Shown: positions 1 to 64,000 of the stretch, piece after piece
How the letters are laid out: every line of letters starts with the position of its first letter
Numbering within the stretch: the first letter of the stretch is position 1
Assembly: GCA_963678065.2 (NCBI GenBank)
Contig: CAXXVZ010000004.1
Location: 416,001-480,000 of the forward strand
Direction of reading: 5' to 3'
DNA: 64,000 bases
Source of the DNA: Treponemataceae bacterium
GTDB taxonomy: Bacteria; Spirochaetota; Spirochaetia; Treponematales; Rectinemataceae
Notes under the pieces: model-generated
Database searches by the model: none
The model's input: the letters and a program-made list of their open reading frames with translations, nothing else
Told to the model about the DNA's origin: nothing
Position numbers and translations under genes: made by a program

Positions 1-17
1 AGTAATACGAGGTATTT

Positions 18-307
18 ATGAGAAGCCCGAAGACAGACCTCATAACATTCAAAGTCGAACATTCGCTCGCGGAGCTGATCGACTGCCTGCCAAACAAGTC
101 GGAGTACATTCGGAATGCCCTCCTCGTGGCACTTTCGAATACCTGTCCCCTCTGCCAGGGAACGGGCGTTCTCACACCCGGACAGGTCGAGCACTGGAAA
201 CATTTCACCGAGCATCACCGCGTCGAGCGCTGCACCGATTGTCAGCCGTCTACCTGAGCTGCGAGCTCGGACAGAACTCTCCTGACGCGACAATCAAGGG
301 GTATTGA
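18..307 (+). CDS. CopG/ribbon-helix-helix DNA-binding protein with C-terminal Cys/His metal-binding module; apparent 1-bp frameshift near 244 (uninterrupted ORF ends at 257)
   Basis: ITFKV...NKSEYIRNAL RHH pattern; CPLC, HH, CTDC. A shifted frame from 245 reads AVYLSCELG...Y* and ends at 307, just before the next ATG at 309. GAGG RBS. Confidence 0.75.
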
Positions 308-308
308 A

Positions 309-1232
309 ATGAAGCAGTATTTCAAGGGAGCCGCAGCTGCGCTGCTCCTCTCCACAGCGATCCTGTCCCTGGGTTCCTGCACGGGCAAAGCACGCGGAGG
401 CAAGAAAACCATCGTCGTCACCTATTCGATCCTCGGATCGGTGGTCAAGGAACTCGTCGGGGATACCTTCGACGTCGTTGTATCGATTCCTGACGGACTG
501 GACCCCCACGAGTGGGAGCCATCGGCCAAAGATATCGAGAGGATCAACAAGGCTACAATCGTCGTCGAGAACGGACTCGGCCTCGAGGAGGGCATGGAGA
601 ACGCCCTCGCACAGGCGCACAAGGCCGGGGTTAAAATCTTTACCGCCTCCGATCACGTTATCGTGAGGACGGTGGGGAAAGGCGAAGGTATACCTTCAGG
701 CGACCCTGACCAGGCGATCGGTGCCCAGGATCCACACCTTTGGACCGACCCCGAGACTGTGAAGGCTGTGGTGGATGCTCTGGCGGACTCTATCAAAGCC
801 GATTTCGGCGTCGACCTTTCGAAGCGCCGCGCCGATCTCGACTCACGCCTCGTAGCCCTTGACGCGGAGGTCGCGGATTCGGTTGCGAAGATCCCCGAGA
901 GTAAACGAAAACTCGTGACCGGGCACGAGTCGATGGGCTATTTTGCACAGCGCTACGGATTCAAGCTCGTAGGGGCTGTGGTTCCGAGTCTCTCGAGCCA
1001 GGCCGAGTCCTCGGCCGGGGAACTCGCGGAGCTTAAGAAGTTAATCGCAGCCAATGGCGTTACAGTAATTTTCACTGAGCTCAGCGAAAACCCGAAGGTT
1101 GTCCAGGCGCTATCCGCGGAGGCCAAGGTGGAGGTCGTCCCTCTTATGACGCATGCCCTGCCCAAAGACGGCGGCTATACGGAGTTCGTTCGAGGCCTCG
1201 CCTCGACGATCACAGGTGCCTTGGCTAAATGA
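309..1232 (+). CDS. Zn/Mn ABC transporter substrate-binding lipoprotein (ZnuA/AztC/TroA family)
   Basis: Lipobox LGSC; DPHEWEPS, DPHLWTDP and TGHESMGYFA motifs. Confidence 0.95.
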   Translation: MKQYFKGAAAALLLSTAILSLGSCTGKARGGKKTIVVTYSILGSVVKELVGDTFDVVVSIPDGLDPHEWEPSAKDIERINKATIVVENGLGLEEGMENALAQAHKAGVKIFTASDHVIVRTVGKGEGIPSGDPDQAIGAQDPHLWTDPETVKAVVDALADSIKADFGVDLSKRRADLDSRLVALDAEVADSVAKIPESKRKLVTGHESMGYFAQRYGFKLVGAVVPSLSSQAESSAGELAELKKLIAANGVTVIFTELSENPKVVQALSAEAKVEVVPLMTHALPKDGGYTEFVRGLASTITGALAK

Positions 1233-2095
1233 TCGACTTCCTGCTCGGACCTTTCGCGAGGAACGAATTCATGGCGAGGGCCCTCGCGGGAGGCTTCCTG
1301 GTGTCCCTATCCTGCGCCATCGTCGGGACATTCGTAGTGCTGCGAGGCCTCGCCTTTATCGGTGACGCCCTCTCGCATGGTGTATTGCCCGGAGTGGCCA
1401 TCGCTCTCCTGCTCGGCCTGCCGGGAATGGCAGGGGCGGCAGCGGGCAGTCTCGCCATGATCGTGGGTATCGGGTACATAACACACCGCTCGAGCCTTTC
1501 CTCGGACACCGCGATAGGACTGCTTTTTGTCGGGATGCTGGCTCTCGGCGTCGTCATCGTATCCCGGTCCCGCTCCTTTTCGGGGGATCTCATTCGTATA
1601 CTCTTCGGGGAGGTCCTCGGCATCTCCTGGGTGGACATCGGAGGACAAGCGGTGGCGGCGTTCACGGTATGGACCGTGGCCCTCGTTTGCCGACGGCCCT
1701 TCCTCCTTCTCAGTTTCAGCCCCGAACAGGCCGATGTTTCGGGCTTCCCCTCGAAGCGCTATCACTCGATCATGCTCCTCATGATTGCCCTCACTGTCGT
1801 CGTCTCCTTCAAGACGGTAGGTACACTTCTGGTCTTCGGGCTCCTCATCGCGCCGGCAGCCTCAGCGGCTCTCTACGCGAAGAGGATACAGTCGATGATG
1901 GCCCTCGCATGGGCATTCGGCGCTTTCTCAACCTATGCAGGTCTCCTCGTGAGTTACCACATGAACATCGCGGGTGGCGCGTCGATCACCCTCATCGCGA
2001 CGCTGCTCTTCTTTACCCTTCTAGCATGCAAGCGGCCCGTCGCATCGCAGCCTGCACGGGGCGCCGGAACACGCATATCCGAGACACGACCATGA
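1229..2095 (+). CDS. Zn/Mn ABC transporter permease (ZnuB/AztB)
   Basis: GDALSHGVLPG ABC-3 signature; hydrophobic; ATGA overlap. Confidence 0.95.
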   Translation: MIDFLLGPFARNEFMARALAGGFLVSLSCAIVGTFVVLRGLAFIGDALSHGVLPGVAIALLLGLPGMAGAAAGSLAMIVGIGYITHRSSLSSDTAIGLLFVGMLALGVVIVSRSRSFSGDLIRILFGEVLGISWVDIGGQAVAAFTVWTVALVCRRPFLLLSFSPEQADVSGFPSKRYHSIMLLMIALTVVVSFKTVGTLLVFGLLIAPAASAALYAKRIQSMMALAWAFGAFSTYAGLLVSYHMNIAGGASITLIATLLFFTLLACKRPVASQPARGAGTRISETRP

Positions 2096-2868
2096 ACGGG
2101 CGGGCTATACCACAGCGCGCTGAAGCCGTAGCCGCTAGCGGACTCTCGGTTGGCTATGCGGGTGACGTCATACTCTCGGGCTTGAATTTCTCGCTGGGTC
2201 GCGGTCAAACACTAGCTCTCGTGGGCGCTAACGGATCGGGAAAATCCACCCTGCTCAAAGCCATCGCCGGGCTCCTTCATCCTCTGGGTGGCGAATTGTG
2301 CGTCTTTGGCGGGCTCCCCCTCGCCCATCCCGCCCGCGTTGCCTATCTCGGCCAATTCCATCCTTCGAGCTTCGTGCTGCCCCTGCAGGTGCTAGAAGTG
2401 GTGCGGATGGGGAGGTTCGCGGCACGGGGCCTCTTCGGCAAGTTCGGCCCCGAGGACGAAGAAGCCGTTCGCGAGGCGGTCGAGGCCGTCGGCATAGCCG
2501 ACATCGCCGATATGCCGCTCAGTGAGCTCTCAGGCGGTCAACGCCAGCGTGTGTTCATAGCCCAAGCCCTTGCGCGACGGGCTGAACTCCTCCTGCTCGA
2601 TGAGCCCGAAACCAATCTTGACGCAGCTTCACGTGCAGCCTCACGGCGGCTCTTCGCCGAGGCGGTCGGTCGGGGGGCGTCCGCAGTAATCGCCACCCAC
2701 GATATCGGAGCGGCGGCAGCTTGCGATCACACGATGCTGCTTGCCAGGCGCGTCATAGCCCATGGCCCCTCCGTCGGCGTCCTGCGGACAGAGGCCCTCC
2801 TCGAGACCTTTGGCGCCGTCGGCAAGACCGAAGGCGACACTTATAAAGAAGAATTGTTCTCGACATGA
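2092..2868 (+). CDS. Zn/Mn ABC transporter ATP-binding protein (ZnuC/AztA)
   Basis: GANGSGKST, LSGGQRQR, LLLLDEP; start placed at ATGA overlap 2092. Confidence 0.93.
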   Translation: MNGRAIPQRAEAVAASGLSVGYAGDVILSGLNFSLGRGQTLALVGANGSGKSTLLKAIAGLLHPLGGELCVFGGLPLAHPARVAYLGQFHPSSFVLPLQVLEVVRMGRFAARGLFGKFGPEDEEAVREAVEAVGIADIADMPLSELSGGQRQRVFIAQALARRAELLLLDEPETNLDAASRAASRRLFAEAVGRGASAVIATHDIGAAAACDHTMLLARRVIAHGPSVGVLRTEALLETFGAVGKTEGDTYKEELFST

Positions 2869-3659
2869 ACGCGTCATTCGTCTTCCCGCCCGAGCTAATG
2901 AAGGGCCTAAGTACATTCATAACGACTCTTTCGGGGCTCGTTTTTGAGACTCTGCCATTCCTTCTTATAGGAACCAGCATATCATCGGCGATTCATGTCT
3001 TCATTCCAGACAGGGCGCTGCGGCGGTTTTTCCCGAAAAACCATGTAGCCTCGATCTTTGTGGCGCTCGGTATCGGTTCCATACTCCCCATTTGCGAATG
3101 CGCGACGGTACCTCTCGCGCGCAGACTCCGAGAAAAGGGGCTCCCGGCCTCCACGGCGGTACTCCTGCTCCTTGTATTCCGGGGAGTCTCGGGGGCCATC
3201 TCCGCGGCGACCGATTCGCTCACGATTTATATGGAAGGCTTCGCCTACTGCGCTCTCATTGCGATGGCCGCCATCCTCTTCGTCCGCGCCATCGTCGATC
3301 TTGCAAAAGGCAGAACGCACGCCGACAACTCCATGAGCCTCGGCGCCCTCGTCCTGACTGGCATCTATCCCTGCCCTGGCGCCATCCTCATCCTCGTCCT
3401 CTCGCTGACCCTCAATATATTGTCCATCGGCATCGTGGCGGTCGTCGCCATGTCCCTCGGGATGAGCCTCCCCATCGTCCTCTTCGCCTACCTGGGCTGG
3501 TTCGGGCGCACAGGACTCGTCCACAGCCTCAAAAAAAACAAGACTGCGCTCCGGAAAGCAGGAACATTCGCGGAGATCGCGGGATTCGCCATCCTTCTCG
3601 TCTTCTCGATCTACCTCGCCCTGCCCTTCATCGCGAGCCTGGCCAGGCTCATCATGTGA
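2865..3659 (+). pseudogene. Chimeric ORF: N-terminal part of a DUF318/ArsP-type permease fused to the C-terminal part of a NicO/RcnA-like Ni/Co transporter
   Basis: ETLPFLLIG and LPICECATVPLARRL up to ~3160, then GIYPCPGAILIL/AMSLGM; both halves look incomplete. Confidence 0.65.
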
Positions 3660-3677
3660 TCCGGACAAGAGCCCGCC

Positions 3678-4541
3678 TCATCGCCTCCTGGCCGACGATG
3701 GCGGGAAACGGGAATTAACGGCCTCCACTCCCGTCAGACTCCTATCCATCCCGGCCATGCCCGTCGCGACAAAGTGCGGGTATCCGTCGGGATCGACGAT
3801 CGTACCTTCGATGCCGAACACGGTCTTGAGGACATCGGCGCGTATCACTTCCGCGGGCTTTCCGTCGGCGGCGACGCGGCCATCCTTGACCGCGATGATT
3901 CGGTCGGAGTATCTGGCCGCGTGATTGAGGTCGTGGAGCACCATGATGACCGTCAGGCCTATATCGCGATTGAGCGACCGGACCAGATCGAGCACCTCGA
4001 ACTGGTAGCGGATGTCGAGATAGGTGGTCGGCTCGTCGAGGAGGAGTATGTCGGGCTCCTGCGCGAGCGTCATTGCGAGCCACACGCGCTGGCGCTCGCC
4101 GCCCGAAAGTTTTGGCAAGGGTCTGTCGGCGAATTCGGAGACACAGGCCAGATCGAGCGCGCGCCTGACGGCCGACGCGTCGCGGAGTGCGCTATTGCCA
4201 AGAACACGGCGGTATGGGAAGCGGCCGTATGAGACAAGCTCCTTCACCGTCACGTCCTCGGGCATTCCGTGCGTTTGCGGCAGGGAGGCGAGGCGGCGGG
4301 CAATATCTATCGTTTTCCACGACGCAAGCTCCTTGCCCTCGAGAAGGACAGCGCCTTTCGCCGGAGGGAGTATGCGCGCGAGCGTCTTCAGAATCGTCGA
4401 CTTTCCCGAGCCATTCGGACCGATGATCGACACCACAGTACCCGCCTCGATCGAGAAGCCGAGATCGCGGACGACGGAAGCGCCGTCGTAACCGACGTCG
4501 AGCGCGTGGGCTTCGAGTCTCGGGGGCCGATCAGTACTCAT
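3678..4541 (-). CDS. Corrinoid/iron-chelate ABC transporter ATP-binding protein (BtuD/FecE-like)
   Basis: GPNGSGKST, LSGGERQR, LDEPTTYLD, LHDLNHA. Confidence 0.95.
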   Translation of the reverse strand: MSTDRPPRLEAHALDVGYDGASVVRDLGFSIEAGTVVSIIGPNGSGKSTILKTLARILPPAKGAVLLEGKELASWKTIDIARRLASLPQTHGMPEDVTVKELVSYGRFPYRRVLGNSALRDASAVRRALDLACVSEFADRPLPKLSGGERQRVWLAMTLAQEPDILLLDEPTTYLDIRYQFEVLDLVRSLNRDIGLTVIMVLHDLNHAARYSDRIIAVKDGRVAADGKPAEVIRADVLKTVFGIEGTIVDPDGYPHFVATGMAGMDRSLTGVEAVNSRFPPSSARRR

Positions 4542-5538
4542 GTCGCCCCTTTCCCCGCAGCAGGTAGATAAACAGCGGCGCGCCGAGAGCCGCCATGATG
4601 ATGCCGACAGGCAACTCTACCGGGTCCATCGCGATCCGGCCTATGGCGTCGCAGCCGACCACGGGCCCCGCGCCGAACAACGCCGAGGCGGGCAGGAGGT
4701 AGCGATAATCCGAACCGATGAATAAGCGCGTCATGTGCGGCGCGATCAGTCCGACAAAGCCGAGAAGGCCGGCGACGCTGACCGCGGCGGCGGCAAGCAC
4801 CGAACTGACGACAATGAGGAGAGCTCGTGTCGGTTCGACGCGGAGGCCGAGGCCGGTCGCCGTTTCGTCACCAAGCGCCAGTATGTTGAGCCGCGGCGCG
4901 AGGGCGAAAGCCCCGGCGCATCCGCAGAGCACATAGGGCCAGAGCATCCGCACCTGTTTCCATGATCTGCCGGATAGCCCGCCCACGAGAAAGCCCACAA
5001 CGCCGGATAGACGGTCGGGGAAAAAGATCATCAGGGCATTTGAAAAAGCGCCCAGGAGACTCGATACCGCGACTCCCGCGAGAATCATCCTCGTGGGCCT
5101 GACGCCGCGCTTCCATGCGAGAAGGTAGATGAGCGTCGTGGCGCCGAGCGCTCCGACGAACGCAGCCGGTACGAGAAGAAAATAGAGTTCCGGCAACGCT
5201 ATCAGCACCACCATGGCCGCAAGTCCAGCCCCGGAACTGACGCCTATCAGGTTCGGGGCGGCCAGGGGGTTCCGCATGACTCCCTGGAGTATCGCGCCCG
5301 AAAGCGACAGGCACACGCCGACGAGCGCCGCCGCAATGTTCCTCGGAAGCCGTACATTGAGGATGATCTGCCTCTGCGCCGCTGTCCCGCCCCCGAAGAG
5401 CACTGCGAGCAAATCGCGGAGCGGAAGCCTGAGCGATCCGACTCTGAGCGCGGCCAGGAATGCCAGCGCCGCGAAGGCGGCCAGGGCGACAAGGACTGCC
5501 ATCTTATACAGGCGCCGCTCGCGGGACCTATGATTCAT
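4531..5538 (-). CDS. Corrinoid/iron-chelate ABC transporter permease (BtuC/FecCD)
   Basis: RLPR, QGVMRNPLA, GFVGLIAPH, ELPVG motifs. Confidence 0.95.
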   Translation of the reverse strand: MNHRSRERRLYKMAVLVALAAFAALAFLAALRVGSLRLPLRDLLAVLFGGGTAAQRQIILNVRLPRNIAAALVGVCLSLSGAILQGVMRNPLAAPNLIGVSSGAGLAAMVVLIALPELYFLLVPAAFVGALGATTLIYLLAWKRGVRPTRMILAGVAVSSLLGAFSNALMIFFPDRLSGVVGFLVGGLSGRSWKQVRMLWPYVLCGCAGAFALAPRLNILALGDETATGLGLRVEPTRALLIVVSSVLAAAAVSVAGLLGFVGLIAPHMTRLFIGSDYRYLLPASALFGAGPVVGCDAIGRIAMDPVELPVGIIMAALGAPLFIYLLRGKGRHEY

Positions 5539-6533
5539 TACTTTACTCCAGGATACAGGAAGGCTGCGAGCGCCTCGAAAGCTTCGGGAAAGCGATCGTT
5601 CGGCTTAAGGAGGAAAAGGTCGTTGGGAAGGAAATGGACCCGTCCATCTTTTACGGCGCGCAGGCTCTTCCATGCATCCGATTCCATGAAATCCTTTCGC
5701 ATTTTGGCGCGAATCTCGCCGAGATCTCCCATCGCTGTCACGAAAATGACGTCGGGATCTTCCATATGAATGCGTTCCAGACTTAAGGGGATGCGGGAAA
5801 AGGAAGCTGTCACTGTTGTTTTCTCTACGATGTTGCGCGCCCCGAGGTAGGTGGCCATGAAAGCCGTATGCGCCAGATCCGTCTCCGCCTGCGCATCGAA
5901 GGTCGAAGCGAAAATCGACAGGAACCGGGGCGCCGGTCTGCCCCGCGTCAGGGCGCATATCGCGTCTACCTTGTCGACGACCGCCCTCGCGCCTGTGTCA
6001 GCGGAGAAGTTCCCACCATTCAACCGATAGAACAGATCCAGAATGCTTATATAATCAGCGTAAGTCTCATACGAGAGCAGAAGCGTCTCGATTCCCGCCC
6101 CGTCGAGTATGTCCTTGAGCGCTCTCTGCTTTTCCATGTTGGCCGCGAGAATGACGAGTGTCGGATCGAGCGAAAGAATGCGCTCGATGTTCGGCGCGGC
6201 AGTGTGCCCTGTCGTCGCTATGCCGCGCGCGACATCGGGAAGATCTGCCCGGCTTTTCGTATCGGGCATGCCGACGGCCACGCCTCCCGCGCGGTACCAC
6301 AACCCGACAAGCGATGTGTAATTAATGATCGCTCGCCTGGGCCGCTTGTGGAGCGCGACCGTCTTGCCATCGGCGCCGCGGCAGGTGACTGTGTCCGCGC
6401 TCTCCGAGATGGCGAGTGTCGGCCTAGACGCCGATGCCATCGTCGACTTCGATGCGTCCTTCGGTCCCGCTGCCCAGGCGGAGGTCGCCATCGCGAACAG
6501 CAGGGCCGCCATGATGATCCTTGATGCCTTCAT
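5538..6533 (-). CDS. Corrinoid/iron-chelate ABC substrate-binding protein (BtuF-like)
   Basis: Signal peptide; PNIERILSLDPTLV, WKSLRAVKDGRVH; located in the cbi operon. Confidence 0.9.
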   Translation of the reverse strand: MKASRIIMAALLFAMATSAWAAGPKDASKSTMASASRPTLAISESADTVTCRGADGKTVALHKRPRRAIINYTSLVGLWYRAGGVAVGMPDTKSRADLPDVARGIATTGHTAAPNIERILSLDPTLVILAANMEKQRALKDILDGAGIETLLLSYETYADYISILDLFYRLNGGNFSADTGARAVVDKVDAICALTRGRPAPRFLSIFASTFDAQAETDLAHTAFMATYLGARNIVEKTTVTASFSRIPLSLERIHMEDPDVIFVTAMGDLGEIRAKMRKDFMESDAWKSLRAVKDGRVHFLPNDLFLLKPNDRFPEAFEALAAFLYPGVK

Positions 6534-7321
6534 ACATTCCCCTTTTGATTCCCAGCTGCGCCATAGCCGCGCGGTGTCAGTATCCTGTCATGTCTGATCG
6601 TCGATCGGGACGAAGCCACGATCACCACCGTGAACATATCGATCTCGCCCAGATGGCGATTCACCTCGCAAAGGGCGCAGACTCGGGATGCCTGATCTGG
6701 ACGAAGAGCGTTGCGCACGATACCGACGGGCGTCCCGGGACCTCTGGCATCGAGTAGGAGTCGGAGCGATTCGTCGAGCAGTTCCCCTCGCGAACGGCTT
6801 TTCGGGTTATAGAGCGCAATGGCGATATCGGAATCCACAGCGGCGCGGACCCTCCTGAGTATCGTCTCGCGGTCAGTCATGATGTCGCTGAGTGAAACCA
6901 CCATGTAGTCGTTGGCCAAGGGCGAACCGACAAGAGAGGCGGCTGAATTTGCCGCCGTTATTCCCGGAACTACCGTTACGGGAAAGGCGTCGTCGTCCCG
7001 CAGGCGTTCGAGCGCCAGTCCGCCGATGCCGTAGACACAGGCGTCTCCGCTCGCGACAACCGCGACACGGCGACCCTTTCTGGCCGCATCAAGCGCGTAT
7101 TCCGCACGCTCTGCCTCCGCGCGCATCGAACTCACGAAGCGTTCCTTTCCGACGATGAGCGGCGCGATAAGATCAAGGTAAAATCCGTAGCCGACGATGA
7201 AGTCTGCGCTCCCGAGCGCCTTCTCGGCCGCGCGCGTTATATGATCGAGCCCACCCGGGCCTATGCCGACAATCGCGAGGCTTCCGTCCCTGGCATCCCG
7301 GAAAGCAGTGGATGCTTCCAT
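6530..7321 (-). CDS. cbiH: Cobalt-precorrin-3B C17-methyltransferase
   Basis: VGIGPG, SGDACVYG, SLSD, LYNPKS, TPRGY. Confidence 0.93.
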   Translation of the reverse strand: MEASTAFRDARDGSLAIVGIGPGGLDHITRAAEKALGSADFIVGYGFYLDLIAPLIVGKERFVSSMRAEAERAEYALDAARKGRRVAVVASGDACVYGIGGLALERLRDDDAFPVTVVPGITAANSAASLVGSPLANDYMVVSLSDIMTDRETILRRVRAAVDSDIAIALYNPKSRSRGELLDESLRLLLDARGPGTPVGIVRNALRPDQASRVCALCEVNRHLGEIDMFTVVIVASSRSTIRHDRILTPRGYGAAGNQKGNV

Positions 7322-8145
7322 TCCCCGATGGCCGGTTCGACGACCGGTTCGCGAGTCGGTTCGATAACAGACTCGAGGGCCATTTCCTCCTGGTCATCCA
7401 CTCCACCATCCTCGATGGCCACGGCAACGGTGACAGGACCATATATCCGCTTCGGAAAGACAAGCCGGGCGCGCCTGCCCGCGAGCAGGGCGCAGGGTTC
7501 CGCGACCGCGCGCACCCCGATGTTCCGCTCGGCCGCACCGCTCGGAACGTAGGGCCCGTCGTAGCGGTTGATCTCATCTTCAGGTATGAAGAGGAGTGGG
7601 ATGCCAAGTTCTCGGAAGGCCCCGACCAGTCCCGCCTCGCCTCGCTTCAACCTGATGCTGGCGCCATGCCGAAGGTCAGATATCTTCAGCCCCGCCTCCG
7701 AGGTCGCTGCGGTAACAGCGGACTTGACCTCGTCGATCGATACGCCCTTGCGGCATCCGATCCCAATCGTCGCCAGTCTCTTTGTATCCGTTCCCGTCGT
7801 TACGACAGGCTCGGCGCCGGTTGCCGCGGCGACCTCGTACGCCAGTCGGTTAGCCCCACCCTCATGTCCGGACAAGAGGCTAATCGCGAATCGGGCCGCG
7901 CCATCCACGACGACGACAGCGGGATCGGAGAACTTGCTTTTGGCCAGAGGTCCCGCCATGCGCACGGCGATGCCGCAGGCCATCACGCAGACGAGGCCCT
8001 CGTACCCGGCAAAAGCGCGGAGGAAGAGATTTGGGAGTGCTCCGTCGCGGCCGGAACGGAGTTCAACCGTGTCCGGCAGCCACGCAGCTATTTCCCCGGC
8101 CACTTCTCCGCCGGCGGCGTCCAGGGTCAAGACAGCTATTCTCAT
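7261..8145 (-). CDS. cbiG: Cobalt-precorrin-5A hydrolase
   Basis: MACGIAVR, DPAVVVVD, LLSGHEGGAN, GIGCRKG, VAEPCAL; start at ATGA overlap with cbiF. Confidence 0.93.
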   Translation of the reverse strand: MRIAVLTLDAAGGEVAGEIAAWLPDTVELRSGRDGALPNLFLRAFAGYEGLVCVMACGIAVRMAGPLAKSKFSDPAVVVVDGAARFAISLLSGHEGGANRLAYEVAAATGAEPVVTTGTDTKRLATIGIGCRKGVSIDEVKSAVTAATSEAGLKISDLRHGASIRLKRGEAGLVGAFRELGIPLLFIPEDEINRYDGPYVPSGAAERNIGVRAVAEPCALLAGRRARLVFPKRIYGPVTVAVAIEDGGVDDQEEMALESVIEPTREPVVEPAIGEWKHPLLSGMPGTEASRLSA

Positions 8146-8903
8146 TCGCCGCCGCCTTTCCTGCATCCATGGGAGAACTCAGGATCGTAGAGCCGCGATC
8201 GCCCATAGCCTGAAACGGAGGGATCGAGGACGTGACCTACCAGGATCATGGCCTGTCCGCCAAGCCCCGCCGCCTTCGTCTCGATATCGGCGAGGGTCCC
8301 TTCGATTATCTTCTGGTCGGGCCAGGAGGCGCGGTGCACGAGGCGGACCGGACAATCGGCGCCGTAGGATGGCATGAGTTCGCGGACCAATTCCGCGATG
8401 AGAGTCGCGGACAGGTAGATCGCCATCGTGGCGCCGTGCGCCCCCAGTTTTGCGAGGCCTTCGGCCTCAGGAACCGGCGTCCGGCCGACCGCGCGCGTCA
8501 GGATGAGGGTCTGGCTCAAGCCCGGCAGAGTGAGTTCCCGTTTCAACGCCGCCGCTGCCGCGAAAACCGACGAGACTCCGGGCACAACTTCCACGGGGAT
8601 ATCGTGTCCGGCGCAGAAATCGATCTGTTCCTGGATCGCTCCGTACAGAGAGGGATCTCCGGTATGCAGGCGCACGATAAGCCCATCCTTGTCCGCGTTT
8701 TCCGCGTAGATCGCGACAATCTCCTCCAGCGTCATCCCAGATGAATCCCGGATGGGGATACCTGATCGAACGAAGGCGAGAAGCTCTGGATTCACGAGCG
8801 ATCCGGCATAGATGACGATGTCCGCCGCTTCCAGAAGTCGACGACCCTTTATCGTGATGAGTTCCGGATCCCCGGGGCCTGCGCCGATGATGGCCACCTT
8901 CAT
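8142..8903 (-). CDS. cbiF: Cobalt-precorrin-4 C11-methyltransferase
   Basis: IGAGPGDPELIT, YAGSLVN, RLHTGDPSLYGAIQEQ, SRLYDPEFSHG. Confidence 0.96.
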   Translation of the reverse strand: MKVAIIGAGPGDPELITIKGRRLLEAADIVIYAGSLVNPELLAFVRSGIPIRDSSGMTLEEIVAIYAENADKDGLIVRLHTGDPSLYGAIQEQIDFCAGHDIPVEVVPGVSSVFAAAAALKRELTLPGLSQTLILTRAVGRTPVPEAEGLAKLGAHGATMAIYLSATLIAELVRELMPSYGADCPVRLVHRASWPDQKIIEGTLADIETKAAGLGGQAMILVGHVLDPSVSGYGRSRLYDPEFSHGCRKGGGE

Positions 8904-9241
8904 CGGCAGGCCTCCTCATTCTTGCCGGCGCGTGTACCCGGTACCCTCCGAACGCTCCGCGCGGTTCCGATAAGCCCGACGGACAGGTAGCCCTCGGCTT
9001 TCGCGGCGATATCGAGCAGCTCCCCGGCCATTTTCCTCGACTGCCCGACGCCCGCGACCAACCGCGCGTCGGCTTCGAGTCCACGCATCTTCACCCACCG
9101 GGCGAGATCGTGGAGTCTGCCTCCGATCTTGTAGATCACCAGCCGGTCGACCAAGGGCAGAAAGGCGTCCAGGGTTTCGACCGGATCGGGAAGAGGGAGG
9201 AGGACGAGCCCTTCGTCACCCTCCACGAGAGGAAGGCCTAG
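8900..9241 (-). pseudogene. cbiL: 3' remnant of cobalt-precorrin-2 C20-methyltransferase
   Basis: GLPLVEGDEGLVLLP...LVIYK...YLS; the N-terminal SAM-binding half is missing and the frame is cut at the IR element. Confidence 0.75.
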
Positions 9242-9348
9242 TCATAATGAAGTGACCGCCCCGAGCGTAGACGCGTAGGTTGCGCTACGATCGGGAGAAG
9301 GTAGCGTAGAGCTACATACGAAGGAGGCGGTCACTTCATTATGACTAG
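9238..9348. mobile_element. 111-bp non-autonomous element (MITE-like) with perfect 23-bp terminal inverted repeats
   Basis: CTAGTCATAATGAAGTGACCGCC (9238-9260) and GGCGGTCACTTCATTATGACTAG (9326-9348); sits exactly between two gene fragments. Confidence 0.75.
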
Positions 9349-9495
9349 CGTGGATTCATAGCTCATACCGAAACTCACAACCAGAATCCCCTTTTTCACG
9401 GATGTCGCGGGAGTCGCCGGCGCCGCGGCGAGCGTTAGTGCCGAAAACGTGAGGACTGCGAATGTGGTCTTCATTCCCTTCATGGTAAGGTTCAT
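9346..9495 (-). pseudogene. cbiK: 5' remnant of signal-peptide-bearing sirohydrochlorin cobaltochelatase
   Basis: GAGGAG RBS, signal peptide, then KKGILVVSFGMSY (CbiK N-terminal motif); truncated at the IR element. Confidence 0.8.
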
Positions 9496-9642
9496 GTTCT
9501 GCTCCTCGATTGTTATGGATTTGCCCGGTTTGCTTCCGACGGATTTCCGGAGAGTCTGCCATTGGCCCGTGCGCATCGGGACCGCGGAATGGCCATGGGG
9601 AAATACGAGGGGAGCACACCGAAAACACAGTAAAAAGCTTCC

Positions 9643-10152
9643 TTAGTATTCAATGCCTTCGCGGGCAGCGATGCCCCTGTCGATGTAGTGCTTGAGCGGT
9701 TTCATTTCGGTGACGAGATCGGCGGCCGCGATGAGGCGGGGGTGAGCGTCGCGTCCGGTGATGACGAGTTCGCAGGTCTCAGGTCGCGAGGCTACAAGCT
9801 CGAGGACATCCTCTACAGGCACGAGTCCGCGCGCGACAGCGACGTTGAGTTCGTCCAGAATGACAAGATTGAATGAAGACGAAGCAACTGCGGTTCGTGC
9901 CCGCTCCATTCCGGTGCGGGCGGCCGCCTTGTCGCGGTCAATTACCGGATCGTAGACCGAGCGTGGCGAGCCGAAAAGCTCGTGCGTAACGGTCGGAAGA
10001 AGCTTCAAGGAGAGAGCCTCACCCGAATACTCGTGCTTGAAGAACTGGCCGATGAATACCCGTTGGCCGCGACCTGCGGCGCGCAGCGCGAGGCCGAATG
10101 CGGCCGTCGTCTTGCCCTTGCCGGAACCTGTGTAAATCTGGAAAAAGTTCAT
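9643..10152 (-). CDS. cobO: Cob(I)yrinic acid a,c-diamide adenosyltransferase (CobO/BtuR)
   Basis: IYTGSGKGKTTAAFG, QFFK, LDE, ITGR, ADLVTEM, AREGIEY. Confidence 0.96.
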   Translation of the reverse strand: MNFFQIYTGSGKGKTTAAFGLALRAAGRGQRVFIGQFFKHEYSGEALSLKLLPTVTHELFGSPRSVYDPVIDRDKAAARTGMERARTAVASSSFNLVILDELNVAVARGLVPVEDVLELVASRPETCELVITGRDAHPRLIAAADLVTEMKPLKHYIDRGIAAREGIEY

Positions 10153-10289
10153 CCACGAAACCTCGCATGGTTCCGTGCGGAGAGGATGTATCGAAGGGGC
10201 AGGAAAGACCGGAATCCCCGGGGTATGGAAGGGCTCCCGACTCGAGTCTGTCCTGTGCCGGACCACCACGAACCGCACAGAGATAATCG

Positions 10290-10548
10290 TCACGGCAGGT
10301 CTTCTGGCTTCCGGCTCAAACCTCACGTCCGGCCTTCCCGAACCTTTTTCAGGATCAGTGGCTTTACCAAACGATCGGAATCCACAAAGATTCCATTCGT
10401 TTGGTGCAGGCGCTCGTAACCGGTCACAGCGGCGGGTCCGCTCCCGATTTACCTTTCTGCCCCGAAAGCCGCTTAGCGGATTCAGGAGCAGTGGTCCACG
10501 GGATTCCCTCTTGGCGACAGCGGGTATTCCCGCTGCCGAACCGTAACG
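10290..10548 (-). ncRNA. Cobalamin riboswitch with an insertion in the P4 loop
   Basis: Minus strand reads AGGGAA, CCCGCCGCTGTGA, GCCACTG, GGGAAGG and the B12 box AAGCCAGAAGACCTGCC, upstream of cobO. Confidence 0.93.
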
Positions 10549-10556
10549 TCGGATTC

Positions 10557-10586
10557 TCTATACTGCTTTGCCCGGGGCGCTGTCAA
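10557..10586 (-). promoter_or_regulatory. Sigma70-type promoter for the riboswitch/cob operon
   Basis: TTGACA-N18-TATAGA immediately 5' of the riboswitch. Confidence 0.65.
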
Positions 10587-10658
10587 CCGCGTCCTCACAT
10601 AAAAACCGGAACATTTCTTTGAAAGCGAATCATGCAAAGAACAGTTCCTGCCAGTTCA

Positions 10659-11697
10659 TCAAGCCGCGGTTGCCGAACACTCATCCCGACTGGTTTTCCT
10701 GTAGTATTCCTCTACCGCATTGAAGAAAGCATCGATATTCGCAAGGGGTGTCGTGGGAGGAATATCGCAGCCGGTAGAAATCACCCAATTGGGGTATTCG
10801 CCCAATCGCTCCAACAATTCAGTGGTTGCGGCTGCCACTGATTCTGCCGTTCCATTCCGGAATTCGCCAGATGGATCAAGATTGCCCATGACAAGCATTT
10901 CCGGTGGGTACTTATCGATCACATCCTCAAGCTTGACGGCGTTGCCAAGATGAAAGGCCTGCGCTCCTGTAGCCAGGATGGGATCCACAAGGTTAGCTGT
11001 TGCCGCAATTATGATAGATGACAAGAAAGTTTTCGTCCTGCACCGCGTCGATGATCTGTTTTATGTACACGCTGGAAAAATCGTGACACAGAGATGGAGA
11101 CAGCAGCCCGGCTGCCGGTTCAGCCATGACTATACCGTTCGCGCCGGCCGCCTTGAAAGCCGGAATATATTGAGTAAGGAACTGACTTGCTTTTTGAAGC
11201 ACCCTGTGTGCCGTGTCGGGTTCTATCAGACATTTTATCATTACCTCAGTCATATCCAAGAGGCGCCCGGCCAAAGAGAAAGGACCAATGACGCCAGCCA
11301 ATACAGGTCGGTCAGTGATCAGTTCTACAGCCTTGGAAATCCCCTTGATACATTCGCCGGTCCGGGCCGCACCAATCTTGGGAATCGCAAGAGCCTCAGC
11401 TTCTTCTTCGGTGTCCACCAGACGACCAATTACCGTAGGCACTTCAGCATCTGAATATAAAACCTTGGCCCCAAATGCTTCGGCCTCCACGGACAGATCC
11501 ATATTGCTCAATGAAGCGGCTGAATCATACCTATCTGCAATGGCTTTCATGCATTGCGCCTGCAATTCCCCGTTATCCACCAAATCCCTGACAGTAATGC
11601 CCAGTATCTGAATGCCGGGAAAAGACAGCACCGGCAAAGGTTTTTTAACTGATGTCTCTTTGATATCTTCAACCCATTGGAACATATTACGCTTCAT
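10659..11697 (-). pseudogene. MtaA/CmuA (URO-D superfamily) methylcobamide methyltransferase, frameshifted at ~10997, in a lower-GC segment
   Basis: DLSVEAEAFGA, GPFSLAG and YHNCG in one frame; MGNLDP and STGCDIP in the next frame. Confidence 0.85.
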
Positions 11698-12021
11698 ATG
11701 CTGACTCCTTGTTACAAAAATATTACAAAATTTAGAATGTTAGCATACGCAAAAACATCTTTCTTGTATTTTTTTCCCAAAATAATGAGTTATATAGCTA
11801 TTTTTTTCTACTTTGCGAATAAACGTCTGTGCACAAGTCTACACACAATGACTGCGTTGCGTTCATAAAGGATAAAAAGATTGATTGAAGACGAAGCAAG
11901 TGCGGATCGTATCCGGAGCGGAGGCACGGCCGAATACATCCGTCGTCTTGCCGTGCGGAGACCTGCATCTGGGAAAAATCATCCATGGAGCCTCGCATGT
12001 ATCCACAGCTTACGAGCTAAT

Positions 12022-12840
12022 TCAGCCTGCCACCGATCTGTCCTTTCTTCGTTCGGCAACCTTCGCCGCGAATACGATGAGCGAGCCGACGACGATGATA
12101 GCGGGGCTTGTCGGCAGATCCAGTGTCGCGGCGAGGACGAAGCCGCCATAATTCATCGCGAGGCCGAAGACGCCGCCCCAGACCAGGGTTCCCCGCAGCC
12201 CCACGCGCATTGATCGGGCCGCGAGGGCAGGCAGGATGGTGACCGCGTCGACCATGAGGGCGCCCGTAACCTTCATGGAGAGGCCGATGCCGAGACACAC
12301 GAGGATGACGATTCCGTAGTAAACCGCGCGGGAAGGAATGCCCTGAGCTGCAGCGAGTTCGCGGTCGTAGAGGACTGCACGGATCTCGCGAAAGAAGAGG
12401 CTTATCAGCGCGATCGTCAGTATGGCTCCGCCTGAGGTCAGCGCAAGCTCGCCATCCGAGAGCGCCAGGACACTGCCCCAGAAAAGATCGAAAGCTTCGA
12501 TCGAGTTGACCTCGGATTTATAGAAGAGAATGAAGGAGAGACCGAGGCTCAGAGTCATCACGAGGCCGAGGTTGCCTCCAGCGGAAGCCGTACCATGTTC
12601 GGAAAGCCGCGCGACGCCCGCACCCGCGACAAAGGCCGCAAGCAAGGCCATCGGAAGGGGGTGGACACCGAGAAGGAGTCCGAGAGCCGCGCCGAGGAGG
12701 GATGCGTGCATGACCGCGAAGCGGGCCGGCACGAGCTCCAGCGCGAGGATGAAGGTGCCGAGAGCCGGGAATGCCGCCCCGGTGGCCGCCAGGGCGATGA
12801 GTGCGCGCCTGAAGGGAGGGAGGGCGAGTAGCTCAAACAT
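12022..12840 (-). CDS. Metal ABC transporter permease (ABC-3 family)
   Basis: MHASLLGAALG, LFWGSVL, MKVTGALM. Confidence 0.9.
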   Translation of the reverse strand: MFELLALPPFRRALIALAATGAAFPALGTFILALELVPARFAVMHASLLGAALGLLLGVHPLPMALLAAFVAGAGVARLSEHGTASAGGNLGLVMTLSLGLSFILFYKSEVNSIEAFDLFWGSVLALSDGELALTSGGAILTIALISLFFREIRAVLYDRELAAAQGIPSRAVYYGIVILVCLGIGLSMKVTGALMVDAVTILPALAARSMRVGLRGTLVWGGVFGLAMNYGGFVLAATLDLPTSPAIIVVGSLIVFAAKVAERRKDRSVAG

Positions 12841-13525
12841 CGCTCATTCCAACACGGCTCTTGCCGAAATCGAGATAGGTGTCGCACAAGATCAGAAGCT
12901 CGCGATCGTGGGATACGAGAAGCATCGAGGCCGCTTTCTCCCGCGCGAGGGATCCCAGAAGTTCGACGATGCCTCTCCGCCCGGCTGTGTCGAGATGCGA
13001 GCCTGGTTCGTCAAAGAGGAGGAGTTCGGGTTCGGCAGCGAGAGCCCGCGCTATTGCGACGCGCTGGTACTGTCCTCCCGAGAGCTCCTGCACGGCGCGA
13101 CGCGCGAGGGTGTCGACTCCGGCCCTCTCCATCGCCGCCCGGATCGCGCGATGATCGTCAGCACAGGTTCTCCCGAGAAAACCTATCCTGCCATATCGCC
13201 CGAGCCCGACGGCCTCCTCTACAGAGAGTCGCAGCTGCCCGGGCGGCCGGGATTGGGGAACATAGCCGAGTCTTGAAAGCAGGCCACGGAAACCTCGCTC
13301 GCCGCGCATGAGTCCCATCAGTCTCAGAGTCCCGGCGCTCGGCGCGTGAAGCCCGAGGCAAGCCTTGAGAAAGGTCGACTTCCCGGCGCCGTTCGGCCCG
13401 CGGAGACCGACGATCCGGTCTCTCTCCCCATCGATCCTGAGCGATACATCCTCCAGGACCTTGACGGGGCCGTAGCCAAGGGATAAGCCCTCGGCCACGA
13501 GAAGGGGTGGGCAGTCAGTGCTCAT
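12833..13525 (-). CDS. Metal ABC transporter ATP-binding protein
   Basis: GPNGAGKST, GYVPQ, LSGGQYQR, FDEP, VSHD. Confidence 0.93.
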   Translation of the reverse strand: MSTDCPPLLVAEGLSLGYGPVKVLEDVSLRIDGERDRIVGLRGPNGAGKSTFLKACLGLHAPSAGTLRLMGLMRGERGFRGLLSRLGYVPQSRPPGQLRLSVEEAVGLGRYGRIGFLGRTCADDHRAIRAAMERAGVDTLARRAVQELSGGQYQRVAIARALAAEPELLLFDEPGSHLDTAGRRGIVELLGSLAREKAASMLLVSHDRELLILCDTYLDFGKSRVGMSDV

Positions 13526-14285
13526 TTCTTGCGGTTTTTGCCGCGGCGAGGAAGGATCGCTCGTTGAGGGCAAAGACATCCTCGATTGTCCTCGTCCCTT
13601 CCAGGCCGGGGAAATTCACCAGCGTAACAAGGGGAGCGCCCGCCGCCTCGACGAGCGCCTTTCCCGAAGGATTGTGGTAATTGTCGATCACGAGAGCGGG
13701 TCTGGCCTTGATGAGATCGAAAAGCAGGGCCGGCGAAGGCTCGCCAGGTCCGAATGTGCCGACAACCTCGAAGCCGAGCCACTCGGCGTAGGTCTTCAGA
13801 TACTTGTGGACGGCGACGCGCCTGTCGGGGAAGGCCGCGGCTACTCTGGCCTTCATGGACTCGGTAGTGGCATCGAATGATCGGACCCAGGACTCATAGA
13901 GCGGCAGCGTGCCGAACAGGATGGCCAGTTTCCGCGTCTCGGACTTGAAGGTCTCGGGGAGATTGTCCGTGTAGACTTCGGCGATCACAAGCCCCTGGCT
14001 CCCGGCGGTCTCGGCGAGGCGCTTCGCGAAACGCTCGTAGCCTGAATGGACGAGAAAGCGGGAGCCCGCGACGGCCAGGAGATCGGATGGCTTGATTTCA
14101 TACTCGGGCGGGTGTCGGAGTTCAAGGGGAGCTATGATCACGATATCGCGGGCGCCCGCCGCACGGGCGAAGGCCGCGGTCCAGGATGTCGAGGCAACAA
14201 CGCGGAAGGGAGCGACCGTCTGGGCGGGAAGAGCCGCGGCCGCGAAAGCGAGGATCGCGCAGGCGATGAGAAATCTGTGTTTCAT
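13515..14285 (-). CDS. Metal ABC transporter substrate-binding protein (divergent TroA/ZnuA-like)
   Basis: Signal peptide, VVASTSW, HPPEYEIKPSD; in an operon with ATPase and permease. Confidence 0.85.
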   Translation of the reverse strand: MKHRFLIACAILAFAAAALPAQTVAPFRVVASTSWTAAFARAAGARDIVIIAPLELRHPPEYEIKPSDLLAVAGSRFLVHSGYERFAKRLAETAGSQGLVIAEVYTDNLPETFKSETRKLAILFGTLPLYESWVRSFDATTESMKARVAAAFPDRRVAVHKYLKTYAEWLGFEVVGTFGPGEPSPALLFDLIKARPALVIDNYHNPSGKALVEAAGAPLVTLVNFPGLEGTRTIEDVFALNERSFLAAAKTARNEH

Positions 14286-14527
14286 GGTGTGAGTCCGTTT
14301 CGGGGTGATCGTGCGGCATCGTGCCGCGAAAGGGCGCTTCCTGCGTCCTGAAACCGCGACCGACAAAAGACAACGTCTTTTGTCGAAACGCGCTGATGAA
14401 AGGATGAGCGGAAGGCGAACCCGCGGTTCGAGCTGCCAGCAAAGCGTACGTCACGTGCGCCATTTACACAGATAGCGCCGCCAGTAAGGCAGGGACAATC
14501 CGCACCGGCTTCATGCCGAGAGGTGTA

Positions 14528-14950
14528 TTATACCGGGCCGAGTCTTTCCTTGGCCAGTGCCGCGGCTTCGTCGAGAAGGCGGCCAAGAGGTTTTTGTTCC
14601 ACTCCCGCGAGTATGAAGTGCTCTTGGGCGACAGGTACAAGGATACGCTCGCCCGGAGCGCGGAGAACGGCCTCAGCCATGGCCGGCGTGATCTCGCCGA
14701 GCATGCCGTTCGGGATGACGATCCCGATGGGCCCCATGACGAGGTCCCCGAGGCCGACCGAGATCTGGATGGCGTTCTCGCCGCTCGCGCCGCGATCGGC
14801 TCCCGCCTTGACCATCCGCTCGGTCGCGCCGGAGTTCGCTCCGAGGGCGATGATCTCGACTCCGTTTCCCACGGATTCCCGGACACGCCCCACGAGCTGG
14901 GAGCCTATGCCCCCTCCCATACCGTCCACGATTACGATGCGTTTTTTCAT
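14528..14950 (-). CDS. DUF3842 family protein
   Basis: IVDGMGGGIG, ALGANSGAT.RMVKAGA..GASGENAI, MLGEITPAMAEAV. Confidence 0.9.
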   Translation of the reverse strand: MKKRIVIVDGMGGGIGSQLVGRVRESVGNGVEIIALGANSGATERMVKAGADRGASGENAIQISVGLGDLVMGPIGIVIPNGMLGEITPAMAEAVLRAPGERILVPVAQEHFILAGVEQKPLGRLLDEAAALAKERLGPV

Positions 14951-15064
14951 ACAGGCAAAACTACCCGCAGTGCCGGGCTGTGTCAAGAAAGCGCAGATAC
15001 CAGTCTATGCCGTCGATGGAGCGAAAACCTTGTACTGAGCGAATCCGTATCACCGAGCCGCGAT

Positions 15065-15904
15065 TCAAACCGTCAGAGCCAGACTCAGGCCCATGACCGC
15101 CATACCTCCGAAGAGCCCCGCCATTGCGAGATGGTGCTCGCCGAACTCATGGGCCGAGGGAAGGAGTTCGTCGAGGGATATGTAGATCATGATTCCCGCG
15201 ACACCTGCGAGGATGAGACCGAACAGCGGTCCGTGGAGGTAGCGCCCGAGAAGAAGGTATCCGATCAGAGCGCCGAGAGGCTCGGAAAGGCCCGAGGCGA
15301 AGGAGTACCAGAAAGCTCGGCTGCGCGATCCGGTCGCATAGTAGACAGGAACAGAGATTGCGATTCCTTCGGGAATGTTATGGATGGCGATCGCGAAGGC
15401 GATAGTGACTCCGAATCGCGGATTTTCGAGGGTTGCAAACAGAGTCGCGATGCCTTCAGGAAAGTTGTGGAGGGTGATGACGAAGGCGGTCAGAAGTCCC
15501 ATGCGGAGGAGCCTCGCACCGCGTCGCGATTCTTCGGCCTCCGGGCAGCTGTGGGAGTCGACGGCTTCGAACTTGGCCGCCTCCTTCGAGCGGGCTTCAT
15601 GGGGATTGATGGCCGGGGGCACCAAGCGGTCGATGAGGGCGATGAGGGCCATTCCTCCGAAAAATCCGCAGAGGGCGGCCTGATAGCCGCCTCGTTTGCC
15701 CCAGATCTCCGTGAGGCGCAGGACTGAGTCGCCGAAGAGCTCTCCAAGCGCGACAAAAATCATGACGCCCGCGGAGAATCCGAGTGAAACAGAAAGGAAA
15801 CGCGAGGTGGTCTGTTTTGAAAGGAGTGCGATGAGGCTGCCTACGCCTGTGGCGAGGCCGGCGATGATGGTTGCCCCGAAGGCGAGTGCGACTGGGTTGA
15901 TCAT
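15065..15904 (-). CDS. zupT: ZIP-family zinc transporter
   Basis: LGFSAGVM, HNFPEG, HNIPEG, GLSEPLGA, DELLP. Confidence 0.95.
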   Translation of the reverse strand: MINPVALAFGATIIAGLATGVGSLIALLSKQTTSRFLSVSLGFSAGVMIFVALGELFGDSVLRLTEIWGKRGGYQAALCGFFGGMALIALIDRLVPPAINPHEARSKEAAKFEAVDSHSCPEAEESRRGARLLRMGLLTAFVITLHNFPEGIATLFATLENPRFGVTIAFAIAIHNIPEGIAISVPVYYATGSRSRAFWYSFASGLSEPLGALIGYLLLGRYLHGPLFGLILAGVAGIMIYISLDELLPSAHEFGEHHLAMAGLFGGMAVMGLSLALTV

Positions 15905-16009
15905 AGGACTGTCGACAAACTACGAGCCTTTTCAACTCGCTGTCAAGCATGGCTGACAGGCCTCGCACATCGGTTGACAGAGTGCCACCACAATCGTCAT
16001 TATGAGCAA

Positions 16010-16825
16010 ATGGCGATAACATCCCTCATCGATGATTTTAGTCCAAAGCGCGGACTTCGCGGCGAGCACGGATTGTCCCTGTATATCGAGGCGGGGGCAA
16101 CGAAGCTGCTCTTCGATACCGGGCAAGGTGGAACCTTCATGGAAAATGCACGAACTATCGGAACCGATCTGACCGGACTCGATGCTGTCGTCCTGAGCCA
16201 TGGGCATTATGATCATGGCGGAGGAGTATCGGATCTGTACAGATCCCTCGAAGCCTCCCTGCCGCCCTTTTTTGCCGGGCGGGGCTTCGATGCCGTGCGG
16301 AGTTCGAGGAGTGGGACCAGACTGATGGATATCGGGCTTCCTGTGCCCGCCCTGCCGCCCGGCGCTCCACTCGCGGTCATCACTACCTTCGAGGAGTTCG
16401 CACCGGGCGTCTGGTTCCTCCCGGCTGCCGAACTCGTCGACGGAGCCGAAGCGAATCCGAAATTCCGCATTTTCAGCGGCGACACGGAAGGAATCGACAA
16501 TTTCGACGACGAGCTCTCCCTCGTTTTCGATGAGGAAGACGGAATCGTAATCGTAACGGGATGCGCCCACCGCGGCATCCTGAATATCGCCCGCGCCGCC
16601 ATGCGGTCCTTCCCCGGTCGTCCAGTGAGGGCGATCGTCGGAGGCTTCCACCTCGTCGACGCGGAGCCCGAAACCCTGTCACGAGTCGCGGCTGGCATCG
16701 CCGCGATCGCCCCGAAGGCTGTCTTTTGCGCTCACTGTACGGGCCCGCGGGGTTTCGCGGCGCTTTCGGAAAGCGTGCAGACGACAGTCGCCTGGCTCTC
16801 CTGCGGCCTGAGCATCACTCTCTGA
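16010..16825 (+). CDS. MBL-fold metallo-hydrolase
   Basis: EHGLSL, LFDTG, SHGHYDHGGG, TGCAHRG, GGFHL, HCTG. Confidence 0.93.
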   Translation: MAITSLIDDFSPKRGLRGEHGLSLYIEAGATKLLFDTGQGGTFMENARTIGTDLTGLDAVVLSHGHYDHGGGVSDLYRSLEASLPPFFAGRGFDAVRSSRSGTRLMDIGLPVPALPPGAPLAVITTFEEFAPGVWFLPAAELVDGAEANPKFRIFSGDTEGIDNFDDELSLVFDEEDGIVIVTGCAHRGILNIARAAMRSFPGRPVRAIVGGFHLVDAEPETLSRVAAGIAAIAPKAVFCAHCTGPRGFAALSESVQTTVAWLSCGLSITL

Positions 16826-16839
16826 AAAGGAGTATCGAT

Positions 16840-17691
16840 ATGGATCTCGTTCCGGAAAAAAAACACAACCCGAGGATCAAGCGGGTTATCGGCGTCGTCA
16901 GCGGCAAAGGCGGCGTCGGCAAGTCCACGGTGGCCGTGCTGCTCGCCCAGGCCCTTGCGGCGGCGGGCAGAGGCGTCGGCATCCTCGACGCCGATATCAC
17001 GGGGCCGAGCCTGCCGCGACTCCTCGGCGTCGATTCCTTCAGGGCCGAATCCGACGGCCACATGCTCTTCCCCATCGTCAATGAAGAAGGAATCAAGGTC
17101 ATCTCGATCAACCTTTTCAGCGAGAACGAGGATGAGCCAGTCATCTGGCGCGGCCCCTTGCTCGGGAAGGCCATCGAACAGTTCTGGGGCGACAGCGACT
17201 GGGGCGACCTCGATTATCTCATCATCGACTTTCCTCCGGGCACTTCCGATATCGCCCTGACCGCCTTCCAGACCATACCCTTCTCGGGCGTCGTCGTGGT
17301 CGGCACGCCGCAGGACTATGTTTCGATGATCGTGACGAAATCGATCAAGATGGCCGCCATGCTGAAGGCGCCAGTGCTCGGCATAGTCGAGAACATGCGG
17401 ACGATGGTCTGTCCCTCCTGCGGTGAGGTGGTCAAACTCTTCGACGACGGGAGTTCGGGCGGCGAGAAGCGCCTCGGACTTCCCCTCATGGCGAGCCTGC
17501 CCTGGAGGAAAGAGGTCGCCCAGGCGCGCTCCCTCCGCTGGGCCGATCTTCCCGACGCGGCGCGCGCGGACGCCGACCTTATGGCGGTCAAGGTGGAGCT
17601 CGCGCTCTTGGCCCAAGATGCGGCGCTGACTTCATCCGCTGACCGGGCATCGGCCACAGTTTCCGCGGGAAAAGCCGCGGCGGCGGGCTGA
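16840..17691 (+). CDS. Mrp/NBP35 family Fe-S cluster carrier ATPase
   Basis: SGKGGVGKST, DADITGPS, WRGP, DFPPGTSD, ENM...CPSC; AAGGAG RBS. Confidence 0.95.
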   Translation: MDLVPEKKHNPRIKRVIGVVSGKGGVGKSTVAVLLAQALAAAGRGVGILDADITGPSLPRLLGVDSFRAESDGHMLFPIVNEEGIKVISINLFSENEDEPVIWRGPLLGKAIEQFWGDSDWGDLDYLIIDFPPGTSDIALTAFQTIPFSGVVVVGTPQDYVSMIVTKSIKMAAMLKAPVLGIVENMRTMVCPSCGEVVKLFDDGSSGGEKRLGLPLMASLPWRKEVAQARSLRWADLPDAARADADLMAVKVELALLAQDAALTSSADRASATVSAGKAAAAG

Positions 17692-17695
17692 TGAC

Positions 17696-18382
17696 ATGTC
17701 GCGCCCGATAAGCGAGCGCAGGCTCGGCGCGCCCATACCGCCCCGCATCATGAAACCCGCGGGCATACCGGCACGCGAGCTCGAGGAAGTTCTTCTCGGC
17801 TTCGACGAGGCCGAAGCCCTGAGGCTGGCCGACCTCGAGGGTCTCTACCAGGAAGCCGCAGCCCGGTCCATGGGCGTTTCGCGGCAGACTTTCGGCAGGA
17901 TCGTCGAAACCGCGCGGCACAAGGTTGCCGACGCGCTACTGAATGGGAAAGCCCTCCGGATCGAGGGGGGCGAAATCGCGATACGCGAACAAGGAGCGTC
18001 AATCATGAAAATAGCGGTACCGTCCCGAAACGGGCTCGTCGACGAACACTTCGGCCACTGCGCGGAATTCCTCGTATTCCGCGCAGAAGGCGGCAGCCTC
18101 GTCGACGAAGCGACGATTCCCTCGCCCGAGGGCTGCGGCTGCAAATCCGGCGTCGCCGCCGACCTCGCCCGTGCCGGAGTGAGCCACCTCGTCGCCGGGA
18201 ACATGGGAGAGGGCGCCGTGCGCGTCCTCGGCTCGCACGGCATTGTCGTCATCCGGGGCGCCTCGGGCAGCGCGAAGGCGGCAGCCCAAGCATTCCTCTC
18301 CGGAACCTTTACCGACTCCGGCCTCGGCTGCGCCGATCATGGTTCAAGCCACGGCGAACCCGGACACGAGTGCACGCATTGA
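17696..18382 (+). CDS. DUF134 HTH domain fused to NifB/NifX (Nitro_FeMo-Co) domain
   Basis: EAEALRLAD.EGLYQEAAA.SMGVSRQTF; then MKIAVP..HFGHC..GCGCK..AGNMG; His/Cys tail. Confidence 0.9.
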   Translation: MSRPISERRLGAPIPPRIMKPAGIPARELEEVLLGFDEAEALRLADLEGLYQEAAARSMGVSRQTFGRIVETARHKVADALLNGKALRIEGGEIAIREQGASIMKIAVPSRNGLVDEHFGHCAEFLVFRAEGGSLVDEATIPSPEGCGCKSGVAADLARAGVSHLVAGNMGEGAVRVLGSHGIVVIRGASGSAKAAAQAFLSGTFTDSGLGCADHGSSHGEPGHECTH

Positions 18383-18412
18383 TCCGGATATGACCGGCAG
18401 GACAGAACAGCC

Positions 18413-18449
18413 GGAACGCTTTGCCCGCCTCATGCGGGCAAAGCGTTCC
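18413..18449. terminator. 16-bp-stem hairpin after the MBL-Mrp-DUF134 operon
   Basis: GGAACGCTTTGCCCGC-ctcat-GCGGGCAAAGCGTTCC; no strong U tract. Confidence 0.55.
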
Positions 18450-18534
18450 CCCCGATGGGAAAAAAATTCGCAGAACATTGCGCTCACCGCAATCTCATAT
18501 ATCAAAAACCATATATAATATCGATAAAACGCAT

Positions 18535-18551
18535 TTGGCACGCTTCCTGCT
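18535..18551 (+). promoter_or_regulatory. Sigma54 -24/-12 promoter
   Basis: TTGGCACGCTTCCTGCT (GG-N10-GC), preceded by an AT-rich tract and the palindrome TTGCG-N5-CGCAA at 18478-18492. Confidence 0.75.
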
Positions 18552-18635
18552 ACAACACCTCTATCCGAATATCGGCAGTTTCAGCTGACAGAAATTATGC
18601 CTGATGTTCTGAAAAGCTCTATAAGGGGGTTTTCT

Positions 18636-18887
18636 ATGTTTCACGGCTGGAATGGCGGCGGCTATGCTTTTGGTTTTCCTTGGGGAGGTTTTACCATGGG
18701 GTTTCTGTTCATTGCGCTCATCGTTCTCGTGATCGTCGCGGTCGCCCGAACAGGCAGGATAGGCAGACTGGGTTCCGGGAACTCGAAAGAGCGAGGTCTC
18801 GAGATTCTGACCGAGCGGTTCGCCCGGGGCGAGATCGACGCGGAGACCTTCCGTTCGATGAAGCATGAGCTCGACGCCAAGCCTTGA
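18636..18887 (+). CDS. Small membrane protein with SHOCT domain
   Basis: Gly/aromatic N-terminus, one TM helix, LEILTERFARGEIDAETF. Confidence 0.9.
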   Translation: MFHGWNGGGYAFGFPWGGFTMGFLFIALIVLVIVAVARTGRIGRLGSGNSKERGLEILTERFARGEIDAETFRSMKHELDAKP

Positions 18888-18945
18888 GTTCTCTCTCCAT
18901 AAACCGTCGCACACACGCACATCAGACTGAAAAAAGGAGAACTTC

Positions 18946-20442
18946 ATGGCTGCAAGACTGTCGCCGGTTCAGATCATCAGGCGGATAACGCTCGGAATAT
19001 CGCTCGTCGGTTTGACGATCCTCACCATTCTGCATCAAAAAATACAGGGTATTCCTTCGATCGACGCCCTCGATCCCTTCGGGGGACTGGAAACACTGCT
19101 CAAATATGTGGCGGGCGGCGAGTTCATCAAAAAAATCGAGCCTGGGACCGTCATTCTGTTCGGGGCTATCGTAGTCCTCGGCATCGTACTGTCGCGCTTC
19201 TTCTGCGGCTGGTTCTGCGCCTTCGGGGCCCTGCAGGGCGTCTTCGGATGGCTCGGAAAGAAACTCTTCGGCCGTCGCTTCACGGTTCCCAAAAAACTCG
19301 ACGCCCTCCTGCGCTGGGTCAAATACCCGCTTCTCGTCGCGATCATCTATTTTACCTGGCGTGCCGGCGATCTCGTCATAAGGCCATACGATCCGCTGGC
19401 TGCCTTCGGGCACCTCTCGGCGGGCCTGTCGGCAGTCTGGGCAGAGTTCGCGGTGGGCTTCGTCATTCTCGTCGCAGTTCTCCTTTTCTCGATGCTCTAC
19501 GAGCGAGCCTTCTGCAAGTACATCTGCCCACTCGGCGCGGTCAACGCTATTCTCGGCCGGATTCCGATTTTCAGGATCAAGCGCGTCGATTCCTCGTGCA
19601 TCTCCTGCGCAAAATGCGATCGCGTCTGCCCCATGAACATCGATGTCTCCCATGCGGATGCGATCGATTCGCCGGAATGCATTTCCTGCATGGAATGTGT
19701 CACTGCCTGTCCCACGAAGAGAAACACCCTCGCGACTACCCTTGGAGGGAAAGCCGTCAAGATCGGCGCCATCGTGGCTCTCGGACTCGGCATCTACCTG
19801 GGAGCGGCGGCTGTCGGTCAGGCTGTCGGCATGCTTCGCTTCTCTGCGCCATCCCTGAAAGAAAAAGCCAGTCTTGGAACCCTCAAGGTCGAGGACATCA
19901 AGGGTTCCTCCACCTACGCTATGGTGGCGGAGTCCTACGGCGTCGACCTCGAGCGGCTCTATCGCGAGGCGGGCGTCGACGAGACGAAGGTGCCGCCCGA
20001 GACCATGCTGAAGGACACAGGCAAACTCGCCGGCATCGAGGGCTTCGAGGCGGACGCCGTGCGCGTGGCCGTGGCCAGGATACTCGGGCTGCCCTATGCG
20101 GGAGAGAAGGGCAATCTGGCTCCGGCGAGCCCCGCCGTGGCTTCGGCCGCCCCGGGTGTCGCTGACACCGCGAAGCCGACAGCCGCGGCACCTGCTTTGG
20201 ACACCGCGAAGTCGACAATGACCGCGGGTCCCGAGCAGGGCGCGCTCGTCGTGCCGGCCGATTTCGCGCTCGAAGGAACCATGAGCATCGACGACATCGC
20301 AGCGGCGCTGAAAACGACCACAGCGGCAGTCATCAGGAAGCTGGGCTTGCCGCCCGGCATCGCCCTCGACAAACCCCTGCGCGACATGAAGGACCAATAC
20401 GGTTACACCTTGCCGACGCTGAAAGAGAAGATCAAACAATAA
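18946..20442 (+). CDS. Membrane 4Fe-4S protein (NapH/MauN/Fer4_5-like) with extra C-terminal repeated domains
   Basis: RFFCGWFCAFG, FCKYICPLG, CISCAKCDRVCP, CISCMECVTACP; AAGGAG RBS. Confidence 0.9.
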   Translation: MAARLSPVQIIRRITLGISLVGLTILTILHQKIQGIPSIDALDPFGGLETLLKYVAGGEFIKKIEPGTVILFGAIVVLGIVLSRFFCGWFCAFGALQGVFGWLGKKLFGRRFTVPKKLDALLRWVKYPLLVAIIYFTWRAGDLVIRPYDPLAAFGHLSAGLSAVWAEFAVGFVILVAVLLFSMLYERAFCKYICPLGAVNAILGRIPIFRIKRVDSSCISCAKCDRVCPMNIDVSHADAIDSPECISCMECVTACPTKRNTLATTLGGKAVKIGAIVALGLGIYLGAAAVGQAVGMLRFSAPSLKEKASLGTLKVEDIKGSSTYAMVAESYGVDLERLYREAGVDETKVPPETMLKDTGKLAGIEGFEADAVRVAVARILGLPYAGEKGNLAPASPAVASAAPGVADTAKPTAAAPALDTAKSTMTAGPEQGALVVPADFALEGTMSIDDIAAALKTTTAAVIRKLGLPPGIALDKPLRDMKDQYGYTLPTLKEKIKQ

Positions 20443-20626
20443 CATCCACACGGTGGGCGGAATAAAATGCGCGGCCGACGACGCAAATTTGCTGCGTCGG
20501 CGGCCGCGCTCAGATCGGCAAAGCCGGCCTGAGCAAGAATGCAGGCAGCCTGGGCACTCCTCGGGAAAAGAGATCCGAAGACCGCGGGAAAGCAGGCTTT
20601 GAATCCGGAATCGCTCATGGATGGGC

Positions 20627-20800
20627 TCAGCTGAAGAACATCTTGATCGCTATCCCCGCCAAAAACAAGGAAAAGGCCTTTCTTGAGTACTGCCTCGTTC
20701 AGTCCGATTCCGAGTTTGCTGCCGAGATAGCCGCCCAAAAAGAAAAACACGGCGATCACGACTGCAGCGGGGATATTTACATCGCCTGCTTTGTAGAGGG
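20627..20800 (-). pseudogene. 3' remnant of a TSUP (TauE/SafE) family transporter with a frameshift
   Basis: ALYKAGDVNIPAAVVIAVFFFLGGYLGSKL...LKK, then a shifted frame AFSLFLAGIAIKMFFS*; no 5' part. Confidence 0.6.
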
Positions 20801-20909
20801 CGCCTGAACCCGAGGCGCCTTTATTACTTGAGGGCGCCTGAACCCGGGGAGCCCTTATTACTTGAGGGCTCCCGGACCCGGGGCGCCTTTATTACTTGAG
20901 GGCGCCCTC
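20796..20909. repeat. Tandem 34-bp repeat (about 3.3 copies), each unit a hairpin
   Basis: TTATTACTTGAGGG at 20821, 20855 and 20889. Confidence 0.9.
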
Positions 20910-21719
20910 AGTCAGGCCGGCGATGAACTGTTTCGAGAGGATCACGAAGACGAGGAGCACCGGCAGGACGGAGATATTCAGCGCCGCGAAGAGAAGGTCC
21001 CACTCGACCGTGTACTCGCCGAAGAAGGCCTGGAGTCCGAGGGGGATGGTCTTCTTCGCCTTCGAGCTGAGGAGGATGAGGGGGAAGAAGAAGTCGTTCC
21101 AGACATCGATGAAGTTGAACATGGCCACGGTCACGAGGGCGGGCTTCAGAAGGGGCAGGTCGACCTGCCAGTAGATTCTGAAGGGGCCGGCTCCGTCGAT
21201 GCGGGCCGAGTCCTCGAGATCGCGGGGGAGTTTCTTGAAGAAGTTTACGAGGAGGAACATGGAGAAGGCGATGCCGCCCGCTGCGTAGACCATGATGAGG
21301 GCGGTCAGAGTGTCCTGGAGATTCACCGAGCGGATGAGGAGGAAGATCGGGATGATGGCGAGGCGCGTCGGCAGGGCGAGTCCGGCGATCAGATACAGGT
21401 ACAGTATCTTCCGGAATTTGAACTCGAAGCGCGCGATGACGTAGGCCGCCATCGAGGAGACGAGGAGGATTGCGGCGATGGAGAGGGCGGTCACGATGAT
21501 GCTGTTCTTGAAATAACCGGCGAAGTTGGCCCTGTTCCAGGCGGCCACGTAGTTCTGCCATTTCCAGACAGCGGGAAAATTGAAGGGTTTCATGAAAATT
21601 TCCCGCGTCGTCTTGAAGCTCGACAGAGCCATGATGGCGATCGGGTAAAGGTTCAGGAAGGCGAGGAGCGCCATGAGTATCCATGCGAAAAATTTCTGCA
21701 CGGGGTTCAGCTTGAACAT
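20892..21719 (-). CDS. Carbohydrate ABC permease (MalG-like)
   Basis: DLEDSARIDGA, WNDFFFPL, FIAGLTEGALK. Confidence 0.95.
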   Translation of the reverse strand: MFKLNPVQKFFAWILMALLAFLNLYPIAIMALSSFKTTREIFMKPFNFPAVWKWQNYVAAWNRANFAGYFKNSIIVTALSIAAILLVSSMAAYVIARFEFKFRKILYLYLIAGLALPTRLAIIPIFLLIRSVNLQDTLTALIMVYAAGGIAFSMFLLVNFFKKLPRDLEDSARIDGAGPFRIYWQVDLPLLKPALVTVAMFNFIDVWNDFFFPLILLSSKAKKTIPLGLQAFFGEYTVEWDLLFAALNISVLPVLLVFVILSKQFIAGLTEGALK

Positions 21720-22618
21720 CACTCGCCCCTTTCCACGCGCTTTTCGAGCACGAACACATAGAATATCGACACGGGGAAGACCATGACGAAGATGAGGGTG
21801 ACGACAGCCGCTCCGAGGCCCATGCCGGTCTGGCTCGAGCCGAGACCGCCGAAGGCGATGCGGTAGAACAGGGTTCCGAGCACGTCGGTCGACCCGGCAG
21901 GACCGCCCTGTGTGCCTTCCATGGCGTAGACGATGTCGAAAATGTTGAATGTCCAGATGAACTTGAGCATGCTCGTCGTCGCGATGATCGGCCACAGGTG
22001 GGGAAGGACGATCCTCGAGGCGATCTGCAACTCGGTCGCGCCGTCAATCCGCGCGGCCTCCGTCATCTCCCTGTCCACCCCAAGGATGGCGGCGAGGTAG
22101 ACGAGGATGTAGAAGCCCAGGCCCCTCCAGGCAGTCACGAAGATTATAGTCGGCAGGGCGAGCTTGGTGTCGCCGAGCCAAGGCCGGGCGAGGGCCCCGA
22201 GGCCGATGAGCTTGAGGAGCTGGTTCACGAGTCCCCACTGCGGATTCAGAAGCAGCCCCCACAGGAAGCCGACGACGACGATGGCGAGGGTGTTGGGGAA
22301 GAAGTACACGACCTTGAGGAATTTTGTGCCCTTCAGGCTGGCCGCGAGAAGAAAGGCGAAGAGGAGTCCCGGAATCACCGAGAGGATGAGGGACCAGAAA
22401 AAGAAAACGATGTTGTGCCCGAGGGCCCTATAAAACTCGGGTTTCATGAAACCGCCGAGGATGTTGCGGTAGTTGTCCAGCCCTATGAACTTCTTGGGTC
22501 CGATTCCGGGCCAGTCGAAGAAGCTCAATCCCAGGCTCGACACGAAGGGATAGGCGACGAGGAATGTGTACAGGAGTACAGCGGGAACTATCATCAAGAG
22601 AAAAGAACGTCTGGGCAC
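21719..22618 (-). CDS. Carbohydrate ABC permease (MalF-like)
   Basis: FIGLDNY, PWLGD, EAARIDGA, GGPAGSTDVL; GTG start with RBS. Confidence 0.95.
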   Translation of the reverse strand: MPRRSFLLMIVPAVLLYTFLVAYPFVSSLGLSFFDWPGIGPKKFIGLDNYRNILGGFMKPEFYRALGHNIVFFFWSLILSVIPGLLFAFLLAASLKGTKFLKVVYFFPNTLAIVVVGFLWGLLLNPQWGLVNQLLKLIGLGALARPWLGDTKLALPTIIFVTAWRGLGFYILVYLAAILGVDREMTEAARIDGATELQIASRIVLPHLWPIIATTSMLKFIWTFNIFDIVYAMEGTQGGPAGSTDVLGTLFYRIAFGGLGSSQTGMGLGAAVVTLIFVMVFPVSIFYVFVLEKRVERGE

Positions 22619-22729
22619 GGCCGCCTCTCCTTGGAACAAGGCCTCCGCGGCCGTGCGGCAAGCGCGGCGGGGCGGAAGCCCATGGCATGCGGGCGGAGAT
22701 TCCACAGAAAACCGCCCGGAACGATCCAT

Positions 22730-22770
22730 CCGGCAGGGAAGCTTCCCTTGCGGGAGCTTCCGCTGGCCGG
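22730..22770 (-). terminator. Intergenic stem-loop after the substrate-binding protein gene
   Basis: GGAAGCTTCCC-ttgc-GGGAGCTTCC within a longer imperfect stem. Confidence 0.5.
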
Positions 22771-22780
22771 TACAGGGGAT

Positions 22781-24031
22781 TTATTTCTTGAAAGCGGGGT
22801 ACCAGGTCGAAATGCCGTCCTGGAGTTTCTTGGCCAGCTCCTCGGGGGTGATCTGGCCGAGGTACATGGCCTGCATCTGGTCCTGAAGAATGTTGTACAC
22901 GCTCGGGGTGCCGGCGTCGAAGGGAGAGCCGACCCAGTAGCGGTTCGCCGAAGCTATCTTGTTCATGAGATCGTAGCACTGGACGAGGATGGGCCTGTTC
23001 GCGGGCATCTTGACGCCCTTGACCGCCGTGATCTCACCCGTGATGCTGGAGAAGGACTCGCCGTAGGCCAGGGTGCCGGTGTAGTTCAGGACCTTGAAAG
23101 CGGCGTCCTTGGCTTTGGAAGCGTTCGAGAGTCCGTAGGATCCGTCCATGTAGGTGTAGGCGCGGGCGGGGAGGTTCTTGTCCTTCGGGGGAATCGGGAA
23201 ATAGTCGAACTTGAGGTCGGGATTGTTCTTGAGCCAGTTCGTCGTGCCCCAGACGCCGTAGAAGACCATGGCCGCCTGCTCCATCGCGAAGGTCACGTCC
23301 TGCTCGGCGGAGGTGTTGGCGGAGAAGTCCTTCTGGTAGTACTTCTTGAGCGCGTTGAGATCCTTGAGCATGTTGACGTACTCAGGATCGGTGAACTTGA
23401 CCTCGCCCTTGGCGAGCTTGCCGATCCAGGCCTCTCCGGGGTAGCTCACGCCGACCATCGCGTTCTGCATGGCGAGGGTCCAGGCTTCCTTCGCGGTGAC
23501 GAAGAAGGGTGTCACGCCCTTTTTCTGGAGCGTGTCGGCGATCTGCACGAGTTCGTCCCAGGTGGCAGGTTCCTTGAGTCCGTATTTGTCGAAAATCGCT
23601 TTGTTATAGAAGATACCGATGATCTGGTTGGCGAAGGGAACGCCCCAGGTCTTCCCGCCGGAGCGGATGAAGCTCAGGGATACGTCGGTGAAGTTGGAGA
23701 GATCGACCTTTCCGTCGAGGGCAACGAGGTAGTTGTTGTCCATGAGGGCCTGGGTCCTGGCTCCCGGGAGCCTGCGCGTGTACATGATGTCCGGCCCGAC
23801 GCCGCCCTGGAGGGAGACGAGGAGCTTGGAATCGTACTCGGTCGGGGGGAAGACTTCGTACTTGATGGTGATGTTCTCGCCCTTGGCCTTGAGCGCAGTC
23901 TCGGCGGCTTTCCAGACATCGACGTCCTGGGCGCGCCATCCCCAGACAGAGACAGTCGCTTTTGTCTGCGCGCCGAGGGGGATCAGCATGCAGGCTAAGA
24001 GAGCGAGAATGACGAGTTTCTTCATTTCCAT
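22781..24031 (-). CDS. Carbohydrate ABC substrate-binding protein
   Basis: GGAGGT RBS, signal peptide, GPDI, IFYNKAIFDKYGL.EPATWDEL. Confidence 0.95.
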   Translation of the reverse strand: MEMKKLVILALLACMLIPLGAQTKATVSVWGWRAQDVDVWKAAETALKAKGENITIKYEVFPPTEYDSKLLVSLQGGVGPDIMYTRRLPGARTQALMDNNYLVALDGKVDLSNFTDVSLSFIRSGGKTWGVPFANQIIGIFYNKAIFDKYGLKEPATWDELVQIADTLQKKGVTPFFVTAKEAWTLAMQNAMVGVSYPGEAWIGKLAKGEVKFTDPEYVNMLKDLNALKKYYQKDFSANTSAEQDVTFAMEQAAMVFYGVWGTTNWLKNNPDLKFDYFPIPPKDKNLPARAYTYMDGSYGLSNASKAKDAAFKVLNYTGTLAYGESFSSITGEITAVKGVKMPANRPILVQCYDLMNKIASANRYWVGSPFDAGTPSVYNILQDQMQAMYLGQITPEELAKKLQDGISTWYPAFKK

Positions 24032-24134
24032 ACCTCCTGGAGATGTGTTCAAGGCTGTCGGGAAAACCGGAAGGAATGTCTCCGGCAGCCGGTAAGCCAG
24101 TATCCGATCGTTTTTTACCGAAGTCAAGAACAAT

Positions 24135-24149
24135 TGAAACAATCTTTCA
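24135..24149. promoter_or_regulatory. Putative RpiR/MurR operator
   Basis: TGAAA-CAATC-TTTCA palindrome upstream of the sugar ABC; similar sites lie before murQ. Confidence 0.55.
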
Positions 24150-24216
24150 TAAAAAATCAAAATCCCCGCGATCGACGAAACATAATCCCGGAATGGGCAG
24201 AGGAAAAAACCCGGTC

Positions 24217-25674
24217 TCAGAGCTTCCGCTTCGCCAATTCGGCGCGATTCTTCTCCGCAGTGGCCCCATCGAGCCTATTTAAGGAGAGGAAGACGATGAC
24301 GCCGACAAAGAGAAGGATGGCCGGAATGAGGGCCGTGTGAAGCCTCACTCCGAATTTGGCCGCGTCGGAGCGGGGATTGCCCGCGAAACCGGTGACAAGG
24401 TGAACGAGCCAGAACGAGATGGCCTGGACAGCATAGGCGAGCCTGCCCGCGAAGGCGCGGAAGCCGAGATAGACACCGTCGTCTCGCACTCCGGTCGCGA
24501 GCACCATCTCGTCCACGACATCCGCGAGGGCGGGAGTCATCATGAGCCAGAAGCCGCCGAAGGCCAGCCCCCATGCGAACATCGCTCCAACGAATCCCCA
24601 GTACCCGGCCACGAACATGAGTGGCAGCGAGAGAATGCCGAGGGCGGCTGCCGAGGCGGCAAGCAGGGTCTGACTGCCCGCGATTTTTTTGGCCAGCGCG
24701 AGCCAGAGCGGCACCGCGGCGAGAGCCCCCGCGAGCATGCCGGCAAAGATGAGCGTCGTGCTCTTCCCGTCAAGGAGATAGTCGCCGACATAGTGGATGG
24801 AAGCCGTCATGGAGATCGTCGCAGACTGATAGAAGAAGTAGAGGAGGATGAAGGCGAGGAAGTTGCGGGTCTTGAGGGCGACGGCGAGTTGCCTGAAGAA
24901 GGAAGGGGCCTCGGTCCGCTTCTTTTCCTGAGCGAGGTAGCGTCCGATCATGTCGGGAGTTTCGCGGACACCCGGGCGAAGAAGGAGGGCTACGACAAGG
25001 GCGACGGCACAGAAAACGAGGGCGCTGGTCCGGTAGGTCGAAGGCTGGCCGTAGCGGATGATGAAGGTCGGAAGTACAGCCCCCGCCGCGATGCCGAAGA
25101 CGCCTATCAGGGTTCCGATGCCCGCGGCCCGGGATCGGTCGCGCCCTGAGCGGAAACGGTCCGGAAATATGGACTGGTAGTTCAGTTCCCAGGTCGAATA
25201 CAGGGCGTCGTAGAGGCAGATGCTTATGAGGAGCCATGCGAAGAGGACTGGTGTCTTCATGCCCCCCGGAGGAGCGAAGACCGCGAAGAAGGCGAAGGCG
25301 CAGGAGAGGCTTCCCGCGACGATCCAGGGATACCGGCGGCCGTATCGCGCGGTCAGGCGGGTGGGCCTGCTTGTGAAAAAGCCGATCAATGGATCGTTCA
25401 CCGCGTTCCAGACCGAGTAAAGGATCACGGCGAGGGCGACGAGTCCGGCGGGAAGCCCTATTTCAGTCTCGTAGAATTTGAAAACGAGGGCGGCGAAGCC
25501 GCCGGTGAGGAACTCCGCGAGAAACTTCCCGCTCCCGTAGCTCGCGAGAATGCCGATCCCGACCGGTCTCCCGTTTCCGACTGCGCTTCCCTGCCCCGCC
25601 GATCCGATCGCAGAGGCGGCCTTCATGCCCTTTCCGGCCTTTCCGGCCGCGGAAATACTTCTGTGCTTATCCAT
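24217..25674 (-). CDS. MFS transporter, glycoside-pentoside-hexuronide (MelB-like) family
   Basis: WNAVNDPLIG, YGRRYPW, ADVVDE...TGVRDDG; many TM segments. Confidence 0.92.
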   Translation of the reverse strand: MDKHRSISAAGKAGKGMKAASAIGSAGQGSAVGNGRPVGIGILASYGSGKFLAEFLTGGFAALVFKFYETEIGLPAGLVALAVILYSVWNAVNDPLIGFFTSRPTRLTARYGRRYPWIVAGSLSCAFAFFAVFAPPGGMKTPVLFAWLLISICLYDALYSTWELNYQSIFPDRFRSGRDRSRAAGIGTLIGVFGIAAGAVLPTFIIRYGQPSTYRTSALVFCAVALVVALLLRPGVRETPDMIGRYLAQEKKRTEAPSFFRQLAVALKTRNFLAFILLYFFYQSATISMTASIHYVGDYLLDGKSTTLIFAGMLAGALAAVPLWLALAKKIAGSQTLLAASAAALGILSLPLMFVAGYWGFVGAMFAWGLAFGGFWLMMTPALADVVDEMVLATGVRDDGVYLGFRAFAGRLAYAVQAISFWLVHLVTGFAGNPRSDAAKFGVRLHTALIPAILLFVGVIVFLSLNRLDGATAEKNRAELAKRKL

Positions 25675-25763
25675 TCGGGCAGGATAGCTCCGGCCATATC
25701 CGCGCGCAATGGTTGTCCGGCCCGATTTTCCGAAGACGCAGCGGGAAGATTCAGAGAATATTT

Positions 25764-25820
25764 TGAAAGCAAATTTCTTTACATCCGCCTTCTATCGTGA
25801 TAAAGTGTAATTCTATTTCA
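25764..25820. promoter_or_regulatory. Two putative RpiR/MurR operators at the murQ promoter
   Basis: TGAAA-N5-TTTCT (25764-25778) and TGTAA-N5-TTTCA (25806-25820). Confidence 0.55.
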
Positions 25821-25886
25821 GAAGCTATCCGGAAAAGCGGGATACGCATGGTCCTGAGGATCGGGATGACGGAGGATGAAGAAGCT

Positions 25887-26828
25887 ATGATCGACCTTAC
25901 GATAACACAGGACACACTCGAAAGCTTCACGACCGAAAAACGCAACTCCGCCTCGATGGACATCGACACGAAGGACAGCCTCGAGATACTCAGGATAATC
26001 AACGATCAGGACAAAAAGGTGCCGTACGCCGTGGAAAAAGTCCTCGCCTCGGTGGCGGCCCTCGTGGACGATGTCGTCGACTCGTTCAGGAAGGGCGGAA
26101 AACTCGTCTATATCGGCGCGGGAACCTCGGGCAGGCTCGGCGTGCTCGACGCGTCGGAGTGTCCGCCCACCTACGGCACCGACCCCGAAATGGTCCAGGG
26201 ACTCATCGCGGGGGGACGGGAAGCCCTCGTCCGTTCGATCGAAGGAGCCGAGGACAACGCGGAACAGGGAGTGGCCGACCTCGAGGCCATCGGATTCACG
26301 CCCGACGATGTCCTCGTCGGCATAACGGCTTCGGGACAGGCTCCCTACGTGCTCGGCGCGATGGCGCACGCGAGGGAACTCGGGGCTGTCGTCGGGGCCA
26401 TAAGCTGCAATGCCGGATCGAAGACATTCTCATACGCCAAGCACTGCATCTACCTCGATGTCGGCCCCGAAGTGGTGACGGGCTCGACGCGCATGAAGGC
26501 AGGTACGGCCCAGAAGCTCGCCCTGAACATGATAACCACGGCCGCCATGATCAGACTCGGCAAGGTCTTCCACAATCTCATGGTCGACCTCCGCCCCGTG
26601 AACCGCAAGCTCGTCGAGCGATCCAAGCGGCTCATCCGGCAGGCTACCGGCTGCAGCCCCGAGGAAGCGGCCTCGGTGTTCGAGTCTTCGGGCAGGAAAC
26701 CCAAGACAGCGATCATCATGATTCTCCTCGGCGTCGACAGGCAGGAGGCGGAAAGGCTGGAAAAAGCGGGCGGCGGCCCTATCGCCAGGGCGATCGCTCT
26801 GTATAATAATGAGCTTCACAACGCCTGA
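25887..26828 (+). CDS. murQ: N-acetylmuramic acid 6-phosphate etherase
   Basis: TEKRN, GAGTSGRLGVLDASECPPTYG, GPEVVTGSTRMKAGTAQK. Confidence 0.97.
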   Translation: MIDLTITQDTLESFTTEKRNSASMDIDTKDSLEILRIINDQDKKVPYAVEKVLASVAALVDDVVDSFRKGGKLVYIGAGTSGRLGVLDASECPPTYGTDPEMVQGLIAGGREALVRSIEGAEDNAEQGVADLEAIGFTPDDVLVGITASGQAPYVLGAMAHARELGAVVGAISCNAGSKTFSYAKHCIYLDVGPEVVTGSTRMKAGTAQKLALNMITTAAMIRLGKVFHNLMVDLRPVNRKLVERSKRLIRQATGCSPEEAASVFESSGRKPKTAIIMILLGVDRQEAERLEKAGGGPIARAIALYNNELHNA

Positions 26829-27717
26829 CACGGAGGCTCTCAAGATGCAGGATATCCCACCGAACATAGAGAGCGCCCTCGCGGCCATGCACGCGGGCCT
26901 CGACAGCCTCTCCGACGCGGAGCGGAAAGTCGCGGAGTTCGTCTTCCGCGAACCCAAAAAGACCCTCCACTACAATGTCGCCGAGCTCGCCCGCCAGTGC
27001 GGGGCCTCTCAGGCAGCCGTCGTGCGCTTCTGCAAGCGCATAGGCCTCGGCAGCTTCAACGATTTCAAGCTCCGCCTCGCCAAGGACGTCTTCAAGGACT
27101 CCGACGAGCGGTTCTACCCCGATCTCGACCTGGAATCCGAGACTTCGGCCGCCGTGGTCATGAAAAACATCATCGGCTTCTCGCAGCGCAGCCTTTCCCT
27201 CCTCGGCACGATACTCGATCCCGCCCTCGTGGACGCCGCGGCCGACCGCATCCTCGCCTCGACCATGACCGTCCTCTTCGGGGTCGGCGCCTCCGGCATA
27301 GTCGCCAACGACTTTTTCCAGAAGCTCCTGCGCGTCGGCATCCCCTCGTCCTGGACCGCCGACACAGACCTCCAGGTGACGGCGGCCTCCTCGCTCACCG
27401 CGACGAACACGGCCTTCATCGTCTCCTACTCCGGCGAGAACGCCGCCATGGTCGAGGCCGCGAAACAGGCCCGCAACCGCGGCGCCACCGTCATCTGCCT
27501 GACCATGGACAGCCCGAACACGGTGCGCTCGCTCTCGGACATAGTTCTCCTCGTGCCGGCCTCCGAGCGGATCTACCGCCAGGGCGCGGTCACCTCGCGC
27601 ATCAACCAGCTCACTGTCATCGACATCCTGTATTCCATCATCATATCCCGCAATCTGGACGCCTCCATCGCCGCCATCGAGCGGACCATGCAGGCCACCC
27701 ACAGGACGCGGGGCTAG
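26809..27717 (+). CDS. murR: MurR/RpiR family transcriptional regulator
   Basis: LSDAERKVAE, VVRFCKRIG...FKL, GVGAS, SYSGE; start may be 26845. Confidence 0.93.
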   Translation: MSFTTPDTEALKMQDIPPNIESALAAMHAGLDSLSDAERKVAEFVFREPKKTLHYNVAELARQCGASQAAVVRFCKRIGLGSFNDFKLRLAKDVFKDSDERFYPDLDLESETSAAVVMKNIIGFSQRSLSLLGTILDPALVDAAADRILASTMTVLFGVGASGIVANDFFQKLLRVGIPSSWTADTDLQVTAASSLTATNTAFIVSYSGENAAMVEAAKQARNRGATVICLTMDSPNTVRSLSDIVLLVPASERIYRQGAVTSRINQLTVIDILYSIIISRNLDASIAAIERTMQATHRTRG

Positions 27718-27723
27718 GACTCC

Positions 27724-28650
27724 ATGCCCGTATTCGGTCTCGACGGAGGAGGCACCTCCGCCCGCCTCAGGTTTTCGGACGCGGAGAATGTCTGCATGTG
27801 GGAGGGACGCGGCGAGGGAATCAACCCCAACGCCTCCTCTCCTTCCGTGGCCGGCGCGCGCATCGCCGGGCTTTTTTTGCGGGCTTTCTCGGAAACAGGC
27901 CTCCGTGCGCGCGACTTTTCGGCCGGATGTGCCGGCGTCGCCGGCTCCGACAGGGAGGACGAGAGGGCCTGGCTCGAGTCGGTGTTCCGCGTCGATCTGG
28001 GATTCGCCTGCCCCCTCGTCATCACCGCCGACCCCGACATCGCCCTCGCCGGAGCCCTGCGCAGCCCCGAGGGAATCATCCTCATCGCCGGCACGGGCTC
28101 GGTCGCCCTCGCCCGTCTGTCCGACGGCACGAGAATCCGCTCGGGCGGCCTCGGCCACTTTCTCAGCGACGAGGGCTCGGCCTTCTGGATCGCCTTCCAG
28201 GCCATAGTCCGCTGTCTGCGCTCGGCGGAGGGTCGCGATCTGCCGACAGCCATGATGCCCGCCCTCCTCGCCCACTTCGGCTTCGCCTCGCCCGAGCGCT
28301 TCGTAGCCCTCACCTACAGGGAATTCGACAAGGCCCGCATCGCCAGCGCGGCCGGCCTCGTCGAGTCCTTCCGCGCGGCGGGCGATCCCCTCGCCTGTGA
28401 CATATTCGCCAAGGCCGCCGGAGAACTCGCCGCGCTGGTCAGGTCCGTCCGGGATGCCGCGGGCGCCCGACTCGTCAACCGAAAACTCGTGCTCTGGGGC
28501 GGAGTCTTCGAGAACAACCGATGGTTGGCGGAAAAGGTCGGAGCCGAAATCGCCTCGACGATGCCCGACCTCGCCATCGCCGAGGCGGCGGAGAGCGCGG
28601 CCTACGGAGCCTGCCTCCTCGCCCTCCGATGCTCACAGGGGAGATCATGA
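27724..28650 (+). CDS. BadF/BcrAD-family amino-sugar kinase (MurK/NagK-like)
   Basis: GLDGGGT, IAGTGS, GGLGHFLSDEGSAFWI. Confidence 0.9.
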   Translation: MPVFGLDGGGTSARLRFSDAENVCMWEGRGEGINPNASSPSVAGARIAGLFLRAFSETGLRARDFSAGCAGVAGSDREDERAWLESVFRVDLGFACPLVITADPDIALAGALRSPEGIILIAGTGSVALARLSDGTRIRSGGLGHFLSDEGSAFWIAFQAIVRCLRSAEGRDLPTAMMPALLAHFGFASPERFVALTYREFDKARIASAAGLVESFRAAGDPLACDIFAKAAGELAALVRSVRDAAGARLVNRKLVLWGGVFENNRWLAEKVGAEIASTMPDLAIAEAAESAAYGACLLALRCSQGRS

Positions 28651-29630
28651 GACGGATTCTCGCGATCCTCGTCGCCGCGTGCGCGACCATGGCCCTTCTC
28701 CCTTCCTGCGCCCACACCGGAGGGTCGGAGATCGGGGACGCGGAAAAAATGCCGCGGGGAGCCGAAACAGCACAATCAGGAATCAAGGAGGAACAGGCCA
28801 TGACCGCCACAAAAAAACCGCTCGTCATCGCCCACAGGGGCTACCGCGCCATCGTGCCGGAAAATACCCTCGAAGCGGCCCGCAAAGGCTTCGAAGCGGG
28901 CGCCGAATGGTGGGAACTCGATGTAGCCGAGACCACGGACGGCGTCCTCGTCGTCATCCACGACGACACCCTGCCCAGGACGACCGACGCAAAAAAAGTC
29001 TTCCCCGGCCGGGCGCCCTGGACCGTCTACGACTTCTCGCTCGCCGAACTGAAACGCCTCGACGCGGGAAGCTGGTACCGGAGGACCGACCCCTTCAGGC
29101 AGATCGCTGCCGGCAAGGTCGGCTCCGCCGAGCTCGCGGGTTTCGCGGGAATCAGGATACCGACCCTGGAAGAGTGCCTCGTCCTGACAAAGGACCTCGC
29201 CTGGAAGGTCAACATCGAGATAAAGGACGCCACGGGACAGGCCTGCGACCCGGGCCTCGTCGAGAAGACAGTGGCTCTGGTCCGGAGCCTCGGCATGGAA
29301 GATTCAGTCCTGATATCGTCCTTCAATCACGACTACCTGCGCCGGGTGAAGAAGGCCGCGCCGGGGATGGCTGTGGCTGCCCTCACCGACGACAACATCC
29401 CGGACATCGTAGGCAGACTCCGCGACCTTTCGGCCCTCGCCTGGCACCCGAACGGCAAAAAACTCGACGAAGCCTCGGTCGCGGCCGTACGGGCGGCCGG
29501 ATTCGACGTGAACGTCTGGACAGTCAACGAGGAGGCCGACATGAAACGCCTCACCGCCTGGGGCGTCACAGGCCTCATAACCGACTTCACCGAGCGGGCG
29601 CGCTGCATCGTCGATTTGACGGGACTCTGA
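28647..29630 (+). CDS. Glycerophosphodiester phosphodiesterase (lipoprotein)
   Basis: LPSC lipobox; IAHRG, PENT, ELDV, HD, NIEIK, SSF, WTVN, ITD. Confidence 0.95.
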   Translation: MRRILAILVAACATMALLPSCAHTGGSEIGDAEKMPRGAETAQSGIKEEQAMTATKKPLVIAHRGYRAIVPENTLEAARKGFEAGAEWWELDVAETTDGVLVVIHDDTLPRTTDAKKVFPGRAPWTVYDFSLAELKRLDAGSWYRRTDPFRQIAAGKVGSAELAGFAGIRIPTLEECLVLTKDLAWKVNIEIKDATGQACDPGLVEKTVALVRSLGMEDSVLISSFNHDYLRRVKKAAPGMAVAALTDDNIPDIVGRLRDLSALAWHPNGKKLDEASVAAVRAAGFDVNVWTVNEEADMKRLTAWGVTGLITDFTERARCIVDLTGL

Positions 29631-29725
29631 CATTTTTTCAATTGCGTCCCCCGGAAAACCGGAGTAGACTGCCCCTTGCGCATTGGTAACGTTTTCCGTT
29701 TTCTAACACCTTAAGGAGGATTTCA

Positions 29726-31030
29726 ATGAAGAGATTCGCGGTATTCGCAGTCGCGCTCCTCGTCCTGGCCTCGGGCGTCTTCGCCCAGACCACGGTCGAG
29801 TTCTGGCACGCCATGACTGGCAAGAACGGCGACATGGTCGTAAGCCTCTGCGACAAGTTCAACGCCAGCCAGAAAGACTACAAGGTCGTCCCGGTTCTCA
29901 AGGGCTCGTATGCCGATTGCCTGAACGCGGGCATCGCCGCCTTCCGCGCCGGCCAGGCTCCCGCCATCCTCCAGGTCTTCGAGGTCGGCACCGCCACCAT
30001 GATGGCCGCCAAGGGCGCCGTGAAGCCGGTCTACCAGCTCATGGCCGAGAACAACGAGAAGTTCGACCCGAACATCTACATCCCGACGGTCAAGGGCTAC
30101 TACACCACCGCCGACGGCAAGATGCTCTCCATGCCCTTCAACTCATCGACAGCCGTCATGTACTACAACAAAGACGCCTTCCGCAAGGCCGGCCTCGATC
30201 CCGAGAAGCCGCCGGTCACCTGGCCCGAGTTCTTCGCCGCAGCCCGCAAGCTCAAGGCTTCAGGCATGGAAGGCGGATACACCACCAACTGGATCTCCTG
30301 GATCCAGCTCGAGAACTTCTCCGCCTGGCACAACGTTCCCTTCGGGACCAAGTCCAACGGATTCGAAGGCCTCGATACCGAACTCGTGTTCAACACTCCC
30401 CTCCAGGTCAAGCACTTCACCCAGATCTACCAGGACTCCAAAGACAAGGTATTCATCTACGGCGGACGCGAAAACAAGGCCAACCCCCTGTTCATCTCCG
30501 GCCAGGTCGGAATGCATTTCGAATCGATCGGCGGATACGGCAACATGAAGGCCAACTGCAAGTTCGATTTCGGCGTCGCCCGCCTGCCCTACTATCCCGA
30601 CGTCGCGGGCGCTCCTCAGAACTCCATCATCGGCGGCGCGAGCCTCTGGGTTCTGAACGGCAAGACCAAACCCGAGTACCAGGCCGTGGCCGACTTCTTC
30701 TCCTTCATCTCCACCCCCGAGATGCAGTCCTACTGGCACCGCGAAACTGGATACGTCCCGGTAACGACCGCCGCCTATGAACTCACCAAGTCCATGGGAT
30801 TCTACAAAGACAATCCCGGCCACGAGATCGCGATCAAGCAGCTCCTCAACAAGGCTCCGACCGCCAACTCCAAGGGCATCCGCTTCGGCAACTTCGCCGC
30901 CATCCGCGAGATCGAAGACCAGGTCTGGGAAGACATCCTCGCCGGCAAACTGTCCGTCAAGGACGGCCTCGACAAGATGGTGAAAGACGGAAACACCAAG
31001 CTCCGCGAGTTCGAGCGCCTCAACAAGTAA
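29726..31030 (+). CDS. ugpB: sn-glycerol-3-phosphate ABC substrate-binding protein
   Basis: WHAM, QVFEVGTATMM, PFNSST, ENFSAWHN, PQNSIIGGASLWV. Confidence 0.95.
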   Translation: MKRFAVFAVALLVLASGVFAQTTVEFWHAMTGKNGDMVVSLCDKFNASQKDYKVVPVLKGSYADCLNAGIAAFRAGQAPAILQVFEVGTATMMAAKGAVKPVYQLMAENNEKFDPNIYIPTVKGYYTTADGKMLSMPFNSSTAVMYYNKDAFRKAGLDPEKPPVTWPEFFAAARKLKASGMEGGYTTNWISWIQLENFSAWHNVPFGTKSNGFEGLDTELVFNTPLQVKHFTQIYQDSKDKVFIYGGRENKANPLFISGQVGMHFESIGGYGNMKANCKFDFGVARLPYYPDVAGAPQNSIIGGASLWVLNGKTKPEYQAVADFFSFISTPEMQSYWHRETGYVPVTTAAYELTKSMGFYKDNPGHEIAIKQLLNKAPTANSKGIRFGNFAAIREIEDQVWEDILAGKLSVKDGLDKMVKDGNTKLREFERLNK

Positions 31031-31054
31031 TCTCCTTCACGTTTCGGCATGCAG

Positions 31055-31079
31055 GGGCCGCCCACAGGGCGGCCCTTTT
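31055..31079 (+). terminator. Rho-independent terminator/attenuator after ugpB
   Basis: GGGCCGCCC-aca-GGGCGGCCC-TTTT. Confidence 0.75.
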
Positions 31080-31105
31080 ACAATCCATACCTTCCAGGAA
31101 CCGAC

Positions 31106-31996
31106 ATGGCCAAACAATACGAATTCAAGGCGAAAGGACTCCCCTATCTGCTCGTGCTGCCGCAGATGGTGGTCGTCTTCCTGTTCTTCTTCTGGCCGGC
31201 CGCGCAGGCGGTCTGGCAGTCCTTCTTCCTCCAGGACCCATTCGGAGGCAAAGTCATCTTCGTCGGGCTGGAAAACTACACTCGCCTCTTCACTGACCAG
31301 TCCTACTCCTACGGCGATTCCTTCGTCGTGTCCGTAGCCTTCGCGGTCTGTGTCACTGCCCTCGCCATGACCTCGGCCCTCTTCCTCGCCGTCCAGGCAA
31401 ACAAGAAACTGCGTCTCGGTCCCTTCTACAAGACGATGCTGATCTGGCCCTATGCCGTCGCCACGATGGTGGCCGGCGTCCTGTGGCTCTTCATGTTCAA
31501 CCCGAACGTCGGCGTCATCGCGTGGTTCCTCAAGCACAGCCTTGGCATCGAGTGGAGCCACCTTCTCAACTCGGGCCAGGCCTTCCTCCTCGTCACGATC
31601 GCCGCGAGCTGGAAGCAGATCGCCTACAATTTCGTGTTCTTCCTCGCGGGTCTCCAGAGCGTCCCGGCCACCCTCGTGGAAGCCGCCGCGATAGACGGGG
31701 CAGGCCCGACTCACCGGTTCTGGAGAATCGTCTTCCCCCTCCTGTCTCCGACGACTTTCTATCTCCTCGTCATGAACCTCGTCTACGGATTCTTCGAGAC
31801 CTTCCCCATCATCCACCAGGTCACTGCCGGCGGCCCGGGCAAGGCGACGAGCATCCTCGTCTACAAAGTCTGGAGGGACGGCGTCATCAACCTCGATCTG
31901 GGCGGATCGGCAGCCCAGTCCGTCATCCTCATGATTCTCGTGATCGGCCTGACGGTCATACAATTCCGCTTCATAGAGCGGAAAGTAAACTACTAA
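31106..31996 (+). CDS. ugpA: sn-glycerol-3-phosphate ABC permease
   Basis: LIWPYAVA, WKQIAYNF, EAAAIDGA, SAAQSVIL. Confidence 0.93.
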   Translation: MAKQYEFKAKGLPYLLVLPQMVVVFLFFFWPAAQAVWQSFFLQDPFGGKVIFVGLENYTRLFTDQSYSYGDSFVVSVAFAVCVTALAMTSALFLAVQANKKLRLGPFYKTMLIWPYAVATMVAGVLWLFMFNPNVGVIAWFLKHSLGIEWSHLLNSGQAFLLVTIAASWKQIAYNFVFFLAGLQSVPATLVEAAAIDGAGPTHRFWRIVFPLLSPTTFYLLVMNLVYGFFETFPIIHQVTAGGPGKATSILVYKVWRDGVINLDLGGSAAQSVILMILVIGLTVIQFRFIERKVNY

Positions 31997-32008
31997 GAGG
32001 GGCATGCC

Positions 32009-32854
32009 ATGACAGAACACACACGCTACCGCCGCATCCTGCCCCACGTTTTCCTCATTTTCGCCGTCTTCATCATCGTGTTCCCGATCTATCTCGTGTT
32101 CGACGCGTCGACGCATTCCAACGAGGACATCCTCGACGCGCCGATGCCGCTCCTGCCGGGCAGCCACTTCGTCGAGAACTATTCCAGAACCTTGCTCGAG
32201 GGCTCGAAAAATCTCGGGGCCTCGGCCTTCGTCATGATCAAGAACTCCCTCATCATGGCCCTGGGAATTTCCACCGGAAAAATCGTCATCTCCCTTCTCG
32301 CGGCTTTCGCGATCGTTTTCTTCGATTTCCCGGGACGTAAATTCTGCTTCTGGGCGATATTCATAACGCTCATGCTGCCGGTCGAAGTGCGCATCATGCC
32401 GACCTACAAGGTCATCTCCGATCTCGGTTTGCTGAACAGCTACGCGGGCCTCATCCTCCCGATGGTCGTCTCCGCCACCGCAGTCTTCCTCTTCCGCCAG
32501 TTCTACATGTCCATTCCGAGGGAAATCGCCGAGGCCTCGCAGATCGACGGCGCGACGCCGATGCAGTTCTTCCGCTCCATCCTGGCCCCGATGACGCAGA
32601 CTCCGGTCGCGGCCATGTTCGTCATCCAGTTCATCTACGGCTGGAACCAGTACCTCTGGCCGCTCCTCATCACGACAAAACAGAGTTTCTACACGCTTCT
32701 TATCGGCATCAATCGCATGATGTCGGGCGCGGATGTCCAGATCGAGTGGCAGATCGTCATGGCGACGACCCTCATCGCGATGATTCCGCCGGTCCTCGTC
32801 GTCGTGGCGATGCAGAAGCAGTTCATAACGGGAATGACCGAGACCGAAAAATGA
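32009..32854 (+). CDS. ugpE: sn-glycerol-3-phosphate ABC permease
   Basis: TLMLPVEVRI.PT, WNQYLWPL, ETEK terminus. Confidence 0.93.
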   Translation: MTEHTRYRRILPHVFLIFAVFIIVFPIYLVFDASTHSNEDILDAPMPLLPGSHFVENYSRTLLEGSKNLGASAFVMIKNSLIMALGISTGKIVISLLAAFAIVFFDFPGRKFCFWAIFITLMLPVEVRIMPTYKVISDLGLLNSYAGLILPMVVSATAVFLFRQFYMSIPREIAEASQIDGATPMQFFRSILAPMTQTPVAAMFVIQFIYGWNQYLWPLLITTKQSFYTLLIGINRMMSGADVQIEWQIVMATTLIAMIPPVLVVVAMQKQFITGMTETEK

Positions 32855-32923
32855 ATACAGGGGTACAACCGATACGCGATGACATATGAGGCGACAGGCC
32901 CGGCTCCGGCCGGCAGGCCGGCG

Positions 32924-34297
32924 TCACGGACAGGGAATCGTCAGGCTCGCCATGGTCCCGCGCAGGCCGTCGGGCCGGGGCTCAGCCTGGGCAGTCCATC
33001 CGTGCAGCTCCGCTGTCGCCTTCACTATGGTGAGGCCGAGGCCGTGGCCATCCCCCGAACGCGCGTGCGAACCGCGGTAAAAGGCATCGAAGACATAGGG
33101 AAGCTCGGCCTCGGGAATTCCGGGACCGTCGTCGATGATCTCGTAGCGGATGAAACCCTTCCCCACCGTCATGCGGAAGATGACTGAGCCCTCCTGCCCC
33201 GAATAGCGGAAGGCGTTGCCGATGAGGTTGTCCAAGGCCCTCTCCACGAGGCCCCTGTTCATGGGAATGGCGGGAACCGAGGCCGGGGGCCCGGAATCGA
33301 GTTTGGGGCCGAAGCCCCAGGAAAAACGCCTGCCTATCAGCTTGGAGTCGTCCTCGAAGCGTTTCCCCACGGACTCTCCGAGAAGGCAGGGATCCACGAG
33401 CGTCATGGAAAAACCCTTGTCTTTCTGCCCGACTTTCAGGAAATCGATGAGCTCGGAGGCGAGATCCTCGAGCTGACGCGACTTTTCCCTGATGATGCCG
33501 ATGTAACGCTCCTGGGTCTGGGCGTCCATGGCCACGCCGTCGGAGAGCGCGTCGGCGTAACCCTGGATCAGGGCTATGGGCGTCTTCAGGTCGTGACTCA
33601 CGCCCATGAGCATGCGCGATTGCCGGGCGAGAAGATCCTTCAGGTTGAGACGCATGAGATTGACGGAAGAGGCCAGGGAGCGAGTCTCGGCGCTCCCGGA
33701 GCCCGCGACCACGTAGTCGAGGTCGCCCGAGGCCACGATCCTCGCGTCGCGTCCGAGAGTGTCGATCGCTCTCTTGAGGGAGCGCACGATCAGCACGGAG
33801 AAGCCTCCCGCGATGACGAGGAGGGCGAGTTCCACCGAGCCGACGAGGAGAAGGCTCCGGTTCCTGAGATTCTGCCGTATGGCGATCGGTTCGATGTCGT
33901 AGATCAGGACGGGGCTCTCCGTGTTCTCGCGGTCCGTCCTCACGATATTGAAGTTCGGCCTCCCCTTCTCCTGTTTCCTGTCGCTCATGAGGTTCTTGAT
34001 GCTGATGACCTCGCCCGCGGCGATGCGCGGAATCGAGGAGAAGAGCACCTCGCCCTGAGCCGAAACGAGGGCCACCAACCGCGTGGGGAAGCCCGTCCTC
34101 CGCGCGAACCTGCCGATGGCCGCGGTGTCCAGCTTTCCCGCGGCCGACCACTCGTCGCTCACCATCTTCGCGAATTCCCGGACGGGTTCCCGGGGATCGA
34201 GGATGAAATTCCTCGTCCCGAGGAGAAAGATGGCGAATATCGCGGGGACGATGGCGAGAGCCGCGGTGAAATAGACGAACTGGGTTTTCAGCCTCAT
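32924..34297 (-). CDS. HAMP-domain sensor histidine kinase
   Basis: Two TM helices, VSHDLKTP, NLIGNA, DDGPGI, GLGL. Confidence 0.93.
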   Translation of the reverse strand: MRLKTQFVYFTAALAIVPAIFAIFLLGTRNFILDPREPVREFAKMVSDEWSAAGKLDTAAIGRFARRTGFPTRLVALVSAQGEVLFSSIPRIAAGEVISIKNLMSDRKQEKGRPNFNIVRTDRENTESPVLIYDIEPIAIRQNLRNRSLLLVGSVELALLVIAGGFSVLIVRSLKRAIDTLGRDARIVASGDLDYVVAGSGSAETRSLASSVNLMRLNLKDLLARQSRMLMGVSHDLKTPIALIQGYADALSDGVAMDAQTQERYIGIIREKSRQLEDLASELIDFLKVGQKDKGFSMTLVDPCLLGESVGKRFEDDSKLIGRRFSWGFGPKLDSGPPASVPAIPMNRGLVERALDNLIGNAFRYSGQEGSVIFRMTVGKGFIRYEIIDDGPGIPEAELPYVFDAFYRGSHARSGDGHGLGLTIVKATAELHGWTAQAEPRPDGLRGTMASLTIPCP

Positions 34298-35016
34298 GAT
34301 ATGAACCCCGTATGTATAAGACTTTCGGGATTGAAGCGGTAGCCGAGCCCGTGAATTGTCTGAATATAGTACGGCGCGGAGGGATCGTCCTCGAGTTTGC
34401 GCCTGAGGCGCTGGATATAGACGCCGACCGCGCCGACGTCGCCGAATTCCTTGCCCCACACAGCGTCGTAGATCTCCTGAGGAGAGAGGGGGCGGCCGGA
34501 TTCGCTCACGAGGAAACAGAGAATGCCGAGTTCCCTCGAGGAAAGGGAAACAGGCACTCTGTCCCTGCGCAGGTACATGGCCTCGGTATCGAGATCGAAG
34601 GGGCCGAAACGGTAGCGGTTGACGGCGGAAGCCTGGTCCTCGGTCCTGGATTCCGCCGACCTCCGCAGATGGGCCCGCGCGCGCGCGGCGAGGACACGCG
34701 GAGGACAGGGTTTGGTCACGAAGTCGTCGGCTCCCGTCCCGAGCCCGAGGATAACGTCCTCGTCGGCCTCGCGCGCGGAGAGTATCATGACCGGAGTCTG
34801 GCTCATCGAGCGGAAGCGTTCGAGGAACTGGAAGCCGTCCATTCCGGGCAGGTTCAGGTCGAGTATCACGAGATCCCAGGACGTGGAGGTCACAAGGGGA
34901 AGCGCCGTCTCGGCGTCGGGGGCGATGGAGCACTCGAGTCCCTCTCTCTCGAGATAGAGTGCGTAGAGTTCGGCCAGCTCGACAGTATCCTCGATGATAA
35001 GGACCCGACCTTTCAT
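34294..35016 (-). CDS. OmpR/PhoB family response regulator
   Basis: IED, LDLNLP, GADDFVTKP, LRRKLE...TIHGLGY. Confidence 0.96.
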   Translation of the reverse strand: MKGRVLIIEDTVELAELYALYLEREGLECSIAPDAETALPLVTSTSWDLVILDLNLPGMDGFQFLERFRSMSQTPVMILSAREADEDVILGLGTGADDFVTKPCPPRVLAARARAHLRRSAESRTEDQASAVNRYRFGPFDLDTEAMYLRRDRVPVSLSSRELGILCFLVSESGRPLSPQEIYDAVWGKEFGDVGAVGVYIQRLRRKLEDDPSAPYYIQTIHGLGYRFNPESLIHTGFIS

Positions 35017-35039
35017 GACGGCCTCCTTAAGGACCTCTC

Positions 35040-36452
35040 TCAGAACGTGAAAGCTTTGTACGAAAGATCCAGCTTGAGGTCGATCCTATCAGGCGCGCCC
35101 CAGGAGACAAAGGTCATGGGCAGGGAAACGGCGAAGCTCGAGACGAGATTCGGCGTCAGGGTGATCTTGGGCGTCACCTTCACGGAGGAGTCGGAGATGT
35201 TCGCTATCACCGTGGTTCCCAGGGCGAGGACATCGTCGAAGAGTCCCGTCAGGTTCGCGCTGCCGGCTGCGTACCACATGCCCGCCTGTGTCCTGTCCTG
35301 CTGGTTCAGCAAGGTGTAGGCGGCGGATGTCTTCAGGATGGAAGTGTCCTCGTAGCCTGTCCCATTGTAATACCCCTGTCCGCGGAGTTCGATGGAATAC
35401 AGATTGTCGCGGTTGTCGTAGGCCCACTTGAAGCCCAGTGTGCCCTGGAATACCGGCCGGTCCGCAATCGTGTAGGTCGCGTAGGCGGGGGAGATTCCTG
35501 TGGCGCGGAGGTAGGTCCTGTCCGAACCCCAGGCCGCGACTCCCTCCCCGTAGACGTCGAAGGCTCCGATCGCCCCGGAGAACATCGTCATGAGGCGGGG
35601 GCTCACCGCGAGATCGGGCCGGTAGTAGCCTCCGAGGCTGAGCTCGAAGTTGCCGACGACGACATCGGTCTTGGCAGCCACGGCGCTGCCCATGGGATCG
35701 AAGTTCTTCGCGCCTATGACGTAGACGGTGGCGAGATTCTGTTTGAAGGGTATGTCGGCCTTGAAGGCGAAGGGCCCTTCCCGCTTGGCCTCAGGATCAT
35801 CCGGGTCGATCTGGGCCAGACTGAGGATATCCGCCGGGCTGTACCAGTAGCCGACGCCCCAGCTGACGTACTGTTTCCCGAACCTGAAGAAGACCGAACG
35901 GTCGATCGCCGTGTCCGCGAAGGCTTCCAGAAGGGGGAAGGTCCAGAGACTCGACGGCGTCGTAGTATCGTACAGTGTCTTTCCGGATATATAGAAGCGA
36001 GAGAGCTCCGAAGGCCTGACATCCGCGTAGTAGTCGAAGAGTGTCGAGTAGATCCCGGCCGGACTGACGATGGTCGTGTTGTCCAGGTGGAGCTTGACCG
36101 TTTTCGAGGGAAGGAAGTCGAGTCCGAAAACAGACTTCGCGGTGGGCAGGAGACTGTTGCGGGCGACCGTTCCCGTAGAGGGAGGGTCGAGGTTCCAGAA
36201 TCCGGCGACTATGGCGCTCGCCGTGCCCGTCAGCTGCACCGAAGGTGCAAATGGTTTCTGGGCCACGAGGGTCACCGTCCCCGCGGCAGCCTCGGTGGGA
36301 TCGACCACCGTCACGAGGTCGGAGCTCCCCCCGAAGAGGGCGTTCTCGTCGAGGGGAACCGAAACGTTGGTGATGTCCTGGGACCAGGAGGAGAAAACCG
36401 CGGTCAGCGCGAAGAGCGGAAGAAGCGCGATTTTATGGGGAAATGTCCTCAT
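35040..36452 (-). CDS. Putative outer-membrane beta-barrel protein
   Basis: Signal peptide, RFGKQYVSWGVG, alternating beta strands, terminal Phe. Confidence 0.7.
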   Translation of the reverse strand: MRTFPHKIALLPLFALTAVFSSWSQDITNVSVPLDENALFGGSSDLVTVVDPTEAAAGTVTLVAQKPFAPSVQLTGTASAIVAGFWNLDPPSTGTVARNSLLPTAKSVFGLDFLPSKTVKLHLDNTTIVSPAGIYSTLFDYYADVRPSELSRFYISGKTLYDTTTPSSLWTFPLLEAFADTAIDRSVFFRFGKQYVSWGVGYWYSPADILSLAQIDPDDPEAKREGPFAFKADIPFKQNLATVYVIGAKNFDPMGSAVAAKTDVVVGNFELSLGGYYRPDLAVSPRLMTMFSGAIGAFDVYGEGVAAWGSDRTYLRATGISPAYATYTIADRPVFQGTLGFKWAYDNRDNLYSIELRGQGYYNGTGYEDTSILKTSAAYTLLNQQDRTQAGMWYAAGSANLTGLFDDVLALGTTVIANISDSSVKVTPKITLTPNLVSSFAVSLPMTFVSWGAPDRIDLKLDLSYKAFTF

Positions 36453-36461
36453 CTGCGGCTC

Positions 36462-37397
36462 CTACTTGGCAAGTCGTTCGAGATATGCTTTGGAGAAGAC
36501 ATCGTCGGGAATGGGTTTCGTCGAGATATCGGTGTAGGTCGACTGGGTGCGCTTCTCGGGGATGAGTCCGTCCTGGTATATCTGGGTGGTGGGTATGTAG
36601 GAATCGCCGATCTGCACGTAGTTGGTGTAGTAGGATGTGCGCAGAAGCTTCTTGGAAAGGCTGTATTCCTCGACCTTGAGAACTATCGTCCTGTCCTTTT
36701 CGACCCACATCTTTATGTACGGAAAGGCGACCTCATCGTTCGTGGCCTTCATCTCGGCCATGAGGACATCATACTTGCCGAGCTTGGTCGGGACGACGCT
36801 CTCGACCGAATAATCGAGGGAGCGCTGCGTGCGGCGGAAGTCGGAATTGCGGGCCGTCGTGTCCTCGTATTGGTCCTTCAGTGTTGTGTGCATGAACTTT
36901 CGACTCGTCGGGTCGTAGCGCCACATGTTGTTGTCGACGCGGAGCATGCCCTGGCCCTTGCGCGATTCGGGTTCGATCGTGACCATGAGGAAGGCGTCGT
37001 CGCGGTCGCGGCGGTAGATCATGTTTTTTCGTGTCATGGTGCCGCGGTCGGGGCTGACGCTCACCATGTTGATCGTCGCCGTCATGTCCGAATTGTAGAA
37101 GCTCGAACTGATGTCGGTTCTCTTCACGAGTTCGAAGAAATCCTTCGCGGTGAAGTCCTTGATGTCGGCGGGAAGAGGCTTGTCGGAGGCGGGCCCCGTA
37201 AGGGGAGAGCGCATAAAGGGCTGCCCCTGTCCAGGTCTGGAACCCTGGCCGGACTGGGTCGACGAGGAACCGGAGCCGCCGGAGCTGCCGGTCCCGGAAC
37301 CTGTTCCCTGAGTCTGTGTCTGGGCCTGGGCCGCGGTCGCGAGGATGACGAGGAGAAACGAAACGGAGAAAAAACGCAGGGCGATTTTCTTCAGCAT
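36462..37397 (-). CDS. Outer-membrane lipoprotein-sorting (LolA-like) protein
   Basis: Signal peptide, G/S linker, EPESRKGQGMLRVDNNMWRY, SDF, IPDDVFSKAYL. Confidence 0.85.
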   Translation of the reverse strand: MLKKIALRFFSVSFLLVILATAAQAQTQTQGTGSGTGSSGGSGSSSTQSGQGSRPGQGQPFMRSPLTGPASDKPLPADIKDFTAKDFFELVKRTDISSSFYNSDMTATINMVSVSPDRGTMTRKNMIYRRDRDDAFLMVTIEPESRKGQGMLRVDNNMWRYDPTSRKFMHTTLKDQYEDTTARNSDFRRTQRSLDYSVESVVPTKLGKYDVLMAEMKATNDEVAFPYIKMWVEKDRTIVLKVEEYSLSKKLLRTSYYTNYVQIGDSYIPTTQIYQDGLIPEKRTQSTYTDISTKPIPDDVFSKAYLERLAK

Positions 37398-37408
37398 GAT
37401 GGACTCCT

Positions 37409-38761
37409 TTACGTTGTTGTTCTCATGGCCTCGGCGGGAACGAGGGCGGCGGCGCGCCTCGCGGGGCCGCTCACGGCCGCAAACGACATGAGTATGACTG
37501 CTCCGAACGTGAGGGCGAGGGAAACCGCACCGGGCAGGAAACTCAGCCTGCCCCGCGAGAGGGCGAGGGCCAGGCTGCCCGAGGCGCTGAAGGGAAGGAG
37601 GCCGGCCGCGTAGCCGACGGGAAAACTCAGGGCGAGGCCCGCCGAGCAGCCCAGGATCGCTACGGAAACCGCCTCCAGGACAAAGATGCGGAACACATGC
37701 CTCCTGCGGAAACCGATGCAGCGAAGGGTCCCGATCTCGCGGGTCCTCTCCATGAGGACCATGCGGTAGGTGTTCGCTATCCCCGCCGCGGTGAGGGCGA
37801 GCATGATCACGAAGACAGCGACGCCTATCCACCGGATCGTTCCGAGCACGGCGCCCGCCTGTCCGGAGAGCTCGTTGATACTCGCGACCCTGAGCATGCG
37901 CGATCCGGGCTCCGGAGCGGGCAAAGATGCGCCCGCGGCTTGATCCGTCCCGGCACCCGGGCCGCCCCGCCCCGGATCGGGACTGGCAGTCCGAGTGGCG
38001 GCCTGGCCGGCTTTTGTCCGTGGGGCGACGGGATACGAGGCGGCCAGGATGTCATGTATTCTGGCCGCAGCCGCGTCCGCCCCCGACGCGTCGTCGAGGA
38101 AGACGGCGAGGGACTGGAACCAGCCATCGGGGAGATTGAGGTCGGCGCGGAGGTCGCCGAAGCCGACGAAGGCGGCGAGAAGCCCGCCGGCCGCGGAATC
38201 GTCGTATACGGCCGCAAGCTTGTACTCGGTGACGTTCTGCTGGCCGCTCGCCGTGGAAAAGTGCGCGAGCAGGGTGTCGCCAAGACCGAGCCCGAATCGC
38301 CTGGCCGCCCTCGCGCCGAGGATGATGGCCCTCGGCTGAGCGGCCGCTTCGATGGAGCCGAGCGTGACGATGAGATTTTCGCGGTAGAGCCTGTCGGCGC
38401 TCCAGTCGACGCCACGGAGGGTGATCTGCTGCTCGCGGGAACCGAAGACAAGGCTCGCCTGGACGGAGACGATGGGCGAGACAGAGCGCGCTCCGGGGAC
38501 AGCGTCGGCTATCGCTTTAGCCATCGATCCGTCGTCGCTCATCCTCGTCTGTATCCTGCCCGAGGCAGAGCGCATGCTTCCGGTGATGATGACGTGGCCG
38601 CCTGTCGCGAGGGTGATGTTGTCCTGCACAGCCTTGTTCATCCCGGAGGTGAAGCCCGAGGAAAGGCAGATGATGAGGACAGCGAAGGCCACGGCCGAGC
38701 CGAGAAGGAGGCTCCGGCGCTTCTGGCGGGTCAGGTTCCGCATCGCCATGGTCAGTATCAC
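37409..38761 (-). CDS. FtsX/MacB-type ABC permease
   Basis: AMRNL.RQKRRS, large periplasmic domain, MERTREIGTLRCIG, PAEAMR. Confidence 0.92.
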   Translation of the reverse strand: MILTMAMRNLTRQKRRSLLLGSAVAFAVLIICLSSGFTSGMNKAVQDNITLATGGHVIITGSMRSASGRIQTRMSDDGSMAKAIADAVPGARSVSPIVSVQASLVFGSREQQITLRGVDWSADRLYRENLIVTLGSIEAAAQPRAIILGARAARRFGLGLGDTLLAHFSTASGQQNVTEYKLAAVYDDSAAGGLLAAFVGFGDLRADLNLPDGWFQSLAVFLDDASGADAAAARIHDILAASYPVAPRTKAGQAATRTASPDPGRGGPGAGTDQAAGASLPAPEPGSRMLRVASINELSGQAGAVLGTIRWIGVAVFVIMLALTAAGIANTYRMVLMERTREIGTLRCIGFRRRHVFRIFVLEAVSVAILGCSAGLALSFPVGYAAGLLPFSASGSLALALSRGRLSFLPGAVSLALTFGAVILMSFAAVSGPARRAAALVPAEAMRTTT

Positions 38762-38774
38762 TTCGCCCTCCCCT

Positions 38775-40277
38775 TCAGTCGGATTGCATGGCCGTGACGG
38801 GTTTGACCCGCAGGGCGACGACTGTCGGATACCAGGCCGACAGAAGACTCAGGGCGCTTATCCACAGGAAGGCCTTGACAGCCGCCCCCGCGGAGACGCG
38901 CGGGACGAGGACGGGTCCGCCGAAAAGCGCCTCGAAAAAAAGATTCGGCGCGTGGATGCCCACCCTGGAAAGGACGAGAAGGATGAGCCCTCCCGCCGCG
39001 AGGCCGGCGAGTCCGGCGATGATGGCGAGGAAGGCCGTCTCCTGGAGGACCATGGAGCGGACGAAGGCGCGCCTCGCCCCGATGGCGCGAAGGGTTCCTA
39101 TCTCGGCCACGCGCTCGCCTATCGAGACAACGAGGGCGTTCATGGTGATGATGACGACGACGACAGCCACGATGGACACGAGAAGGTCGAAGACGAGACG
39201 GACTGTCATGGCTGTGCGCGCGACGGTGCCGGCGCTTTCGACCCAGCCCTGCACGCGGGTGTCGACCTCGAGGCGGGCTGCCTCCTTTTCGACCGCGGCC
39301 ATAGTCCGCGAAGCGCTCTGGCCTTTCTTCATCGAGACGAGGAGGAATTGCCATGCGGGTTCGGGTTGATGTGACACCGTTGCAGAGGCGGGGCCCGCTG
39401 CGGCGCCGGTGGGAGGAGTCGCTCCGGTCGCGGCGGGAGAGGCTGTCGCCCCCGTCCCTGCTCCCGAGGTCGCGGCGGGAGAGGCGGCCGTCGCGGGTGT
39501 CTCGTCCGTGAACAGGCTGTCCGGGTTGAAGGACGCGACGAAAGCGCTCTCGGCGACAGTCAGCACGACAGGGCCGTCCCTGAGGCTCGCGAATCCCAGA
39601 AGATCGCGCATGGTATCGGCGTCGGCGAGTCCCATGTCCGCCAGGTCCCTGTTGTTCTGATTGAAGCGGAAGACCGCGCAGAGAGTCACTTCCCGGATGA
39701 CGGTCCCGGCCTGGTCCCCCTCGGCGCTCAGGATGATTCTGCTTCCGGGACCGACGGGAGCGGAACCGGCGCCTCCCAGCTTCCGGAGGGCCGATTCCGG
39801 CAGCATGACCCACGCGCCCTTCCCTGACTCCGGCCAGGAGCCGGAGACGAGCGTGATGTTCCCTGGGAAAAACTTTCGGTAGGAATCGATGTCGACGCCG
39901 AACATCGGCAGGCCGCCGAGAACCTGTTCCCCGAGTCCGATCGCGGTCCTGCCTGACAGCATCGGAAGGACGCCTCCGACTTCGGGCCTCGCGGACAGAA
40001 AGGAAGCGAGGGCCGCCGATTCCCTGATATGGGGCACGACTTCCTCTCCTCCGGAAGTCTCGGCGAAGACAGTCGTCGGAAAAACGGTGGGCCCGGTGAG
40101 CATGAAATCTCCGGTATATCCCTTGACGAAAATACGCTCGAGACCATTCACCGCCGTATCGATCAGGGAGTTCCCGACAAAGAGCACAGCTATGCCGAGA
40201 CACATGATCGTGCCTATCATGAGGGTCTTGGCTTTGTGGAGAAAGAGATTCCTGAACGCGATGGCGGAGGCGATCAT
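38775..40277 (-). CDS. FtsX/MacB-type ABC permease
   Basis: AFRNLFLHK, ERVAEIGTLRAIGA, KPVTAM. Confidence 0.92.
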   Translation of the reverse strand: MIASAIAFRNLFLHKAKTLMIGTIMCLGIAVLFVGNSLIDTAVNGLERIFVKGYTGDFMLTGPTVFPTTVFAETSGGEEVVPHIRESAALASFLSARPEVGGVLPMLSGRTAIGLGEQVLGGLPMFGVDIDSYRKFFPGNITLVSGSWPESGKGAWVMLPESALRKLGGAGSAPVGPGSRIILSAEGDQAGTVIREVTLCAVFRFNQNNRDLADMGLADADTMRDLLGFASLRDGPVVLTVAESAFVASFNPDSLFTDETPATAASPAATSGAGTGATASPAATGATPPTGAAAGPASATVSHQPEPAWQFLLVSMKKGQSASRTMAAVEKEAARLEVDTRVQGWVESAGTVARTAMTVRLVFDLLVSIVAVVVVIITMNALVVSIGERVAEIGTLRAIGARRAFVRSMVLQETAFLAIIAGLAGLAAGGLILLVLSRVGIHAPNLFFEALFGGPVLVPRVSAGAAVKAFLWISALSLLSAWYPTVVALRVKPVTAMQSD

Positions 40278-41056
40278 GAGGCGGCCATGCGCCCCGAAGT
40301 CAGGCTGTCGGCGTTCCCGACGGACGCGTGATACTGTCGCTCCTGCCTGCCCCTCCGGAGATCCTCCACGACGAGACCGTCCCTGAGCCGTATGACGTGG
40401 TCGGCGATGCCTACTATCCCTGAGTCGTGGGTGCTGAAAATGAAGGTGGTCCCGAGTTCCTTGTTCATCCTCTTCATGAGGGCGACAATGCTCTCGCCCG
40501 TCGCCGAATCGAGGTTGGCCGTCGGCTCATCGGCGAGGACGACCGGCGGCCTCATGACGAGGGCCCGGGCTATGGCCACGCGCTGGCGCTGCCCGCCCGA
40601 AAGCTCGGCGGGTTTGTGGTTGCGCCTGTCGACGAGCCCCACGCTCTCGACAAGGTGGTCGATCCACTCGCGATCCGCGCCGCGGGCGACGCGGCCTGAG
40701 CCTTTTTCGAGAAGGCGCGGCAACTCGATGTTCTCGATGACCGACAGGACGGGCACCAGGTTGAAGGACTGAAAGATAAAACCGAGGCCGGTGTGCCGCA
40801 GGGCGGTCAGCTTTTCGTCGTCGAGCTTGCCCGTATCCTGGCCCAGCACCGTAACGACGCCTTCGGTGGCGGTATCGATGCATCCTATGAGGTTCAGAAT
40901 GGTCGATTTCCCCGATCCCGAGGGGCCGGCGATGGAGATGAAATCCCCGCGGGAAATCCCGAAGCTTATGCCCCGGACAGCCTTGACCTCGGTGCTGCCG
41001 AGGGCGTAGGTCTTGTGGACGTTTTCCAGCCTGACAATGATGTCGTTTTCCTGCAT
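40274..41056 (-). CDS. LolD/MacB-type ABC ATP-binding protein
   Basis: GPSGSGKST, GFIFQSFNL, LSGGQRQR, ADEPTANLD. Confidence 0.95.
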   Translation of the reverse strand: MQENDIIVRLENVHKTYALGSTEVKAVRGISFGISRGDFISIAGPSGSGKSTILNLIGCIDTATEGVVTVLGQDTGKLDDEKLTALRHTGLGFIFQSFNLVPVLSVIENIELPRLLEKGSGRVARGADREWIDHLVESVGLVDRRNHKPAELSGGQRQRVAIARALVMRPPVVLADEPTANLDSATGESIVALMKRMNKELGTTFIFSTHDSGIVGIADHVIRLRDGLVVEDLRRGRQERQYHASVGNADSLTSGRMAAS

Positions 41057-41305
41057 GTCGAAGGATCCTCCGGCGGAATGCCCGTGCAAGGAGATCCCGC
41101 GGACTCGAATGTACCTGATCGCTGTTCTTTTTTCCATTAAACGGGGATTAAATGAAATAACAGAAGAGGGCCAAGAGGGCGGACAGTTCCGGCGCCGGCC
41201 GCGCAGATGCGGGCCGCCCGACTCCCCCCTTCCGCCAGGATTTCATGCAAGGCGGGCTTCGGCCCACGCTTCCTCGACAAGGCGTATCCGGGATATAGTT
41301 TTGCC

Positions 41306-42763
41306 ATGGCATACAGGGATCTGCAGGATTTCATGGCTCGCCTCGAGGAACGGGGCGAGCTTGTCAGGATAAAAGTCGAGGTCGACGCCGAACTCGAGAT
41401 CACGGAAATAGCCGACCGCGTCATGCGCTCAGGCGGCGCGGCTCTCCTCTTCGAAAAAGTCAGGGGTTCGGACTATCCGGTCCTCATCAACGCGATGGGG
41501 ACGGAATCGCGCATGGCGCTCGCCCTCGGGGCAGAGAGCCTCGACGCGAAGGCGAAGGAGATCGAGGATCTCCTCGGCTGGGTCTGGAAGCAGGTCCGCG
41601 GCTTCTCTGTGTTCTCGTCGATCCCAGAGGCTCTGCCGAAACTGCCGATCGCTCTCTCCCTCCTTCCCAAAAATGTGGCGAGGCCGCTGTGCCGCGAGGT
41701 CATCGACGACGAGGCCGGATTCGACAGCCTCCCTGTGCTCAAGTGCTGGCCGAAGGACGGGGGGCGCTTCTTCACCCTGCCCGTGGTCTGCACGGTGGAC
41801 CCCGAGAACGGGGCGCAGAACTGGGGCATGTACCGCATGCAGGTCTACGACGACAGGAGCTGCGGCATGCACTGGCACCTGCACAAGGACGGCGCGCACT
41901 TCTTCCAGAAATACCGCGAGCGCGGCCAGAGGATGCCCGTCGCCGTCGCCCTCGGCTCGGACCCCGCCGTCACCTACGCGTCCACCGCTCCGCTTCCCGA
42001 GGGCGTCTGGGAGGCCATCTTCGCGGGCTTCCTGCGCGGCAAGGCCGCGGAAGTGACGACGGCCACACTCTCCGGCATCAAGGTTCCGGCAGACGCGGAA
42101 TTCGTCCTGGAAGGCTACGTCGACCCCGCCGAATCGAGGATCGAAGGCCCCTTCGGCGACCACACCGGCTTCTACTCCCTGGAGGACGAGTACCCCGTCT
42201 TCCACCTGCAGAGGATCACGCGGCGGAAAAATCCCGTCTATCCGGCCACCATCGTCGGCATCCCTCCCAAAGAGGACTGCTTCATGGCCAAAGCCACCGA
42301 GCGGCTCTTCCTGCCCTTCCTGAAACAGCTCTGCCCCGAGATCGCCGACCTGACCATGCCCCTGGAGGGCGTCTTCCACAACTGCGTCATCGTGTCGATC
42401 AAGAAGCGCTTTCCCGGCCACGCCCGCAAGGTCATGGACTTCATCTGGGGCATGGGGCAGATGATGTACACCAAGCTCATCGTCGTGGTGGACGAGGAGG
42501 TCGACCTCAAGAACCTCTCGATGGTCGCCTGGAAGGTCTTCAACAACATCGACGCGCGGCGCGATCTCGTCCTCTCGGACGGTCCGCTGGACGCCCTGGA
42601 TCACTCCTCGCCCATGCCCCGCTACGGAACGCGCCTCGGGATCGACGCGACGCGGAAAGGGCCGGACGAGGGCCACACGCGCCCATGGCCCGACGGCCTC
42701 GCCATGAGCCCGGAGATCGTCGACCTCGTCACCAGGCGCTGGAAGGACTATGGAATTGACTGA
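41306..42763 (+). CDS. mqnL: UbiD-family (menaquinone/futalosine-type) decarboxylase
   Basis: LEITEIADR, CWPKDGG.F.TLP, GMYRMQ, HWHLHKDGA, EGPFGDHTGFY, LDHSS, GIDAT. Confidence 0.92.
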   Translation: MAYRDLQDFMARLEERGELVRIKVEVDAELEITEIADRVMRSGGAALLFEKVRGSDYPVLINAMGTESRMALALGAESLDAKAKEIEDLLGWVWKQVRGFSVFSSIPEALPKLPIALSLLPKNVARPLCREVIDDEAGFDSLPVLKCWPKDGGRFFTLPVVCTVDPENGAQNWGMYRMQVYDDRSCGMHWHLHKDGAHFFQKYRERGQRMPVAVALGSDPAVTYASTAPLPEGVWEAIFAGFLRGKAAEVTTATLSGIKVPADAEFVLEGYVDPAESRIEGPFGDHTGFYSLEDEYPVFHLQRITRRKNPVYPATIVGIPPKEDCFMAKATERLFLPFLKQLCPEIADLTMPLEGVFHNCVIVSIKKRFPGHARKVMDFIWGMGQMMYTKLIVVVDEEVDLKNLSMVAWKVFNNIDARRDLVLSDGPLDALDHSSPMPRYGTRLGIDATRKGPDEGHTRPWPDGLAMSPEIVDLVTRRWKDYGID

Positions 42764-43679
42764 GCCGCGGACCGAGGCGCCCGGACCGGATGCGAAGGCC
42801 CCGGACGGAGCCGGAAAAACTTTCGCAGGCAAGCTCGGCATGATCGGCGACGCGGTCATGATCCGCCACACCCTCTTCTCCCTGCCCTTTGCCCTCTCGG
42901 CCCTTCTTCTCGAGACAGGCGGTCACCCGCCTCTCGGAAAGACGGTCTGGATACTGCTCGCTGCGGCCTCGGCGCGCAACGCGGCCAACGCCATCAACCG
43001 CATCGTCGACAGGACCATCGACGCCCGCAACCCCCGCACGGCGGGGCGTCACCTTCCGTCAGGGAGGCTCGCGGTGAAGGACCTGGGATGGTTCAGCGCG
43101 GCCATGCTCGCGGTCTTTGTCTTCTCGACGGCGATGCTCGGCCCCCTCTGCCTGGCGCTCCTCCCCGTGGCCGGGATACTCGTTTTCGGCTACTCCTACA
43201 CCAAACGCTTCACCTGGCTCTGCCACGCATGGCTCGGCCTCACCTGCTCGGCCGCCACGATGGGCGCCTTCATCGCGATCGCCGGACGCTTCGAGTTCAG
43301 GTACTTCGTCATGACGGGAGCGGTGGCGGCCTGGGTCTGCGGTTTCGACATCATCTACGCGCTGCAGGACGTCGGGGTGGACCGCGCGCAGAAACTCCAC
43401 TCCATCCCCGCCCGCTTCGGTCCCAGGATCGCGAGGCTCATGGCGGCCGCATGCCACCTCGCCGCCGTGGCGGGATTCGCCGCGATGCCGTTCTTCTGGG
43501 AAGGGCTCGGCGCCGGCTACTGGCTCGCCCTCGCCCTCGCATCGGCGCTCCTCGTGGCCGAGCAGGTCATCGCCCGGGGCGGGACAGGACGGCATATCCG
43601 CATCGCAGCCTACAGTATCAACGAAATTATTCCGATTATATATACGATTGGCATTGTCAGCGAATTATACATACTATAA
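42750..43679 (+). CDS. mqnP: UbiA-family polyprenyltransferase (MqnP-type)
   Basis: HTLFSLPFA, NRIVDRTIDARNPRT.GR.LPSG, YSYTKRFTW, FDIIYALQD. Confidence 0.9.
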   Translation: MELTEPRTEAPGPDAKAPDGAGKTFAGKLGMIGDAVMIRHTLFSLPFALSALLLETGGHPPLGKTVWILLAAASARNAANAINRIVDRTIDARNPRTAGRHLPSGRLAVKDLGWFSAAMLAVFVFSTAMLGPLCLALLPVAGILVFGYSYTKRFTWLCHAWLGLTCSAATMGAFIAIAGRFEFRYFVMTGAVAAWVCGFDIIYALQDVGVDRAQKLHSIPARFGPRIARLMAAACHLAAVAGFAAMPFFWEGLGAGYWLALALASALLVAEQVIARGGTGRHIRIAAYSINEIIPIIYTIGIVSELYIL

Positions 43680-43688
43680 AATAACTGC

Positions 43689-44297
43689 ATGGCCCGATAC
43701 CTCGTTTGCCTGACCGGCGCCTCCGGCGCGATCTACGGCATCAGACTTCTTTCGGCCCTCGCCTCGACGGGAGCCACGGTGCACCTCGCCGCCTCTTCAT
43801 GGGGAGCCCGCGTTGTCCTGGAAGAAACGGGGCGCCCTCTCGGGTATTGGGTCGGCAAGATCAGGACCGCCGGCGGCCCCGGCGGCAGACCAGCCACCAT
43901 CTCAGTCCACGCCTCCGACGATCTCGGCGCCCCCGTCGCCTCGGGCAGCTTCAAGCTGGACGGAACGGCCATCGTGCCCTGTTCCATGGGCACGGTCGGG
44001 GCCCTCGCCTCGGGAGCGGTGTCCAACCTCGTCCACCGGGCCGGGGCGGTCGCCCTCAAGGAAGGATGGCCCCTCGTCCTCGTACCCCGCGAATCGCCGC
44101 TCTCCCTCGTCGCGCTGGAAGGGCTCGTCAAGCTGAAAGAGTCGGGCGCGACCATCCTTCCTGCCTGTCCCGGTTTCTACAACCGGCCCAAGGCGATCGA
44201 CGAACTGATAGACCAGATCACCTACCGGGTCCTGGACCACCTCGGTCTTCCGACGCCCGGCGCCCCTAAATGGAAAGACACAAGGGGCGAGGAGTAA
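43689..44297 (+). CDS. ubiX: UbiX-family flavin prenyltransferase (MqnM)
   Basis: TGASGAIYG, ASGS, PCSMGT, ALKE, VPRESP, PGFYNRP. Confidence 0.93.
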   Translation: MARYLVCLTGASGAIYGIRLLSALASTGATVHLAASSWGARVVLEETGRPLGYWVGKIRTAGGPGGRPATISVHASDDLGAPVASGSFKLDGTAIVPCSMGTVGALASGAVSNLVHRAGAVALKEGWPLVLVPRESPLSLVALEGLVKLKESGATILPACPGFYNRPKAIDELIDQITYRVLDHLGLPTPGAPKWKDTRGEE

Positions 44298-44301
44298 TTC
44301 C

Positions 44302-45219
44302 GTGAAGCGAACAGCCACCTTTCTCACCTTCTTGGCCCTCGTGGCCTTCTCTCTCGTCGCGCAGGGCAGAGAACTCAGGATCGGCATTCTCCCCGACGCC
44401 GACTCCCTTCCCCTCATGGTAGCCGAGGCCGCCAACGACTTCGCCGCCGAGGGCGTCGCGGTCAGACTCGTGAAGTTCCAGAATCCCGTCGAGCGGGACG
44501 CGGCATTCCAGGCGGGAGCCGTGGACGGCGTCATCGGCGATATCCTCGCCGCGGCCCTCGCTGTCCAGGGCGGCTTCGAGGTCAGGATCACGAGCCTCAC
44601 GGACGGACGCTACGGCATCGTCGTCGGACCCGATTCCGGCGTTTCCTCCCTGAAAGATCTCGCCGGAAAACAGATAGGCCTCTCCGCGAACACCATCATC
44701 CAGTACATGGTCGACAGCTTCATGACCGATGCGGGAGTCCCGCCTGAGAAAATCCTCAGCCTCGCCGTTCCCAAGATGCCCGTCAGGCTCGAGATGGTCC
44801 TGGGAGGCCAGACGGCCGCCGCCGGACTTCCCGAACCTCTCCTGACCCTCGCCAAAATCCGAGGCGGAAAAATCCTCGCCTCCACCGATGACTCGGGACT
44901 GCGCGCCGGCGTCATCCTCTTCACGAAGAAGGCCGCAGACTCGATGCAGGCGGAGATCCGCGCCATGTACAAGGCTTACTGGAGAGCGGCCAGGGCGATC
45001 AACGCGGACAACGAAGCCTACAGACCCTTCCTCGTCTCCAAGGCCAACTTTCCCGAGGAGACGGTATCGGCCTACCGCTTCGTCCGGTACGAAAAACCGC
45101 GGCTTCCCCTCCGCGCAGACATCGTTCCCGTCCTCTCCTGGATGAGGTCGAAGGGATTGCTGAGGGCCCCGGTCGATCCTGACAGCCTCCTCGACGGTAG
45201 AGCCCTGGCGGGATGGTAG
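44302..45219 (+). CDS. ABC substrate-binding protein (SsuA/NMT1-like)
   Basis: Signal peptide, IGILPDADSLP, ERDAAFQAGAVDG, LPEP. Confidence 0.88.
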   Translation: MKRTATFLTFLALVAFSLVAQGRELRIGILPDADSLPLMVAEAANDFAAEGVAVRLVKFQNPVERDAAFQAGAVDGVIGDILAAALAVQGGFEVRITSLTDGRYGIVVGPDSGVSSLKDLAGKQIGLSANTIIQYMVDSFMTDAGVPPEKILSLAVPKMPVRLEMVLGGQTAAAGLPEPLLTLAKIRGGKILASTDDSGLRAGVILFTKKAADSMQAEIRAMYKAYWRAARAINADNEAYRPFLVSKANFPEETVSAYRFVRYEKPRLPLRADIVPVLSWMRSKGLLRAPVDPDSLLDGRALAGW

Positions 45220-45983
45220 AGCTCGAAGGACTGTCGGTCGCCTACTCCACTCCCCGTGGTCCCGTCCGGGCCGTGGAAGATGTCTCGATTCTGTTCGCCC
45301 GGGGCGGCATACACGCCATAATCGGACCTTCCGGCTCCGGCAAGACGAGCCTCGTCCAGGCGATGGCCGGCCTTTTCGTCCCGCAGGCCGGGACGATCAG
45401 GATCGACGGCTCTCCCCTGTCGGGCATCCGCCCCCGGACCGCGGTCATTTTTCAGGATTTCGGACTCCTGCCCTGGAAGACCGTGATCGCGAACGCAGAG
45501 CTCCCCCTCCTTTTGCGCGGGATGGACCGGCGCGAGCGGAGAAGACGGGTCATGCCCATCCTCGAGGAGCTGGGCCTCGAATCCTTCCTCGAACTCTATC
45601 CGGTCAGACTCTCGGGCGGCATGCAGCAGCGACTCGCCGTGGCGCGGGCCCTCGCGGCCGAACCCGACCTTCTCCTCATGGACGAGCCCTTCTCCAGCCT
45701 GGACGCGCTGACGCGGGAAAACCTCCAGGAAACCCTTCTCGAAGTCCACGCGCGCCACGGCGCGACCATAATCCTCGTCACCCACTCCATCGAGGAGGCG
45801 GCTTACCTCGCCGACACGGTCACGGTGATGACCGGACGAAATCCGGGAAGGATCAGCGCGCGGATCGAGACGGAGAAAAACGCCCGGAAGACCGGGGAAA
45901 GCGGGAACAGGTCCTTCCGATCGAGCCCCGGCTTTCTCACCCTGACGACATCGATACGCGCGGCGCTGGAAGCGGAGTCATGA
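45213..45983 (+). CDS. ABC ATP-binding protein (SsuB/TauB-like)
   Basis: GPSGSGKTS, FQDFGLLPWKT, LSGGMQQR, MDEPFSSLD, VTHSIEEA. Confidence 0.95.
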   Translation: MVELEGLSVAYSTPRGPVRAVEDVSILFARGGIHAIIGPSGSGKTSLVQAMAGLFVPQAGTIRIDGSPLSGIRPRTAVIFQDFGLLPWKTVIANAELPLLLRGMDRRERRRRVMPILEELGLESFLELYPVRLSGGMQQRLAVARALAAEPDLLLMDEPFSSLDALTRENLQETLLEVHARHGATIILVTHSIEEAAYLADTVTVMTGRNPGRISARIETEKNARKTGESGNRSFRSSPGFLTLTTSIRAALEAES

Positions 45984-46738
45984 AAAAGAAAGGACTGGCT
46001 TCCCTCGCGGGCACGGCGGCGGCGCTCGCCATCCTCATCACTCTCTGGGGGCTCGCCTCGGCCCTCATCGCGAAGCCCTTCCTCCCGGGCCCTCTCAGGA
46101 CAGCGCTCCGCGCAGCCGAGCGCCTCGCCGACAGCAGGCTCCTTTCGCATCTCGGCGCTTCGGCGTGGAGGGTCTTCCTCGCCCTCGCCGCAGCAGGTCC
46201 CGCCGGTTTCGCCCTCGGCCTCGCGGCGGGCCGCTCGCGCCGCCTCGACACGCTGTTCTCCCCCTTCGTCTACATTCTCCATCCCCTGCCCAAGGTCGCC
46301 TTCCTGCCCGTCATCATGCTCCTCCTGGGCCTGGGGGATGCGGCAAAGATAACGCTGATCTGTCTCGTCATATTCGGCCAGCTCTTCGTCAACGCCCGGG
46401 ACGCCGCAAAGGATGTGCCGGAGCGCCTCGTCGACTCCGTCCGCTCCCTGGGCGGCAGCGGGGCCGACATCCTCAGACACGTCGTCCTCCCTGCATCCCT
46501 GCCCTCCCTCCTGTCCTCCCTGCGGGTGGCGCTCGGAACCTCCATCGCCGTCCTCTTCCTCTCCGAAACCTTCGCGTCGGAGAGCGGGCTCGGCTGGTAC
46601 ATTGTAGACGCATGGTCCAGGGTGGATTATCCGGATATGTACGCGGCCATCATCGTCCTCTCCGCCTTCGCCCTCGTCATCTTCGGGCTGATAGACGCCG
46701 CAGAAAGGGTCGCCTGCCGCTGGAGGGACAGGGATTGA
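45980..46738 (+). CDS. ABC permease (SsuC/TauC-like)
   Basis: HPLPKVAFLP, V.LPASLP, GLGWYI. Confidence 0.93.
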   Translation: MKKKGLASLAGTAAALAILITLWGLASALIAKPFLPGPLRTALRAAERLADSRLLSHLGASAWRVFLALAAAGPAGFALGLAAGRSRRLDTLFSPFVYILHPLPKVAFLPVIMLLLGLGDAAKITLICLVIFGQLFVNARDAAKDVPERLVDSVRSLGGSGADILRHVVLPASLPSLLSSLRVALGTSIAVLFLSETFASESGLGWYIVDAWSRVDYPDMYAAIIVLSAFALVIFGLIDAAERVACRWRDRD

Positions 46739-46855
46739 GCGGCCTCTCCGTATATGCCTTGCCCGTCGGCGAACCAGTGGCTACAATCGAGTTTCATAAA
46801 GGCATCCAGAAACCGGACCGGTCGCGGACGCGCCAGTCCATCCGGAGGCGCACCA

Positions 46856-47002
46856 ATGGACGATGTTGCCGGGATCGGAGTACGGATAGGGCTGCTCCGC
46901 GTTTCCTCGGGTACTCCCCACGAACTCGCTTCCGGATTGCTCGCGCTTTTTTCCGAGGCCTCCCGCACTGAAGTACCCGAGCGTGGAGGAATGTCCCGAT
47001 GA
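46856..47002 (+). CDS. Putative 48-aa small protein coupled to the histidine kinase
   Basis: TTGCCC-N17-TACAAT promoter (46759-46787), GGAGG RBS, ATGA overlap with the kinase start. Confidence 0.35.
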   Translation: MDDVAGIGVRIGLLRVSSGTPHELASGLLALFSEASRTEVPERGGMSR

Positions 47003-49581
47003 ACAGCCAGAGCATCCTCACACTCGTACAGAACGCGGGCATCCTCATCGCCATCGCGATCCTCGGCGATCTGTCTTCTCCCCGATGGGACGCCGATAAA
47101 AAGGGAATCGGGCGGATCGTCCTCGGCGCAGTGACGGGCGCGCTCGGCATCATACTCATGCTGACACCGATGCGCCTCATGTCAGGCGTCGTCTTCGACA
47201 CGCGCTCGATCCTTCTTGGAATTTCCGGCCTCTTCTTCGGCCCCATCCCCACACTGATCGCGATGGCCATGACGGCCGCACTGCGGCTTGTGCAGGGCGG
47301 CGACGGGGCCAGAATGGGTGTGGCCGTCATTCTGGTCACCGGGTCGGCGGGCATTCTGTGGAGGAAACTGCGCCGGAAAAGGGCCGCCGACCTCGGCTGG
47401 CCCGAACTCTATGTTTTTGGCCTCAGCCTCCACGTCGCCATGCTCGCGTGCACGGTCTTCCTTCCATCCGCCATACGGGGGGCCGTGCTGGGGAGCATCA
47501 TAGCCCCTGTGCTGCTGATCTATCCTGCCGGGACTGCCCTCCTCGGCAGACTCCTCGTCAATCGTCTGAAACGGAAAGAGATTGCCGACGCACTTGCTGA
47601 GAGCGAGGAGAGGCTCAGACTCGCCATGGAAGTGAATGAGATCGGGTTCTTCGAGCACGATCTCGTGACGGGCAGGGTCCATTACTCGTCCGAGTGGAAG
47701 CCACGGCTCGACCATCACCCTGCTGATCTTCCCGACTCTCCCGATGCCTGGGAAAGCCGGATACATCCGGATGACAAGGCTGCCGTTCTCGCGAAGGAGC
47801 GCGAATGGTGGGCGGGGCAGTCGCCGGAATACGAAGCGGAATTCCGGTTCAGACACCTCGATGGGAGCTGGCGATGGCTGCTGGCCCGGGGCCACCTCGT
47901 CACGGACGACAAGGGTCGGCCAATCAAGGCGGCGGGCTGCCACATCGACATCACAAAGCGGAAACAGGACGAGGAAGCGATCCGCGCCACCGAACGACGG
48001 TTCCGGAGCCTCGCCGAAAGCTCCAGCGACTACATCATGCTCTACGACCGGGAAGGCAGGCATGTTTACATGAATCCGGCCGGCATGGCGGCCGCGGGAT
48101 TCACCGAGTCGGACATCATCGGGAAAACCCATCAGCAGGCCAACTACGGGGCGCATGCGAGCGAGTACCGGAAATCCGATATCGAGGCGGTTTTCGAAAC
48201 CGGCAGGCCGTCGACCCGCCTCATCAGGTGGGAGAAACCCGAAGGGACCTTCTATCTTGACTGGCGACTGTCCCCCGTGCCCGGTCCCGACGGAAACACC
48301 GAGCTCGTTCTGGGCATCTCCCGCGATATAACCGCGCTCAAGCGCGCCGAAGCCGAGCTCAGGAAAAAGGAAGAACTGTTTCGGGCGCTCATCGAGAACG
48401 CGCCCGACGGAGTGACCCTCATAAACCTGGAGGGCGAGTTCATCTATGTCAGCCCCTCGGCCCGAAAGATGTTCAGCTATGAGCCCGACGAACCCATTAC
48501 GGCGAGGCCGGTGGACAGCACACATCCCGATGATCTTCCCTCCGTCCTGGAGGCCCTGGATCAGACAATAAAAAACCCCGGAACCGTGCCGGCCAGGGAA
48601 TACCGTTTCCGCAAGAAAAATGGCGAGTGGCTCTGGATCGAGAGCAGGTTCTCCAACCTCCTGGACCGGCCGGGCGTCGAGGCCATCGTCATCAACTTCC
48701 GCGACATAAGCGCGCAGAAAAAATCGGATGCCGAAGTGAAGTCCACCCATCTCGAACTGCGCCGCCTTCTTGGCGAAGCCGACGAGTCGCGGAAAGTTCT
48801 CCTCAGCATGGTCGAGGATCTGAAGCGGTCGGAAGAACAGATACGCAGACTCAACGCGGAACTCGAGAGCAGGGTCAGGGACAGGACGGCCCAGCTGGAG
48901 GCGGCCAACAGGGAACTCGAATCTTTCGCCTACTCCGTCTCGCACGATCTGCGCTCGCCTCTGCGGGCGATAGACGGTTTCAGCGTCGCCCTTCTGCGCG
49001 AATACCGGGACAGGATGGACGAAAACGGAATCCACTACCTCGAGCGGATCACGGAAGGGACGAGAAGGATGGGACAGCTCATCAACGACCTGCTCGGTCT
49101 CTCCCGGGTCACCAGATCCGAGTTCGCGCGGAGCGTGGTGGACCTGAGTTCCCTCGCGGCGGGAATTCTCGCCGGGCTCGCGGCCGGCAGCCCCGACAGA
49201 AAAGTGGAGACCCGCGTCCAGCAGGGACTCTGCGTTCAGGGCGACCCGAGCCTGCTCGACATCATGCTTGAAAACCTTCTTGGAAATGCCTGGAAATTCA
49301 CGGAAAAAACGCCAAGCCCGGTCGTGGAGTTCGGCGCCGGATTCTCCGACGGCAGGACTGTTTTCTTCGTTCGGGACAACGGAGTCGGCTTCGACATGGC
49401 CTACGCGAACAAGCTCTTCGCCCCCTTCCAGAGGCTCCACAGGACGGACGAGTTCCCCGGGACAGGCATCGGACTCGTCACTGTACAGCGGATCGTGCAG
49501 AGGCACGGCGGAAAAATCTGGCCCGAGGCCGCGCCCGGCACGGGAGCCACGTTCCGGTTTACGCTCGGCAATACCGTTTGA
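46999..49581 (+). CDS. Sensor histidine kinase: 5TM-5TMR_LYT + three PAS + HisKA/HATPase
   Basis: VFDTRSI..G.SGLFFGP, IHPDD/THPDD PAS motifs, SVSHDLRSPL, NAWKFT, DNGVGF, GTGIGL. Confidence 0.93.
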   Translation: MNSQSILTLVQNAGILIAIAILGDLSSPRWDADKKGIGRIVLGAVTGALGIILMLTPMRLMSGVVFDTRSILLGISGLFFGPIPTLIAMAMTAALRLVQGGDGARMGVAVILVTGSAGILWRKLRRKRAADLGWPELYVFGLSLHVAMLACTVFLPSAIRGAVLGSIIAPVLLIYPAGTALLGRLLVNRLKRKEIADALAESEERLRLAMEVNEIGFFEHDLVTGRVHYSSEWKPRLDHHPADLPDSPDAWESRIHPDDKAAVLAKEREWWAGQSPEYEAEFRFRHLDGSWRWLLARGHLVTDDKGRPIKAAGCHIDITKRKQDEEAIRATERRFRSLAESSSDYIMLYDREGRHVYMNPAGMAAAGFTESDIIGKTHQQANYGAHASEYRKSDIEAVFETGRPSTRLIRWEKPEGTFYLDWRLSPVPGPDGNTELVLGISRDITALKRAEAELRKKEELFRALIENAPDGVTLINLEGEFIYVSPSARKMFSYEPDEPITARPVDSTHPDDLPSVLEALDQTIKNPGTVPAREYRFRKKNGEWLWIESRFSNLLDRPGVEAIVINFRDISAQKKSDAEVKSTHLELRRLLGEADESRKVLLSMVEDLKRSEEQIRRLNAELESRVRDRTAQLEAANRELESFAYSVSHDLRSPLRAIDGFSVALLREYRDRMDENGIHYLERITEGTRRMGQLINDLLGLSRVTRSEFARSVVDLSSLAAGILAGLAAGSPDRKVETRVQQGLCVQGDPSLLDIMLENLLGNAWKFTEKTPSPVVEFGAGFSDGRTVFFVRDNGVGFDMAYANKLFAPFQRLHRTDEFPGTGIGLVTVQRIVQRHGGKIWPEAAPGTGATFRFTLGNTV

Positions 49582-50452
49582 ACCTGCCCGCCTTTCCCGC
49601 CCCGGCGAGGTATCCGGCCTTCGTGAAGGTGTAGAGGATCTTGCGCGCGGCGCTTGTGGCGATGCCGAGACTCTCGGAGAGGCTTTCTGTCGTCCAGGAG
49701 CCTTCCTCCGCGGGCAGGAGGGCGAGCCAATCGGCGGGACAGGCCATGACGCGCGATTCCCGCACCGCCGACAGCCTTCTGTCGAGGAGGCTGTCGCCCT
49801 TGCGGCGCCAGGACCCGGCTCCATCGAGCATCCTGAGATCCTCAACTTCCACAGAGAGGACTTCGACGACGATTCCCGGGGTCGAAAGGAGCAGAGGCGC
49901 GTGGACCATCTCGTCGAAGACCGACCAGAAGTCCCGCCTTTTAGGACTCTTCCGGCGGGAGAGGACTTCTCCCGTTTCCGGATCGAGCCGCACGACAACC
50001 GACCGCGCGATGACAGGGTGGATTATTCTCACTCTGTGACCGGCGCCAGCCAGGTAGATCGCCTTTTCCTGGATACTTCCGAGCTTCGAAGTCTGTATCT
50101 CGACAATCTCGCCATCGGGCAGGACGAGGTCGACGACCCGCCCGAGAACAGGCACCTCGAAGCGGGGCGAGGGCGCATCGCTCCGGGCGGCCCGGCTCAA
50201 GTTCCGGGCAGCCCGGCTCAGGTTCTGGGCCGCCCAGAGTTTGAGCTGGGCGTGGAGACCGTACTCGGACCAGAGATTGATGCCGGCGCGCTCCGCCGCA
50301 AATTCCTGGCCGGAATCCTCGAGCGCATACTCCGCGACAGAGTCCCGCCCGACCCCGAGCGCGGGGTGTCTCTCCGAACGCAGCGTGCGCACGAGCCCGG
50401 CGGGTACGACTTCCTGTGTGCCGGCGCAGCCGGCTCTGTCAGCGGAGGACAT
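49559..50452 (-). CDS. Hypothetical protein, probable PD-(D/E)XK nuclease fold with C-terminal HTH; start uncertain
   Basis: LHAQLK, FEVPV.GRVVDLV..DGEIVEIQT; C-terminal WTTESLSESLGI....ARKILY. Confidence 0.6.
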   Translation of the reverse strand: MSSADRAGCAGTQEVVPAGLVRTLRSERHPALGVGRDSVAEYALEDSGQEFAAERAGINLWSEYGLHAQLKLWAAQNLSRAARNLSRAARSDAPSPRFEVPVLGRVVDLVLPDGEIVEIQTSKLGSIQEKAIYLAGAGHRVRIIHPVIARSVVVRLDPETGEVLSRRKSPKRRDFWSVFDEMVHAPLLLSTPGIVVEVLSVEVEDLRMLDGAGSWRRKGDSLLDRRLSAVRESRVMACPADWLALLPAEEGSWTTESLSESLGIATSAARKILYTFTKAGYLAGAGKAGRFKRYCRA

Positions 50453-50461
50453 GCGCGCCCG

Positions 50462-51793
50462 TCAATAGGCCATGCCCGCGATGATGTCGCGGTAGAAGTA
50501 AAAGCTGTCCTTCGGAATCCGCTTCAGGCTCATGTAATCGCAGTACACGATCCCGAAGCGCCGGGCGTATCCCCAGGACCACTCGAAATTGTCGATGAAG
50601 GACCAGAGAAAATAGCCTTTGAGGGGAACTCCTTCGGCAACAGCCCGTTCGCAGGCCTCGAAATGCCCCCTCAGGTACTCGATCCGCTCCGGATCGTGGA
50701 CGCGGCCATCCGCGGGGTCCACGCTGTCGTCCCGGGCGCAGCCATTTTCGGTGACGTAGAGAGGAAGGCCAGGCGCTTCGTCCGAGAGCCAGCAGAGGAG
50801 GCGGCAGAGCCCGCCCGGAACGACAGGCCAGCCCATCCGGGTGACCGGCTGCCACTGCGGCATCCGGCGGATGCCATCCGGGGAGGCGGCATCGTGGGCC
50901 ACGACATTCTCGAAATAGTAGTTGAGGCCCGCGAAATCTATCTTCGAGGCGATGATCTCCATATCGCCCGGCTCTATGGGGAGTTTCATTCCCATCGAGG
51001 AGACGAAACGTTCGGGGTAACCCTTCCCGAGAACGGGGCCTGTGAACATGCGGGAATCGCGGTCCGTGACCCACTCCGCCGCCCGGATATCCTCGGGTTT
51101 CGCCGAGGCGGGCCTCGGACGGGAGAGATTCCAGACGATGCCGATTTCGCCTCGCAGTCCGGATTCGCGGAAGGCGCGGGTGGCGAGACCGTGCGCGAGG
51201 TTGAGGTGGTGGGTGGCCCGGGCATTGTCCCCGAGATCCTTCCGTCCTGGGGCGTGGATGCCTGTCATGTAGCCGAGATAGGCCGAGCACCAGGGTTCGT
51301 TGAGAGTGACCCACTTTTCGATCCTGTCCCCGAACTCGCGGAAACAGACCTCGGCGTATTTCGCGAAGGCGTAGGCGGTCTTTCTGTTCGTCCAGCCGCC
51401 CGAGTCCTCGAGAACCTGGGGAAGGTCCCAGTGGTAGAGCGTCGCGAAGGCTTTGAGCCCTCGTTCCTCCATGGCGTCGAGGAGCCGCTTGTAGAAATCG
51501 ACGCCGGCGCGGTTCACGCTCCCCGAGCCTTCTGGGATGATGCGGGGCCAGGCGATGGAGAAACGGTATGCCCTGACGCCGAGTTCCTTCATGAGGTCGA
51601 GATCTTCGATGTAGCGGTGGTAGTGGTCGACAGCGACATCGCCATTGTTGCCCGCGTAGACCGCCCCCGGTTTCCTCGCGAAGCTGTCCCAGATGCTTTC
51701 GGATCGGCCTCCCTCGCGGGTGGCGCCCTCGATCTGATAAGAGGCCGTGGCGACTCCCCAGGTAAAATCAGCCGGCAGTGTAAGCCTGTTCAT
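50462..51793 (-). CDS. GH1 beta-glucosidase
   Basis: WGVATASYQIEG, YRFSIAWPRI, TLNEP, VTENG, DNFEW. Confidence 0.97.
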   Translation of the reverse strand: MNRLTLPADFTWGVATASYQIEGATREGGRSESIWDSFARKPGAVYAGNNGDVAVDHYHRYIEDLDLMKELGVRAYRFSIAWPRIIPEGSGSVNRAGVDFYKRLLDAMEERGLKAFATLYHWDLPQVLEDSGGWTNRKTAYAFAKYAEVCFREFGDRIEKWVTLNEPWCSAYLGYMTGIHAPGRKDLGDNARATHHLNLAHGLATRAFRESGLRGEIGIVWNLSRPRPASAKPEDIRAAEWVTDRDSRMFTGPVLGKGYPERFVSSMGMKLPIEPGDMEIIASKIDFAGLNYYFENVVAHDAASPDGIRRMPQWQPVTRMGWPVVPGGLCRLLCWLSDEAPGLPLYVTENGCARDDSVDPADGRVHDPERIEYLRGHFEACERAVAEGVPLKGYFLWSFIDNFEWSWGYARRFGIVYCDYMSLKRIPKDSFYFYRDIIAGMAY

Positions 51794-52839
51794 GATTCCA
51801 ATCCTCCTACAGTGCAGATTTTGCGGCAGGAGCCGCGCATGATGAAGGTGGCCGGGACGGTTATCCGTTCCGGGACGGTTTTTCCGGAAATTCTGTCGAG
51901 AAGCAGAGCGGCGGAGAGCGCGCCGATCGCGGCCCTGTCCTGCCTGAAGGTCGATATGGAAGGGCGTTCGATCGCCGTCCACTCGGAATCGTCGAAGCCG
52001 ATGACCGAAAGATCATCCGGTATCCCGATTCCGAGTTCGCGGCAGGCGCGCATCGCGCCGAAGACGAGGATGTCGGCAGCGACAAAGATGGCTGTCGGCA
52101 TCGCCCCTCTCTCCTTGCTCCCGGTCAGAAGCGCGATCATGGCTTCGTAGCCTGCGTGCATGCTCCACTGCCTTGCCTCGACGACCAGACCCGGATCGAA
52201 GTCGAGCCCGCAGGAGGCAAGTCCGCGCCTGTACCCCTCGAGCCGTTCGGAGCCGGCCGTGGCGAAGGCATCCTGGGGGCCGGCGATGTGGGCTATCCGC
52301 CTGTGGCCGAGGGAGTAAAGGCTCCGGACGGCTTCGGCCGCGGAGGCTTGGTTTTCCGAGGTGACCGAGGGCACCCCGGGCAGGATGATGTTCGAGGAGA
52401 CACATGGTATGCCCGATCCGGCGAGTTCCTGCACCCCGGGCTCATGCCCATCCGCGTCCAGGATGAGGACTCCGTCGAGGGCGCGGTAGCGGCAATGCCC
52501 GAGGAGGCTCATCCTGCGGCCACCCAGATTCCGGGCGAGAAACAGGATTTCGTGTCCCGAGGCTTCCATCCCCGAGCGGAAGGCGTCCAGAATGCCGGGG
52601 AAAAGCGGATGCTCGAGTCCTGCATCGAGTCCGCCCTCCTCGAAGAGTACGCCGACGAGCCAGGATTTTCGGGTCTTGAGGCTCTTTGCGCTCTGGTTCG
52701 GGATATAGCCGAGTTCGGAGGCGGCGCGCAGTATCTCTGCTGTGGCCGTCTTTCCGATATCCGGGTGCCCGTTCAGGGCTTTCGAGACAGTAGGCGCCGA
52801 GTAGCCTGTCTGCCGGGCAATATCGTATATCGTTGACAT
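51790..52839 (-). CDS. LacI family transcriptional regulator
   Basis: TIYDIARQTGYSAPTVSKALN, LGYIPN, IPDDLSVIGFDD. Confidence 0.96.
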   Translation of the reverse strand: MSTIYDIARQTGYSAPTVSKALNGHPDIGKTATAEILRAASELGYIPNQSAKSLKTRKSWLVGVLFEEGGLDAGLEHPLFPGILDAFRSGMEASGHEILFLARNLGGRRMSLLGHCRYRALDGVLILDADGHEPGVQELAGSGIPCVSSNIILPGVPSVTSENQASAAEAVRSLYSLGHRRIAHIAGPQDAFATAGSERLEGYRRGLASCGLDFDPGLVVEARQWSMHAGYEAMIALLTGSKERGAMPTAIFVAADILVFGAMRACRELGIGIPDDLSVIGFDDSEWTAIERPSISTFRQDRAAIGALSAALLLDRISGKTVPERITVPATFIMRGSCRKICTVGGLES

Positions 52840-52848
52840 CAGGTTTTC

Positions 52849-52872
52849 GCAATCGATTGCGCAATCGATTGC
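52849..52872. promoter_or_regulatory. Tandem perfect LacI-type operator palindromes
   Basis: GCAATCGATTGC twice, abutting, ~10 bp upstream of the LacI start codon. Confidence 0.75.
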
Positions 52873-52952
52873 TTCGACTATATACCGACTCAAGGCGGGT
52901 GGCAATAGGCGGTATTGCTCTTTGCGCTCTGCTCGGGGCACAATCCTTGCCG

Positions 52953-55469
52953 ATGATCGGCCATCTACCCCCAGCATCGGAACTACCCGACCTTCCCGTC
53001 CGGGCTTTCCTGCCCCGCATAGCTTCGCTCCTGGCAGAGCAAGGCAGGCTCGTGCTGCAGGCTGAGCCTGGGGCCGGCAAGACGAGCCTTGTCCCTCTTC
53101 ACCTCGCCGCACATCCCGGGTTTGAAGGCAGGATCATCGTTCTGGAGCCGCGGAGAATGGCCGCTGTCGCGGCGGCGCGCCGGGCCGCCGATCTCTGGGG
53201 CTGCGCCTTGGGCGCCAAGGTCGGCTACCGGGTCAAAGGCGACTCGCGGGCGGGAAGGGACACGCGCGTCGAATTCATGACGCACGGTGTATTTCTCCGG
53301 ATACTCCAGGCCGATCCGGGCCTCTCCTCAGTCGGCCTCGTCGTATTCGACGAGTTCCACGAACGGAGCTGGCAGAACGATCTCTGCCTCGCCCTCTGCA
53401 GGGATCTCCTCAGTCTGCGGGACGACCTCAGACTGCTCGTCATGTCCGCGACCCTCGATGCGGCCGCCTGCGAAACCCTGCTCGACGCCCCATCGCTGTC
53501 CGTGCCGGGAATCGTCCATCCGGTCGAAACACGCTATCGGCCCATTCCTGCCGGCCAGGAACCCTGGTCCGCGGCGGCCAGGGAAGCCATTGCGCTCGCA
53601 GGAGAATGCGGCGGCGACGTTCTCGTATTTCTCCCGGGCATGGCACAGATCGAGGAGGTCGCGGGGATGATCGCCCGCGCGGCCTCCGGTCTCTCGGTCT
53701 GCCGCCTCCACTCTTCCGTACCCCTGCAGGTGCAGATGCAGGTCCTCGAGCCACCGCCCGATTCGCCGCGACGGATCATTCTCGCCACGAGCATCGCCGA
53801 GACGAGCCTGACCGTCCCGCGCGTGCGCGCCGTCGTCGATGCGGGGCTCGTGAGGGCGAACCGCTTCCACCAGAGAAGCGGCCTCAATCACCTTGTGACT
53901 GAAACCGAGGCAGCAGACCGGGCCGACCAGCGACGGGGCCGGGCCGGACGCATAGCTCCGGGGATCTGTGTCCGACTCTGGGCGGAGCGGGATAGTCTGC
54001 CCGAAAGGACAGTCCCCGAACTATTCCGATCGGAACTCTCTTCCGCCCTCCTTGAATCGACCCTCTGGGGCGCTTTGCGGCGTGAAGACCTTCCCTGGAT
54101 GGATCTCCCGCCCGAAGCCGCGTGGAACGCCGCGCACGAACTGCTTTCCATGCTCGGCGCCCTCGACGCCGATGGCAGGATCAGCGCCAAGGGACGGAAG
54201 ATGGCCCGTTTCGGTATCGAACCACGGCTCGCGGCCATGATCATGGAAGGCGTGGACTCAGGCGAGAGTGGGCGGGCGTGTTTCCTGGCAGCCTTCCTGG
54301 ACGGACAGACATCCTCGGCGGAGGCGGAGAGCGACATCGAGCGCCGCATCCAATCCCTCGACCCGGCCTTTCTCGGAAGGATCGGACAGGAGGCATGCCG
54401 CCTGGAGCGTCTGACGCTTCCGACGGCTGGAAGGCCCGGCGCGGTCAAGACTGCCTCGGTCAGGGATGCATCGACCAAGGCTGCCTCGCCGGGCGGAATA
54501 CTGGCCGCCGGTTTCCCGGACAGAGTCGCCCGCAAAGTCTCCGCCGAAGGCACCCGCGGCCTTTTCCAGCTCGCGACGGGAAGACTGCTGCGCGTCAAAG
54601 GCGAACTGGCACAAAGCGACTGGATCGTCGCCGCCGAGGCAGATGCCGGAATGGGACCGCTGCCCGGCACACTCTATGTCGGCGCCCGCCTTTCAGGGGA
54701 AGCGGCCCTCGCGATCCTCGCGCCCCTGACGAAAGAGACTCTGGAGCTCGAATGGTCGGGAGTGGCGTTCAGGGTACGAAAAAGAAGACGAGTGCAGTCC
54801 ATCATCCTCTCGGATACGCCTGAGGGGAGAGCCGATCCCGACCTCGTCGCCGGATCCTTCGCCCGCCACCTCGCCGCCGAAGGCCTCGCCGTCCTTCCGT
54901 GGAACGAAAACTGCGTGAAGCTTCTCGGACGGATTCGCGCCTTCTGGTCGCTGCGAATCGTGGATGCCTCGCCTTCCACCCCGGTATCCACGGCCTACCC
55001 CGACGATGCTGTCCTCGCGGCCACGGCCGGAACCTGGTTACTGCCCTGGATCGACGCCTCCGGCAACCCTGTGCTCGGGCCGGAAGCCCTGGCACGGGCC
55101 CTCGAGAACCTCGTCCCGGATCAGTACCGCCGGGCCTTCCGCGACGAAGCGCCCGCTTCGCTCATGCTTCCGGCCGGAATCCGGCGCAGCCTCGAGTACC
55201 GCTCCGACGGATCGGTGCTGCTCGAAGCGAGGATACACGAGTTCTTCGGCATGAAAACCCATCCTATCGTCCTCGGTAAACCCGTCGTGGCCTGCCTGCT
55301 TTCTCCCGCTGGCCGGCCCGTCCACATCACCACCGATATACCGGGGTTCTGGCGCGGCGCCTGGAGCGAGCTCAGGAAGGAACTCCGGGGAAGGTATCCC
55401 AAACACGACTGGCCGGAGGATCCTTCCACGGTCGGGCCAAGGCTTCGCTCGGTCAAACCCCGAAGCTGA
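52953..55469 (+). CDS. hrpB: ATP-dependent RNA helicase HrpB
   Basis: PGAGKTS, DEFHER, MSAT, ATSIAETSLT, QRRGRAGR, LLSPAGRP, ELRGRYPKH.WP. Confidence 0.96.
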   Translation: MIGHLPPASELPDLPVRAFLPRIASLLAEQGRLVLQAEPGAGKTSLVPLHLAAHPGFEGRIIVLEPRRMAAVAAARRAADLWGCALGAKVGYRVKGDSRAGRDTRVEFMTHGVFLRILQADPGLSSVGLVVFDEFHERSWQNDLCLALCRDLLSLRDDLRLLVMSATLDAAACETLLDAPSLSVPGIVHPVETRYRPIPAGQEPWSAAAREAIALAGECGGDVLVFLPGMAQIEEVAGMIARAASGLSVCRLHSSVPLQVQMQVLEPPPDSPRRIILATSIAETSLTVPRVRAVVDAGLVRANRFHQRSGLNHLVTETEAADRADQRRGRAGRIAPGICVRLWAERDSLPERTVPELFRSELSSALLESTLWGALRREDLPWMDLPPEAAWNAAHELLSMLGALDADGRISAKGRKMARFGIEPRLAAMIMEGVDSGESGRACFLAAFLDGQTSSAEAESDIERRIQSLDPAFLGRIGQEACRLERLTLPTAGRPGAVKTASVRDASTKAASPGGILAAGFPDRVARKVSAEGTRGLFQLATGRLLRVKGELAQSDWIVAAEADAGMGPLPGTLYVGARLSGEAALAILAPLTKETLELEWSGVAFRVRKRRRVQSIILSDTPEGRADPDLVAGSFARHLAAEGLAVLPWNENCVKLLGRIRAFWSLRIVDASPSTPVSTAYPDDAVLAATAGTWLLPWIDASGNPVLGPEALARALENLVPDQYRRAFRDEAPASLMLPAGIRRSLEYRSDGSVLLEARIHEFFGMKTHPIVLGKPVVACLLSPAGRPVHITTDIPGFWRGAWSELRKELRGRYPKHDWPEDPSTVGPRLRSVKPRS

Positions 55470-55574
55470 AGGCAGCCCGATCTCGGTGGTCCGCGAAAGC
55501 GCGGCGGCGCCTCAGGCGAGTCTCTCCCGGGGGGGCATATACGGACATGCCTCTCCTTCAGTATCTTTGCCGGA

Positions 55575-56657
55575 ATGGATTTTCTGCGCGACAGAATCCG
55601 GGCTGCCGGTCTCGGGTTTTACGAAACCGGCATGACCGCCCTCGATGCGTATTTCGGATTGAAAAATCCCGACATCTCCTTCCTGCTCGTGGAGGGAGGC
55701 ATCGTGAACCTCGCGCGCCTGGCCGACAACCTGCGCTTTCCGGGCCTGCCCTACGCGGACGCCTCCGTCCCGGAGGGCAACTCACTCATCTACATCACCT
55801 GCGCCGAATCGCTCCGGGAAGCGGAGCGCCACGCATTCACGCGGCTCGACATCTTCAGGGACCCGGTCAGCCGCAGATACCACGACCCCTACGGCGTCTA
55901 CCCTTCCCTCAGGACGCAACAGCTCGAAGCGCGCCCGGCAAGCCCGGAGCAGGCCTTGTTCGAGGCCGCCGTCCTCGTGTCGAGACAGGAATGTGTCCTC
56001 CCGGAAGGCTATTGTCCACCCTCTCCGGCCTCGGTCCAGCCCGCCTGGCAGAGAGACCTTCTGCAGCTCATTCTGACAGGGAACCATCCGGAGAGAGGCC
56101 TCGAGCTCCTGAAATCGTCGGGATTCATCGAGGCCCACTGGCCCGACCTCGCCCGCCTCTCCGATGTCGACCACGCGAAGGATATGCACCCCGAGGGGGA
56201 CGGCTGGGCGCACACGCTCGAAACGATGCGTTACCGGAAACTCCCCGACCTGAGGCTCTCCCTGGCCCTCCTCCTCCACGACACGGGCAAAGCGCGCGCC
56301 TCGAACGTGGAAGGGAGAAAATTCGACAGGCACGCCGAGATCGGAGCCGGCATGGCGCGGCGCTTTCTCACGCGGCTCGGCTTCGAACCCGCCCTCGTCG
56401 ATGACGTGGCCTTCCTCATCCGCTACCACATGATGCCGGCCGCCCTGCCCCGCCTTCCCCTCAACCGGGTCGACGGCATCATCGACGATCCCAGGTTCCC
56501 GATGCTCCTCGAGCTCTACAAGTGCGACGAACTATCCTGCTTCAGGGGGCCTGAAGGCTACTACGAAGCCTGCGCGGCCTACAGGACCTACCTCAGGAAT
56601 GTCAAAAATCCCTACCGGGAGGCCGACGGCAGGCTCCTCGCGAAAACTTTCCTCTGA
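55575..56657 (+). CDS. HD-domain protein with degenerate CCA/poly(A) polymerase-like N-terminus
   Basis: FTRL...YHDPYG, HPEGDGWAHT, LLHDTGK, HAEIGA, YHM. Confidence 0.8.
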   Translation: MDFLRDRIRAAGLGFYETGMTALDAYFGLKNPDISFLLVEGGIVNLARLADNLRFPGLPYADASVPEGNSLIYITCAESLREAERHAFTRLDIFRDPVSRRYHDPYGVYPSLRTQQLEARPASPEQALFEAAVLVSRQECVLPEGYCPPSPASVQPAWQRDLLQLILTGNHPERGLELLKSSGFIEAHWPDLARLSDVDHAKDMHPEGDGWAHTLETMRYRKLPDLRLSLALLLHDTGKARASNVEGRKFDRHAEIGAGMARRFLTRLGFEPALVDDVAFLIRYHMMPAALPRLPLNRVDGIIDDPRFPMLLELYKCDELSCFRGPEGYYEACAAYRTYLRNVKNPYREADGRLLAKTFL

Positions 56658-56768
56658 GAGCCTCTCATCCCGATCGCGCCGCCGTACCCGTCACTGCGCC
56701 GTACCCGCCACTGCGCCGATCCAGGTCGACGAGGGCCCCATCGCGGCCGGCCTCCAGCCGGGGCGCAT

Positions 56769-56794
56769 AAAAAAGGGACCCGATCGGGTCCCTT
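56769..56794 (-). terminator. Rho-independent terminator of the HD-GYP gene
   Basis: GGGACCCG-at-CGGGTCCC followed by T6 on the minus strand. Confidence 0.75.
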
Positions 56795-56801
56795 CCACGC
56801 T

Positions 56802-58055
56802 TCAGGCCTTCTTCAGCTCGTATACATCGCGGGGTCTCATCTCGAAGGGGGAGTACTGGCACTTGAGAACCCATTTGGGAAGCTTGTACTCGCCGAATTC
56901 CTTGTACGAGAGAGCGAGGATCTCAACTATCTCCTGGTCGAGGGCGATGGAGCGGAGGTGTTCGAAGGCGTCATCTATCGGCATGGGAGAGCGGTAGGGC
57001 CTTTCGCCGACCAGGGCGTCGAAGACATCGGCCACCGCGATGATGCGGGACTCGAGGGGTATGGCGGTTCCCCATATACCTTCCGGATATCCGGAGCCGT
57101 CCATCCGCTCGTGGTGATACAGGGCGAAAACGCCGAGATGGGAGAGCTCGCGGAAATTGTTCAGAATCTTGGCGGAACTCAAGGGGTGTCCCTGCACGAT
57201 GGCGTACTCCTGGGGAGTGAGGGCACCGTTCTTGATGAGGATCTCGAGAGGAATGGAGAGCTTTCCGATATCGTGCAGGAGGGCGGCGATGTAGAGATCG
57301 CGCAGTCTGCGCCCCTTCATGCCCATCTGCATGCCGATGAAGGCGGCAAGGGCGGCGACGCGGCGGGAGTGGTTGGAGGAGAACCGCTCCGACTGCTCGA
57401 ACAGAAAGATGATCGATTCGAGCCCCCGGGATTCGTAGAAGAAGCTCGATCTGCGCCGCACCCAGAAATAGGTGGGAAGAAAGGCCAGTATGGAGGCGAA
57501 TACCGCAAGCGCAAAATCCTGGAAGCTGAGGACGAAGTTCTTGAAGTCGGCCTTGAGGTTGAATGTGAAGGGTCTGCCTCCCGTTCTCGCGATCTGGAGG
57601 TCTCCCGAGCTCTGGAGATTGGCGAGCACCTTGCGGGCGTCCAGTTTGACGACTCCGTGGTACTGGGTCAGGGCGTTGGTCTGCTCGCCGTCCTGGATCG
57701 GGAACTGCACAATGAGATCCCGGCCATCGCTCTCGACAGTGTAATTCGCGGAGTCGGGGGGCGAACCCCGCTCTATGTCGGCGGCGAGGACGAAGGGATA
57801 GTTCCCTTCGATTTCGTCCATGGCGCTGCGGCCCGCGGCCGCGCCCCTGTTGTCCACGAGATCGCGCAAATCGGTCCAGACGAAGAAACCGTCCCGGATT
57901 CCGGTCAGCTCGAGCCGGACAACTGTCTCAAAGCTGTTTTTCGCGGCGTTGAACATGTTTTCACGTTCACTTGTCCGCGCCACGATGAGGAGGGCAATCG
58001 TTCCGAAAAGCGTGATGACAAGAACCAGAATGGAAACCAGTAAATTACGTTTCAT
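56802..58055 (-). CDS. Membrane HD-GYP phosphodiesterase with periplasmic (CHASE4-like) sensor
   Basis: Two TM helices, HSRRV, LLHDIGK, HHERMDGSGYP, IAVADVFDAL...RPYR. Confidence 0.93.
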   Translation of the reverse strand: MKRNLLVSILVLVITLFGTIALLIVARTSERENMFNAAKNSFETVVRLELTGIRDGFFVWTDLRDLVDNRGAAAGRSAMDEIEGNYPFVLAADIERGSPPDSANYTVESDGRDLIVQFPIQDGEQTNALTQYHGVVKLDARKVLANLQSSGDLQIARTGGRPFTFNLKADFKNFVLSFQDFALAVFASILAFLPTYFWVRRRSSFFYESRGLESIIFLFEQSERFSSNHSRRVAALAAFIGMQMGMKGRRLRDLYIAALLHDIGKLSIPLEILIKNGALTPQEYAIVQGHPLSSAKILNNFRELSHLGVFALYHHERMDGSGYPEGIWGTAIPLESRIIAVADVFDALVGERPYRSPMPIDDAFEHLRSIALDQEIVEILALSYKEFGEYKLPKWVLKCQYSPFEMRPRDVYELKKA

Positions 58056-58202
58056 AATGTCTATATTCTAATCTCCTTCCTCCAGGTTATCAAGTCAAAA
58101 CACGTAGTAGTCCTTCATTTTTGGCTCGCAGGCCCCAAAGCCCTCCGACGAGAAGAGGAAAACGCTGTTGACGGTCCTGCCGACCGGCTCTAGTATGGTT
58201 TT

Positions 58203-59636
58203 ATGTTCCCGAAAGAAACGTACAGGGCGAGACGATCCGCTCTCCGCACACTCCTTTGCGCCTCGGGCGGCAGCTACGGTGGCCCCGACAGCGGCTCCGA
58301 TGGCCTCGTATTCCTCCCCGGAAACGGCGACAGCCCGCGCAACTACCGGGACAACGCCTATCCGTTCAGGCAGGACTCGACATTTCTCTACCTCTTCGGC
58401 CTCTCGGTGCAGGGCTTGGACGCCCTCGTCGATCTTGCGAGCGGCGAGGTCACGCTCTACGGCGACGACGCGCGGATGGACGACATCATCTGGACCGGCC
58501 CCCTCCCGACTGTGGCGGAAATGAGAGATATGGCCGGAGCGGAGCGCTCGGCCTCCGCAGCTTTGCTCGCGAGGGATCTCGCGGCCGCGCGCGCGGCGGG
58601 CAGGACGGTACACTTTCTGCCACCGTACAGCGACGCAGTCCGCCTCAGACTGTCGGCACTTCTCTGCCTTGTCCCTGAGGAGCTTGACGGTTTTGCGTCC
58701 CTGCCCCTCATAAGGGCCATGATCGCGCTGCGGGAAATCAAGGAAACCGCTGAAATAGCGGAATTGGAAAAAGCTGCGGGCGTCTCCGTCCGCATGCACT
58801 CCGCCGCGCTGAGAGGCGCGCGCGCCGGTATGTCCGAAGCGCGCGTCGCGGCACTTGCCACGGAAGAGGCCCTTTCCGGAGGTGGGGATCTCTCTTTTCC
58901 GATCATCGCGACGACACACGGAGAAGTTCTCCACAACCACGGTCGCGCAGGCACGCTGAAAGCGGGCGGGACCCTCCTCCTGGATGCGGGCGCCGAAAGC
59001 CCTGAAGGGTACGCGGGGGACCTCACGACGACCTTTCCGATCGGGCCCCGCTTCTCCGACCGGCAGCGGGACATCTACTCCCTCTTGCTCTCTGTCTTCG
59101 CGACCGCGACTTCACTCCTCGCTCCGGGAATGCTCATGCGGGAAGTCCACAAGGCCGCCTCGAAGACTCTCGCAGAGGGCCTCGTCTCTCTCGGCATCAT
59201 GAAAGGAGATCCGGTCGAGGCTGTCGAACAGGGCGCCCACGCCCTGTTCTTTCCCCACGGACTCAGCCACATGATCGGACTCGACGTGCACGATATGGAG
59301 AACTACGGCGAGGACCTCGTCGGCTATGACGACGATACGGGCCCGCGCCCCGCACAGTTCGGCCTCAGCTCTCTCAGACTGGCCAAACGCCTCAAATCCG
59401 GAATGGTCCACTCCGTGGAGCCGGGCATCTATTTCATCCCCGGTCTCATCGGCCTCTGGAAAAGCGAAAGGCGCCACGAATCCTTCATCGCCTACGGCAG
59501 GCTCGAAGACTGGCTCGGAGTCGGCGGCATGCGCAACGAGGAAGACTGGCTCATCACGGACTCAGGCGCCCGGCGTCTGGGCCCATCATTCGACAAAAGC
59601 CTCGCGGCCATCGAGGCCGCACGGAGCGGTATATGA
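58203..59636 (+). CDS. pepP: Xaa-Pro aminopeptidase (M24B)
   Basis: FRQDSTFLY, LLDAG, YAGDLT, HGLSHMIGLDVHD, EPGIYF, RNEED. Confidence 0.93.
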   Translation: MFPKETYRARRSALRTLLCASGGSYGGPDSGSDGLVFLPGNGDSPRNYRDNAYPFRQDSTFLYLFGLSVQGLDALVDLASGEVTLYGDDARMDDIIWTGPLPTVAEMRDMAGAERSASAALLARDLAAARAAGRTVHFLPPYSDAVRLRLSALLCLVPEELDGFASLPLIRAMIALREIKETAEIAELEKAAGVSVRMHSAALRGARAGMSEARVAALATEEALSGGGDLSFPIIATTHGEVLHNHGRAGTLKAGGTLLLDAGAESPEGYAGDLTTTFPIGPRFSDRQRDIYSLLLSVFATATSLLAPGMLMREVHKAASKTLAEGLVSLGIMKGDPVEAVEQGAHALFFPHGLSHMIGLDVHDMENYGEDLVGYDDDTGPRPAQFGLSSLRLAKRLKSGMVHSVEPGIYFIPGLIGLWKSERRHESFIAYGRLEDWLGVGGMRNEEDWLITDSGARRLGPSFDKSLAAIEAARSGI

Positions 59637-59866
59637 AAACAGTGTTCGCGTCGACCTTCCAGGATGACGCCGTCGTCGTGAAGAGCCTCCTCGAATCAGC
59701 CGGCATCGAGGCCGAAATTCTTGTGGACGGCATGTTCGACATCAATCCCCTCTTCGTCATGGACATGAAAGGCGCACAGGTCCTCGTCGCGGACGCACAG
59801 GCCGAGGATGCCCTGTCCATCGTCGAAGATTTCCGGAAAAACAAGAGTCAGAGTCATGCGGACTGA
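59633..59866 (+). CDS. DUF2007 putative signal-transducing protein
   Basis: VVKSLLESAGI...VLV...AEDA pattern; ATGA overlap. Confidence 0.8.
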   Translation: MKTVFASTFQDDAVVVKSLLESAGIEAEILVDGMFDINPLFVMDMKGAQVLVADAQAEDALSIVEDFRKNKSQSHAD

Positions 59867-59962
59867 GGTAGCGCCCGCAGAATGCGGATCACTCGCTATA
59901 AGCGAGTAAATCACACTCTTGGAGCGAATTGCTTTTAATTTCAGGGGCCATACCATGGCCCT

Positions 59963-60310
59963 GTGACCGAGCTCCAAAAAAATCTTTCCGACAACATGAA
60001 ACGCCGCCGCAAATACCTTGGCATCTCCCAGATGGATCTGGCGGCCAGAGCCAATCTCTCTTCGGGCTACATCGGAGAACTGGAGAGCGGCACGAAGTTC
60101 CCTTCCGGAGAAACTCTGGAAGTTCTGGCCGAGGCGCTGGAAGTGAGACCTTTCGTTCTGCTCATGAGCAGCGAAGACCTCTCGCTGGAGGTCAGGGACC
60201 AGGCTGTCCTCGAGGCGACAGACAGGCTCAGATCCATCGTGGACAAGGGATTCGGCGAACTCATGGAAACGATCCGCCCCCGCTCCGGCGACAAGGGCAC
60301 CTACGACTGA
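59963..60310 (+). CDS. XRE-family HTH regulator
   Basis: RRKYLGISQMDLA...SSGYIGELESG.KFPS..TL..LAEALEV. Confidence 0.9.
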   Translation: MTELQKNLSDNMKRRRKYLGISQMDLAARANLSSGYIGELESGTKFPSGETLEVLAEALEVRPFVLLMSSEDLSLEVRDQAVLEATDRLRSIVDKGFGELMETIRPRSGDKGTYD

Positions 60311-60412
60311 AGGCCCCGCCCGAACGAATCGGAGGCTGTACCCGGGACAGAACTGCATGCTCTGTTCTTCCGCTAGAAAACCCGCAGTGGAGGGCTTTTT
60401 AGCGGAAATCTT

Positions 60413-61516
60413 TCAGTCCTTCCCCTCGGGGAGCGCCCTCACGAGCCTCTCATTGAACGAAATCGAGACGCGGGCGCCTTCGGGCGCAATTTTTTTGCCC
60501 GCGGGGTCGTCGATCTGGACGAGGATTTCCCCGTACGCGGTCTTTATGAAACTCTCGACGCTGGATCCGAGGTAGACGTTGGCCGACACCGTCCCGTCGG
60601 TGATGCCTGCGCCAGGTTCGCCGAGCCTTAAAGATTCAGGTCTCGCCATGAGGACGGCCTTCCCGCCCGCGAAGAGCCCCGGGGCGCTCTTCGCCGCCCT
60701 GACCGGCTTGCCCTCCACCGTGCAGACGCAGGCTCCGTCCGCCTCCATCCCCTGGATATCGGCGGGGAAAAAAGCGACCTTGCCGACGAATCCTGCGACG
60801 AACATGGAATCAGGCGCCTCGTATATGGTGTTCGGACTGCCGATCTGCCTGATGAGACCGTTTTTCATGACGATGACGCGGTCCGAGAGGCTCATCGCCT
60901 CGACGCGGTCGTGGGTCACGTAGATGGCCGTTATGCCGAGCGATTTCTGGATGCGTCTGATCTCCACGCGCATCTGCTCGCGGAGAAGGGCGTCGAGGTT
61001 GGACAGCGGTTCGTCGAGGAGGAGGACCTGGGGCTCGACGACGAGAGAGCGGGCGAGGGCCACCCGCTGCTGCTGACCGCCCGAAAGCCTTCCGGGAGCG
61101 CGCGCTCCCAGCTCGGAGAGCCCCACGAGGGCGAGGGCGCTCTCGACCCGCCTCTTCATCTCGCCATCGGAGACCTTGCGCACGCGAAGGCCGTAGGCAA
61201 CGTTGTCGAAGACGTTGAGATGGGGGAAGAGTCCGTAAGACTGAAAGACGGTCGCGGTGTCGCGCCCGTTGGGCGGCAGGTAGGTCACGTCGACCCCGCC
61301 GATGAGGATCTTTCCATGAGTCGGCAGTTCGAAACCGCCTATCATGCGGAGAGTCGTCGTCTTGCCGCAGCCCGAGGGGCCGAGCAGCGTCACGAGTTCG
61401 CCGGGCTCGACCTCGAAATCCGAGTCGCGCACGGCGGCCACTTCGTTCTTCGTCTTGGGATCCCTGAATATCTTGGAAACTTTTTCGAGCCTGACAGGCA
61501 CTGATTTTTCGGCCAT
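60413..61516 (-). CDS. ABC ATP-binding protein (FbpC/AfuC/PotA-like, with TOBE domain)
   Basis: GPSGCGKTT, VFQSYGLFPH, LSGGQQQR, DEPLSNLD. Confidence 0.95.
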   Translation of the reverse strand: MAEKSVPVRLEKVSKIFRDPKTKNEVAAVRDSDFEVEPGELVTLLGPSGCGKTTTLRMIGGFELPTHGKILIGGVDVTYLPPNGRDTATVFQSYGLFPHLNVFDNVAYGLRVRKVSDGEMKRRVESALALVGLSELGARAPGRLSGGQQQRVALARSLVVEPQVLLLDEPLSNLDALLREQMRVEIRRIQKSLGITAIYVTHDRVEAMSLSDRVIVMKNGLIRQIGSPNTIYEAPDSMFVAGFVGKVAFFPADIQGMEADGACVCTVEGKPVRAAKSAPGLFAGGKAVLMARPESLRLGEPGAGITDGTVSANVYLGSSVESFIKTAYGEILVQIDDPAGKKIAPEGARVSISFNERLVRALPEGKD

Positions 61517-61611
61517 GGTTATCATCCTTTTCCGGTCACATTCCGGGCGTTCCGGATTGTCCGGACGGCCGGAACCTGACGAGGCCCGCATTCCGTCCGG
61601 ATATCGGCATC

Positions 61612-63816
61612 TCACTGCGCCGTGACAGTCTTTTCGAGGTTCTCGCTCTGTCTCACGAGGAGGCGCATGAGCCCGAACACCGCCAGCACGATGATGATGA
61701 GAGTGGTCGCGAGGACCGAGGCGAGTCCGAAGCGGATGTTCTCCGAGAAGTTGTAGATCTGGATCGTGATGTGGTACCAGCGCGCGCTGATGAGGAAGAT
61801 GATCGCGCTGACAGCCGTCATCGAGCGGACGAAGGTGTAGGACATGCTCGAAATGAAGGCCGGCCGTATGAGAGGCAGAATGACGGTCCGGAAGATCGTC
61901 GTCTGGTCGGCGCCTAAGTCCGCGGCCGCCTCCTCTATGGAAGGATCGATCTGCCTGAGCGCCGCCACGCCGCCCTCTATCCCGACGGGAAGCTCGCGGA
62001 TGACGTAGTTGATGACGAGGATGGCTCCCGTGCCGACGAGGAGCAGCGGAGGCTTGTTGAAGGCGAGAATGTAGGCGATACCGATGAGGGTTCCCGGTAT
62101 GGCGAAGGGCGTCATCATGAGGGCCTCGAGGAAGCGCTTGCCCGGGAAACTCTTGCGCACGAGGAGGACTGCCGCGATCATGGCGAGGAGCCCCGCGATA
62201 GGCGTCGCGATGCCGGCCAGGGTCATGGTCGAGAAGAGAGCCGCCTTGCCGCGCTCGAGGGCCTCGCCGATGTTCGCGAGGGTGAAGGTGTAATCCACGC
62301 CCCAGTTTTTCACGAAGCAGCCGGCCACGATGGTTCCGTAGAGGGCGACGATGAGGGCGCTCGTCACGATGACGAAGGCGGCCAGGCCGCGGCGGACGGG
62401 CTTCGAGGCCAGGTCCGAGAGCCTCGTGGAGGGCTTGCCCGTGACGACGACGAAGGACTTCCGCGAAACCCACCAGCGCTGGGCGAAGAAGGCCGTCAGG
62501 GTTGGAAGCAGAAGCAGGATGGAGAGGGCCGCGCCGTTGCCGATTCGGTTCATGCCGGTCACCTCGATGTAGGATTCCACCGAGAGGACCCGGAACGAAC
62601 CCGACAGGAGGAGAGGATTGGCGAAGTCGGCGAGGGAGTTGGTGAAGACGAGGAGCCAGGCCGAGAGGATGCCCGGAGCCGCGAGGGGAAGAGTCACGTG
62701 AGTGAAGGTGTGCCATCTGCCAGCGTTCAAGTCCAGCGAGGCGTCCTCGAAGGTGGAATCGATGGCCTGGAGCACTCCGGCGAGCGTGAGGAAGGCGATC
62801 GGGAACATCGAGATGGTCTGGACCGCCGTGAGCCCGCCGAGTCCGTAGATCGAGAAATGCTCGAGGTGGAGGAATCGCTTCGTTATGAGACCGTTGTTGC
62901 CGAAAAGGAGGATGATCGACAGGGTTAGGGAGAATGGCGGCGAGATGACAGGCATGGTGGCGAGGGCCGTGATGAGCTTTTTCCCTTTTATCGATGTCCT
63001 CGCGACAGCGAAGGCGAAGAGGAATCCTATGAAGGTGGAGACTGTCGCCGTCATGGCTCCGAGTTCGACCGATCCCCAGAGAGCCTGCAGGTATTGCTTC
63101 GTCCCGAGGATTGTCTTCCAGATCGCGAAGGAGAAACGTCCGTCCTTCAGGAAGGTGAGCCTCAAGGCCTCCACGAGGGGGTAGGCGACGAAGGTCAGGA
63201 CAATCCCGAAGAGCACGAGGACAGCGTAACCCGTCACCGGATCGCGCGAGAAGGTCGCGATGCCGAAGCCGAGCGCGAAGACGGCGAAGGCGATGAGCAT
63301 GAGAGCGTCCGCGAGCCGGAGGAAGGATGTCGAGCGGGCGCCGTCGATCGCGACGATGACGACCCCGGCCGCGCCGTCCTGGGCCTCGGTCGGCACAGGG
63401 GCGAAGACGAGTTTCACGTCCGCCTTCCCGAGCCGGTATGATCCAGGCGCTATGAAGGTCTCGAGATATGAGGCCGCCTCGATCCCCTTCGCAAAATCGG
63501 GGGAATCCTTCCGGGCGGCGTAGAGCGCCGCAAGCTCGGGGTTGCCCGCGTACTCGGCGGCTCCTTCCTCGCCCGGGAGCCCCTTCAGATAATGGAAGGA
63601 TATGCCCGGATAGCTCGACGCGGCCTTGCCGAGCCAAGCAAAGATGGCCCCGGGATCGGAAGGGACCGAACGGGCCACCGCTGTCGCGAGCCCCCGCTGG
63701 TCCTCCGATACCGTCTTCACGAATCCTGCCTTGAGCGTCGAGACCATCCAGAAATCGAAGCAGAGAAAAATGATGCATGCGGCCGCGAAGGCGATGATCT
63801 TCTTTTTTGTGAACAC
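61612..63816 (-). CDS. FbpB/AfuB-type double ABC permease with an extra N-terminal TM-periplasmic-TM module
   Basis: ISPPF, LADFANP, PFAIPGT..GIAYILAFN, IEEAAADLGA; ~190-aa N-terminal extension. Confidence 0.92.
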   Translation of the reverse strand: MFTKKKIIAFAAACIIFLCFDFWMVSTLKAGFVKTVSEDQRGLATAVARSVPSDPGAIFAWLGKAASSYPGISFHYLKGLPGEEGAAEYAGNPELAALYAARKDSPDFAKGIEAASYLETFIAPGSYRLGKADVKLVFAPVPTEAQDGAAGVVIVAIDGARSTSFLRLADALMLIAFAVFALGFGIATFSRDPVTGYAVLVLFGIVLTFVAYPLVEALRLTFLKDGRFSFAIWKTILGTKQYLQALWGSVELGAMTATVSTFIGFLFAFAVARTSIKGKKLITALATMPVISPPFSLTLSIILLFGNNGLITKRFLHLEHFSIYGLGGLTAVQTISMFPIAFLTLAGVLQAIDSTFEDASLDLNAGRWHTFTHVTLPLAAPGILSAWLLVFTNSLADFANPLLLSGSFRVLSVESYIEVTGMNRIGNGAALSILLLLPTLTAFFAQRWWVSRKSFVVVTGKPSTRLSDLASKPVRRGLAAFVIVTSALIVALYGTIVAGCFVKNWGVDYTFTLANIGEALERGKAALFSTMTLAGIATPIAGLLAMIAAVLLVRKSFPGKRFLEALMMTPFAIPGTLIGIAYILAFNKPPLLLVGTGAILVINYVIRELPVGIEGGVAALRQIDPSIEEAAADLGADQTTIFRTVILPLIRPAFISSMSYTFVRSMTAVSAIIFLISARWYHITIQIYNFSENIRFGLASVLATTLIIIVLAVFGLMRLLVRQSENLEKTVTAQ

Positions 63817-63950
63817 GGGTGCGGTCTCCTGGTTTCGGGTAGGTTCGCGTCATCGCGGACTACGGCGTTCGAACGCCGCGATGGCTGTCCTCGTGCCGGC
63901 CGGGAAGGCCCGCTGCAAAGCGCCCCGCCTCGTCCGGTCTGGATAAAACC

Positions 63951-63989
63951 GCAGTGGGCCGGTCGATCTTGAATCGACCGGCCCACTGC
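63951..63989 (-). terminator. 17-bp perfect stem-loop upstream of the permease, probably following an SBP gene outside the window
   Basis: GCAGTGGGCCGGTCGAT-cttga-ATCGACCGGCCCACTGC. Confidence 0.6.
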
Positions 63990-64000
63990 CCTGATCCCGA

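What the first reader, a model, noticed from the sequence alone, without database searches (positions are those of the whole stretch)
41306..46738. Candidate quinone head-group salvage system: late futalosine-type enzymes coupled to a dedicated ABC importer
Seen: six tightly packed or overlapping genes (UbiD, UbiA, UbiX, SsuA-like SBP, ATPase, permease), with no mqnABCDE or men genes in the window. Known: MqnP/MqnL/MqnM-type proteins are assigned to prenylation and prFMN-dependent decarboxylation of 1,4-dihydroxy-6-naphthoate in the futalosine pathway, and MqnA/MqnD share the type II periplasmic-binding fold. Inference: the importer scavenges a naphthoate or other aromatic acid precursor from neighbours and the cell finishes its own menaquinone. 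I know of no characterised transporter for this.
Basis: partly seen in the sequence, partly recalled or inferred. Interest (0 to 1): 0.72.

Follow-up and report, generated by a model that had tools for sequence, protein, structure and literature searches.

The report
Candidate vitamin K precursor importer
A six-gene operon joins three enzymes predicted to finish vitamin K2 to an uptake pump, in a bacterium where no genes for making the vitamin's ring were found, so the pump likely imports that ring from neighbours and is a testable candidate for a transporter that has been predicted but not identified.

Summary
Confirmed: six intact, tightly packed genes (mqnL-type ubiD, mqnP-like ubiA, ubiX, SsuA-fold binding protein, ATPase, permease) in a spirochaete genome (99.94% complete). 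No mqnA/B/C/D/E, menB, menD or menG was found, but polyprenyl synthase, Ndh2-like, MenA-like and cytochrome bd genes are present.

The order ubiD-ubiA-ubiX-binding protein recurs in 19 of 24 related loci. In 351 Bacillota genomes all 105 carriers of the binding protein have a UbiA-family gene (141 of 246 non-carriers). 38 of 39 genomes with MqnL but no MqnA/D carry it, against 44 of 85 with MqnA/D. It lies within 6 kb of mqnP- or menA-like genes in 37 of 100 loci, across several lineages, and is fused to each type in one protein apiece.

Best reading: an importer of dihydroxynaphthoate head groups, needed by auxotrophs and optional in producers; the product is probably demethylmenaquinone. The ligand is inferred, not shown. 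I found no such transporter described in the papers searched. The scan noted this module twice before on other genomes.

The parts
41294..41299 (+). Putative -10 element (TATAGT) 6 nt before the ubiD start; would give a leaderless or nearly leaderless transcript
   Evidence: A TATA(C/G)T-like element a few bases before the start codon recurs in most of 18 aligned upstream regions; function inferred
41306..42763 (+). MqnL-type UbiD decarboxylase (prFMN-dependent), 485 aa
   Evidence: TIGR03701 595.9 > 495.9; PRK10922 395.5 < 788; EGPFGDHTGFY motif
42750..43679 (+). MqnP-like UbiA-family polyprenyltransferase, 309 aa
   Evidence: TIGR01475 241.7 > 180.8; MqnP_DT 238 < 430; proteobacterial UbiA 97.8 < 275; both Asp-rich motifs
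43689..44297 (+). UbiX/MqnM flavin prenyltransferase, 202 aa
   Evidence: TIGR00421 168.8 > 108.9
44302..45219 (+). Solute-binding protein of SsuA/NMT1 fold with an N-terminal signal-like segment; candidate dihydroxynaphthoate-binding protein, 305 aa
   Evidence: PF09084 45.5 bits; TIGR01728 72.8 < 163.5; AlphaFold model pLDDT 95.4; P37, R162, W280 invariant in 120 of 120 family members, D80 in 119
45213..45983 (+). ABC ATPase, TauB/SsuB-like, 256 aa
   Evidence: PF00005; best NCBIfam TauB 211.6 < 357; Walker A, LSGG, Walker B
45980..46738 (+). ABC importer permease, TauC/SsuC-like, 252 aa
   Evidence: PF00528 78 bits; SaoP, TauC and SsuC models all below cut-off

Best explanation
The operon is likely a quinone head-group salvage module: the ABC importer would take up a soluble dihydroxynaphthoate (most likely 1,4-dihydroxy-6-naphthoate, possibly also the 2-isomer), and MqnP- and MqnL-type enzymes are predicted to prenylate and decarboxylate it to demethylmenaquinone. 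UbiX would supply prFMN to MqnL, and the genome's HepT-like synthase the tail. The quinone would serve the Ndh2-like dehydrogenase and cytochrome bd. The same importer family would feed MenA where it is linked to menA, and would recapture leaked intermediate in producers. Shown: gene identities, conservation, co-occurrence, fusions, and that the ring-making genes were not found. Inferred: ligand, direction of use, product, co-transcription.
For: (1) Own genome, 99.94% complete: no PF02621, no TIGR00423 (9), no MenB (35); MenD, MqnB and MenG hits all far below cut-off (36, 94, 34). HepT-like gene next to an Ndh2-like gene, ApbE, MenA-like and cydA present. (2) ubiD-ubiA-ubiX-SBP in order in 19 of 24 loci; 3 more are cut by contig ends; the other 2 have the SBP beside menA or apbE. 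All 26 of 60 spirochaete relatives with MqnL over cut-off carry the SBP; 0 of 19 carriers tested have MenB or MqnC/E (74, 75). (3) Bacillota: UbiA-family gene in 105 of 105 SBP carriers vs 141 of 246 non-carriers. (4) Among 161 genomes with a UbiA-family gene but no MqnA/D, 39 have MqnL and 38 of these carry the SBP; among 85 with MqnA/D only 44 do. (5) 37 of 100 loci have mqnP-like (28) or menA-like (12) genes within about 6 kb; my rough chance estimate is under 1%. menA-linked SBPs are not one clade (AU p 2.7e-46). (6) Single-chain fusions MenA-like::SBP (P0177) and MqnP-like::SBP (P0288). What MenA and MqnP share is a dihydroxynaphthoate acceptor and a polyprenyl donor, and the donor synthase is encoded (established knowledge).
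Against: No binding or transport data. 63 of 100 Bacillota loci have no prenyltransferase within 6 kb. 50 of 105 carriers have MqnA/D or MenB, so the importer is not restricted to auxotrophs. One orphan-MqnL genome (G208) has no family member (best 76.7 bits). MqnP/L/M roles and order are themselves predictions (PMC4746308 passages; bioRxiv 2021.10.26.465979 passage), and this UbiA is below the MqnP model cut-offs. Each fusion is known from one contig. Related genomes are not independent, so the Fisher p values overstate. One distant relative (L045) lies upstream of cytX-thiM. The own genome lacks lumazine synthase, leaving a need for flavin uptake. I do not know of evidence that the 6-isomer is released by producers (recall).
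Confidence: 0.68

Rival explanations
1. The importer serves quinone synthesis but carries a different ring compound (a naphthoquinone such as menadione or ACNQ, cyclic dehypoxanthine futalosine, or a hydroxybenzoate), and the orphan enzymes make a non-canonical prenylquinone.
For: All co-occurrence, neighbourhood and fusion data fit equally. The UbiA fails the MqnP models and several linked MenA-like proteins fail MenA models. The best single-sequence PDB match is PqqT, which binds a whole quinone cofactor.
Against: Keeping MqnL plus UbiX implies a carboxylated substrate. Futalosine-type earlier intermediates need MqnB/C/D, which were not found. No MenG/UbiE for a ubiquinone-type route; ubiquinone hydroxylases were not searched.
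Confidence: 0.15
2. It is a flavin importer (RibXY-like) that supplies FMN/FAD to UbiX, ApbE and Ndh2.
For: RibY belongs to the same COG0715 class (PMC4418817 passages). apbE in 6 and ndh2 in 4 of 100 loci. Own genome lacks lumazine synthase.
Against: No FMN riboswitch in 42 stretches scanned, some overlapping. No rib genes among the 80 recurring-neighbour representatives scanned. Linkage and fusion to MenA, which needs no flavin. 68 of 80 carriers have lumazine synthase, though PMC4418817 notes flavin importers are common in producers, so this is weak.
Confidence: 0.06
3. It is an ordinary sulfonate, taurine or HMP importer that hitchhiked with the operon.
For: Top structural matches are SsuA, CmpA, TauA. 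L045 sits before thiamine salvage genes.
Against: Below every curated cut-off; 14-22% identity to these structures; no TPP riboswitch; repeated independent linkage to two prenyltransferase types and 38 of 39 co-occurrence with orphan MqnL.
Confidence: 0.05
4. The carriers make the ring by an unrecognised route, and the importer only recaptures leaked intermediate.
For: Half of Bacillota carriers are producers. Non-orthologous replacements such as MqnZ are known (PMC4746308 passage) and were not searched.
Against: MqnA/D, MqnC/E and MqnB would all need replacing at once. The importer is near-obligate exactly where they are missing (38 of 39) and optional where present (44 of 85).
Confidence: 0.06

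Closest known systems
Late futalosine steps MqnP/MqnL/MqnM (Ravcheev and Thiele, PMC4746308)
   Same: UbiD passes TIGR03701; UbiA is of the ubiA_other/MqnP group; UbiX present in the same cluster.
   Different: That paper (passages read) found mqnP/L/M only in genomes with the Mqn pathway. Here they stand without mqnA-E or menG and are joined to an ABC importer.
MenA-only DHNA salvage and the flavin-based electron transfer (FLEET) locus of Listeria and L. plantarum (dmkA, dmkB, ndh2; PMC10746273)
   Same: Late prenylation of an external naphthoate. Ndh2-like, HepT-like, ApbE and FMN-binding genes co-cluster with family members (L094, L095, L098, L101, L102, L104, L040, L041, L050).
   Different: Uses MqnP/MqnL rather than MenA, and includes an importer; the uptake route in L. 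plantarum is stated as unidentified.
Cofactor-salvage ABC importers of the SsuA/NMT1 class: ThiXYZ, RibXY, PqqT
   Same: Same fold and three-gene layout. PqqT is the best single-sequence PDB hit (E 6e-9; Z 26.5). By my count of the alignment the conserved S-x-N-T-I-I-x-Y segment overlaps the PqqT stretch holding the PQQ-binding K142 (PMC11331073 passage).
   Different: About 21% identity; no TPP or FMN riboswitch found; neighbours are quinone prenylation genes.
SsuABC / TauABC sulfonate importers
   Same: Nearest curated models and top structural matches.
   Different: All three subunits fall below the curated cut-offs; no desulfonation genes among the recurring neighbours scanned.

Membership tests
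MqnL (SCO4490-type menaquinone decarboxylase) | Score above the TIGR03701 equivalog cut-off | tested here: met
   595.9 vs 495.9
MqnP | Score above a curated MqnP model | tested here: not met
   238 < 430, 198.7 < 420, 167.6 < 375. These are lineage-specific models; MqnP-like proteins from MqnA/D-positive Bacillota (L112, L134, L145) also fail them. Filed as MqnP-like.
MqnP | ubiA_other subfamily, next to mqnL | tested here: met
   TIGR01475 241.7 > 180.8; overlaps ubiD
UbiX/MqnM | TIGR00421 above cut-off, motifs intact | tested here: met
   168.8 > 108.9
Complete futalosine pathway | mqnA, mqnB, mqnC, mqnD, mqnE in the genome | tested here: not met
   PF02621 none, TIGR00423 none, TIGR03664 best 43.6 < 124.7, in a 99.94% complete genome; MqnZ not searched
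Classical Men pathway | menB, menD and menG in the genome | tested here: not met
   MenB none; MenD best 64.2 < 244.2; MenG best 48 < 158.35. A MenA-like gene is present, 278.4 vs 289.
Type I ABC importer | Binding protein, BPD_transp_1 permease and ATPase with Walker and signature motifs | tested here: met
SsuA/TauA sulfonate binding proteins | TIGR01728 above cut-off | tested here: not met
   72.8 vs 163.5
RibXY / ThiXYZ | FMN or TPP riboswitch, or rib/thi gene context | tested here: not met
   No such riboswitch in 42 stretches or in the window; thi genes beside one distant relative only
MqnA/MqnD enzymes | PF02621 match | tested here: not met
   No PF02621 hit for the binding protein; fold likeness only, Z 19.3 to 2czl
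Dihydroxynaphthoate importer (proposed) | Binds and transports dihydroxynaphthoate | not testable with these tools
   Needs binding and uptake assays

The most novel reading that the evidence does not exclude
This family is the missing high-affinity importer for menaquinone head groups. It is widespread in anaerobic Bacillota and spirochaetes, serves both MenA and MqnP routes, and reveals a guild of futalosine-route auxotrophs that live on 1,4-dihydroxy-6-naphthoate released by neighbours, a shared metabolite I found described in none of the papers searched.
Probability: 0.55. Interest if true: 0.85.

Novelty: new variant of a known kind. Interest (0 to 1): 0.74.

Why it matters
Quinone cross-feeding controls the growth of many hard-to-culture anaerobes. 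Three papers state that the transporters or uptake route are unknown (PMC4746308, PMC5738691, PMC10746273; passages read). This names a soluble, well-folding protein and two candidate ligands, so one binding screen can test it. If true, it gives a genomic marker for quinone scavengers (105 of 351 Bacillota genomes sampled), explains orphan mqnL-mqnP-mqnM clusters, suggests a growth supplement for uncultured spirochaetes and clostridia, and gives a natural setting to test the still-unproven last futalosine steps.

Tried and rejected
Weak PF02621 hits in 18 of 60 spirochaete relatives (49.1 bits or less) were not counted as MqnA/D: genuine ones in Bacillota score about 160-276 bits at full length, and of 5 inspected, 4 show binding-protein-like ORFs, 3 of them beside ABC genes. 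P0275 (MenA plus SBP domains) was not counted as a fusion: its middle reads like a frameshift and it keeps the SBP's own signal segment. No match to a Bacillota family member in plasmids. ESM Atlas gave only generic NMT1 clusters. Fold searches give the class, not the ligand. No residue set cleanly separates menA-linked from mqnP-linked binding proteins. Metatranscriptome runs X1-X3 hold only short contig pieces of the locus, which shows neither expression nor co-transcription. The metagenome scan with the alignment could not run and was not repeated. A phylum-wide spirochaete sample had the family in only 5 of 201 genomes; the two more distant carriers (G587, G579) have no prenyltransferase nearby. 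No complex prediction was run. Ten literature searches showed no paper naming such a transporter; the library lacks most subscription journals, and I opened no supplements (the PubSEED tables of PMC4746308 could bear on this).
Full report
Observation. The six ORFs are at the stated coordinates on the + strand with overlaps or gaps of at most 14 bp. Family scans give an MqnL-type UbiD (TIGR03701 595.9, cut-off 495.9), a ubiA_other/MqnP-like prenyltransferase, a UbiX, an NMT1/SsuA-like binding protein below the SsuA cut-off, an ABC ATPase and a BPD_transp_1 permease. Catalytic and nucleotide-binding motifs are intact. A public DNA run covers the whole stretch without listed differences. The closest relatives are labelled Rectinemataceae and other spirochaetes.

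Own genome. G000 is 99.94% complete with 6.72% contamination. It has no MqnA/MqnD, no MqnC/MqnE and no MenB; hits to MenD, MqnB and MenG are far below cut-off. The control genomes rang in each search. It does encode a HepT-like polyprenyl synthase (C2:52165-53136) directly after an Ndh2-like gene (C2:49970-52027), an ApbE, a stand-alone MenA-like gene (C3) and cydA. So the cell has a tail synthase, two ways to attach a head group and quinone-using enzymes, but no recognisable way to build the ring. Without MenG the product would be demethylmenaquinone (inference).

Spirochaete relatives. Of 24 loci, 19 show ubiD-ubiA-ubiX-SBP in order and 17 show all six genes; 3 are cut by contig ends; 2 are Bacillota, one with the SBP directly upstream of a MenA that passes its cut-off, one beside apbE. 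Among 60 related genomes, 26 have MqnL over cut-off and all 26 carry the SBP. None of 19 carriers tested (of 33) has MenB or MqnC/E. Four more distant spirochaete SBPs lie divergent from a MenA-like gene that scores below MenA cut-offs, and three others follow an Ndh2-like gene and mqnP. Across the phylum the family is rare: 5 of 201.

Bacillota test. A profile of 22 family members hit 105 of 351 genomes drawn from the phylum of G061. All 105 have a UbiA-family gene, against 141 of 246 non-carriers; that family also includes haem O synthases, so this is a coarse test. MqnA/D is present in 44 of 105 carriers and 41 of 246 non-carriers. Of the 61 carriers without MqnA/D, 6 have MenB and none has MqnC/E, leaving 55 with neither route. 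The sharpest test: among the 161 genomes with a UbiA-family gene and no MqnA/D, 39 have MqnL over cut-off, and 38 of these carry the SBP; among the 85 genomes with MqnA/D, 44 do. I did not search the 105 UbiA-negative or the 85 MqnA/D-positive genomes for MqnL. The exception, G208, has no family member. This is the pattern expected of an importer that is required when the upstream steps are missing and optional otherwise. Kin are not independent, so the p values overstate.

Neighbourhoods and fusions. In 100 loci of about 12.6 kb from 96 genomes, 28 have ubiD plus mqnP-like genes, 12 have menA-like genes (3 have both), 18 ubiX, 7 hepT, 6 apbE, 4 ndh2; 63 have no prenyltransferase. Ten further loci add two mqnP-like and one menA-like neighbour. 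Six of nine full-length Bacillota MenA-like neighbours pass curated MenA cut-offs. On a tree of 120 binding proteins both linkages are scattered (16 label changes), and a single menA-linked clade is rejected. Two single-chain fusions were found: P0177, MenA-like plus SBP, and P0288, MqnP-like plus SBP, both with a short linker and no obvious second signal segment. Each comes from one contig, so an assembly error is not excluded; even then they show direct adjacency.

Structure. The model (pLDDT 95.4) belongs to the SsuA/TauA/ThiY/PqqT class; MqnD and MqnA are more distant (Z 19.3, 16.7). P37, R162 and W280 are invariant and R65 is present in all 35 mqnP-linked members; conserved arginines would suit a carboxylate ligand, but I did not map them on the model. 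The fold does not name the ligand.

Mechanism. Inferred: the binding protein captures a soluble dihydroxynaphthoate, the permease and ATPase import it, MqnP prenylates it, and MqnL with prFMN from UbiX removes the carboxyl group, in an order not established (PMC4746308 and bioRxiv 2021.10.26.465979, passages). The 6-isomer is favoured because it is the product of MqnD, the last step missing here. The 2-isomer could go to the MenA-like enzyme through the same importer. I put about 0.8 on a quinone-ring cargo of some kind and 0.68 on a dihydroxynaphthoate.

Rivals. Flavin import is weakened by the lack of FMN riboswitches in 42 stretches and by the MenA link, but the own genome lacks lumazine synthase, and 68 of 80 carriers having it is weak evidence given PMC4418817. 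Sulfonate or HMP import fails the curated models; one long-branch relative sits before cytX-thiM. A hidden de novo route would need several replacements at once.

Literature and novelty. From passages: PMC4746308 named mqnP/L/M, found them only with the Mqn pathway, and said precursor transporters remain to be annotated; PMC5738691 says transporters for menaquinone or DHNA have not been described; PMC10746273 says the incorporation route in L. plantarum is unidentified. I also read passages of PMC13386864, PMC12702654, PMC4418817 and PMC11331073. Ten searches showed no paper naming this family (listed under Tried and rejected). The scan itself noted the same module in two other genomes; those notes are not independent support, and my reading was stated before I saw them. 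The parts are of known kinds; the combination and the proposed cargo are new. Verdict: new variant of a known kind, interest 0.74.

Noticed in passing
window 43626-43682: A+T-rich patch at the end of ubiA with several sigma-70-like matches (4 of the 5 found in the region; 0.4 expected) just before ubiX; possible internal promoter. In G054 ubiX-SBP-ATPase-permease is a separate unit from ubiD-ubiA.
   Followed up: partly
window 41120-41160 and orthologous upstream regions: A conserved motif like ATGAAAGAAAATAACA between the operon and the divergent ABC gene in many relatives; promoter or operator, unexplained.
   Followed up: no
G000 C4:251028-251888 (L003): A third, divergent UbiA-family gene directly upstream of cydAB, with no NCBIfam match at 1e-10.
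   Followed up: no
L094, L095, L098: The six-gene block plus ndh2 faces hepT, an FMN-binding protein and a MenA-like gene: a FLEET-like locus with both head-group routes.
   Followed up: partly
L124, L133; L168, L173, L202: Importer genes divergent from the complex I (nuo) operon, or followed by cytochrome c maturation genes.
   Followed up: no
L111, L118, L128, L160, L161, L164, L171, L191: A TetR-family gene recurs upstream of the importer genes; a candidate ligand-sensing regulator.
   Followed up: no
P0122, P0131, P0135, P0146, P0259: Tandem two-domain forms of the binding protein, some from Chloroflexota; could bind two ligands.
   Followed up: no
window 10277-10560 (-): Cobalamin riboswitch upstream of cbiF-cbiG-cbiH-like genes and a Btu-like ABC importer.
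   Followed up: no
window 49559-50452 (+): 297-aa ORF with no Pfam or NCBIfam match.
   Followed up: no
L027:8438: The binding-protein gene is frameshifted in this Treponema MAG while the other five genes look intact.
   Followed up: no
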